DNA from: Octopus vulgaris
Taxonomy: Eukaryota
DNA length: 64,000 nucleotides
Reading direction: 5' to 3'
Assembly (NCBI GenBank): GCA_951406725.2
Contig: OX597818.1
Span: 82,770,001-82,834,000 of the forward strand
Positions within the stretch are counted from its first letter, which is position 1. Each line of letters begins with the position of its first letter. Below are positions 1 to 64,000 of the stretch, piece after piece. Made by a program: the position numbers and the translations under genes. The notes under the pieces were generated by a model. That model searched no databases. It was given only the letters and a program-made list of their open reading frames with translations, and had not been told where the DNA came from.

Positions 1-379
1 CACATTCTCACTGTATAGTCACCTAGCTTGTAAGTAGATACATCTTGTCACTAACGTTCTCATTCTCTTCAATTGTATTTCCTGCATCGAGGCAAAACAT
101 GTTGATATAATTAATATTGTTAACGAGAGTAGCAGCCTAACCTGTAACTTGGTATTGCATGGTAGTACACTATTTTGTTGTTATTGTGCTTGCTTTTTTA
201 TGTTGTTATTGCTGTTGTTGTTGACATTTAGCCTTCAGTCATCGCTTATCGAACAGAATTATGATCAACGTCATTCAAACAGTGACCTTGGCTGGATAAA
301 ATCCCGCGAAGAAGCTAATGTAAGCAGTTATAGTGGCAATATATTTATTCTGAAAACAATTATGGCGAACTGCTTTGCA

Positions 380-1200
380 GTTACTTAAGAAATACACCGG
401 TTGTGGGCTTTCTTGAGTCGGCAACATTGATTGAAATTGCCGATTCGCAAATTCCATTCACGATTCAATCACGACATTTCGGTAAGCCTAAATGACGGAA
501 TCAACACTCCAGTAGACATTCATTCCGACATATGAATTGCATTTGGCGTTAGAATCAACTTCATACACGCATCAGTGCTTACTTCTTCTATACTTCTAGA
601 AACTTCTATGTTGTAGTACAGTATTGTGATTTATAGAGGAAGATAGATGTTTTATTGTGTTACGAGTTTTATATTCTCTAAGTGATCAACATTGGTCGCC
701 TTTTGCTGATAAACAACCTTGTGGCCTACAGACATATCGGTTGTAACAACAGTCGGTGTATACAAAGTGCAGTTACGTCAAGAATCACATGATAACAACA
801 TATCCGCAGTTGGCTGAATTGCTCCGTTCTTTAAGATCTTCATTCCTATCGTAAATGTTATTATAAGATTTCAGTTTATTTAATGTCGCGTTCGCATTTC
901 TTTGGATCTGTAAACTTTTGTATGTGTTCGTTTTTTAACCTCTAAATGTAATACGGCTTTTTAAATTCCAACGACTTTCGTCGTATCATCAGATCACTCG
1001 CTCTATGGTTGGGTAGCTATAATTTACCAACGTCGGGCTGGTACATGTGGGGAGGCAGTGACACAGTCGTTATCGCTCGCCAGCGAAGAACCTTGAAAGA
1101 AAATACTGTGTACCTCCCAAATTTTTTCCGTGTTAACGCCATCGTGGTATACATTTTGATATTGCTATTCGTATCTTTGACATAACGCCATGCAATTGCG
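380..1200 (-). mobile_element. Possible highly decayed Penelope-like element remnant
   Basis: Minus-strand translation gives CVYEVDSNAKCNSYVGM (~520-570, GIY-YIG-like) and AWRYVKDT (~1170-1195, resembles the PLE RT motif WxRYVDDT) in the expected order. Many stops. Confidence 0.3.
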
Positions 1201-2403
1201 CATGGATGTTACTCTTCATCTCTATCCGATTCATATTTGATACTTAACCTCAAAAATCCCACTTGCTCTAAATTAACGTACCATTATTAGAACTGAAGTC
1301 CTTACGGTTGAATTGCGAAATATTTGTGAATCCTAGAAACTGTCCCCGCTCCCACTACGTAAAACGATTTAAATATATATGTTAGTAGAATGGTCAACAG
1401 TTTAGAGTAAGCACTTGTGTGCTGCGACCGCTACTGTACTCCATCTCTGAAAGCATCATTTGGTGTCTCAACAAGATGTGAGAAGCTCTGTAGATGTTTC
1501 AACATCTTTGACTTCGAGGCCAGAGCTGTCTGGGTCACCAATCGATGACATCGACAAAACGTCCGCACAACAGTACTGAGTTTTGTTGAATAAGAGGCTG
1601 CGTCTCTGTGTTGGATGTTTCTATCATCCTCAATGCTGCTCATGCTGTACCACTCGTCGTCTCTCTTGAGCCAGATTTCGCTCATTTGGGTTTGCTTTCT
1701 CAGCAGCTTCCGACAATTTTCTAACAAAAACGTTTCTCTCATTGGCAGCTAGTCGAAGCCTTTTAAGCAACGAGTAAATCATGGTTCAAACAAATCCTCT
1801 AACACATAGTTCTAAAGAAAGGCTTACTGAATTCTAACCAACGTTTTCTCAGGGAAGAAAGAAAAAAGACCCGAGGAATTGATAATATAATTCCTATTAG
1901 GACAAGTCAAATTTATAAAGTGGGTTTATAATTCTTCCCGATATTTAGGGTTAGAAAACATTTATGTCATTCATGTGTACTTTGTGAGTGAAATGTATTT
2001 GTGAGTTAATAGTGAAGTGGGGGAAATTTCTAACCATTAAATTTCCCGTTGTTTTCATAATACATCGCATTTATTGAACTTAGATATTACGGTATGTTTT
2101 TATTCTTTATTTTACGCTAATTTCAAGCACTGGACTACAGCCATATAGAAGGGTTCCGCCTTGATGTATTTTTGTCGAATAAATCCACTCCGCTACTTAA
2201 TTTTAATTTGGTACCTATGTTTGGGCTCCTCTGCCGCTAAGTTGCGCGAGCATGACAAATGAAAACTGGTTTTCAAGGGTCGGTGGGGGTCAGACACTCA
2301 GACAAAGGCATATGCCCATACGTATATGTATATATATATATATATATATGTGTGTGTATGTGCCTGTGTGTGTATGCGTATATATATATATACATATATA
2401 TAT

Positions 2404-2603
2404 AGGGAGAGTTTACGAAAAAAACAAAAGACCAAGACAGCTGGTGTACAAAACAAACAGATGTATTAGTATAATGCTCAGGAATAGAAAGTATTTTACG
2501 TTTCGAGCCTACGCTCTTCTACAGAAAGGGACACAGAAAAAACAAACAAGGAGAGAAACAAGGAGAGAAAAAAAATGTGCGTAGTGGCTAACGACCTATC
2601 ATG
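2404..2603 (-). mobile_element. Short HHR-bearing element, family H2
   Basis: Similar to 62697-62882 (same strand) and 21596-21826 (opposite strand). 3' end abuts (TA)n. Confidence 0.75.
2494..2528 (-). ncRNA. Minimal type I hammerhead-like motif, CUGUAGA core
   Basis: Reverse complement reads ttt-CTGTAGA-A-GAGC-gtag-GCTC-GAAA-cg-TA-aaa. Confidence 0.55.
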
Positions 2604-3377
2604 TATATATGAGTGTGTGCAGTACTGCGTCTACGGATGCAGGATTTGATGTCTCAACAGGAGATGAGCAGCTCTGTTACTGTTTCGGCCGCTTTCACTT
2701 CGACACCAATTTCACTTCAAACACATTGGTCAGCCCTAGGCTTATAGTTGAAGGCACTTCCCCGAAGTGCTGTCGCACAATGAGACTGAACCCAAAACTA
2801 TGTGGTTGCAAGGAAACCTCTTAACCTAAACACTTGCCTTCACCTATTCTATGAAATCTTCGGCGAATACATTCTTGTCTGTGATATTTCCGTATCAGAC
2901 AGAGATAGGCTATTAGTTTAAATGAAAGGTTGTTATTATATATGAGACAATGAGTAAATACGGGGTATTACAAATTGCAATGGTCTCATTGCTGCTCAAG
3001 ACAGACTTTACGACTTCACTCAAGATCCAAGATTCCTCTTTAAGAGACTACATTTCATTTTAAACACCTGATGTAAGCTTCTTAAAAAGTCATAAAGATA
3101 CACTGCCGGATTTGCAACGATGTAGCTATCGCTCTGTTTATGCCATATCACTCCATAATCAACTTTTTCGATAGTGCTTCACAACGACGAGAAATACTTC
3201 ATCGTTTAAATGTTGAGCAACTGCTCTAATAACCAGCATAATACGATATAAGCTATGTGAGGCATCTTCTCGGGTCACACATACACAATATAATGAACAC
3301 ACATACACGTACACACACACATAATATCAACTCACATATACATACACACATATATGCTGATATACATTCATAAAAAC

Positions 3378-3434
<57 letters not shown>

Positions 3435-4009
3435 TATATTCCTACACATATATATATCTGTATATCTGCTGATAATGGATTGTTTCATTTCTCGAATAAA
3501 TGATGTATATGATTATGTAGGTGAAGTTATGTACACACGTGAAGGTAAATGTGTTGCGCTATGCAATTCTATAGTTCTTAAATAATATATATTTATCTAC
3601 CTATGCACAGTTATCGATATACGTTTATTAATTGGCTCTACAGGCTTATACTTACATATTTATTTCATATACACACACATGCACAAGCAGAAGCATACAC
3701 CGCAAACACAAAGACAAGCATGAATACGCACACGTTTATAGATGTACGTATGTGTATGTGTAATCATATGTTTATTTGTGTATGTGTGTAGTTATATAAT
3801 TATAAGCGATTCTGTATACGCATGTACGTCTGCTTGTATGTATACAGAAATAGACAGAGATCGAAAACGAGAGATATAATTATGTATTCGAACATGCATA
3901 CAATCTATTGATCATAATATTCTACGCCCACCGTTTACTTCCTAATTATTATAATCACAATCATCACCCTCATCAGCATCATCACCGAGACCATTAGCGG
4001 ATATACAAA

Positions 4010-4283
<274 letters not shown>

Positions 4284-4612
4284 CACAGTATCATTAAACA
4301 CCCATTAACATAGAAATTGAAAATTCTGAGAAAGATTTCTAGCTTCCACGTATTTCGAAATGTCAGGGCAAAATGAAAAACCTCCATCGAAGCAAAAACA
4401 ACAATACCTACAACAAACAGACCAACAAATATTATACACAAGGTATAAAAGAAGATTATTGATTGGCTAACGAGACCGTATCTTCGTATTATACATAATA
4501 ATATACGTTTCTGAATCGATGAAATTAATAAAAATGGATCTTCGTCAGTTTCGACTATGATTATTCACGTTTACCAAAACATTATATTCTTAGACGCTTA
4601 TAATTATAAGCA

Positions 4613-5036
4613 CAGGCGTGGCTGTGCTGTAAAATGTTTGCGTCCCAAACACGTGGTTGCGGGTTCAGTCCCACTGCGTGGCACTTTGGGCACGTACCTT
4701 CTACTATACACTTGAGCCGACCAAAGCCCTGTGAGTGACAAAAACTGAAAGAAGTCCGTCGTATGTATATGCGATAGTGTACTGAAAAGTTCCTTGCTTT
4801 AAAGAATATATTGTATAATACCATGATTAATTTATCATATTGTACTTTTTGTACACGCGCGCTTGAAAACTGGTGCTGGTAACTGATAAGTTACTGGTAA
4901 CTGATAAGTTACGTATCTGTAACTTATCAGTTCGGCAAAAAGAAACTGATGCTATAAGTACCAGGCTTAAGGAAAAAAGTCCTGCGTCGATTAATTTGAC
5001 TAAGATTATTCATGGCTGTGCCCCACAGTGGCCGCA
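4613..5036 (+). mobile_element. Diverged SINE family A copy with internal insertion
   Basis: Head ggcgtggctgtgctgtaa...ggttcagtcccactgcgtggcac and tail ttcggcaaaaagaaactgat...gtggccgcag match the family. ~4770-4910 is unrelated sequence. Confidence 0.65.
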
Positions 5037-5563
5037 GATTCGTACTTTAGATGTGTTTGAGTATTCTGCGACTATGTGATCTGTTAACGTATTTATTAAC
5101 AAAGACAGCGCGACAGTGAGTGTTTGTGGCAAAGGGTAACGCTTTGAATAACAAGTTCAGTATAGCCAATGGCTATTCTCAGTTTTACGTCAGTTCAATT
5201 TTACTTACAAAACTGGGCTGGCCCTTAGCTGTGCTAAGCTGTACTTGCCAAAGAAGCAGCAAGTTGGAATCGAACCTACGGATCGGGATAACGAAGCAAG
5301 CATCCTTAAAGCTCCGGCATGACTACGTGTGCTTTTTATACATACACGCATATGTGCACAATTACACGCTCTCTCTTTCGCTGTTTCTCTGTCATACACA
5401 GAGGCTTGTATACGCATATGTGTAATATATACATATGTGCGTGCGTTAAATGTATACATGTATATGTATAGAATACATCAGTTGATGTAAATAATATGTA
5501 TAAGATGTCCATATGTTTATATATATATGTGTGCGTGTATGAGCATTTGTGTGTACATATATA

Positions 5564-5617
<54 letters not shown>

Positions 5618-5744
5618 CATTGATACGTATATTTATTCTGTGTATGTATATTTTGTATATGATATATTTTAATGATTATAAAATCATACACATACACACA
5701 CACATATATATATATATACTTACACACGCACATACACATACACT

Positions 5745-5791
<47 letters not shown>

Positions 5792-6503
5792 GTACATATT
5801 TATATGGATACTTAAATCCCATAATGCGTGTCGATACATGTGCATACATACGTTCTTCCATAGACAAGCAGCGAAAAAAAAAAAAATAAAATGAAATATA
5901 ACCTGTACATCCCCCCACCAAAAAAACAAAACAAAACAAAAAAGCAAACAAATGGAACAAATCAAAGAACAAAAACCCAAACTAATGAAAACAAAAATCA
6001 AATCGAAAAAACAAAATCACTAGTCCTACTCGTTGCGATACTCATCTATGATATACCTATATATAAACATAGAGTGAACGCTGGAAAACATTTAGCTTGA
6101 GATTTTAATGTTAAATTCATCCGCAATTACATACTTTGCGTATGCATCTCTATTTGATTTAACATTCTTTTTCTTTTTCTATTTATCTATCTTACATTTC
6201 TGTCATTTATTATATACCTTGATATATTTATTTTACTATTTCATCATTTGTTATCTTACGTTTATCATTTACCCATTATCTCTAAAATCGCCATCTTTCA
6301 TTCATTTACATCTCTCATATCATCAAACTTTCTACGCCCCATCGATCTGTTTCATTTTGTAAAAGATCAAAGATAAATCTTTAAATCACTGTATTTTTGT
6401 TGGTAGTCAGTAAAGAGTGGTGGGTGTATAAAATGCTGGTGGAATAATATCTTCATGTATACCCACCAACCTACCGATCTAGATAAGAAAATATATTTAT
6501 ATT

Positions 6504-6754
<251 letters not shown>

Positions 6755-7137
6755 TGTTTTTTGTAAATTTCAAGTTTTAAATGTTATTCCTGTTGGGTGT
6801 GTATGTTTTTTTTTAAAGAATATATATATTCATATTTACTTACTGATTTATCACTGCACTCATACACTCTCATCCTCACACACTTATATACACATGCACA
6901 TGTACACACTGACGCACAAACGAAAGTACAATGACGTATGCGAGTGTGTATATATGTGTTTTTGTTTTCAAAGTATGAATTCATATATATACATTCAGTC
7001 ACATATGAATGCATATGTCTATAGTTTTTGTGTGCCTGTGTGTGGTGTGTGAGTCTTTCTTTGGTCTGTATATATATATCTGTATCAAACTTAATATTTT
7101 TAAACGAGTTTATGATCACACACATATGTATATTTAC

Positions 7138-7178
<41 letters not shown>

Positions 7179-7829
7179 GATGTGTAGCCACATATGTGGC
7201 TGCATGTGTGTGTACTTATGGGAGTATTTCTCTGTGTGTGCATGTATACATGAGCGTGCTTATGCACTCATGTATACTTAGATTCAGTGTTTCTTTTCGT
7301 TCGCCGAAAGGGAATATGTAACGAATGTTATGCAATTCCAATATTGAAAAAGACAAACATTATAATTCTTACAACAGATATAATATTTGAATTCTTTTTT
7401 ACTTGCCACCAAACAGCTTATTCGTCAAAACTTACTCAACATAATTGATTGAAGTGATATTTAGGAAGAGCTATGAGCAAACGCAAGACATCATTTTTTA
7501 AAAAATTACTTTGGAAAATACTAGTAATTCTACATATTAATTCGAGTATATAGTAAATGGTTATATATTTTTTAAGTATTAATACTAAGGTAGATTAAAA
7601 GCAGCACATAAGTTTCGTAAGTTAAATATTCCTAGCGTGTTCTCTGTACATAATAGAATAAATGAATATGTTTCCATAGAGTTAGTTCAATCAACTGAAC
7701 TTTACCCCTATACTTTATCTCATAGGGTAAAAAAATCTTTATTAGGGACTGAAGTATTGGTTCAGAATAGAATTCTGTATTCTTTACTAAACGTGAATAT
7801 CCTAAAAGCAAGCGTAATAGAATTTATGC

Positions 7830-8205
7830 TTTCAGTATTCTTATTTCTTTATTGCCTCACAAGGGACTAAACATAGAGTGGACAAAAAAGGACAGACAGA
7901 GGGATTAAGTCGATTACATCGACTCCAGTGCGTAACTGGTACTTATTTTATCGACCCCGAAAGGATGAAAGGCAAAGTCGACCACGGAGGAATATGAACT
8001 CAGAACGTAAACACAGAAAAAAAAACCGCTAAGTATTTTTTGCTCGGCGTACCACCTCGCGCTTTCTGTAATATTTTTTCTACTACAGGTACAAGGCCTA
8101 GGATTCGTGGGGAGCGGGATAGTCGATCACATTGACTCCTGTACTTAACTGGTACTTAATTATCGATCCCGAAAGGATGCAAAGCAAAGTTGACCTCGGC
8201 AGAAA
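7830..8205 (-). mobile_element. SINE family B, two adjacent copies
   Basis: The block tcgaccccgaaaggatgaaaggcaaagtcgacc occurs at ~7950, with a variant at ~8160. Confidence 0.8.
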
Positions 8206-8879
8206 TTCTGTAATGTGCTTTATTATACTTTATCGTATATATATATAATCAAGTTCTTATTTCTATGTAATTTGATGGCATTTAAACGCAGAAAAATGTC
8301 TCAAAATACTAACTGTAAATTCTCAAAAATATTTATCCAGAGTATGCGCTGGAGAAATTGGCGTGTGACTATTAAGCCTGTGTGTCTTTTATGCCACCAA
8401 ATGCGCTAACTAAAAAAACCTTTAGCTTGTTTCAGTTTCGTTTGTAGAATATCTTCCGCCTCTCCTTTCGTCTTTATATGAATTTTTTGTCCCAACACAC
8501 ATATCTTTGTGAAACTTAGGTTTAAGTTTTATTGTATCTTATTGTACCTCGTTAAGCTCTTATCTCTTATAAATAAAAGAAAATATTCTTATTAATCTAT
8601 CACATGCCACAGAATAGTACAAACAGATATCCGTGTATCATAGTGGGGGAAAGAGATTTGACATCGGTATTCGTACGTAGATATGTTTTATGGACGTGCG
8701 GTGTTTAAAAACACCTTATATATCGGACACAAACAAGAACCGTTCCAGTAACGGTTTGTAAGGATGCTGCACACGCCTTTCCGCTTTGTTATGTGCTGTC
8801 AGTAACATGAGCACTCAGCTAACCGCATGCCAACAGTGAAATCTGTAACCACCGATATAGGCAAATAGTGAAAGCTATC

Positions 8880-8901
8880 ATCACCCACATCGTCGTCGTC
8901 G

Positions 8902-8937
<36 letters not shown>

Positions 8938-9064
8938 GCATCATCATCATCATCATCATCATCATCATTATATCAAAATCATTATCGTCGTCATCACCAT
9001 CATCGTCATCATCATCATCATCATCATCATCATCTTCATATCAAAATCATTATCGTCGTCGTCG

Positions 9065-9096
<32 letters not shown>

Positions 9097-9282
9097 GTCA
9101 TCATCATCATCATTATATCAAAATCATTATCGTCGTCATCACCATCATCGTCGTCATCATTATCATCATCATCATCATCATCATCATCATATCAAAATCA
9201 TTATCGTCGTCATCATCATCATCATCATCAAAATCATCACCGTCCTCGTCGTCATCACCATCACCGTCGCCGTTGTCATCGT

Positions 9283-9314
<32 letters not shown>

Positions 9315-9500
9315 TCATCATCGTCGTCGTCGTCATTACCCTCATCGTCCTCGTTGTGATCATCTTCATAATCATCATCATCATCACCACCACCACCATC
9401 ATCATCATCATCATTAACAAAATCATGATGGTCGTCGTCGCCATCACCGTCATCGTTGTCGTTGTAATCATCATCATCGTCGTCGTCGACGACATTGTCA
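8880..9500. repeat. (CAT/CGT)n array with higher-order ~70-77 nt period
   Basis: The motif atatcaaaatcattatcgtcgtc recurs at ~8970, 9038, 9115 and 9189. Confidence 0.9.
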
Positions 9501-9756
9501 TCCCCATCGCCATGAAGCTCATCAAACACCACTCATTTTGAATGACTTAACTCGCTATTCCTGCAATATTTCCCTCTTACCTGCAAATGTGAAATATGCC
9601 ACACAATATTGACATCTGGAACTAGCTGGACGGGAACCATTGACGGATTGGTTGGCTATTGACATGGTCCAAAAGGATTCATATGATATGAACCATTGAA
9701 CACTAAACCATCCATCAACCACGCAGAATCAGTTTTCTAAGTCAATATTACATAAC

Positions 9757-10082
9757 AGAGTAGCACTCCGTCGCTTGCGACGACGAGGGTCCCAGCTGAA
9801 ACAATCAACGGAACAGCTTGCACGTAAAATTAACATGCAAGTGACTGAGCACTTCACAAACACGTGTGCCCTTAACGTAGTTCTTGGGGATATTCAGCGT
9901 GGCACAGTGTGTGACAAAGCTGGCCCTTTGAAATACAGGTACTACTCATTTTTGCCAGCTGAGTGGATTGGAGCAACGTAAATTAAAGTGTCTTGCTCAA
10001 AGACTTAACGCGCCGCCGGGAATTGAACTCACGACCCTACGATCATGAACCGAATGCCCCTAACCATAAAGCCACGCGCCTT
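9757..10082 (-). mobile_element. tRNA-headed SINE (family D, CORE-like middle)
   Basis: Reverse complement has an A box (tggctttatgg), a B box (gagttcaatt) and ttgagcaagacacttt...tccactcagctg. Confidence 0.75.
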
Positions 10083-10199
10083 CACACAATACATAATACT
10101 AACGTGACAACAAATGTATTTGCTACGAACATGACAATTATAACTAATAGCAAAATTGCATTGGCAGCAAGGGTAGAGGGTGTTGACGAAGATAATGTT

Positions 10200-10522
10200 C
10201 CTGATGCCAGCGTTGTTGATGATGCTAGTGATGATGATAATGAGGGTGAAGACAATGATGATGATGATGATGATGAAAAGAAGAAGGATAACAGAGAGGA
10301 CGGCAGCGATTATGATCACGATGATGGTGGTGATGATCAGGATTTGCATGATGGCAAACTTAGTGATGGTGATGATGATGATGATGATGATGATTATGTT
10401 TAAGATGATTGAGACAATGAGGACGATGCAGGTAATCGTAATGATAAATAGGTGGAGTGCAATAATGATAATGATGCTGTTGAAGGTCATGAAATGTGTG
10501 GCGACAAAGACGACGTCAATGG

Positions 10523-10553
<31 letters not shown>

Positions 10554-10852
10554 AAGCGTAATGGTGTGGATGATGATGATGATGATGATGATGAAAAAGA
10601 ATATATGATGATGAAGATGATTATGGTGTTGACGTAGATGAATGTGGTAAAGACTACGACGATGAAGAAGATGATAATAACGACGATGACGGGGAAGAAG
10701 AAAGAAATGATATTGATGATGATGATGAGTATGATGATGACAACGACAACGATGATGATAATGATGAAGAGGAAGTTGATAACGTTGATGATGATGATGA
10801 TGATGATGATGGCGACGGATGACAACGACGACGACGATGATGATGACGCTGG

Positions 10853-10906
<54 letters not shown>

Positions 10907-10930
10907 GGATGAGGAAGATGATGATGATAG
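10200..10930. repeat. Degenerate (GAT)n array
   Basis: Directly visible. Confidence 0.92.
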
Positions 10931-11038
10931 GTATTAATAACTGATGAATCATTACGAAACCAATTACGCAACGTGTCCAATACCACAATCTTCAACAAGC
11001 TATCAACAACAGCTACATGCTAATGCATTTAAATAGTC

Positions 11039-11337
11039 ACACACACACACACACACATACGCACGCACACACACACGCACAACCGCACACACACAGGTTC
11101 ACACACACGCACATACGCACACATACACAACTGCACACACACACATGCACAAAAATACAAACACACAACCGCACGCACACACACACATGCACACTCATAC
11201 ACACACAAGTTCACATACACACGCGCACGCATACACACACACGCATACGCATGCACACACACAAAGGCGCGCACACATACACACGCACACTCATATATAT
11301 ACACACCCACAGGCACACTCATACATAAACACACACG
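11039..11337. repeat. Degenerate (CA)n array
   Basis: Directly visible. Confidence 0.92.
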
Positions 11338-11519
11338 TATTTTTACTAACATGTGGTTTTGTCATGTGACACTAATTGGTAACAAGAGCGAAAACGGAGA
11401 CAGATAAAAAAAAATGAATAAAAAACAGAAAATTTGAAATAGTAATATGAAAACATGTAAATTTAATATTTGGTAAAATACCAATCACAACAATAACAGC
11501 TTTGGGGATGATGGCGGCA

Positions 11520-11976
11520 ACGACAATGATGTTTACTATGATGATGGTGAAAGATGAATGATGATGATGGTGATGATGATGATGATGATGATGATGGTGA
11601 TGATGATGTTGGTCGCGGTGAAGGTGTTAACCGTTGTGGTTTCAGAATAGATGGTCGTACACGCAGTAACGTGGTGTTGATGGACGTGATGATGATGATA
11701 ATAATGATGATGATGATCATAATGGTGATGATTATGATGATGATAATGATGATGACGAGAACGAAGATTGCTAAGTTGTAGCGGTGTTAGTGATGATGGT
11801 CTCACTATTAAGATGATGATGACGATGACGTAGGTGACGTTTGTACTTGATGACGAAGGTGATGGTGATAGTGATGATAATGATGATGATAATGACGAGG
11901 ATATGATGATGATGATGATGATGATGACAATGATGATGTTAATAGTGATAATGACGATGACGATAATGATGATGAT
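11520..11976. repeat. Degenerate (GAT)n array
   Basis: Directly visible. Confidence 0.9.
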
Positions 11977-13939
11977 TTCTAAATTATGGGAGTGAGATGC
12001 AAGTATCGACTTTAGTACTTCACCACTCCACTCGTACCTTACTATTTTGTGAAGCATGGAAAAAAGAAATACATGGAAAAATTAAATACGGTAAAAATAA
12101 AACGAAATAGATTATTATTCGTACATTATTATTCAAAATCTGAACGTAAAACTCCTGCAACTATACATTAGACATAATTTCGTTGTCCAATAATTCATAT
12201 AAGAAAGGATGGGCGGTGAGACAAGAACGAACATTGAGGATGTTACAAACATCTGGTTCAGAGTCACAACGTCTGACTCAACAAAGCTCGCGGTATCGTG
12301 TGGGTGTTTTTATCCCCTGCATCGGTGGGTGGTCTGGAACAGCTCTGTTGTTGAATTGGAGGGGGCCGAAACACTTACAGAGCTGCTTCACCGTCTAATG
12401 AGACATGGACTGATGCATTCGAAGACAGAACACAGCTCCACCCTCAGCACGCAAGTGCTTACCTAAAATGTTAGCCGTACAGGCCACCTTTGGTTAATGG
12501 TGTCAATCGTTTCCAATTTAGCGTTGAAACCAACAACTGTGGAAAAGAGGGCAAGCCAATTACATCAGCTCTACTATTTCATTGGTATTTTCTTTTATCG
12601 CTCCAAGCAAGCTGGAAGGCAAATTTAACCTCCGAGTAATTTGAACTGAAACTTAGAAAGTTGAAACGAATACGACAAAGTGGTTTTCTTCCGAAGCTCT
12701 TTCCATTGTGTTTTTGCTAATCCACCAGCCATTACATTATAAATATATATAACAGGAAGAATGGGGTGAAATAGTTGGTCTTCTGTTGCCGTGTAGCTCC
12801 GAGCTGATTAGACCCAGTTTAACTAAGAATATATATCTAATTTGTGTACCGCAGAAAAATACTTGATCCACATGTATAGTCACTACGTAATTAATTGCAC
12901 GACGAGAAATAGCAGATAAATTCCTATCAAATGACATCATGGTAAAATTACATTTTGAAATAGGGGAGGTATAATGGATGGATAATGTACGTAACGGTTG
13001 AGGAAAGGTTGGGATGGCCTTAGTTGGAATGTATCTGGTGAGGTCTCATTTAGGGTTATAAACAATACCATAATCAGTCAAGCCAATGTAGGAAATCCTA
13101 CTAGTTTGTACAAATTCCTAGAAACAGCAACCAAAATTATCCCAAATCACGCCCTATCATTTCAAATAAAGAAAAATATATATTGTGTAATGCAGGTTTA
13201 AAGACAACTAAATTAGGGGGTGGGCATGTAGGAACGATTTTGCTCAGGGCTTACATAGGATTAAATAACAACAACCAAAAGAACGTAATTAGGTTATTCA
13301 GCCTAGGGTTATTTTGGTTAAACACACTTGTGCTCAATGCCTTTTCAGCCACGACCTTTCTCCTATATACACTAAAATCCAGAACCCCACTAACCAGCAT
13401 ATCTACTTTAAAGAAATCTAGAGGTAGAGAGAATTAAATGCCGTGGGTAGCAGATGGTGCAACCACGAAGTCCCTCCCGTTGGTTCACTTGACAGCTTTA
13501 AAAAATGGGGCAGTTAGGTGAGTTCGAACCAAGGCCGGTACAGTTGATATACTAGAAAGTTGCAGCCTAACAGAAGTTCATATTTTTACAATCTTCATAT
13601 AATAGGTTCGCAAGTGGCGTGTAGAAGAAAACAATCACACCATATTCGGAATGAGACTGTTGGGGGCAAAGGTTTGGACGCTTACCATTTGGTACAGCTG
13701 CGTGGACATCCAGCCTGGTTTAGCGACCGTAACGTTTGGCGCTGGATGTAAACATACATATACGCACACGTTCACACACTCACATACACACAAGGGTGCA
13801 GAAACATACACATAGAGATAAAATATTGACAGAGACGGAGAGAGACATTACATTCTATTGATTGAACAATTGACATAAACACTTTGCCTCTCCCCGTACA
13901 CAAAGGGAATATATGCTCACACACACACACGCCCATAAA

Positions 13940-13995
<56 letters not shown>

Positions 13996-14554
13996 GAGAG
14001 AGATCACATCAACTGATGTCAAACAGGTTAGCGTCGAATCAGCGACGCCAAAACGTCTCATAGCCAATCATGTTGCGTTTACACTGTCTGTTACATCTTT
14101 TGGTATATGCTAGTTGTTGCAGTAGTTATCCTTAAATCAAGGATCACTTCTAATATGCTAGCTTGCGTCACTTTTCATATATTGTCGTTCCTTTTAGTTT
14201 TGATATGTCATGGTGTGGTTAAGAAGCTCATTTTGCAATCACGTGGCTTCGAATACAGTCCCACTATGCGGTACCTTGGTCAAGTGTCTTCTATTATGGC
14301 TTGGAACCGACCAATATCTTGTGAATGAATTTAATACAGGGAAATTGAGTGGGATCCCGATGATTATATATATATATATATACGTTTATGTATTTGTTTT
14401 GCAAGATTCTTAATGTGAAATCGTGTGTTGAATTAGATGTTGTTGTATTTAGGAATGGTCATGTTGCCAGTTTAACCAATAAAATCACATGCACTATATA
14501 TTTGGTGTTAATTTGCTTCAGCTTTATTTATTTTTTACATTAATCTTAATCTTA

Positions 14555-14597
14555 TTTCGGCCAGAGTTCTTTCGTTATACTTCTGTGACCTCATCAG
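14555..14597 (-). ncRNA. Degenerate hammerhead-like motif
   Basis: Reverse complement reads CTGATGA-GGTCA...TGGCC-GAAA. Stems I and III are not recoverable. Confidence 0.35.
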
Positions 14598-14924
14598 TAG
14601 TCCTTTGCTTTCTTCTTTCTTATTTGTGTGTCTCTCCTTACTAACGGTCAACCGTATCGTATTTTGTATTCTTATTGTATGTGTCTTTATTTGCGCATGC
14701 GTATACCTCTATGAGTCTCTATGTTTAGTTAGTGTGTGTGGTGGGGAGTGCCTGTATTATCTGTATCTCCTGTTTATACACTTTCGTGTAATTTGATGTC
14801 TGAGTAGAAATAGCCTGAGCGCAGTCTACTGCAAGTGGTGGAAATCATTATAGGCATGTTAGCTAAACTTGAAAAGTACAATGCGCCAAATGGCCTGATG
14901 TCTGAATAAGTCTGAATTTATGTC

Positions 14925-15140
14925 GATGACAGAAATTTTGGGGTAAAATTTTGGCATAAGACCAGCAATTTCGTAGTGATTCAGTCGATTTACATTGACT
15001 CCAGTACTCAAATGACAGTTTATTGAACTCGAAAATATTACAGACAAAGTTGCCCATGGCAGAATTTGAACTCAGAATGTAAAACGGACGAAATGTCGCT
15101 AAGCATTTTGCCTGTCGTACTGTCGATTCTTCCCGCTCAA
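14925..15140 (-). mobile_element. Diverged SINE family B
   Basis: gaatttgaactcagaatgtaaa...gctaagcattttgcc matches the family. Confidence 0.7.
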
Positions 15141-16049
15141 CGCCACACACCATGATAGATATTGACAGGTATGCTGCTTGATTACCGTCATGATTATCAT
15201 CGTTTTACAATCAGCTGTGTACATCTATCTTCTCTGTACTCCATTCCTATATAATTCCAGAATTTGTAAGGAGTTCAAGGGCTCATTCTTTATTCATACT
15301 TTCAGAATATACTTTCAGATTGTCTACAACATACGCATGTGTTGGTTTGATGTTAATACCACATGGACCGATTTCATAACTTTTATATTTCATCAGCAGA
15401 TAGAAAACTGGGACCACTGCAAGCATAGAATGCTTCACGGGGCGGATTACTTTGATGAATCATAACCAAATTTTGCTTTATTTTTCAAAGTTAATAACAC
15501 CATTTAATGTATTAAACTAAGTTTAGGTTGGTAGACTACGACGAACTCAGATTGTCCATGGATTTAATTATAGTCTCTTGAAAGGTTACGAAGGTCAGTG
15601 GTAATCATTCGTAGAATTCAGAATAGAATGCTTTCTTGTCGTCTGGACAAAGTACACCCGAACATCTCCAATACCATCGCTCTTGTGACACCGTAGCTTT
15701 GATAATTGCAATTCAATTAGCACATCCCGAAACACTTTTCTGCACAAGTTTCTCTTCAGTGTATTCGTGGCACAAATTCTCTTGTTTTTGACTTATTACT
15801 GAAAATATCAGCCGGCTTTAGGTACGTAAGGATGCCTTTATATACGCATAGATGTTTAAGTCTGTTGGTGCGTATTTACATCAGCAGCTAACTAGCTAAA
15901 GTCATGCGATAAATAAATGTCTATACAGAGGGATATATAAAAGTCTATATATAATGGTGAATATCCACCTGATTCTAAGTATATGTACATATGTATGGAT
16001 GCATATATAAATGTTTATAAAATGAATATGACGATGTCAATACACAGGA

Positions 16050-16088
<39 letters not shown>

Positions 16089-16093
16089 CAGGA

Positions 16094-16148
<55 letters not shown>

Positions 16149-16972
16149 CATGTATATATGAAATTAATTTAGAAGTGTGTGTGATAGACAGACATAGACG
16201 GAAAGATAGATAAATAAATAGATAGATAGATAGATTGAGAGATAAAGGAAGCATGTATATTATGAATATAAGAGAGAGTAAATACATACGCATTAAACAC
16301 ACACACAGACGAATATAAGCACAAATTTAGATGCAAGTATATATGCGAATGAAAACTATATATATACATACAAACACACACACACACACACACACATATG
16401 TATATATATGTATTATGTATGCTTGTATATATATACATATGTATAAAGAAATAAATGTTTCGAATCGTAGGTATATAAATTTATAAATGTATTTCAAAAT
16501 GTAGGTATATATGCAAAAATGCAAACCTGCTAGTACGAATATACACAACTATAAACATCACAATATATCGTATATGTGTGTGGTGTAAATTTTGATATTA
16601 CATCTTCTTTCTCATTCTCTCTCACTCTCGCACGTTCATTCTACTCCCTCTCACTCTACTCTCACTGTTTTGCTGTGTTAGTCGAATTAATTAAAATTTT
16701 CAAATTACATACCAGAGTTACACGATGAAAAAAATGTCAGTTTGCACAACGCAAACTGCGAATGTTCTCAAGTTTGATTAAAATTTCATACACCTAATTC
16801 AACATATTTTCTTTCGTCATATATTACATAAAACACATGTCTTATATTTATGATTCTATATATGTATATGATTTTCATATTTGTCGATACATACATACAT
16901 ATATGTATATATATATATGAATTTTATGGATATATTTGCCTTGAAATATATGTGAATATAATGAACACATAC

Positions 16973-17039
<67 letters not shown>

Positions 17040-17469
17040 CGTACGTACATGTATATACACACAGATATATACGAATATGCATGTAAGTATATATTAAGGC
17101 ATATTTATTCATGTTACTTTATGTTCCAAAGTATGTAAAGCGACATGTATAAATATACCAAATATATAGGCATGTAGTCAACGATACGCACGCACACATA
17201 CACGCGCACACACACGCATACAAACATACACCCACGTACAAAGTCACAATGTCATGCTTGATTGCAAATATATATATATCTATATCTATCTATCTATGTA
17301 TATACATACATATATATATATATATATATACACAAGCATAGATGTATATACATATATATATGTGTGTAAGTACATATATAAGTATATACACACATATATA
17401 TGCATGCAGACACACACATATGTGTATGTATACATGTAAATGTATATATATATATATATCATTACATAT

Positions 17470-17505
<36 letters not shown>

Positions 17506-18041
17506 GTATGTATATATATTGATATCCTTATACATACGTATGTTCCGGTGTGTCACGTAACTACGCCTGCATAAAAGCATACATAATTACAGATACATAC
17601 ACACAAACCGACTCACATACACACACGAAGAGGTACACACTCACACACACACGCATACACCCACATTCATACACATACATACACACATGCACACACACAC
17701 ACGCGTGTCATGCCTGCCTGATATTGCCTGGGAGAAATCAAATACTTCTTTTAAATGAACTTCACAGTAAGTAAACGATATGAACTAAACTCAATAACAA
17801 TATTTTCCTCTCAAATTCTGCAGCTATTTTCATTTCCTGCCTTCCCAGTCATTTAATTTCACGCTCTTGCAAAAGAAAAAAATATGTAAAGCAACAACTA
17901 AAACAAAAAATGATTAAAAAAAAACAACTTATAAATTCGTTTCGAAATTACTTATTCATCTACGCACTTTTAATAAACTGTCAACAAACGGTTATCAACA
18001 AACAATATGTGCGTGTATATAGATATGCATAATGTATGTGT

Positions 18042-18091
<50 letters not shown>

Positions 18092-18193
18092 GCTTATGTA
18101 TGAATATATGCACAGTCGTGTTTAGGCGTGTGCGTGTACGTGTCTAATAATATGGGTGTGTGTATATCTTTATAGTAACAATTATCAACTAAG

Positions 18194-18226
<33 letters not shown>

Positions 18227-18367
18227 TATATATATATATACATATATTATATATAAATATATATATATAAATATGCATACCTACACATATATACATATGT
18301 ATATGTGTATACATGTGTAAATGTGTATATATATATGCATACATATATATATACATGTATGTATAAC

Positions 18368-18399
<32 letters not shown>

Positions 18400-18439
18400 A
18401 AGACAGATATATAGATAGATATATATATAGATAGATAGG

Positions 18440-18506
<67 letters not shown>

Positions 18507-18881
18507 TTGTACATTTATGGAAATGTACATAACTGTGATATGAAATACTTAAGTCTATATTTGTGTTGTTTGTATGCTGATATAAATGTAGATAGTTTAT
18601 ATGTATATATACTTGCATGTATGTGCATATTTAATTACATCTTTTCGCAGATAGAGATCTGCATGTATGTAGACATACAGGGATACAATCACACACACAC
18701 ACACATGCGCACAAATGTATAGTATGAATGCATACGAAATGCCATTTGTTATAAACATGCTTACCATTATAAGTCGGTTATTGTTATCAAGTTTACTGGG
18801 TCTTAAACACTTTATTTGCTAAATGATAAGTTATTTCATTCTAAGTTATTTCAATAATTTGCACACACGCTTACATACACA

Positions 18882-18955
<74 letters not shown>

Positions 18956-19108
18956 TACTTATACATACGATTATATGTATATTTATGTATAAACATATAT
19001 TCTTCACCTATTTGTGTAACTAATACATACATACATACATTTATATATATATATATATGTGTATGTTTATAATTGTATGTGTATGTATGTAAATATATAC
19101 ATACACAC

Positions 19109-19175
<67 letters not shown>

Positions 19176-19547
19176 AATGTATGCGTATGTATGTAAATAT
19201 ATATATACATACATATATATATATATATATGAATGTGTGCGTATGACTGCATAAGTATATGTACGTCTGTTTGTCTCTATGTGACGTTGAATGTTCGTTC
19301 GTGCTTGTAGTTATTTATGTAGTTTTCACTCTCCGTTTCTCGATATATGTGTGTGTATATGCATACACGCATACATACATGCATGTATATGTATGTGCGC
19401 GCGCGCGTGTATGTGTGTGTGTAATAAAATATACGTGAACAAACATGTCATAAGCCTACGCATATTCATATGAAAATTGCTCTGTATCATCGTCTCTCAT
19501 CTATTATACATACATACACATACATACGCACACACATATATATATGA

Positions 19548-19615
<68 letters not shown>

Positions 19616-20116
19616 GTACACACGTATTTGTGTTTATTTGAATATATGAATATATATATATGAATATATATAAGGACGTGTGTCCCTGGAAATATTGTAA
19701 AACTATAAAATAAAATAAAATGATCGAGGTGAAAACTAAATGAAAACGAAGAATTTGATAAGTAAATATTTCTGCAAGATGTATACATGCAGAACGGTAT
19801 ATTTGTTCATTTTTCAATATATTTTCCTTTTTGTTTTCCACTTTCTGTATATTATATATATATACATATATGTATATATGTATGTATATGATGTTATATT
19901 ATATTTATCTCCCTTTACTCTCTACTTCTTATTTTCCCTTCTGTAATTTTTTTTTTTTTTGCGGCCATCATAAAACGTTCTTTCTGTCTCTTTTTAAACA
20001 AATATTAGATTAAAGATAGAAATAATCAAAACTAAAGTAGGCTACAGATAATAACTGCTCTAAATTGGTCTGTATATGAAATTTTATTAAAAACTAACGA
20101 AAACAACAACAACATA

Positions 20117-20196
<80 letters not shown>

Positions 20197-20387
20197 CAAC
20201 AATAACAACGGCAGCAACAACAACAATAATAATATCGACAAATAAATATATTTCATTCGTTTGAGAGTTATGAATGTTAGCGTTAGAATACTACAAGTTG
20301 TACATAGGCATACATTTTCATCATACACTCACACATGCACATAGGAATACTTCAATCCATATTCATATATACATACACACACACACA

Positions 20388-20434
<47 letters not shown>

Positions 20435-20747
20435 GCACAAAAAAATATACGCACACATATATATATGCATGTATATATATATATGAATACAAACAAGTGT
20501 ATGTATGCATATATATATACGTATATAAATGAACACATTGAATATATGTATGCATACATGCACACATGCATACATTCATACATACATACATACATACATA
20601 CATACATACATACATACATACATACATGCATACATATATAAATACGTACATACATAAATATAGGTTTTTGTGTGCATGTATGTGTGAATCTTCGTACATA
20701 TCTGTTTCTCTCCGTCTATCAAGCTGACTGTCTATTCTTCTATCACA

Positions 20748-20843
<96 letters not shown>

Positions 20844-21387
20844 GTCTATCTATCTGTCTATCTATCTGTCTGTCTGTCTGTCTGTCTATTTTTCCGTCTA
20901 TAACTACATGGTTTTGTGTTCAGTTCCACTACGTGGTACACTCGTCAACAGACTTCTATTCGAGCTCCTGATCCACCTAATACTTGTGAGCAGGTTGAAT
21001 AGACGGAAACTGAAAGAATTCCTATATAAATATATATATGTATATGACTGTGTGTGCAGTTGTGCGGAGGGGGTGTTGCGCGCGTTGGTATATTTGTTTT
21101 ACTTTTGTATTTCGTTCCGTATCATCTTTTGAGAACCGGTTTGGGTTTGTTTACATTACTGTAATTCATCGGATAGCAAAAAGAGCCCGATAAGATAATA
21201 GCAGACTTTTAAAAATGAGCCTCAGCGTTATGCCTGAAGCAAGCAATTCCGTTTGAAACGTAAAAGACTTTCACAATTTCCCGAGCGCCAACTCTTTGTT
21301 GTTCATACACCTGTCTTCGTCTTCGTTTTTCTGTAAATTTCAACTACATATACATACATAAAAATATATATATATATATATATATAA

Positions 21388-21570
21388 ATGCGCTCTTTTC
21401 TATGGCGTATGTGTTCCCCAGCTGGACGGGAGGCCAGTCCATCGCAGCGTTACTCACTTCTGCTAGATGAGTGGACTGAAGCAACGTGAAATAAAATGCT
21501 TTTCTCAAGAACACAACGCGTCGCCCTGTCCAGGAATCGAAACGTCAGTCGTACGATCTTACGATCATGG
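21388..21570 (-). mobile_element. Mosaic SINE (family D middle, family C tail)
   Basis: Shares ttgcttcagtccactcatct with 9757-10082 and 29979-30306, and gagtaacgctgcgatggactggc...cgtccagctggg with 33404-33702. Confidence 0.65.
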
Positions 21571-21595
21571 TGCTGACATATTTATATATATGTTG

Positions 21596-21825
21596 ATTCG
21601 CTAGCTTTTGCACGCATATTTTTTTCTCTCCTTCTTTCTGTGTTTTTTTTCTCTGTGTATCTTTCTGTTGAAGGGCGTAGGCTCGAAACGTTAAAGACTT
21701 GTTTCATTTATATTTCCTGAGCGCCATACTAATACAATTGTTTGTTTGTATTCCACCTGCCTTCGTCTTTTGTTTATTTCCGTAAACCTGCCTTCGTCTT
21801 TTGTCTATTTTCATAAAGCTTACCG

Positions 21826-21826
<1 letters not shown>
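21596..21826 (+). mobile_element. Short HHR-bearing element, family H2
   Basis: Reverse-complement match to 2404-2603 and 62697-62882. Ends at (TA)n. A partial copy lies at ~21250-21345. Confidence 0.75.
21660..21697 (+). ncRNA. Minimal type I hammerhead-like motif, CUGUUGA core
   Basis: tcttt-CTGTTGA-A-GGGC-gtag-GCTC-GAAA-cg-TT-aaaga: 5-bp stem I, 4-bp stem II, palindromic ACGT stem III. Confidence 0.6.
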
Positions 21827-21859
<33 letters not shown>

Positions 21860-22419
21860 GCGCGCACACACACATTGAGTAAAGTGAGTAACACAGTAGA
21901 TGAGAAAATAGTACTATTCTTGTGAATCTCTGTGTTACGTGTTTTTGAATGGGTTTGCATGCCGTTGCGTAAGTGTGAGCATGTGTGCTGACTAGAATTT
22001 CCGACACGGTTTCCGAATTACTGGAGCATACTTGAAGACAACAAATGCAATATTGCAAATAATATTATGATATACGCTTTATGTGCCAATGCCCTATATC
22101 ACTAGAGAAAATAGACGTATACCTTTCATTTGCATCCTTTCATATTTAATGTTATATTCGCAGATTCGTCTTGCCTTGAAATCGTTCGGGGAATTGGGAA
22201 CTTTTTCTTTCATTCTAATTACTTATTCCCTCCTTTATAAATATAATTTTGTGCCAGAGTGAAGTGTGATCATTAACGCACGTTTCACTATGTTGGTAGT
22301 TGTATTTTTTATATGGAAATTTAATCATTTGATATAAGCAAATTGTCGTTGCCTGCTTATTGGCTTCAAATTTTTGGCAGAAGGCAAGCAATGTCGAAGA
22401 AGGAGATAAGTCGATTCTT

Positions 22420-23010
22420 TTCTACTCTAGCCACAAGACCCAAAATGTTAGGGGTGGGGTGGAGTGGGGACAGTCGATTTGATCGTCCCCACTACGCAAC
22501 CGGTACTTATTTAATCGACCCCGAAAGGATGAAAGGCAAAGTCGACCTCGGTGGAATTTGAATTCAGAACGTAACGGCAGAGGAAATACCGCAAAGCATT
22601 TCATCCGGCGTACTAACGATTCTGCCAACTCGCCGTCTTCTTTGCTTTGATTATATTATCTCTTTGCATATACATATACCACTGTTTTGTATACCGTTTA
22701 TTGTATAGGTAGAGTTGATTATATTTCAGTATTGGTTTCAAACTTTGGCGCAAGGCCAGCAATTTCAGGAGAGGGGATACATCGATTACATCGATCCTAA
22801 TACTTAACTGGTTCTTACTTATTATATTTTAACTGGTACTTATTTATTATATTTGATCGATTAGATCGACCCCAGTACGCAACTGGTACTTAATTGTTCG
22901 ACTCTGAAAGGATGAAAAGCAAAGTCTACCTCGGCGGAATTTGAACTCAGAACGTAATGACGGACGAAATGCCGCTGAGCATTTCGTCCGGTGTGCTAAG
23001 GTTTCTGCCA
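22420..23010 (-). mobile_element. SINE family B, two copies (22420-22636 and 22735-23010)
   Basis: Conserved gaaaggatgaaa...cctcgg...ggaatttgaa...cagaacgtaa block in both. Confidence 0.85.
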
Positions 23011-23041
23011 GCCTTATAATATTCAAACATTGTAAATAAAT

Positions 23042-23560
23042 ATACGAGGTGTACTCCAGAGATTTTGAGATTTATTTTAGAAGAGACAGTTATAACTGCT
23101 GTAGATTACTGTAATTTAAGTATATCATTACCATACATCGAAGAAGCTGAGCGGCCAACTTTTGTCATACCAGATTTGAGACAGTTGTAACAGCCCTTTG
23201 AACATATGCTACTCATCACTGCATCTCACAATCTCCATCACCTTCTTAATGTCTTCAAAACACCTGACCTCAGGTTTTCCATCAGCTTGTGGAACAACCA
23301 AAAGTCACAGGAAGTATGGTCTGGAGTGTAGGGAGGGCGAGGGACAACCAACATCTCTGTCAAGTTGTTGATTACCGGGTTTCTCGACACCCTGGGAGCA
23401 AACTTTATACAAATTTTGCACATTTTCAGATCTTCATGAAGAATTCTGTGTACATTTGTCACAACGATTCCAAACTGTATGTTTATTGTCATTATCAACA
23501 CACGACGCTCTTCCAGAAAACGCAAATTTTATCAAGTATCTTTCCCTCCCACAATTCTCA
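23042..23560 (-). mobile_element. Decayed, internally deleted mariner transposon
   Basis: Translation contains ILHEDLKMCKICIKFAPR (cf. WVPR motif) and PRPPYTPDHTSCDFWLF (cf. HPPYSPDLAPCDFWLF). A TA-CGAGG terminus lies at ~23042. Confidence 0.85.
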
Positions 23561-23606
23561 TTGTATCTCACCTCTCTCTACAATCCTCGTAATTCTAAGG
23601 CAACAC

Positions 23607-23778
23607 AGGCGCAGGAGTGGCTGTGTGGTAAGTAGCTTGCTAACCAACCATATGGTTCCAGGTTCAGTCCCACTGCGTGGCATCTTGGGCAAGTGTCTTC
23701 TGCTATAGCCCCGGGCCGAACAATGCCTTGTGAGTGGATTTGGTAGACGGACACTGAAAGAAGCCTGTCGTATATATG

Positions 23779-23811
<33 letters not shown>

Positions 23812-24025
23812 TTGTGTGTGTGTGTTTGTCCCCCTAGCATTGCTTGGCAACCAATGCTGGTGTGTTTATGTCCCCGTCACTTAGCGGTTCGGCAAAAAGA
23901 GACCGATAGAATAAGTACTGGGCTTACAAAGAATAAGTCCCGGGGTCGATTTGCTCGACTAAAGGCGGTGCTCCAGCATGGCCGCAGTCAAATGACTGAA
24001 ACAAGTAAAAGAGAAAGAGAAAGAG
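23607..24025 (+). mobile_element. SINE family A, full length
   Basis: tRNA-like head (tggctgtgtggtaag; ggttcagtcc), ttgggcaagtgtctt block, internal TA/TG microsatellite, tail aatgactgaaacaagtaaaagag. More than 10 related copies in the window. Confidence 0.9.
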
Positions 24026-25587
24026 AACCGACATGTTATGATGGGCAATTTAACATGCTGGCAAATTTACTGGTGTCGGGCCAAATTAATGAGTGGAAAG
24101 CAGATTAAAAGTATTCTCTTGGCCATTAGGTTGATGGGGTTCCGTGTTAGCCTTCTCACCCTTTAAAAACTACACCTGTTCCAAAAAGGTTGACGATAGA
24201 ACCAAAGTATATGTCATAGTTTGGGAATGTCGGATTAGGAGAAAGTGGCAGACGCATGGCAAAGTTAAATGGTGGGGAAATTCACGATGCTTTAAAACGC
24301 TGGAGAATACGAAAGACTGGGGATAAATTTGGTGCCGGTTCAAATTAATGAATGGAAATTAGATTAAAAGTATTTTCTTGGCCAGCAGGATAAATGGTGG
24401 GGAAATTGAAGATGATTTACACCACTGGAGGATACGAATGTCTGAGGATGTGATCATTGCCAAGGAAAGAAGAAAGCAGGTGTCTTTTATTCGATGCATT
24501 AATGTCAACAACGGGACAATATAACTAGAAAAGGAAAGGAGAAACTATTAAAATATACATGTGTGAGCCCCTTAGCATGGTCGTTGATACAAAGGGAGGT
24601 AACTCTATGCTCATTATGTGATTACAAATTTGATTTTGAAAGGAAAAATTCTGAGGACGACACAAAGAATTGACATATTTAAATATATAATTTAATATTT
24701 TTATATCTAGGTCGAAGTTCGAACAAGATATTAAGATATGAGAATATAGATAAGCAGTGGGTCGGAGTTGGAAATAGAAATAATCCCTATCATCATTATC
24801 TTGTTCAAAATGATTATATAAAAAGACAGAGAAGAAGCACGTGATTTACACAAATTATACAAATACAGTGCTACTACGCACTGTACGAACATTGCATCGA
24901 TAATTTTTAATATAATAGTAAACAGCTACAAAGTAAAGCACTGCATAATAAACAAGATCTTAATTAAAAAAAAATTACGAAGTCTTTTTCAATTTATCAT
25001 TCTTTTTTTTTTTCGTTGCTTCTTTTATATTTCATTTTAGCTAACAATATTTTGAACAGCAAATTTAGCAATTTTACAAAACAAATTTGAAGCAGAGAGT
25101 TAAATTTGAAATCTGCAAGTTTCCAAACGTTCCAGGGAGGTGCGAAAACAAAAAAGAAAAAAGAATTAAATAGCAGAAAGCTAATCAAACAAACAAACCA
25201 AAAAATAGAGCAAACAAAAACGCAACAATAGATGTATATGAAGATAACAGGCAACACTTTGCGACCAGTGAAATGTTATCAATTCAGTGTCAAAGATTTT
25301 CTGACTGGAATAGAGATTTTATCCACCTAGCACTTTCACGTCTGCAGAAAAATGGTTACTAAGCAGAATAAACACTTCTTTCTCTCTCACCCACACTCTA
25401 TCACTTTCACACTCTCTTCCTCTCTCTGCATATCTATCAATATGCGTGTTTCAATACACATGCACTCGCGCTTATAGATATGAATACACACACACACACA
25501 AACATATGTATATGTATATATATATGTACATACATGCATACATACATACATATGTATATCGCTTATATCTCGCTTAGTCTTAAACCT

Positions 25588-25840
25588 CTTCTTCTTCTTC
25601 TTCTTCTTCTTCTTCTTCTTCTTCTTCTTCTTCTCCTCCTTCTTCTTCTTCTTCTTCTTTTCTCTCCTCCTCCTTCTTCTTCTTCTTCTTCTTCTTCTTC
25701 TTCTTCTTCTTCTTCTCCTCCTCCTTCTTCTTCTTCTTCTTCTTCTTCTCCTCCTCCTTCTTCTTCTTCTTCTTCTGCTTTTCTCATTCTTTTGCTCTTT
25801 ATCGTTAACATCCGCTCTTGCGGCTGCAAAATGCTGCCAA

Positions 25841-25911
<71 letters not shown>

Positions 25912-25964
25912 CACCACAACCACAACCACCACCACCACCCACAACCACCACCACCACCACCACC

Positions 25965-26011
<47 letters not shown>

Positions 26012-26081
26012 ATCCAACACCACCACCACCACCACCACCACTACTACTACTACTACATCCAACACCACCACCACCACCACC

Positions 26082-26149
<68 letters not shown>

Positions 26150-26150
26150 A
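25588..26150. repeat. (CTT)n followed by (CTA/CCA)n arrays
   Basis: Directly visible. Confidence 0.95.
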
Positions 26151-27092
26151 TTCGCCGCCGCTGCTGTTGCTGCTACCAACATGTATAGCATTTATTCTAT
26201 TCTTCATCATTGTCTCGTTCGTTACCTTTATTTTCCTTTCTTAATTTTCTCCTCTTCTCGTCTTCCTGCTTCCTTTCTTTTAGCTCCTCTCCCTTTAACT
26301 TTATATCGAAATTTCCTTTTGTCTCTCGCCTATTGTTTGCTCTATCTTTTTATACTTGGAAAGGAATTATGGATATAGCACAAACCAGTCAAAAACACTA
26401 GTAAAGCACGTCTGGCGTTACCATAGTCGATGTTTTTATCTAGGGATCATATGTACAACATTAAAAATAAGATAAAACAACTGCACCAACAATGATAAAA
26501 ACAATGATATTTTTACCGCTATAGACCTCAAAACTTTGAGGTTACTATAAAACGTGGGGATTTAACACTAGTTCTTTTACATCCAATTTTATGAATTTAA
26601 ATGGCAGCAACGAGTAACGATAAATATACAAATAAGACAAAGTAGTCTCAGAAAAGGATATTTGTCTCTATGTAAATAGAAACTAGAAGATAACTGCACA
26701 GAAAAAGAAAATATTTAATCATGAACAAAGCAGTAGGAAAAAGCGATTAAATTTCAAAATATACCGAAGAAATAAATTGAAAGAAAAATAAATCCGTGCT
26801 AGAAATAAAGTCTGAGTGAAATAAAACAATGTACTATGGCTTACATATGCTATGATCCATGACTTTGTCTTCATTGATGTCATCTGAGGTAGGTCTTTCC
26901 AGACTGAAACCGAAGATAACTTTAGAAATAAAATCTAGAAGAGGAACAAAAATCCGTGTCCTCTAATAGGCATATTCAACATTACAAAATACGTCCATAA
27001 AACACACATGTTAGAATTTCTACATATTAATTAAATTTCTGTTAGAACAACGAATGTTTAGAGAGAAAAATACAGACCAACAAGTTTTACAT

Positions 27093-27705
<613 letters not shown>

Positions 27706-27771
27706 AAATTTTACACCTATCCACATCCTTTTGTGAATATGAAAGCACAAGATAAACACATTGCTATATCC

Positions 27772-27984
27772 TTTTCTACTCTAGGCACAAGGTCCGAAAT
27801 TTTGGGTGAAGTCGCCAGTCGATTAGACTGAACTCAGTATGCAACTGGTGCTTGATTTATCGACCCCGAAAGGATGAAATGCAAAGTGAACTTCTGCGGA
27901 ATTTGAACTCAGAACGTAAAGACAGACGAAATCCCACTAAGCATTTCACCCGACTTGCAAAAGTTTCTGCCAGCTCGCCGCCTT
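27772..27984 (-). mobile_element. SINE family B
   Basis: Full-length match to the reverse complement of the family. Confidence 0.88.
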
Positions 27985-28122
27985 CAATACATTGATATAT
28001 TAACAACACGATGACATGCCACACTAAAATCCCCACATACTAACAGGAAATAACCAAATACAATAAACGAATATAAACAGGAATTAAGCTAAAAAAACAA
28101 CAACGACAACAAGTAAAGAAAG

Positions 28123-28512
28123 TGGAGCTGGCAGAATCGTTAGCACACCGGGCGAAATGCTTAGCGGTATTTCGACTGCCGATACGTTGAGTTCAAATTC
28201 CGCCAAAGTCGACGTCGCCTTTCATCCTTTCGGGGTCGATAAATTAAGTAGCAGTTACGCACTGGGGTCGATATAATCGACTTAATCCGTTTGTCTGTCC
28301 TTGTTTGTCCCCTCTATGTTTAGACCCTTGTGGGTAATAAAGAAATAGGTATTTCGTCTGTCTTTATGTTCTGAGTTCAAATTCCGCCGAGGTCGACTTT
28401 GCCTTTCATCCTTCCGGGGTTGATAAATTAAGTACCAGTTGCATACTGGTGACGATCTAATCGACTGGCCCCTCCCCAAAAATGTCGGGCCTTGTGCCTA
28501 GACTAGAAAAGG
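28123..28512 (+). mobile_element. SINE family B dimer (Nin/Deu-domain-like)
   Basis: Head gagctggcagaatcgttagc...gagttcaaatt. The block gcctttcatcctt..ggggt.gataaattaagta occurs twice and resembles the Nin domain of metazoan SINEs. Confidence 0.88.
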
Positions 28513-29978
28513 ACCAACTAAAACATACCACCTACTAACATACTTTTGTGAACCACTAAAACATTAAAAAAACAATTGACACACCCATTTACCCAGATTT
28601 TAAATACGGATCTAAACTTCCACCTTTGACCTTTGCATTGTCAAAACAAAAGATTAACGCCAATAAAAACAAAAATAACTAAAGCTACTAGCAAATGCTA
28701 GACATGTCTGCATCCTTTTTATGAACCAGTAAAAGGTATTGTCATGACCCGAAGTGGTGACACATAAATATAGACACCTAAATAAAAAGTTCTATACACA
28801 TGAACAATAATACAACTTCAAACTTAATCAATAAAAACTTCTCTAAAACACCTATCACAACCCATTCTTCAACCTAATGAACACTTCACTCAAATCCACA
28901 TACACAAGGAAGAGCTCAACTCAACAAAGACTATATAGAACCAAGATTAACTTCAATGTAATGCATTCCGACGATGGGTTAGGCAGCGAAAACTTCGAAG
29001 TCACTGTCAATAATATTCTTCTTTAAGACTAATGTATTTATTCTCTACAAAAGTATATAGCAACTCATGGGATTAACGTAAAGTTGTTCTTGTTATAAGT
29101 CAACGTAAAAACACACATTTATATATAAATTTGTTTCGACACACGAGCTCACACCAAGAATCTCACAAAAATAATATGAAAACGAGATTTCATAGCTCTT
29201 AACATTTTCAAGATGGAAATTCCTCCCTCTAACTCTCTCTCGACCCCTTTCATTCTCTCTAGAGCTCTATCCCTCTCTCTTGACCTTCTCACACTCACTT
29301 TCGCTTTTCCTGCCTCACCTGGTTTCAATTATATTCGATAATGTTGATAAAAGTTTGGCCTGACAGGGAGAGCTTTCTACTCAGAGATTTTCACCGACAT
29401 AGTCATCTCATCAGACAGAGGACGGATTATCACGATAACCTTAGCTGACAGACAAATCCGTTCAGTAATTGATAAAAGTAAGTGACATAATACCTGATTA
29501 GTCATTCCTAATATAAGGATCGTACAATGTTATCTTCATAATCGTTCACTGTATGACCATCATCTCTTCTTTCCAGGCGAAGTTAGCCAATGCGTCATTC
29601 ACATTTGTGAAATAGTTGTGCATGATATGAGGAAAATTTGTTTGCTGTTTCTTGCAGATTGACAGGCTGCACCGAAACCATGTACATTGAAATATATCTG
29701 CGCGCGTGTATATGAGTGTATGTGTGTGTGTGCGCGCGCATGCGCGCGTGTGTGTGCGTGTGTGTGTTTGTGCTTGCTAGGTCTCACCGCGAATACTGCT
29801 GTACACTGTGGTCCCCTTATACAAAAGATGATACAACGATGATTGGAAGACCCCCAGAGATGAATCACAGAACATATAGTTAGCATGACATCCCTAGATT
29901 ATTGAGCTCACCTCAAAAAATGGAAAATCTATTCTCCAGGCGAAATAACTCAGAAGATCTCATTGCCACACTTCTAAT

Positions 29979-30306
29979 AGGCACATGGCTCAGTGGTTAA
30001 AGCGTTGGGCACATAATTAAGAGGTAGTGAGTTCGATTCCTGGACCGTGCTGTGTGTTTTTTGCTTGATTAAGGCGTTTTATTTTGCGTTGCTCCAGTTC
30101 ACTCATCTGTAGAAATGAGTTCCGATGTCACTGGTGCCATGTTGTATTAGCCTTCGCTTTTCCCTTGGATAGCATCGGTGGCATGGAAAGGCGAGTCTGT
30201 TATGCATGGGCGACTGCTGACCATCCATAAACAATGTTGCTCAGAGGGGAAGTTTCTAGGAGCAATCCAATGGTTTTCCATGAACGAAGAGGGTCTTTAC
30301 CCTTTA
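29979..30306 (+). mobile_element. tRNA-headed SINE (family D head, distinct tail)
   Basis: A box tggctcagtgg, B box gagttcgattc, then ttgctccagttcactcatctg. Confidence 0.7.
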
Positions 30307-30814
30307 CACTAATATAATTCGGCACGCATAAATGAGATCTGATACCTCCCTGCCTCGTTTAGGTTTTCCTGATATGGTATATTACAACAAGATTATGAGA
30401 GGTAAAGGTGAAGAGTTTACATGTAAGTATACAATAAAAAAAAGACTATTCATAGTGTGAAGACTTCTCATGGCCAATTCTACTATCCTTTGATTCCTGC
30501 TGCTACTACTACCATTTGCTCTTCCATGGTTTTGTCAGTGTTTAGCTGGTCAACAACTTGCTGAAGAAAAGGTAATTTAGTTTTCGAATAGTGCCATCTT
30601 AATCAAATTCCTTTCTTTACGCAATCAGTTCATTGGGCCTTGAAGAGGATAGTGGACGAAAAAATTGTTCTCAACTTTTTCAGTCGACTGATTATCTATC
30701 GATAAATTAATAAAATTAATCTCCATTATGCTTATCCAAAAACAATTGTATAAGCCCCGCCACCACCAAAAATGTATAAAATCCATTATCAGTGTGTTAT
30801 ATATATATTTTTTT

Positions 30815-31310
30815 ATCTTTTATTTGTTTCAGCCATTAGACTGTGGCTATACTGGGGCACCACCTTGAGGAAATTTTAGGTGGATGAATCGACCCCAGTA
30901 CTTATGTTTTGTTAAGCCTGATACTTATTCTATCGATCACTTTGTGAAACGCTCGATTACGCGGACATAAACACACCAAAACAGGTTGTCAAGCGGTCGT
31001 GGAGGACAAGCACACACAGGGACACTCGCACACACAAGGACACTTGCACACACATGGACACTCGCACACACAGGGACACTCACACACAGGGACACTTGCA
31101 CACACATGGACACTCGCGCACACGCACACGAACACACGTACACACACACGAACACACATACACACACATATATGACGATCTTCTTACAGTTTCCGTCCAC
31201 CAAATCAACTTTGGTCGGCCCGAGGCAATAATACAAAACACTCGCCCAAGGTGCCACGCTGTGGGACTGAATCCGGAACCATGTTGTTAGGAAGCAAGCT
31301 TCTTACCACA
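30815..31310 (-). mobile_element. SINE family A copy with internal 18-nt minisatellite
   Basis: Family match at both ends. The unit cacacacagggacactcg is repeated about six times at 31011-31120. Confidence 0.8.
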
Positions 31311-31316
31311 CACACA

Positions 31317-31356
<40 letters not shown>

Positions 31357-33403
31357 GTGTATGTATGTGTTTGTGTGTTCACATAAATATACACACACAT
31401 ATTATCGAAATAGAAGATGTATATGATTTCCGAAAATGAACAAAGGACAGAGAAGCATCGAAATCCATTCAATATGTATATATTTGTATATCTGTGTTTT
31501 TGTGTGTATATGTGTATGTGTGTGCGTGTGTGTGCGTGTGTGTATGTGTGTGTGTGTGTGTGTTTGCGTGTGTGTGTCTCTATACGTGTATGTATGTAAG
31601 TGTGTATGTAAGAAGTGACTGATGAACTGATTAGTCACCGAAGCATCTAAATTCCCAGCGAGGTAACATGTGGTAGGTGTTTAAAATTTTCTTTATGCGG
31701 TTTATTAGAATTCCATTCTTCCCGATATATCATAAAGAAAACAGTTAAGAAATCTTAAGATCAGTCTAGACAGCTTTTAAGAAATATATGATACCTGTCA
31801 GGCAATATCAGTTCCACAACTGGAACGAAAATCAATAAATTGAATACATGAGTTTAAAATGTGAACTAGATTATACTTTTCTAAATGTCAAAAACACTTT
31901 GAATCTCATGATATTTTATAGAACGTCCAAACTTGTCACCAGGCCAGTCTTTTTATTGCATTCCCATTTAAACTCTTTCTTTTTCTTTTACTTGGTACTG
32001 TATCGTTATGTGTCTGATAAAGGTAAATTTTTTTCATATTTCAAATATGATAAACAGAAACTGTAGCGGGAGAATAGAACTACAAAATACTATAAAACAA
32101 TACAATAAAAAATGTATTTCATGTTAAATTTGTTATTATGCAATAGAATCTGCTCAGTAATAAAAAAACAACAATTTTCAGTAGGACATAATGTCTGTAT
32201 GCTGTTTAAACGGCAGAAGCTAATGTTTTTGTTCGAGTCGTACAGTGTTAAAAATCACAATATACATGAGAAATGGGCAAAACGAGACATGTGCATTAAA
32301 AATGCTGTATTGATAATGTTTTTTTTATTATAGAGCTGAATATATTCCATAATTCGAATTTATTATGCCTCTGCGGCACTACCGTAAGCCAGCAGACATT
32401 TTATATAGAATCAATATATACCTCAGACTACTGGATAAGATTTTGTTTCAGAAGTGACGCGAATGTACTGTATTGATAAGGTGGAACCTCGGTGAAATAC
32501 GTAGTAGTCGGTCTTGTAATCACTTCCGGATTCATTTTGTTTCGTTTAGCATTGATGTATATTTGGCTTTTTAACACTCGACATCACTAAAGGGATTGTT
32601 CTCTGTCGAAAATCTTAGCTTCTGGCGATTAAACAATTCATACATTATGTTGCATTGATAATATTTGTAATTCGTGTTAATTCAAAGAAAATTGGAAAGC
32701 ATTAAAATAAATGTAAAAAGGAAATGGTTCATCTGTTAAAACCATAAAACACTTAATTTATACGACCACAGGTTATCTCTTATATCATAAAATATGAACT
32801 AACTGAATAAACATTGCAGGATTTTCTTTATTAGAGTTACTTGATCAGCTAAATATGCCAACCAAAAAATCAGACAACAACGACAATGCTGTCTTGAAAA
32901 GGGGAACACACGCATTGGATAGTGTTAACAGTCCTAATAGACCTAGTACTATAGATGATATGAGTTTGGAATGTCTTTGTTAGTTTCAAGAGGTTAAATA
33001 CACCGATAACCAGATCAATGCTATCCTAAAACAGCTTTTAAGTGAACACCAGCAGATGGAAAATGAAAGTGGGGAAAACTGAAAACTACATGGCCCTGAG
33101 TATTCATAAACGGTATGAGGGAAGCAAATGTCAGAAGACCGGACGCGGAGAAAAGAGCAGCTAAGAGAAACTAGCGGATTGAATTTACTGCCCAATGTGC
33201 TTAAGAGCAAATGTGGAATTGACACTCAACTGAGTTAGGACTAAATATTGTTTCACGACAAAATAATATAAATAAGTAATGAACTTATTCAAGGCAGTGA
33301 TATTTGATGGTAATATTTTGGCAGTCAAAGAGTGAAAACTGGGTCGACAAAATCTTCCTAAGTGGATTTAGTAGAAGGGAACTGAAAAAATCCGTCGTAT
33401 TCA

Positions 33404-33702
33404 ATAGCCCAGTGGTCAGGGAAGCGGACTCGCGGTCAGAGGACCACTGCTTCGATTCTCAGACCGGGAGTTGTGCGTGTTTATTGAGCCAAAACACCTA
33501 AAGCTCCAAGAGGCTCCGGCAGGGGGTGGTGGCGGCCCCTGTTGTACTCTTTCGCCCCAACTTTCTCTCACTCTTTCTTCCTGTTTCTTGAGTAACGCTG
33601 CGATGCACTGGCGTCCCGTCCAGCTGGGCGGGGGGGGGGCACATTAGCCATAGACACCGGGAAACCGGGCCCATGAGCCTGGCTAGGCTTGATAAGGGCG
33701 CA
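33404..33702 (+). mobile_element. SINE family C (Meta-domain-like)
   Basis: tRNA-like head and ctgcgatgcactggcgtcccgtccag block. Homologous to 51478-51772. Confidence 0.8.
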
Positions 33703-33703
33703 A

Positions 33704-33930
33704 AGGCGGTGAGCTGGCAGAAACGTTAGCGCGCCGGGCGAAATGCTTAGCGGTATTTCGCCTGTCGTTACGTTCTGAGTTCAAATTCCGCCGAGGTCGA
33801 CTTTGCCTTTCATCCTCTCGGGTTCGTTAAATAAAGTACCAGTTTCGCACATGGTCGATGTAATCGACTTCATCCCTTTATCTGTCCTTGTTTGTCTCCT
33901 CTATGTTTAGCCCCTTGTGGGTAGTAAAGA
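33704..33930 (+). mobile_element. SINE family B, well conserved
   Basis: ggcggtgagctggcagaaacgttagc...gagttcaaattccgccgaggtcgactttgcc. Confidence 0.9.
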
Positions 33931-34869
33931 AATATATATATATATATATATATATCAATACGCGCACGTGCACATACATATTTATATGTGTATGTGTGTG
34001 AATGTGCGTGTGCGTGTATATATGTATATATCTATGAATTTGTATTTGCGGCCAACACCGACGTTAGACAAACGTGTTAGTTTGTTTACGCCATGTAACC
34101 AAACCGTTTGCCAAAAGGTAGTAATATAATGATTAACAGATTTTCAAAAAAATACGTCAGGCGATTCGTTCAACTAAAACCCTTCAACGAGCTGCTCTAG
34201 CATGGGCGCTGTTCATTGGCTAAAACAAGTAAAAGATTAAAGATAGAAGTGAAGAAATATAAGCGTGTACTATTCCAATTGATGCAAAGAAGACGAAACG
34301 AATATTTTTGTATCTCGTCAAATCTATATAAAGAAAACTATTCCGTGCTTCCCCGAGAAAGTTTGTAAATTTAATCTTTTATCGGTTGCTTTTTTCATTC
34401 ATTTAATTGCGGCACCATGAATGAATTCAGTTGAATAGATTGCCTTCAGGAGTTTTTTTTTAAGCCTAGTACTTATTCTATAGGTCTCTTTTGCCTATAT
34501 ATATATGTGTGTATGTGTGTATATGTTTGTGTGTATGTGTTTGTCCCCCCAACATCGTTTGACAATCTGTTTACGCCCCCGTAACCTGGAGGTTCGGCAA
34601 AAGAGACGATAGAATAAGTACTGGGCTTACAAAGAATCTATCCTGGGGTCGATTTGCACGACTAAAGGCCGGTGCTCCAACATGGCTTTACAAGTATCAT
34701 TTCCCCTACAATACTTTTAAAGAGGTCATAGGCCAACAGGTCTTAAGGTCTGAAGATAAGCCATAGAGTTATCCGCGAGAAGAAACACAGGGTAACCCTA
34801 TAAACCGGCCTCTACCATTAATAAATATAGATAAATGTAGATAAATAATTATAAGTAAAAGAAAAAAAA

Positions 34870-34927
<58 letters not shown>

Positions 34928-35141
34928 GAATGTATACATATGTATAGAAGGAGGAAAGAGAGATACACACTTGTGCGTAACCTATTCCCCGTGAATTAAA
35001 GCAGGTATACGCGATGTAGTTTCTGCATACTACAACATTGCATATATGTATGAATATATATGTATATATAAATATATATGTATATATATATATGTGTGTG
35101 TGAGTGAATGAGCGTGTGCATATCTGTGTTTGTGTGTGTGG

Positions 35142-35197
<56 letters not shown>

Positions 35198-35217
35198 ACA
35201 TACATACATACATACAT

Positions 35218-35249
<32 letters not shown>

Positions 35250-35541
35250 GTATATGCTTATAACAATCTCTTTATGTTGTGTGTCTATCTCATTGTATAC
35301 ATTGAAAGCATTCACTCAGATACCTAATACAGTCAAGGTGACTGTAGATAAAAAGAAGACTTCGAACTGTTAAAACCATTATATCGTCCATTTACATGGT
35401 AATGGTCTTTTTTCATTCCGCTATTTAAGTGTAGAACATGTGTCTATTTGCTGTATTAGGTGAAAGTTGGGATGAAAGGGAGTGAGGAGAAGCTTCACTC
35501 CATGGGAAAAAAATGGTGTGCGTATATATATATATATATAT

Positions 35542-35590
<49 letters not shown>

Positions 35591-35817
35591 ATATATATAT
35601 ATATTTGTGTGTGTGTGTGTGTGTGTGTGTGTTATATATATATATATATATATATATATGCGTGTGTGTGTGTGCATGTGTTTATGTGTGTATCAATGTA
35701 TATATATGAGGAAGATTAAAGAAGAGAAAACATAAAAGAATAATAAAATATATGAAAATTTTCGGCTTATGTATATATGAGTGTTTATAGATATGCTCTA
35801 TATACATATGATATATA

Positions 35818-35873
<56 letters not shown>

Positions 35874-36024
35874 TGTGTGTACACAAGAATTTCAGTAATT
35901 ATATATTAAGTATGCATGAATCTCACAGACATTCTGTATACTCTCTGCCATGTATGTAAATGCAATTTACCATATATTATACATACATTACTAAATAAAG
36001 CATGCATCACCCACACACCATACA

Positions 36025-36066
<42 letters not shown>

Positions 36067-36249
36067 CTGTAAATTTGTGCGTGTGTGTGTGTGTGTGTAT
36101 AAATGCAGTTGTGACTTCTGTGTGCAGCCGAACGCTTATACACATAAATGCATGCATACATATGTGTGTGTGTATAATATATATACATATATTTAGATGC
36201 ATATTGATAGTTATATGAATCTATGAATATATGTATATATATATATATA

Positions 36250-36296
<47 letters not shown>

Positions 36297-37299
36297 CGTA
36301 TATATATACATATATATATATATGTATTGATATATTGATATATGCCTACATACATATGTAAACATGCATGTAATGAATATTTTTTAGTATTTTTTTCGCC
36401 TTTATCTCTTGTTTGGTATACCCATTTACAAAATTAAATATTTACTAAAATGACTATTTTTTATTCTTGTTGAATTTTTTTATATATATAAATTTCTAAG
36501 CCGATATTTTAAAGATGGCTATCAAGAGAAAAATTTCATTGGTGGCATTATTTTATATTGTAGTTATTTTTGTCGTTGTTGTTATATTTAGATGTTTGTG
36601 CTGGTAATGTTCGTATTTTTTAAAACTTTCTTGTCGTTATTAACATTGCTATAGCTCTTGTTTCTGCTCTCTCTTTTTCCTAGTAATATTGTTATTGTCG
36701 CTGGTTTGTTTATTATGGTGTTGGTGGTTTTAATTAAAAGGAAACAACCACAATCATAAACACACACACGAGCCTACCCGAATGCACAAAAACACCCACA
36801 AACGCACACAAAAACAAACATATATGCATGTATTGTTTTCTAAGGTTTTTCTTCTTCTTACTATGTCTCTATTCTTCAGTATCTCATGTTGTTCTTGCGA
36901 ATATTTGAATATTATTTCTTTTACTTCAATAAATTTTAAAAGCGTGTGTACATTTTTTTACTTTTTTTTAATGTGCTTCCATTTGTTTGTTTATATTTTT
37001 TGCTTGTTCTGTTCCTCGTTCATTGTTTTCATCTGATATTGACAGGGCAGGTTGTTTTACAGCATCTAACAAGACAATGATCAACTGAAGCAACAATGTT
37101 ATACACACGTATACGCCCACGTATACATATATATATACATACATATATACATACATAAATACAAACTTATATATATATATATATATATGTAAGTATGTGT
37201 GTGTGTACATGTAAATATCTTTATATACAAATCAGTATATATATACATATACATCTAAGTACACACACACACATATATATACACACATACATACATACA

Positions 37300-37346
<47 letters not shown>

Positions 37347-37423
37347 TTATACATGTATATATATGTGTGTGTGTATGTGTGATATATATATATATATACA
37401 TACACACATATATATATAAAATG

Positions 37424-37514
37424 GTGATTGTTTACTCCGTGCTTTCGCCGATACTGGCTTCTCAAAAACAGTTCTGAGAAACCAATATCGATGAATTTTC
37501 GAAGTAAACATCGC
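37424..37514. repeat. ~90-nt imperfect palindrome
   Basis: cgatactggcttctca / tgagaaaccaatatcg plus outer gtttac / gtaaac. Confidence 0.75.
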
Positions 37515-37664
37515 AATTAATAATAAATATATATTTCGAATCTACAGCAGCTATTGAGTCTTTTATTCAGCGCATGTTTATTATGCTTAAGTAAATACAC
37601 CTTTGTAAGTATCGCTTCGGCTGTTTGACTATCTCTATATCAGTCTATCAATTTCTCTCTCTCT

Positions 37665-37812
<148 letters not shown>

Positions 37813-37956
37813 ATCTATCTATGGCTGTGTATCTCTATCTATTCAATACTCCCCTGTGGTGTTGATTAGTAAGGATATTAGACAACATTAATATCTTTAA
37901 TCTTACCCATCTAGATGTTAATGCCACGGCTTATTTGCCTTCATCTAAAGTCAACG

Positions 37957-37995
<39 letters not shown>

Positions 37996-38565
37996 CGATC
38001 GTTTATTTTCTGTATTTTTAGAAATAAATATATCACTTTTCTGGTGTCATCCTAATGAAATCTACTAGTTAACTTTTTAATTATTTAACAATATTCACTT
38101 CCATTTCTTAGACTATCGTTTTGTTATTTTATATTAATTTTATTAATATTATCTTCCCTAAATATTAACATTGTATTTAGATATTGACTTTGCATACATG
38201 AAATGTTACCTCGAGATTTTAGTATTTAGCTAGGATTTTCTTTCACGTGAGGACATTTATGTAAGTAATTTATTACTTATTAAATATAATAAAATAAATT
38301 ATCTTTGCATGCTTTTAGTTACGAAACAGTTTGTCGTGATATTTGAATTTTTATAGGTAAATAAAAATTTCATTATAGTATTTTCCCGGTATTTATAACG
38401 AGCTATATATGCAAACAACGAGATAAAATAGAAAACAGGACAAGTAACACAAAGATCGACCCTTCATCAGTTGTCGGCTGCCTATTTACTCCTCATTTCG
38501 TGCATTTAACGGCAATATATCGACACACACACACACACACACACATGTATATATATATTACGTAA

Positions 38566-38848
38566 GGGATCGTGTGTAATGCCAGAAAAATGCGAAGGAA
38601 ATATAATGCAAATCACAAGAAAACAAATATATGAATTAATGTAGACTTTCCTTGCATTCAATTTTTCGGGGTGATGACTCCATTCCAAGAAATTATGATA
38701 CATCAGCCACAATTCTTTAATTTCTTGAAAATGGGGCCATATCCGCGAAATGCTGAATGCAATGTAAGTCTACATTAATTCATATATTTGTTTACTTGTG
38801 TCTTGTCTTGCATTTACTTCGCATTATTTTGGCCTTACCCACGATCTC
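38566..38848. repeat. Fold-back inverted repeat, ~130-nt arms
   Basis: aacaaatatatgaattaatgtagactt and aagtctacattaattcatatatttgtt are exact reverse complements, with imperfect extension in both directions. Confidence 0.85.
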
Positions 38849-39695
38849 GATACAGACGACATTGTACCGTGAGAGAGTGATGCAGGATGTATCGAAACGA
38901 TAGCTGCAATAAATATAAAGTTTCCAGTATACTCTATCTTCTGTATTCATTGTTTCTACTATATATATATATATATGTAACTCTAACTATCTATCTATCT
39001 ACCTACACACACACGCGCGCGCACACACATATATTCACACGATCCAGTGTCTTGAACCTTTGATGTCCTGATTCGTCAGTTTTTCAGTCCTTCACAACGT
39101 GTGAATTTCATCTTTTGTGATGCATTACAGTTTTTGTTGAATTGCTGTTTATCTGTTGGCTCTTAATATAGAGCATTCTATCCATAGTATGTGTACATCA
39201 GTAAATGAGTCCAAGGCGACTTTAGAGTGGTACTTTATGTGGCAAATATATGTTTTACTGCTGTGAATGTTACCAATGTGAATTATATCATTACTTTATT
39301 TCACTGTTTACAAGATATTATCTTGAATTTAATTGGAAGTATTTCACTAGTTTGATGCAAACGCTCCCGAGAAAGACTCTGGTTCTATGATACAAACTTC
39401 TTGTTTTGATGTAATCTAAATTAAAATCTTCCGCCAACGTTACATGTTAATTTATGCTCCAAACATTTGTTCAATAATGACAAAATTATTTTAATAAATT
39501 CGTCGCTATTTTCAAAATTAATTGAAATAGAAGTTGTGTATTTCAACAGAAATACAGCAAGAAAAGTGTTAAATATTGTACGATCCATCAAGAAGTGATT
39601 TGTGACTCGCATAAGACTGCATCTTCTACGTTACAAATGTCTTGCTTTAAATAATCTGCATTAGAATCTTCTATAAGAATCTTATATTAATATAT

Positions 39696-40106
39696 AGGCG
39701 TAGGAGCGGCTGTGTGGTAAGTAGCTTGCTTACCCACCACATGGTTCCAGGTTCAGGCTCACTGTGTGGCACCTTAGGCAAGTGTTTTCTACTATAGCCT
39801 CCGGCCGACCAAAGCCTTGTGAGTGGATTTGGTAGACGGAAACTGAAAGAAGCCCGTCGTATATATATATATATGTATGTATGTGTGTGTATATGTATGT
39901 ATGTCTGTGTTTGTTCCCCCAACATCACTTGACAACCGATACTGGTGTGTTTACGTCCCCGTAACTTAGCGGTCCGGCAAAAGAGACCGATAGAATAAGT
40001 ACTAGGCTTACAAAGAATAAGTCCTGGGGTCGATTTGCTCGACTAAAGGCGGTGCTCCAGCATGGCTACAGTCAAATGAGTGAAACAAGTAAAAGAGTAA
40101 AAGAGT
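39696..40106 (+). mobile_element. SINE family A, full length
   Basis: Closely matches 23607-24025 and 52531-52935. Confidence 0.92.
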
Positions 40107-40672
40107 ATATGTTCCAAACACCCGCTTGATAATAACATAGTTATTTTACTTAATTCCTTTTGAAAAATTATCGAATCAATGACCGTGTAATTCAATAAAA
40201 ATACAAGAAACTACAGTGTTCCAGTATGGCCACAGCCTTTAGGTTGTAGCACATAGAAGAATGAAAAGATAAATGTGTTTAAATATTGTTTATCTTCATG
40301 GACATCTCGGATATTAGCATAATATTTTATATTCTCCTGTTTATGCATTCAGTTAAGTGTTGATTTGAAAGGTAAACCTAGTCTTCGGTGCTTCCAACTA
40401 TGTTAGATAAGTATTACAAGAAACCTTCACTTACAGAGAAACTACTTACTTGGGACCAGTTCAAATATTTTTGAGAAATATTCGATCCTGTAAAGGGCGG
40501 TTCGCTGCAGTTTGTCGTAGAGAAAAAAAGTCAGGTTTAAAGCATAAAACAATAAAAAAGATTAAAAAATCAATGCATGAAATAGTTCTCGGCAAAAAAT
40601 ACTACGAGAAGCAATTCTAAGGTGACTAGAAAGCCTTGCTTCTTTTATAAGAGTTTCACTCCGTATCTAGTG

Positions 40673-40703
40673 TTGAAGAGAACTAACGAGTCCGAAATGC
40701 ATC
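40673..40703 (+). ncRNA. Degenerate minimal hammerhead-like motif
   Basis: TTGAAGA-GAACT-aacg-AGTCC-GAAA-tgca-TC with palindromic ATGCAT stem III. Stem I is weak. Confidence 0.4.
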
Positions 40704-40711
40704 TATCAGTC

Positions 40712-41153
40712 TGTAGTGACGCCTGGTTCCAGACGCCATTTTGTGGTTTTCATCCACGCATGCGCAGAGATTAGAAGGCTTGACGGAAGCCCCTTATGCA
40801 CATGCGCAGTCATTAGCAGCAGCTAGGCTTGACGCTATTCTCTCTCTTCGCCACTGCTGTCGACCGAGCCAGACGCACCTAGACCAGCTCTGAGTGACTG
40901 GAATTCTGAAGGCGATCCACGACTTTGGCGAATCTGTGAAGAATTTAATTGTGATTAAACCGACTCTGCTGCTCCCCCCCCCCCCCGGCATCCAGGCTCC
41001 CGATGTCCAGAGATAAAATGCTTATTTCGGCGAAATAAATTATTATTGTTATTTGTTCGGAGATCCCGCTATTTTCCTTTCCACGACTATATAAGGTATT
41101 GTGAGGCACCTATCCAGTGCCAACCTCACTTCCTATAAGTCCAATAAACTACA
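40712..41153 (+). mobile_element. Probable solo LTR (442 bp)
   Basis: TGTAGT...ACTACA terminal inverted 6-mer, GC/CpG-rich interior unlike its flanks, AATAAA motifs. No clear TSD. Confidence 0.55.
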
Positions 41154-42379
41154 CTCTGAGCTGCCTATAGTGTTTTAACACCTTTTGCTCTTAAGCGAAT
41201 AATCTTTTCTTCACGAAAAAACTGTCGTGAAAAGTCTTTATAAGTTCAAATGTCTTTCAAACACGTTTGTATTGTTTCTGTCACTGTTTTGTACACCTAC
41301 TTACGAACAATTATTCTTGTTTTCTGAAATGTATCAATATATCTCTTTATAGATAAGCTGTCAATGTTTTTACAGTTGTGCTGGTCACGTGTCAATCCAT
41401 TTTTACCACATATAGATACGCTCATGTACTTACATCTTAGCTGTCATAGCGTTTTTAATTCAATAATCTAAATCAGTTTAAATCATTAGCTTCTTTAGTT
41501 TACTTCAGAACAAGTTTATTCCTAGGCATCATCGCTACTGTATCAAGTACTAACTGTATTTCTATTTTTATATTGTATTTTAGTTCTACGCATCTCTTCT
41601 TTCAACCAGTCTATCTCCTGCAGCTTCATATTTATGTAGGATTATTTCAACTTTTCTGTTAATCCTACTGCTCTCAGAATTATTGGTGTTAGTATAATGC
41701 TAGTATTTTATTATGTCTGCGGTGTTTCAGGTAACGAGCTGGCAGGACTGTTGCCGTGTTGGACTAAACTGAAGTATTTCTTCTATTTTTTTTTTTGTTT
41801 TTGTCTTTATTTATGCTCTGAACTCCAATTCTGTCGAGTTTGCTCTTTATCCTTTCGGGATCGATAAAATACTTACAAGTTAAGCACTGAAGGAAATGTG
41901 ATAGACTTGCTCTTCCCTAAAAATCTGCTGGAACCATTAAAGGTGACGAACAGGTAGAATAGTTAGCACCATTCGTCAAATGCAAGGCAACATTTCTTCC
42001 AAATTTCACGTTCTGAGTTCAAATTCTACCGGGATGGATTTTGCCTTTCATTCTTTCGGGGTCGATAATATAAGTTCCATCTGGGCACTGAAGTCTATAT
42101 AACCGACCTAATTTCTTTCTTAAAATTGCAAGCCGCCTGCAGTGTGTCACATTGCAATTTTCAATATGAAATAAGAATGTCTTTTTCCAATATTCATACC
42201 TAATTATATAGCCATCTTTACTGTATTTTATATTTAATCACCGTATAAGACCTATTATCACTGGCATTCTATTTATTCCTGTTTCGGAGAATTTGTAATG
42301 ATGTTTCCTAACCATGGCTTCGCCACATATTATTCACACATGTTTGGAAGACATGTATTTTCGTTTATGTGGTCCTTAA

Positions 42380-42599
42380 CCCTCTAGCATTCAGATTACT
42401 CTGCCAAATGTAAAGACTCTTTAATCACATTGTTTTAAATTAATTGTACAGCATCTTGTAACTCTGAGATTTTGATGATGTCCCTGTTTATTTTTAGAAT
42501 GACTTTGTAGGATAGGTGTGAGAGGTCAGAGTTGGCTGGTTTGAGTATAAAACAGGGAGACAAATTTGGCCTGATATGGTCGGTTTAAACACTAAAGTG
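42380..42599. mobile_element. piggyBac-like MITE
   Basis: TTAA on both sides (42376-42379 and 42600-42603). Degenerate termini ccctctagcatt / aacactaaagtg. Confidence 0.55.
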
Positions 42600-42729
42600 T
42601 TAAATATAGCGATTCGTAGAGTTTGTTTTATACCGCTTTCATTTTTTATATAAATTATTGATTCCCACTGTGAGGTAATCTTGCTAACACAGACTTATTT
42701 TACTGTACTTCCATCTAGACTCCCTCACA

Positions 42730-43500
42730 TTCCTCCTTCTGTTGTTCTTGTTCTTGTTCTTCTTGTTCTTCTTGTTCTTCTTGTTCTTCTTGTTCTTCTC
42801 CTTCTTCTTCTTCTTCTTCGTCCTCCTCCTGCTCCTCTTCCTCTTTCTTCTTCTTCTTCTTTTTCTTCTTCTTCTTCTTCTTCTTCTTCTTCCATGTCCT
42901 CCTCCTGCTCCTCTTCCTCTTTCTTCTTCTTCCACGTCCTCCTCCTGCTCCTCTTCCTCTTTCTTCTTCTTCTTCTTCTTCTTCTTCTTCTTCTTCTTCT
43001 TCCACGTCCTCCACTTCTTTCTCATTTTCTACGTCCTCCTTCTCATCTTCTTTTTCTTCTTCCACGTTCTCCTCCTTCTCCTCTCCCTTTTCTTCTTCTT
43101 CTCCCTCTTCTTTTTCTTCCTCCTCCTCCCCCTCTTCTTCTTCTTCTTCTTCTTCTTCTCCCTCTTCTTTTTCTTCTTCCGCTTCCGCTTCCTCCTCCTC
43201 TCCTTCCTCTTCTTCTTCTTCTTCTTCCTCCTCCTTCTCCTCCTCTTCCACTTCTTCCTCCTCTCCTCTTTCTTCTTCTTTTTTCTTCTTCTTCTTCCTC
43301 CCCCTCCCCTTCTCTTCCTCTTCTTCTTCCTTCTCCTCTCCTCCTCCTCCGCGACGTCGTCGTCGGCGTCGACGCCATCATCATCATCGTTGTTCTCGTC
43401 GTCATTGTTGCTGTTATTGTCGTCGTGGTCGTTTCATTAACATCATTATCGTCATTGTCATTAGCATTATCATCGTCCTCATCATCATCAACATCATCAT
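42730..43500. repeat. Long polypyrimidine (CTT/CCT)n array grading into (CAT/CGT)n
   Basis: Directly visible. Confidence 0.95.
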
Positions 43501-44463
43501 GATTAATTATGATCATGATCGTCGTAAAAATCGCCGTCACGAGCATTATTATCATCATAGTGGTCGACGTTCTCACAGCCGCTGCCCCATCTATCACCAA
43601 CACAACCGCCGCCGCCGCCAAAACCACCACCACCACAATTACCTCGACCACCACAACCTCCTCCTCGTACTTCTTTTTATAGTCGTCCTCATCGTCGTTG
43701 TTCCCACCCTTTTCCTTTCTATTCCTCATTTCCATCTTTTATCTTCCCCATCCTCCACAGTACCACCACTACCATGAGCAACACCACTATCACCCCCACC
43801 ACCACCACCATCGTTAATATTAAAAACGATTTTCATCAACATCACTATCCGCCCACCCTGTTCCTGTCTACCCTTCTCCTCACCTGCATCACTATCTTCT
43901 TTATTTATTTTAAAGAGATGACATGCACTGGACATGTCTGCATTTGTAAACTTGTAACAATCTCAATTTCACGTACACGAAATAATGAAAACATAAATAA
44001 TAACATTATTTGAAGTAATAAAAAATATTGGGAAAATAAATATTGAAATCTTAAATATTCGAATAAAATATCTTAGCCCGGAAATAAAACAGGAATTAAA
44101 GACTGCAATTGAAGAAAACCAATTTTTAAAATGAACTTCAGGAAAAAAATTCTCCTCGATGGTAAAAAAGATGAGAAAAAACGAAAGAAAACTGCTATTT
44201 AAAAGCAACGTAATAACAATGGCGTTTTACAAGAGAAACTTGAAGGAAAGAAAATATTTATTAACAGAAACACTACAGAACAACAGCCATAGAAATAATA
44301 TGGATTTACTAGTAATATTAATGCCATTATTATTTCAAATAGCAATGACAATACAGAATTATCAAAAGTAGTGGTAATAACAATTCTATAAGTGTTTTCA
44401 TCCAGAGTCTGTGACCATGCTTAGTCACCGCAGTTGAATTAAAAAATAAAAAAAAAAGGTTTT

Positions 44464-44579
44464 GCTTACAGCTCCTAGGTTTCCCGAGCGGTCACCTATC
44501 TAAATGATAACAAGGTTCGACGTTGCTTACTTAGGTTAGCGGACGAGAGCCGGTGCTTTGAGTGTGTTTCGTACGTGGC
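44464..44579 (-). pseudogene. 5S rRNA pseudogene
   Basis: Reverse complement aaagcaccggctctcgtccgctaacctaagtaagcaacgtcg...ggtgaccgctcgggaaacctaggagctgtaagc follows the invertebrate 5S sequence with many substitutions. A T-run follows on the minus strand. Confidence 0.85.
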
Positions 44580-44595
44580 CAGCAATTTTTAAGGA

Positions 44596-44948
44596 ATTAC
44601 GGAGATGTACTTGCATAGCAAGTGATTTGATCTGAGTGTGCTGGAACGAAAACAATTGCAGCGTGGAAGGTGTTTGTAAGCCATTTAAGAAACACACAAA
44701 AGCCGTTCGATTCACTTCAACATTTAAGTTTAATTTGTCAAAATATTTTTGTCGCTATAAGACCGCGACCTGTTCACTGACAAAAATCCGTGCTGCATCC
44801 GCGGTTACTAAGCATGGCCGCAGACACTGGATGAAAACACTTGTAGAATTGTCGCGGTCTTATAGCGACGAAAATGTTTTGACAAATTAAACTTAAATGT
44901 TGAAGTGAATCGAACGGCTTTTGTGTGTTTCTTAAATGGCTTACAAAC
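44596..44948. mobile_element. Family H3 element in inverted (fold-back) configuration
   Basis: 44596-44800 is the reverse complement of 51182-51394. 44851-44948 is a partial forward copy pairing with ~44672-44768. Confidence 0.85.
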
Positions 44949-45142
44949 AAATTTTTTAAGGAGTAAGCGGGTAAGTGGATTACTTCTACCCCAGTGCGTA
45001 GTTTGTACTTATTTTATAACCTCGAATGGAGGAGTGGCAAAGTTAATCCCAGCGGGATTTCAATTTATAACGGAAAGTATTGGAAGGAATGTCGCTAATC
45101 ATTTTATCAGATGCGCTAAAGATTCTGCCAAGCTGTCGGCTA

Positions 45143-45233
<91 letters not shown>

Positions 45234-45282
45234 TTAATAAAAATAATAATAATAATGATAATAATAATAATAATGATAATAA
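45143..45282. repeat. (AAT)n microsatellite between two SINE B copies
   Basis: Directly visible. Confidence 0.95.
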
Positions 45283-45284
45283 TC

Positions 45285-45492
45285 CTTTCTACTATAAGCA
45301 CAAGGCCTGAAATTGGGAGATGGGTATAGTCGATTTAATCAACCCCAAAGTTTCACTGGTACTTAATTTATCGACACCAAAAGATTCAAAAGCAAAGTCG
45401 ACCTCGGCGGAATTTGAACTCAGAACGTAGCAACGAGACACATACCGCTAAGTTTATCGCCCGGCGTGGTAATGAGTCTGCCAGTACACAGC
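45285..45492 (-). mobile_element. SINE family B
   Basis: aaagtcgacctcggcggaatttgaactcagaacgta. Confidence 0.85.
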
Positions 45493-45622
45493 CTTTAATA
45501 ATAATAAAAAACTTTATTTAGGGATCTTTCGAGCGGGATAGGTTACTCGATCTGAAAAATATTCTAACTGGAACCTATTTGCAAGGTCATGCACTGTTTA
45601 TCTTGATATATATATAGATAAG

Positions 45623-46006
45623 AAAGAGGGACAGAAATTCAAGATCAAATCTAACTTTACTTGTGCCTCTGAAAATATAATTTATGTCATAAAATGCTCG
45701 GGCTGCCACCAAGACTACGTGGGATCCACGGGACTATCACTCAGACGTAGATGCACACTGCATCGACAACAGATTGCATTCCCAGAATACAGAATGATAC
45801 CTTCTAGTGAGCACATTGAGAAATGCGCAAAGCAACTACTACCACAATTTTTAATCTTTCCATTTTACCAATGTGCTATCGGATCATCAACACAAATTAG
45901 ACTAAACAAGGAAACATTCTTCATTGAAAAGTTCAAGCCCAGACTTAACCATGCCAACATACTGATACAGAGAAATTCACACCAAGGGAAAGGAAAAAAA
46001 ATTTAA
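45623..46006 (+). mobile_element. Penelope-like retroelement 3' fragment: GIY-YIG endonuclease domain
   Basis: Open frame KEGQKFKIKSNFTCASENIIYVIKCSGCHQDYVGSTGLSLRRRCTLHRQ...EHIEKC...RLNKETFFIEKFKPRLN has the PLE GIY-YIG signature (IY...CxxC...YVG.T, R, H, H, E, LN). 5'-truncated at a short TA run. Confidence 0.9.
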
Positions 46007-46120
46007 GCGATTATCTCCCTTACACCGGAAGAAATCACTCATTATCTCCCCTTATTTAGAACTCTTTTAAACATAAACATAACGATAACTCTGTTCAACA
46101 TAAACATAACGTCATAAGAC

Positions 46121-46148
46121 ATTTGAAAAGCTAAACGCGAAACCGGTC
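46121..46148 (+). ncRNA. Degenerate minimal hammerhead downstream of the PLE ORF
   Basis: TTGAAAA-GC-taaac-GC-GAAA-ccgg-TC with palindromic ACCGGT stem III and a GUC triplet. Confidence 0.45.
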
Positions 46149-46267
46149 TTTCTTCTAAATTATGTCATTGTAAGAAAAATTTTTTTAATATTCTTCAGAC
46201 ATATTGACGCATATATATATTTTTTTTAACCTTTAAGCCTTCTGTAGTTTTTTCACTTTTTACTATT

Positions 46268-46322
<55 letters not shown>

Positions 46323-46436
46323 TAAATAGATGTTTGTGTATATACACAAACAAAATTACATATGCACAGATATGTATATATATGTACAGATATATATGTA
46401 TACATACATATATACATACATACATACATACATACA

Positions 46437-46499
<63 letters not shown>

Positions 46500-47200
46500 A
46501 TATAAGGTTGTCAAGAAAGTTCTGGCGGAATTTTAAATTTTTGTTTTAAATGATGTATTTTCAAATTAAAGTTCGTTAAATTACGTTGACTTTATATATC
46601 ATTTTAAAAAAGCAAATTTGCACAATTTTCTTATTCCAGCTCGCGATATCAACGATGCGTTTGGCTCAGGAACCATTAAAGTGGATTCTTTACGACAACC
46701 AGCGACGCTCAGCTCAGTGGTTGGACGCCGACGAAACTTCACGGCACTTCCGAAAGCCAAATTTGCACCAAAAGAAGGACATGGTGACTGTTTGGTGGTA
46801 TGCGGCCGGTCTCATCCATCACAGCTTTTTCGATCCAGGCGAAACCATTACGGCGGAGAAGTACTGACAGCAACACCAAGTATTGGCCAATAGAAAAGGA
46901 CCAATCCCCTTCATGACAACGCTCAGCTGCACATCGCACAACTGACCCTGCAGAAGTTGAACGAATTGGGCTACGAAACCCTGCCTCATCCGCCATACTC
47001 ACCAAACCTCTCGCCTACCGACTACCACTTTTTCAAGCATCTCGACATCATCCTGAGTGAGAAATGCTTCAAAAACCAAGACAATGTCAAACACACCTTC
47101 AACTACTTCATCGCCACCAGAACGTAGGCCTTTTACGCTACTGGCACAAATAAACTTGTTTGGCGTTGGCAAAAGTGTGTTGATTCTGATGGTTTGTTAC
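46500..47200 (+). mobile_element. Decayed mariner transposase (Hsmar1/SETMAR-like), internally deleted
   Basis: Fragments ARDINDAFGSGT, KWILYDNQRRSAQWLD, MVTVWW...GETITAEKY, HDNAQLH...LPHPPYSPNLSPTDYHFFKHLD and RWQKCVDSDG, with frameshifts and stops. Confidence 0.95.
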
Positions 47201-47533
47201 ATACTTATTCTAAAAGTATTGACTGATCTTTTGTTCTATGTTGAATTTTTCTTTACATATAACTTGACTATCTTTATATATATATATGTATGTGTGTGTG
47301 TATGTCCATATCTATAATAAAAACACAATGCTTTAAATGGATGCATTGTTAAAAGTGTGCAACGTTTGTGTAATTATGAAAAGTTAAGACGGGAAACGAG
47401 ATTATTAGCGCACATAATTATTAATTACGTTTTTAAATGTCAATCTAATTAATGGACATATTTGGATAAGGATACACAATATACTGAGAATATCACGGAT
47501 ATATAACAGAAACAAAATACAATGAAAACTGTC

Positions 47534-47606
<73 letters not shown>

Positions 47607-48373
47607 GTATATATGTATGTGTCTATGCGTCTGTGTGTATCTAGGTGTGTTTTATTGTTTGATAGGAATGTAAAAGTGCGTGAAAAAACAACAGTATGGG
47701 CACTAATCGTTTGTAAATAACTCTCCGATATTTTATCACGCAGAATACATTTTAGAAAACTGATCTTCGGACAGACACCTACTGTTCGTGAAATGGCGGG
47801 TCATATTTTAATTGTGCTGGTCTTAACTAATAAATGAGTTGATATGAAGAGAAAAATATATTCAAAGCAAAAACAGTATGCCATATATTACTTAGTCAAA
47901 GCAGACCGGATAGAACAAGAAGAAGAAGAAGAAAAACAATAACAGCAAAGCAACAACAACAACGACAGTAATAACAGCCACGAAAGATGATAAGAACGGC
48001 GACAGTAATAGCTTTAAGGTCAACAGCAGCATAATAACTGATTCAACAATAGCAGCAACACCATTAACTATATATTACACCGAAGCCAAACGATCTGTCA
48101 TTGAGAGCCAACCCACTCATCAAACATTCGCGCACAACATGCAGCCAATCTCTCATTCATTAATAACCCAACTCCCAAACTCCCAAACCCTCTTCTTTAA
48201 TGGCAACGACCGCCATATTTTGCTCCAATAAAATGCCTTATCTGTATTACTAATTAGAAATATTAAGATATACATTCGATAGAAATTAATTTCCAGCCTG
48301 TTTCCGTACGTCGATCTAATCTGCTTTCGTAGACTGCATTTAGCAACACCAAAATCGATTTATCTATGATGCG

Positions 48374-48374
<1 letters not shown>

Positions 48375-48418
<44 letters not shown>

Positions 48419-48584
48419 GTTGTTGCTGTTGTTGTTGTTGTTGTTGTTGCATTCATTGGTGTAGTTGTTGCTAGTGTTTATATCCGCTGGTATTGGTGGT
48501 AGTGGCGGAGATTTATAACTATCTTACATCCCAAATCCCCAAATAGATATGACCGCTTTCAGAATTATCTCGGTATTATTATTA

Positions 48585-48616
<32 letters not shown>

Positions 48617-48621
48617 GTTGC

Positions 48622-48666
<45 letters not shown>

Positions 48667-48841
48667 GTGGCATTTCATCCGACTTTACATTCTGAGTTCA
48701 AGTTCCGCAGAGGTCAAATTTACCTTATATCCTTTCGGGGTTGATATATTAAGTACCAATGAAACACTGGGGGCGATGTAATCGATTATTTCCCCATCCA
48801 ATGTTTCAGGCCTTGTGCTTTTAGTAGAAAATATTATTATT

Positions 48842-48900
<59 letters not shown>

Positions 48901-48935
48901 AATTATTATTATCATCATCATCATCATCATCATCA

Positions 48936-49002
<67 letters not shown>

Positions 49003-49017
49003 CATCATCATAATAAT

Positions 49018-49077
<60 letters not shown>
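48375..49077. repeat. (ATT)/(GTT)/(CAT) microsatellites around a partial SINE B (48665-48830, +)
   Basis: Directly visible. The SINE block cctttcggggttgata is present. Confidence 0.9.
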
Positions 49078-49078
<1 letters not shown>

Positions 49079-49856
49079 TATAATATTATTTTATTATAGA
49101 TTTTATATAAATTATAAAATTAATGGTTTACATATAATTCAATGATAATATTCTTGGTAATTCTACTGCTGGAAAATAATGTTCCCTTTTGTTCCAGGTG
49201 ATATTTATTACGGACCCTTGTGGAAGGACAATGTCTATGGCGCCTGTTTTACAGTGCGACCTACGCCTTACACAAAGAAGCCAACAGTCACAGCGCTATC
49301 TTCGATAACCCAAAAACAATAACACTACAGCAGCAACAACAATAGAATATATCCGAATGTAGTAGACAAGACCAGTTTCAGACAAAGCATATATAGTAAT
49401 AATTAGCGTATATGTCAAAGGGTAAAGAGACTTAAATAACGTCGTTATTTCCTCTAGATACGTTGCCGCAAAAGGTTATTGACTAGCTAAACATAACCTC
49501 TATGGATGTCAACGAGATAAATGCAGTTTATAAATGGTGATTGAATACATACACGCTGTATCAAAAGATTGTAGTCAATAGATTGTAGTTTATAGATACT
49601 AACTTGTTAGATATAAGACTATTGATGTTCACTAAATAGATAACCGGAGCAGTCTCCAGATTAAGACAGAACATTCTGTATTTAATCTACGTTTTTCTTC
49701 TGGTTAGATAAACAATGTGTTCAATATATAATACCGACCAGCTTTCCTTAGAATATAGCTGTCACCTATTAAGTTCTAAGCTAAAGCAATATTTAACTAA
49801 TATAGGAAGGTTTATACTCATACTGACAGTGTTAACTACTCAGATTCAAAATTACA

Positions 49857-49902
<46 letters not shown>

Positions 49903-49927
49903 ATCTATCTTATATATCTATCTATCA

Positions 49928-49968
<41 letters not shown>

Positions 49969-49985
49969 CTACTATCTATCTGTAT

Positions 49986-50490
<505 letters not shown>

Positions 50491-50500
50491 ATGTATCATT

Positions 50501-50531
<31 letters not shown>

Positions 50532-50759
50532 AGTTCCTTGAACTTGTGCAACCAGTCATTGAGGTGCTCGCTGCAGATGCTTTTGCAGTCAGACGTCGCC
50601 ACTGGTCTCTTTTCTTTGTCAGCTAATCCTTCGCCCTCCTAAAACTATTCCATCTAGGATAGTTTTGGACAGGGAATTATGGTGGCGTTCGTCACGGCAT
50701 GAGGCCCAAAAAAAGTTATAAGAAATCATACAATCGATGATTTGCAATTTCAAATCGAT

Positions 50760-50947
50760 TTTTCAATATTACGGTGTTAGGGCAAGTTTTCAAGTAATCT
50801 TTGGAGAAATGCTATTGTAAGCTGATTTTCCTCTTCTGTAGTGTGTATGAAGAGTTGCTTTGTGTCGCTATAGCAAGCCAATCAGCTCAGAACGCAATTT
50901 CTCCAAAGAGTTTCTGTGTAGGGATCCTAATGCTAAAACATTGAAAT
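50760..50947. mobile_element. Degenerate MITE-like inverted repeat
   Basis: tctttggagaaat...agctgatt pairs with aatcagct...atttctccaaaga. Outer tttcaat / attgaaa. Confidence 0.55.
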
Positions 50948-51131
50948 AAAGGTACAAACAATCAACTTGTATTTTTTTTTTAATATTCTCTTTCATGCAA
51001 AATATACCACACACACTCACACACACACACACATTATAAATAAACATAGCTTATTCTGAGGTAGATGACTAGCTTCGTAATACAGTGGATAGTGTACCCG
51101 ATCTTTGATTCCGTATCTCACTTCACTGTGC

Positions 51132-51178
<47 letters not shown>

Positions 51179-51181
51179 ACA

Positions 51182-51394
51182 CACGGAGATGCAGCACGGA
51201 CTTTGTCAGTGAACAGGTCGCGGATTTTAGCGACGAGAAAAATATTTTGACAAATTAAACTTAAATGTTGAAGTGAATCGAACGGCTTTTGTGTGTTTCT
51301 TAAATGGCTTATAAACACCTTCCACGCTGCAATTGTTTTCGTTTCAGCACACGATCTCAGATCAAATTACTTGCTATGCGAGTACATCTCCGTA
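51182..51394 (+). mobile_element. Short HHR-bearing element, family H3
   Basis: Near-identical to the reverse complement of 44596-44800. (TA)n on both sides. HHR-like fold at 51202-51254. Confidence 0.85.
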
Positions 51395-51425
<31 letters not shown>

Positions 51426-51477
51426 CATGATTTAGGACTCATTTGATAAAAAAAAGAAATTTCCTCTGTGTGATTAT

Positions 51478-51772
51478 TGTTGTTCGTTCCTTCTCAAGCC
51501 ACGCCTGGCTCATAGGGCCGGTTTCCTTGGTGTATAGGTTCCCCACCTGGACGGGACGCTGATCCGTCGCAGGTGAGCTGCAAGATGCTGGAGGAGAAGT
51601 GAGAGAAAGTTGTGGCGAAGGAGTCAGCATGTGTTCGCCATTACCCTCTGCGGGAGCAGCGTGGATCTTAGGTGATTCGCTCATAAAAACACATATCGCC
51701 CGGTCTGAGATTCGAACCTGCGATCCCTCGACCGCGAGTCAGCTGCTCTAACCACTAGGCCATGTGCCTCCA
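51478..51772 (-). mobile_element. SINE family C, full length
   Basis: Reverse complement has tggcctagtggttagagc (A box), ggttcgaatc (B box) and cctgcgacggatcagcgtcccgtccagg. Confidence 0.85.
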
Positions 51773-52530
51773 CCGGTGTGAATATAGGGACTAACAATTT
51801 AAACAACAGCGGGTACTTAATAGTCAGCATTAATTGGAAAATATTGATTGCATTTAAATATGCACATTTAATTAATTAAGATTACATTTATATGTAATTA
51901 CTTAATTTTAATTAATTTTATTTTTATTTTCATCAATATTAATTTACATTTCTAATTCTTAGGATTATCAGATCAAGAAAATATTCTACAACTTAAGTAT
52001 CTTGTCATTGTTATTTACGCTCATTTATTATTGAACATCAGTAATTACAGAATTATAAATATGTTTTGAAAACGATCAAATAAATATATTTCATATTCAA
52101 AGACTTATCATATGTATTTTAATGCATCATCTTCTCTATTTACGATATCCATCCGTCAGAGGGTGGAGGACCAGGAAGTTATTTTAAAGGAAGAATGATT
52201 ATTTGCGCAGTGACTTTGTTGAATACAGTGACTAGAGCAAGTAAAGAGGTCAGTGAATGGCGTTGGAAGTAGCAGATAAACAAGAAGCGTTATTTGCCTC
52301 ATCCTTCTCTTTGCATTCCACAATGCGTTTCTACAGTCGTCTCGGCCAGCCGTTGAACCATGAAGGTTTCTTCTGCAGGGTCCGCTGGATCCATTCTTCA
52401 CATGCATATTTAGGCAAGTCCTAATATGTTAATTATCCTATTAATGGGACGCTAACAGGCACTACAACTCCGGGTTATACATACATATAAATATACAAAC
52501 ATTCATAATTACATACATATATATTTAAAT

Positions 52531-52927
52531 AGGCGCAGGAGCGGCTGTGTGGAAAGTAGCTTGCTAACCAACCACATGATTCCGGGTTCAGTCCCATTGC
52601 GTGGCATCTTGGGCAAGTGTCTTCTACTATAGTCTCGGGCCGACCAAAACTTTGTAAGTGGATTTGTTAGACGGAAACTGAAAGAAGCCTGTCGTATATA
52701 TGTGCATATATATGTATATGTATGTGTGTGTATATGTTAGTGTGTCTGTGTTTGTCTCTAGCATTGCTTGACAACCGATGCTGGTGTATTTACGTCCCCG
52801 TCAACTAGCGGTTCGGCAAAAGAGACCGATAGAATAAGTACTAGGCTTACAAAGAATAAGTCCCGGGGTCGATTTGCTCGACTGAAGGTGGTGCTCCAGC
52901 ATGGCTGCAGTCAAATGACTGAAACAA

Positions 52928-52935
<8 letters not shown>
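52531..52935 (+). mobile_element. SINE family A, full length, tail expanded into (GA)n
   Basis: Family match. (GA)n continues to ~52989. Confidence 0.92.
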
Positions 52936-52990
<55 letters not shown>

Positions 52991-53373
52991 AATGCATTTC
53001 TGTACGTGTGTGTGGGTAAATAATATGTATATGCATAGGTAAGAATGCGAGCACACAGAATCTTTAGTACAACGTGAAAAACTTCTTAGAGGTATTTCTC
53101 CTGGGTTATCGTTCTAAACTCAAACTCAGCATTTATCGCCTCCTCGGGTTCGATTGATGGATTGGGGGAGGGTGAGGGTGTCATTGTAAAATACTACTCC
53201 TGTCACTGTAATCGAATTGTCCCTCCCTTTCCCTACAAATTACTGTTCTTGAACCCAGTAATGGAGCAACTTCCCATAGAGGAGGAATATTGTGATTGCG
53301 GTCACCTATGCACCATTGAACTCGAGTAACTGCGTTTATGAGTATAAGAGCTGAAAAAAATGCAATATATCTA

Positions 53374-53436
<63 letters not shown>

Positions 53437-53989
53437 ACATATATATATATATATATACGGACCAACTACTTCAGGAGAAAATCATTTGCGACGGTATTAT
53501 TGACTCTGTTATTATCTAGTGTAACAATTAAAAATGATAAAAACAGAACCAGTAATATAGGCAATAAATAGCTGAGCAATTAAAATTTATATCAATCAAA
53601 GGATCTACTAAGTATACCTACCTGCTGGAAATAACTGTCAAAACGCTTATTTAAATCCCTGAAAAGAAAAATCACTGATAATAGCTACAGAAATCAACCG
53701 TCTGCAAGCAAACGGATGAAGAAAATCTTTCAACATACATTCATGTATGTAGACTCATGTGGCTCGGTGTCTGAACTAGCATTATAGACTAATATTCATC
53801 ATCACGTGTTACCACGATGAACAACCCGACACGTTGAAGTCTGCGCAGCATCTGATTTATTTTGCGCCAAATCATAGCAGTCACTATGTCGTTTGATTAA
53901 TATACATATCTATATATATGTATGTATGTATATATATATATACACACACATATGTATATGTTTATATATATATATATATATATATGGGA

Positions 53990-54055
53990 CCATGCTGATG
54001 ATGGCTGCACTTTTCCTTGCGGAAAATAACAGCCGAAACTGAATTTAGTACATGG
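53990..54055 (+). ncRNA. Type I hammerhead ribozyme, apparently intact
   Basis: CCATG-CTGATGA-T-GGCTG-(cac ttttcc ttgc ggaaaa taa)-CAGCC-GAA-ACTGA-AT-TTAGT-A-CATGG. All three stems pair and all core nucleotides are present. Predicted cleavage after GUA (A54050). Confidence 0.85.
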
Positions 54056-54209
54056 GTAAATATTTATTTCGTATATTTTTCACTTGTTTATTGTTTTGGT
54101 TTTGTGTTGAGTTTGATCTGAGAACATAGACTTTTTGTGGAGAATGGCGATTTGACGTCTATATCTAGCATGTTGACTGTCCACTTTTTCGTGTTCAGTC
54201 CTTAATTGG

Positions 54210-54241
<32 letters not shown>

Positions 54242-54312
54242 CATATAATCACTCATATATATATACACGTACAGATATGTATTTGCGTGTATGTGTATAT
54301 ACTCATACATAC

Positions 54313-54348
<36 letters not shown>

Positions 54349-56639
54349 GATAGATTGCCGTTAATTCATTCTCTTTTACCTGTTTGTGTTTGCCTTTCAA
54401 ATGCTGTGCCTTTACTGTGATCTCCCTTTTAGTAGAAGAAATAGCTATAATCTCTTTGACTGCTATTTCTAAATTCGGTGTGTGGTAAGGCAATTCGTTG
54501 CTAAACCCTTAATTGCTTATATATATATATATATATATAAGAATAAATGTTTTTATATATAATGAACGTGAAATACAGGAAGGGACGAACACGGAACACA
54601 GACAAATCATTCGAAGCCTTCAATCTTCAGTCAGACACCGAATCATCATAGCAAATTTCGGCTGTTCAATTCTGATATTTGCTCCAACTCGGCCAGCCCC
54701 AAGAAAAAAAACTAAGCTGTAAGCATTAGATTTCTTGGTAGAAGACAGGAATGTGAACGCACAAGACGGATGTAAATACAATATATATGTATATATATGC
54801 ATAGATCCACACACATATACATACATACGATCTCACACATAACTAACATTGTGTCATTTTATGAATCTTGGGTTGTCTCCCTTAGCCCATCTTATTTCTC
54901 TTATGAGTCATATATTCACTCATATAAATCATGGTAATTTGGTGATTAGCATCTCTTAGCTCCCTCGTTGACGTATTGCCAACCACTGAACTTCCATTAC
55001 CATCTACATTTTTTAAAAAGCATACTTTGTGGCAGCTGCATTAAAAGGGTGCATTATAAAGCTCTGCTGCCCCCAATTCGATGAGTATATGCGTCATAGG
55101 ATTTTAAGAATTATAATTTATCGTTATAGAAAATCTGCGTAATTTTTGAGCATTTTGAAAAACGTGATTTTTATATATTTGATGTATATAAATATATAAA
55201 TTAAATAGATAAGCAGTCGTTTTCAGTATGTTTTTTAAATTGTTATAACATTTGCGCCTGCATTATTTTATTCTTCACACAGTGTGTGCCAGGACATTGA
55301 TCGATGCTGTGTCAAGAAATCGCATAAAAAAAGTGAAATACGTAAAATAAGATAAAAAATCCTTTTTAATATGGACACTAGGCCTGAAATTTTGAGGAAT
55401 AGATACATTTATTTACCAGATACAGGTGTAAAGTCTGGAATTATTGAACATAAAAGAGACGTAACATGGGACATTTGGGAAGTTGCGTTGTTTATGCATT
55501 GATTAAAATATCATTGAAGTCTAGCACTAATTGGAAAAATATGTCGTAGAAGATTTTAAAAAAAACGTCGTAAATAAAGTCCATAAGAAATAACTACCTG
55601 AGTGTCATAAGACTCATAGGGCTGGTTACTCGAGTGTTATTGCTTATAAATGAGACCTGAATGCCAGTGCTGAAAAGGATGCTAGTCTGTTGCAGAATTA
55701 CTCATACCTGAGTTGAATGGAGGGATTTGCAATACTGTCTTTTTTTCTTCTTTTTGGCTTAAAAACACAGGACATCGATCAGTCCAGGAATCGAAATAGT
55801 GACTTTCCGTTCGTAGGCGCAATATCTTAACCTCTAGATCACACGCCTTCATAGAAGATAAGATATACATAATTTAGCCTATAACCCCTTTGATTAAAAA
55901 AATACAGAAACAGAGGTTCTTGGAGGTAAAGAGCTAAAGCACCATGATAGCAATACGCCCCCTAGATTTGAACCGTTTATCGGTGCAGCTGTAGTCCACT
56001 ATGTTATCTGTTGTTCCGGTTCGTGCCATCACTGTACTTTCCGTTCTTCGTTATATATTCCACTGCCCTCTTTTATTTTATCATATCTAACTTTGTAAGA
56101 GTTCTGTTTACAATTTGTATCTGACATATTTCTCCTGCATTCACGTTTTTGTGGAATGCGTTGATCTTAATCTGGATTCTTCAATGTCAGGCGCCTGTCA
56201 CGATCATCACCGGTGAATAACAAGCGAACAGTTGTAAGGTTTGAATGCAATGTAATGGCAGAAAATATACACGTATTGATGTCTGTATGTATAGGTGATT
56301 ATATATGTAAATGTATGTATGCATGTATATTTATACAGCTGTATCTGTATGTAATATGTATGCGTGTAAGGATATACGCATACTAGTGCATACTGGTATG
56401 TAATAGAATATATACAAACTAGTACTCAAGAACATGCAAAGATTGTGTCAGTGCGTATGTGTGTGTGTTTGTGCATATCTGTGCGCACAGGAGAGAGTGC
56501 ACACAAATCTGCACATTCAAGTATAGACATGAATATAGAAGCATGTATGTGTGCATGTACATATATATGTATGTATACACACACACACATATATATATAC
56601 ATATATATGTAGGTGTATAAACACATGCACGCTATATTG

Positions 56640-56688
<49 letters not shown>

Positions 56689-58589
56689 CATACATATATA
56701 CATACATACGTGCATGTGTAGACACACACACATGAACGTATGTATCTATGCATATACCAACTTATATTCATTTTGTATGTATGCATACCTATAAGTGCGA
56801 ACATTTGTACTTAGAGAAACAACAGAAAAACAGAGTTTTTATATTTATTTATAGATAGATATAAATTGGAAATAGAAATTGTTAGTTAAGATGATAATTA
56901 TTATGATAGTTGAAAAGTTCTCGCTGAAACTTTTTGTGCATAATTGTTAGTCGTAGTTATGATACTACTACCTCTGTTGTTCGTCAGTCCTTGGTCTGTT
57001 CTGATATCGCAGACTTACGTTGAAAAGCATTCGAGCAGCGTGTATTATAGATTGTACCGTCATGCAGACATTGCTCCGGGCAATTTGATCACAACCCTTT
57101 TTTGATTAAATATGGTAGGTATGGTAATACACTAATATGATTGTTATTTCTATCAGATCGATGTGTTTGGCCGTGGCTCCACTAATGTCTCGAATTGCCG
57201 TTCTTTTTGTTGTTGCTATTATTATTATTTTCGTTTATATTTAGTGATAGACGATCCAAGTTTGTAGAGAACGTTGATCAAACGTATTCTAGATGTGAAC
57301 ATTTCGCCTTGTGTATCTAATATAGCATTATCCAACGAGTTCCGGCAGCGATTTTTCGTCTCCTCCGATATATACTATATTTTTAACTCGGTACATATAT
57401 AAAGATTTTATGTCGGACGAAATCTGCTGTATCTCGCCTACCAACGATGTATATACGTTAAGAATGATAAACAAATAGTAATTTTAATATAATGCTGTAT
57501 CAGTTGCTTTCTCCGAAATTCTATTTGGCCTGGAGGCTCTTCGAAATATCATTGAATGTATTATTTGCTACACACGTGTATTATTTAATGTATCAGCAGT
57601 GATAAATCTCGTTTTGGCATGTGGCTGCGAGTAGGCGACATTGAAAAAGGCCCGGAGGATTGAAAAGCATCTGGTATTCTCGTAAGCTGCTACCCTGGCG
57701 ATTTTTTGTCTCCTTCAAAATGTATTCTGTTTTTAATAATGTATATATATTTATATATATATGTTAGATATTTCATCTCAGACCAGTACTAACATCTGGC
57801 CTGTTAGCGATGTATATACGTTGAGAATGATATTTAGATGGTTATCTTACAAATACACACGCGCGCACACACTCACATAGTCGGCTTATATCCACAGAAT
57901 TTAAAACTTGTTATCAGTTCGTCTACACATTTCGTCATAAACAATGAACGAAAGATAAGTCTTTAAGTCGCATTTGAGCACTGAATCAGAGGAGTGTAAA
58001 TCATATATAAAATTATATATTAAAATGTATTAATATATGCAAATTATTTATTAAAATGTGATACAAAATATCAAGAGCTGAATTGTATAGCAGCTGCCGC
58101 ACAATCGGTATTGCAAGCTTCATAGTTCGCTGAGAATGGTTCTTCACCAAAACCAAATTGCCACAAGAAATTCTATGAAAATATCCTTTAAATACAATAT
58201 TACAAGCAAGTATGAATATTTTAACCGTTTCTATCAATGAAATGAATAAATATAATTATACTATTTCATCATGATATAAAGTGCAGTCATTTCTATATTA
58301 TAATTCACACATAGGCACACACAACCACAAACGCGTGCGCGCTCGCACACACAGACAAACATTAATTCTTCTTTAACGAGAATAGTGTTCATTGAGTCTC
58401 GATGTTTCGGCCTGCGTAGTTTCCACCAGATTGTCCCGAGGAGGTTAAAAAGGTAAAGACTTCGAAGTCACTGTTGACGCTATTATAGTTAAAGAATAAT
58501 ATATATGCACTCTCCAAAAAGTATTATTACAACTTGACATATAACCTCGCCTCATATATATATATATATATATATGTATGCATGCATGC

Positions 58590-58634
<45 letters not shown>

Positions 58635-58710
58635 CACACACACACACACACATATATATATAAATATATGTGCGTGTGTGTGTATATATATGTATATACC
58701 TGTGCATAAT

Positions 58711-58870
58711 CGCAGGCGTAGTTGTGTGATAAGAAGCTTATTTCTAACTTCGTTGTTATGGTTTCGGTACCACTGCGTGGCACCTGGGTCAAGTGTCTTC
58801 AACTTCAGCGTCATCTCTGTGAGTGGATTTTATAGTCGGAAGCTGAAAGAAACCTCTCGTATATATATTC

Positions 58871-58911
<41 letters not shown>

Positions 58912-59201
58912 TGTGTGTGTGTACATACATAGATAGATGCATATATATATATGTATATATATATATACACATATATATATTGTGTGTGTGTCTTTATGTT
59001 TGCTCCCCACCACCATTTGGCAACCGGCGTTGATGTGTATATGACCCTGTAACCCAGGGGTTCTCTAAAGTGACCGGCAGAATAAGTACCAGGCTGAAAA
59101 AAATAATTCAACCCCGGTGTCGATTCGTTCGACTAGAATTCTGCAAGGTGATGTCCCAGCATGGCCTCAGTCCAACGATTGCAAGAAGTAAAAGATAAAA
59201 G
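58711..59201 (+). mobile_element. Diverged SINE family A
   Basis: Head, internal TA tract and tail (gaataagtaccaggct...cagcatggcc) are recognisable. Confidence 0.75.
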
Positions 59202-59234
59202 CTATAATAAGGTACTTAGTGTATCAATAATTTC

Positions 59235-59830
59235 TTGGCACTCCTGACACATCGTCTTGCATTCGTCTCTATCAGCCATGGCATTTTTGTTTGAAAGCTC
59301 CAGGATAGTACATCCAGTGTCCTCTAGCAATTGGTTGATATAGTATTTCGATGGTCTTAAACTTCTCCGTTTACCGTGAGAAGGCTCCCACAGTAGAACT
59401 TCAGCTAAAACCTCGTTCTGTTACTGCAGCAGTGTCCAAAATTATCAGATCGAGTTTGAATATTGTCTCTATGATTTACACAATGTTTTGGCATAGTTCT
59501 TTGATAATTATGTAATTAGTTATTTAGAACACCTCGGTCCATTCTACTACACGTGCTATTCAGAATTGTTTTCATGGAAGCTGCAAGTTTGTGTTATTGA
59601 GCCATGAAATATAGTTGACTCAGCTCAGCTCTGACGAAGTCTGTGTTAGTTCTTCGTAGATCACATTTCGGTGTTTTATTCAGATAGTTAAACCTTCCCC
59701 ACATTTTACAAATCCTGATTTTCTTATCTGTCCTAGATTTCACAAGGCATTGCCGATTCGGCAAAATACAAAATTTGAAATGTATAACACTAGGCCTTAA
59801 TCCCGAGATTCTGCTAGCATCTTCCAACTA
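59235..59830 (-). mobile_element. RTE-clade LINE 3' fragment, decayed
   Basis: Minus-strand peptides DKKIRICKMWGRFNYLNK..., GHC and EVLLWEPSHGKRRSLRPSKYYINQLLEDTG...AMADRD resemble the RTE ORF C-terminus (LLW.P.HGKR.RGRP..TYIDQL..DTG...AM.DR). Confidence 0.7.
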
Positions 59831-60011
59831 TCGACTGTAATAATTATAATAATTATAATAAAACGATCGTATTAATTATAAACATCATGATGATGATAGT
59901 GGATGTTGGGGTGGGGATGATACTGATGATAGCGGTGGTGGTGGTGAATACGTTGAGGGAGAGGGGAGGAAGTTTTGGTGATAATGATGTTGTTGATGAC
60001 AATGATGTTGT

Positions 60012-60058
<47 letters not shown>

Positions 60059-61282
60059 TTCATGATGGTAATGATGTAAAATTAACGGAAGATGAGGAAG
60101 TATAGGAATATGGAACAACATACACACATACACATAAACACACATACACATACTTGCGCACAGAAACATACGCACACGCAACAGGAAATTTCATTTCAAT
60201 TCTAAATTAATAAATTTGGAAATACAAAAGCAAAAAAGAACAAAAACAAAAACAAGAAAGAAAGTTAAATTCAATAGATTGTATGGAAACAAATCATAAA
60301 AGATGAACTACAATGGAAAAATAAAATAAAGTAAAAACAAAAAAAACATCAACAAAGAAATAACATAAGACGGATAGGGAATATTCCTCACCCTCCATCG
60401 AACCAAATAAAATAAAATAAAATAAATTTAACTGAAGAGTGATTAAAATAATATCATGCATATTCATGAGAAAAATCACAACGCAAACGCTTGTAAAAGA
60501 AATGTTTCGGTATTTTTTCATGTAGTGTGTTTCATATTGGTATTTAAGTTGTTTTTTTAGTGTTATGTATGTTTTTTGTACATTCTAGTTGTCATTGTAG
60601 TCGCTGTTGTTTCTGCTTATTTGTGTTGTTATTGTTGTAATCTGCGTTGATGGTTTTTCTGATGAAAAAAGTTAAAAAAATAAAAATAAAAAATGAAAAA
60701 TAAGAAACAAAAATACTTTTTTTTAAACAAAGGAATTTTTTTTATTTCTTTTGGTAAAATTGGCTTTTGCGAAAAAAAAAAAAGAAAAGAAAAAGAAGAA
60801 AAGAAACAACTAACAAACAAAATTAAATGTGATACTAAAGCCGCCATTGTTCTACATTTCTAACATGACCAAAAAAGGTCCAAAACGTAGACACGAATTC
60901 AGAAATCCAAGTCAACGGAACAATATCGTTCTGCAGTATTACCTTTGAAGATTGTAGTTGGCCATTCTTTGAGTCGTGTTTGTGTGAATGGTGTCTTCAC
61001 ACAGATCAACAGACTGCATACATACAAATATACATACATACATACATACATACATGCATACATACATACATACATACATACATGCATACATACATACATA
61101 CATTCATACATACAAACATATATACATACATACATTCATACATACAAACATATATACATACATACAAACATACATACATGCATAAATACAAACATACATT
61201 CATACACACACACACACATACACACACACATATATATATATATATATGATTATATGCATGTAACTATAATGATGCTAATATA

Positions 61283-62050
61283 TACTCTTTTACTCTTTTA
61301 CTCTTTTACTTGTTTCAGTCATTTGACTGCGGCCATGCTGGAGCACCGCCTTTAGTCGAGCAACTCGACCCCGGGACTTATTCTTTGTAAGCCCAGTACT
61401 TATTCTATCGGTCTTTTTTGCCGAACCGCTAAGTGACGGGGACATAAACACACCAGCATCGGTTGTCAAGCAATGCTAGGGGGACAAACACAGACACACA
61501 AACACACACGCACACACACATATATATGCATATATATGACGGGCTTCTTTCAGTTTCCGTCTACCAAATGCACTCACAAGGCTTTGGTCGGCTCGAGGCT
61601 ATAGTAGAAGACACTTGCCCAAGGTGATATATATTTTTCTTCTTACTTGCTTGTTTCAGTGATGTAAATTCGGCCACGCTGAAGCATTGCCTTTAGTCGA
61701 ACAAATCAACCCAGGACATATTTTTTGTAAGCCTGGTACTTATTCTATCAGGCTTTTTTGCCGAACCGCTAAGTTACAGGGTCGTAAACACACCAACATC
61801 AGTTGTGAAGCGATGGTGGGATGACAAACACGGACAGACACACAGAGCATCACACACACACACAAACACACACACACACACTCACACACACACACACACA
61901 CACACAAATACACATATACAACGGACTTCTTTCAGTTTCTGTCTACCAAATCCAATCTCAAGGATTTGGTCGGCCCGAGGCTATAGTAGAAGACACTTGC
62001 CCAAGGTGCCTCGCATTGGGACTGAACCCGGAACCATGTGGTTGGGAAGC
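61283..62050 (-). mobile_element. Two tandem SINE family A copies (61283-61626, 5'-truncated; 61643-62050)
   Basis: Reverse-complement match to the family. (TACTCTTT)n tail at 61283. Confidence 0.9.
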
Positions 62051-62610
62051 CTATATATCGTAAAATAACGAATACACTCAATTTAAAACCAAACAGGAAA
62101 AATTCAATTGTCACTAATTGTGACAGAGAGTTACGGGTAGCAACTATATTGCTAGAAATAAGAGTTAAGTCCCTTCGAAGGATTCTAAAAATCCTGACAA
62201 TATTTATGACCATACCCAACTATAAAACTGTCAACTCACTCCTGCTCTCAATTCTAAACAGACACTATCCTCTAGCTTTAGATTTAGTGGTTGATAAAAA
62301 AAAAGACTAGCAAATTAAAAACGCACCACAATCCTATTACAAGCTATGACCCTAACAAGCTTCTTACAGTTCTTATAAGTGTAATATATTCTTAGCTACA
62401 TTAGTAGCAACATGGTCACATTCCCTCTTCTTGCCCTATTAGAGAATTTGAGTAAAATTATATTAGAGTGTCCATCTGATTAGAAATTCTCTTTATTTAT
62501 GCAGCAAAAGATAGCCCTGCATTTAAATTGATGTAATGATTACATTGTTCAATTAAATGGAGTCGCTTGAATTGGTCGTATCACCTCTTGATATCCTGTT
62601 CCTTATTTAG

Positions 62611-62696
<86 letters not shown>

Positions 62697-62697
<1 letters not shown>

Positions 62698-62882
62698 GGG
62701 AGAATTCACAAAACGCAATAGACGAAGACAAGTGGTGCAGACAACAAACAGATGTATTAGTATAACGCTCGGGAAGTGAAAAGTCTTTAACGTTTCGAGC
62801 CTACGCTCTTCCACAGAAAGGAACACTGAAAGAAACAAGGAGAGAAAATAAAGAATGTGTAATGGCTAGCGATCTATTATGG
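62697..62882 (-). mobile_element. Short HHR-bearing element, family H2
   Basis: Similar to 2404-2603. HHR-like fold at 62785-62820 (cttt-CTGTGGA-A-GAGC-gtag-GCTC-GAAA-cg-TT-aaag). 3' end abuts (TA)n. Confidence 0.75.
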
Positions 62883-62934
62883 GGAATGATATATATACAT
62901 ATACGTATTGTTTTACTAAAGAAAAGGTATACCT

Positions 62935-63673
62935 TTCTCTCTTTTATCTCTTACTTGTTTCAGTCATTAGGCTGCGCCAACACGGGGCCACCTCTATGAA
63001 GAATTTTAGTCAGATGAATTGACTTAAGTTCTTATTTTTATCTTAAGCCTCGTTCTCATTCTGTTAGGCTGCTTTTGTTGAACCGCTAAGTTATGAAGAC
63101 GTAAACACTGCAACGCCGGTGGTAAAGCAGTGGAAAAGGGGTCCAACACTGATACAAAGACACACATACACACTTACACACAAGCATTTATATAGGTCCC
63201 TTTTACAGCCATACACATATGCTCACACAAAGTTGAAGCGCTGTTTGATTTTTTTTTCACCGTACAATTTCCATCATGCGCTCGGATTCATAAGGAGGCG
63301 TACAAATGACTGAGATTGCTTATCCTCTTACTAAAGTGTACACTGGTCTATAGGAAGGATACTTGCATGTGTAACTGAAATCAATATAGCCATAGAGATC
63401 ACCGTTGATAAGAAAATTATCTAAGTTATAAAGACGCAGACACTGCAACGCCGGTTGTAAAGCGGTGGGGATTGGGGACAAACACAGATACAAAGACACA
63501 CATACACACGCGGCGTGCTTCTTTCAGTTTCTGTCTACCAAATCTACTCACAAGGCTTTGGTCTGTTCGAGGCTATAGTAGAAAACACACGCCCAAAGTG
63601 TAACACAATGAGACTGAACCCGGAAGCATGTGGTTGGGAAGCAAACTTGAAGCTACTCAACCGCGCCTGCGCC
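62935..63673 (-). mobile_element. SINE family A pieces with partial duplication
   Basis: ctaagttat...aagacg...acactgcaacgccggt appears at ~63086 and ~63421. The head ends at ~63673. Confidence 0.75.
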
Positions 63674-63694
63674 TATATATAACTAAACTTATAT

Positions 63695-63862
63695 AGTTCT
63701 GTATTTTAGAGATGAGGAATTATGTACATTATTTACATTATTTACATTATTTATATTCGACGGATATTTGTCCTCATCTTGTTGGAAGGTATATCAGCCG
63801 AAACGCTGTGTTAACAACAAACAAGATGAGGACAAATATCCGTCGAATGTAAATAATGTAAA
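63695..63862. mobile_element. Internally deleted fold-back copy of element H1
   Basis: Starts like 27093 (ttctgtatt..agagatgaggaattatg). ttcgacggatatttgtcctcatcttgtt pairs with aacaagatgaggacaaatatccgtcgaa. Retains CAGCC-GAAACG. Confidence 0.8.
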
Positions 63863-64000
63863 CTTGTATAGTTATGAAATAAAATGGAAAGCGCTGTGTG
63901 GACAGGTTTGTTAAGAGCCGTGGAATGAGACTTGGGAGCGTTGCTGGTTGGACGCCAATGATGTATGTGATACGGCTGACTGGACATTCAGCATGTTTTT

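Follow-up and report, generated by a model that had tools for sequence, protein, structure and literature searches.

Introduction

The small dimeric hammerheads of Penelope-like elements (PLEs) in the set of Lunse 2017, in which stem III is diminished, are reportedly cleaved as dimers. The minimal hammerhead ribozymes (min-HHRs) described in the pLTRs of metazoan PLEs are motifs of type I that have a short stem I, an extra base between positions 9 and 10.1, a G10.1-C11.1 pair, a palindromic 15.2/16.2 segment without stem III, and an NUH site; they occur in both pLTRs and as thousands of truncated single copies (PMC4209133). The octopus motif analyzed here shares all of these features and departs from the class in its core, which is not CUGANGA. 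The described consensus is CUGANGAH, with U3-A8 as a reported core variant, whereas U6 is the norm in the octopus family, which has a 4-bp stem II and would be missed by the min-HHR descriptor of that paper. The min-HHRs of PLEs are weak even with A6 (PMC4209133).

The PLE Poseidon PAc of Anolis also carries a hammerhead in its pLTR, and no RNA ends were seen at its cut site (PMC11167929), just as no truncation peak was observed in octopus. In PAc, the hammerhead and the start codon overlap, and cleavage took place only in the presence of the element's protein (PMC11167929), whereas the octopus motif lies approximately 760 nt upstream of the Met codon and its cleavage is putative. A natural change at position 6 is likewise known from phage Bcep176, whose A6C hammerhead keeps a low activity (PMC3088659, PMC7151607), while cleavage in the octopus family is putative. 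Bcep176 provides a single phage sequence with C6; in octopus, the base is U6, present in tens of thousands of copies and in the active form of a eukaryotic retroelement.

The octopus element shares with the Neptune-type EN+ PLEs a single ORF with a reverse transcriptase (RT), a Cys-rich linker and, at the C terminus, a GIY-YIG domain, as well as partial-tandem pLTRs, 5′ truncation, and (TA)n targets (PMC8557442). It differs from them in its non-canonical hammerhead core; the likeness is one of features. No A6U hammerhead was found in the literature searched, where the Lunse 2017 set, repeat databases, and one supplement file of PMC4209133 stood outside the comparison. The motif string is absent from the supplement of PMC8557442, the main text of PMC13282606 contains neither "hammerhead" nor "ribozyme", and nothing on position 6 was found in passages of PMC11014351. 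The element class and the motif class are already known, and U6 as a family norm would be the new part.

Hammerhead Motifs in the Window

The window is the whole 64-kb stretch of octopus DNA under analysis. When both strands were searched for the hammerhead pattern of CUGNNGA followed by a stem and GAAA, CTGTTGA was found at 21665 (+), CTGTAGA at 2524 (−), and CTGTGGA at 62816 (−), which confirms the three dispersed copies listed in the initial annotation. Downstream of its core, each motif has an additional A, a stem II of 4 bp closed by a GUAG loop, the sequence GAAACGU, and then U or A. The range of 21660-21697 given by that annotation runs exactly from stem I to stem I, and the hammerhead anatomy and the ACGU palindrome that it described were found in the scan and in the alignments of the family. 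A fourth match of the scan, at 15396, has a 3-bp A/U stem II and was placed outside the U6 hammerhead family. The three copies can be aligned over approximately 180 nt, and their 3′ ends lie in TA repeats. The three motifs therefore belong to one repeat family and are not chance matches; the true U6 pattern of 25 nt occurs 17,610 times in the genome, and its reversed form 0 times. The features are as follows.

21590..21827, + strand: pLTR remnant from the youngest PLE subfamily, a 5′-truncated 3′ end flanked by TA-rich repeats
21660..21664, + strand: stem I, 5′ strand, pairing with 21693-21697
21665..21672, + strand: core C3-U4-G5-U6-U7-G8-A9 and the extra A between 9 and 10.1; U6 is at 21668
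21673..21684, + strand: stem II and GUAG loop; GGGC/GCUC in this copy, GAGC/GCUC in the family
21685..21692, + strand: G12-A13-A14, palindromic A15.1-C-G-U16.1, and U17, assigned from the sequence and the min-HHR model of PMC4209133
21693..21697, + strand: stem I, 3′ strand, pairing with 21660-21664
21756-21786 and 21787-21817, + strand: 31-bp tandem duplication near the 3′ end of the 21590..21827 copy
2411..2594 (ends approximate), − strand: second truncated 3′ end, N7=A subfamily, with C3 at 2524 and a GUA site
62700..62880 (ends approximate), − strand: third truncated 3′ end, N7=G subfamily, with C3 at 62816 and a GUU site
21226..21350 (ends approximate), + strand: fourth 3′ end of the same lineage, old and decayed with a damaged core (tail-profile match, score 24)

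The cut position of the 21665 motif is predicted to lie between 21692 and 21693, and its ACGU palindrome is predicted to form stem III only as a dimer. The GUA and GUU sites of the two minus-strand copies agree with the GUU or GUA site noted earlier. Stem II had been given as GAGC/GCUC or GGGC/GCUC; it is indeed paired, but the G in this stem at 21665 stems from an A-to-G change private to that copy (1 of 85 copies have G) and not from covariation. An Rfam scan gave no hammerhead among the best 150 of 296 matches, which were microsatellite miRNA noise. Between the two PLE ends on the plus strand, a distinct SINE-like stretch at approximately 21420-21577 also contains GAAACGTC, and no hammerhead stem was found in it by the pattern scan.

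The Element Carrying the Motif

The three window motifs come from a Penelope-like retroelement, of which they are truncated 3′ ends; it encodes an RT and, at the C terminus, a GIY-YIG endonuclease. The initial annotation had missed this element, the described min-HHR class, and the fourth, decayed copy. The window copy at 21590-21792 is identical in 189 of 204 positions (93%) to the 3′ end of the intact element L201, and the long copies carry RT and GIY-YIG coding sequence upstream of the motif on the same strand. The three window copies are passive fragments without a function of their own. A non-LTR retrozyme, consisting of short non-coding head-to-tail repeats with type I hammerheads, was rejected as the source, as the copies are dispersed truncations of a coding element.

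A protein search of the genome gave 150 scored places, many of them near-identical, with open frames of up to 1214 aa, from which 20 long-ORF loci were picked by ORF length or score and fetched. CUGUUGA lies downstream of the ORF in all 20 loci and is the core of all 34 sense-strand motifs within them. A second sense-strand motif lies upstream of the ORF in 14 of the 20 loci; 13 of these are true pLTR tandems, with direct repeats of approximately 0.5-1.6 kb flanking the ORF and a unit of 4.4-4.6 kb, and the fourteenth (L215) consists of two separate ends. L201 has two pLTRs with 99.8% identity over 1580 nt, and the family has therefore been active recently. In four elements, both pLTRs carry a variant that is absent from all other sampled elements, as it should be if a single template region gives rise to both repeats. 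Two further layouts are found at L064 (G000:C1:1878305 and 1878452), a head-to-head inverted motif pair approximately 150 bp apart, and at L065, where two motifs separated by 1.55 kb lie in a partial tandem; both are natural layouts for dimer tests.

Homologues of the coding sequence carry PF00078, and several carry PF01541 too, while a Pfam search of six broken element fragments gave 0 families. The L201 ORF is 1082 aa long from its Met, with RVT_1 at 454-643 (31.9 bits, above the cutoff), a weak GIY-YIG match at 874-907 (E 0.006, below the cutoff), the motifs DKGG, YIDD, and IIYC...YIGQT, and the linker CSRPRCRTC (CX4CxxC) between the RT and the endonuclease. Its open frame (L201:2940-6581) begins 132 codons before the first Met, and a long Pro/Ser-rich tail follows the endonuclease. 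The 5′ motif is located approximately 760 bases upstream of the first Met, and TA repeats at the 3′ ends of the copies match (TA)n targets. The element is an EN+ Penelope-like element, with a single ORF in which the RT precedes the C-terminal GIY-YIG domain and with partial tandem pLTRs. The linker and the (TA)n targets suggest that it probably belongs to the Neptune clade; a CX2-5CxxC linker also occurs in Nematis and not in Neptune alone (PMC8557442).

Variation between Subfamilies

The initial annotation inferred selection on an A6U variant from its three copies and proposed a comparison of core and flanking positions across many genomic copies. Three repeat copies could not have shown selection, and the comparison across many copies was mis-aimed, as inserted copies decay at the core anyway, with 363 U4 variants and 723 U6 variants against 17,610 intact matches (exact genome-wide matches). 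Since inserted copies decay everywhere, the test for selection was made between master lineages. In a tree of 196 copies, the subfamilies form a ladder, although the tree is weakly rooted (its rooting on L189 is unreliable) and the order of the ladder is thus weakly supported.

Among eight subfamily consensuses, none of the 13 core columns varies, whereas variation is present in 68 of the 134 flank columns that are free of gaps (Fisher p=2e-4). None of the 13 other columns of stem II, the loop, and the palindrome varies, nor does any of the 8 columns of stem I, so that the GUAG loop and the extra A show no more variation than the catalytic bases. When the flank set is made stricter by leaving out the pyrimidine tract, 30 of 79 flank columns vary against 0 of 13 in the core (p=0.004) and 0 of 34 in the core and stems together (p=3e-6). 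In the six younger subfamilies, the same stricter flanks give p=2e-4 for the 34 motif columns and p=0.03 for the core. Between families, 4 of 8 stem pairs have changed on both sides with 98% of the cells paired, in a sample of 13 hand-picked related sequences.

The contrast between an unvarying core and varying flanks, together with the stem covariation, argues that the fold is maintained by selection in the master lineage. This part of the earlier inference holds. Selection for U itself at position 6 is not supported, because about half of the flank columns are invariant as well and C6 and A6 are common in the old subfamily.

The changes that do occur in the motif are confined to N7 and H17, the two positions that a hammerhead tolerates changing (PMC4075628). 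N7 has changed in 6 of the 7 steps of the ladder, a number reached by no other among the 170 gap-free columns, and H17 changes in 3 steps, only between A and U; these step counts are partly circular, as three subfamilies were assigned by those letters. The frequent change at N7 could be rate tuning and is partly an effect of the subfamily assignment. The freedom of N7 noted in the initial annotation is also evident among 77 copies found by their tails, which have A in 25, U in 24, C in 17, and G in 11.

The Base at Position 6

Exact matches to the 25-nt pattern in the 2.8-Gb genome number 17,610 with U6, 226 with A6, and 497 with C or G at this position; among the first 100 listed of these 497, approximately 89 have C and 11 have G. 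C or G at position 17 gives only 162 exact matches. In a tail search in which the core was ignored, 98 matches were examined, 21 of which have no ungapped motif, and U6 is present in 75 of the remaining 77. In contigs of runs under four other organism codes, variants were found at N7 and H17, and no variant was listed at U6 (3% threshold).

The constancy of U6, as claimed earlier, thus holds for the tail-found copies but does not extend to the old subfamily, where the first 100 listed of 745 matches have U in 77, C in 14, A in 8, and G in 1. In old copies retrieved independently of the core, C6 occurs in 6 of 26, against 3 T-to-C changes at 286 other T sites. These counts suggest that position 6 was first in flux and was later fixed as U. 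A separate basal A6 subfamily was considered and rejected, as the copies with A6 or C6 are not grouped into clean clades; therefore, an order from A to C to U is not established.

A loose descriptor gives 7,790 genome-wide matches with A6 and 24,481 without it. The 7,790 matches represent a sister family with the canonical CUGANGA core in the same genome (G000, e.g., L172-L200), which has the same GAGC/GCUC stem II, varying loops of the UCC/UUU type, and a different but related tail. A third family (L189) has a GGAC/GUCC stem. In a small old subfamily (L116 and G000:C1:3779215), stem II contains a U-U mismatch and the loop is UUCG, while position 6 is still U.

Truncation Junctions

Three copies seemed to start at the cut site, and truncation at this site was therefore considered as a mark of cleavage. 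The junction counts show no sharp pile-up there. In a hand count of TA-flanked junctions at 88 loci, among 100 of 112 matches listed, the A-run after the cut has three A in 32 cases, two in 22, one in 13, four in 12, and other lengths in 9; the control count at GAAAC runs (by hand, 45 loci) gave 14, 13, 12, and 2, with 4 others. The excess of three-A junctions comes from the GUU subfamilies (18 of 32) and is explained there by TA microhomology with the target. In a further sample of 32 loci, the junctions are spread on both sides of the cut site. The canonical A6 family also shows no junction peak, with 2 of 27 at the cut and 6 of 25 at the control, where the pattern covers part of the family; the junctions thus speak neither for nor against activity.

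Predicted Fold and Competing Explanations

In published work, A6 is among the milder core positions, where changes cost 10-100-fold (PMC4075628), and a mutational scan found single mutants in the CUGA turn to be low in activity (PMC9901934). The natural A6C hammerhead has low but detectable activity (PMC3088659) and cleaves at 0.29-0.31/min in 1-3 mM Mn2+, while A6C placed in a good ribozyme lowers the rate to as little as 3.55e-6/min in 0.3 mM Mg2+ (PMC7151607).

The minimum-energy fold predicted for the motif of the intact element is a rod in which U4-G5-U6-U7 is paired with A14-A15.1-C-G. The predicted probability of the 6-A15.1 pair varies with N7 between 0.45 and 0.98 if position 6 is U, and is 0.00 if it is A, C, or G. 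The rod is predicted to lie 0.2-2.4 kcal/mol below the open junction, the folding z-scores are unremarkable (−0.44 to 0.47), and in dimer co-folding the active dimer is not the minimum. The predicted U6-A15.1 rod serves both main readings of the motif, either as an off state to be opened by a dimer or a protein, or as a binding fold. These two readings correspond to the alternatives of the initial annotation, an active variant and an inactivated fold kept for recognition, and both are still live.

We consider it somewhat more probable than its negation that the motif is a minimal type I hammerhead with U in place of A6, likely slow and assisted by a dimer and a protein, which would process the element's RNA. 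In this mechanism, pairing of U6 with A15.1 would keep the monomer as an inactive rod, the dimer and the element's protein would aid slow cutting after H17, and the cutting would process the tandem transcript of the element. The slow, assisted hammerhead is favored because the positions that change are exactly those that catalysis leaves free, while C3 and U16.1, which are unpaired in the rod, never move. CUGUUGA in both pLTRs of young intact elements, approximately 4.5 kb apart, is a further point for it. Against it, U6 is predicted to favor the rod that sequesters the core, and the invariant GUAG loop and extra A would fit protein recognition equally well.

The slow hammerhead may be extended by the tentative and rather doubtful proposal that U6 is a safety catch in the most successful hammerhead lineage here, where a rod-locked monomer with a slowed site would be cut only after the pairing of two copies and release by the element's protein (or by Mn2+). 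If this were the case, position-6 variants, to which three quarters of the matches of a single loose descriptor in the octopus genome belong, would be a large working class of animal hammerheads that searches with CUGANGA have missed.

A dead ribozyme kept as an RNA rod, recognized by the element's RT or by a host protein, is possible although we hold it unlikely. The rod would consist of stem II, tandem G-A pairs, U6-A15.1, G5-C15.2, U4-G16.2, and stem I, and would need U6; it is the predicted minimum-energy fold of the intact element's motif, and because N7 lies opposite A14 and H17 is bulged in it, both positions could be free. Loop II is invariant in the U6 family and variable in the A6 sister family, the hammerhead of the Anolis PLE is dispensable for insertion in vitro (PMC11167929), and Naiads are reported to proliferate although they lack canonical hammerheads (PMC8557442). 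However, the old subfamily also saw the spread of C6 and A6 forms, in which the rod pair cannot be made; C3 and U16.1 are mismatched in the rod and yet never change; no rod pair shows compensation; and the predicted gap to the open junction is small (0.2-2.4 kcal/mol).

It is highly improbable that the block owes its conservation to a function within the pLTR at the DNA level or in processing, such as that of a promoter, splice, or 3′-end signal, with the hammerhead shape as a relic. Promoters are known in PLE pLTRs (PMC6765202), the 5′ motif lies well upstream of the first Met (approximately 760 bases), and the whole block is sequence-fixed in the lineage, but such a signal would explain neither the covariation of the stems between families nor why precisely N7 and H17 should be free to change. 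The least credible explanation is that a dead motif hitch-hikes without selection in a successful master lineage: about half of the flank columns are also invariant and core positions do decay in inserted copies, but it is largely refuted by the 0 of 34 motif columns against 30 of 79 stricter flank columns (p=3e-6; core, p=0.004) and by the six younger subfamilies (p=2e-4 and 0.03).

The octopus family provides a natural test of the role of PLE hammerheads, with intact near-identical elements and a subfamily ladder that moves only N7 and H17; the genome also offers an old subfamily in which A6, C6, and U6 occur side by side and a sister family with the canonical A6. Should the U6 form cleave, A6 would be dispensable in vivo and animal hammerheads would be undercounted in surveys (24,481 non-A6 against 7,790 A6 matches). 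Should it not cleave, the fold conserved by this active PLE would be that of a dead ribozyme, and a role other than catalysis would be indicated.

Two other repeats were observed in the window. A fragment at 45542-46003 (+) belongs to a different PLE-type GIY-YIG endonuclease, with 33% identity to the L201 domain over 75 aa, and a dispersed repeat of approximately 245 nt occurs at 39861-40107, 52710-52952, and 61285-61537 with 87-90% identity.
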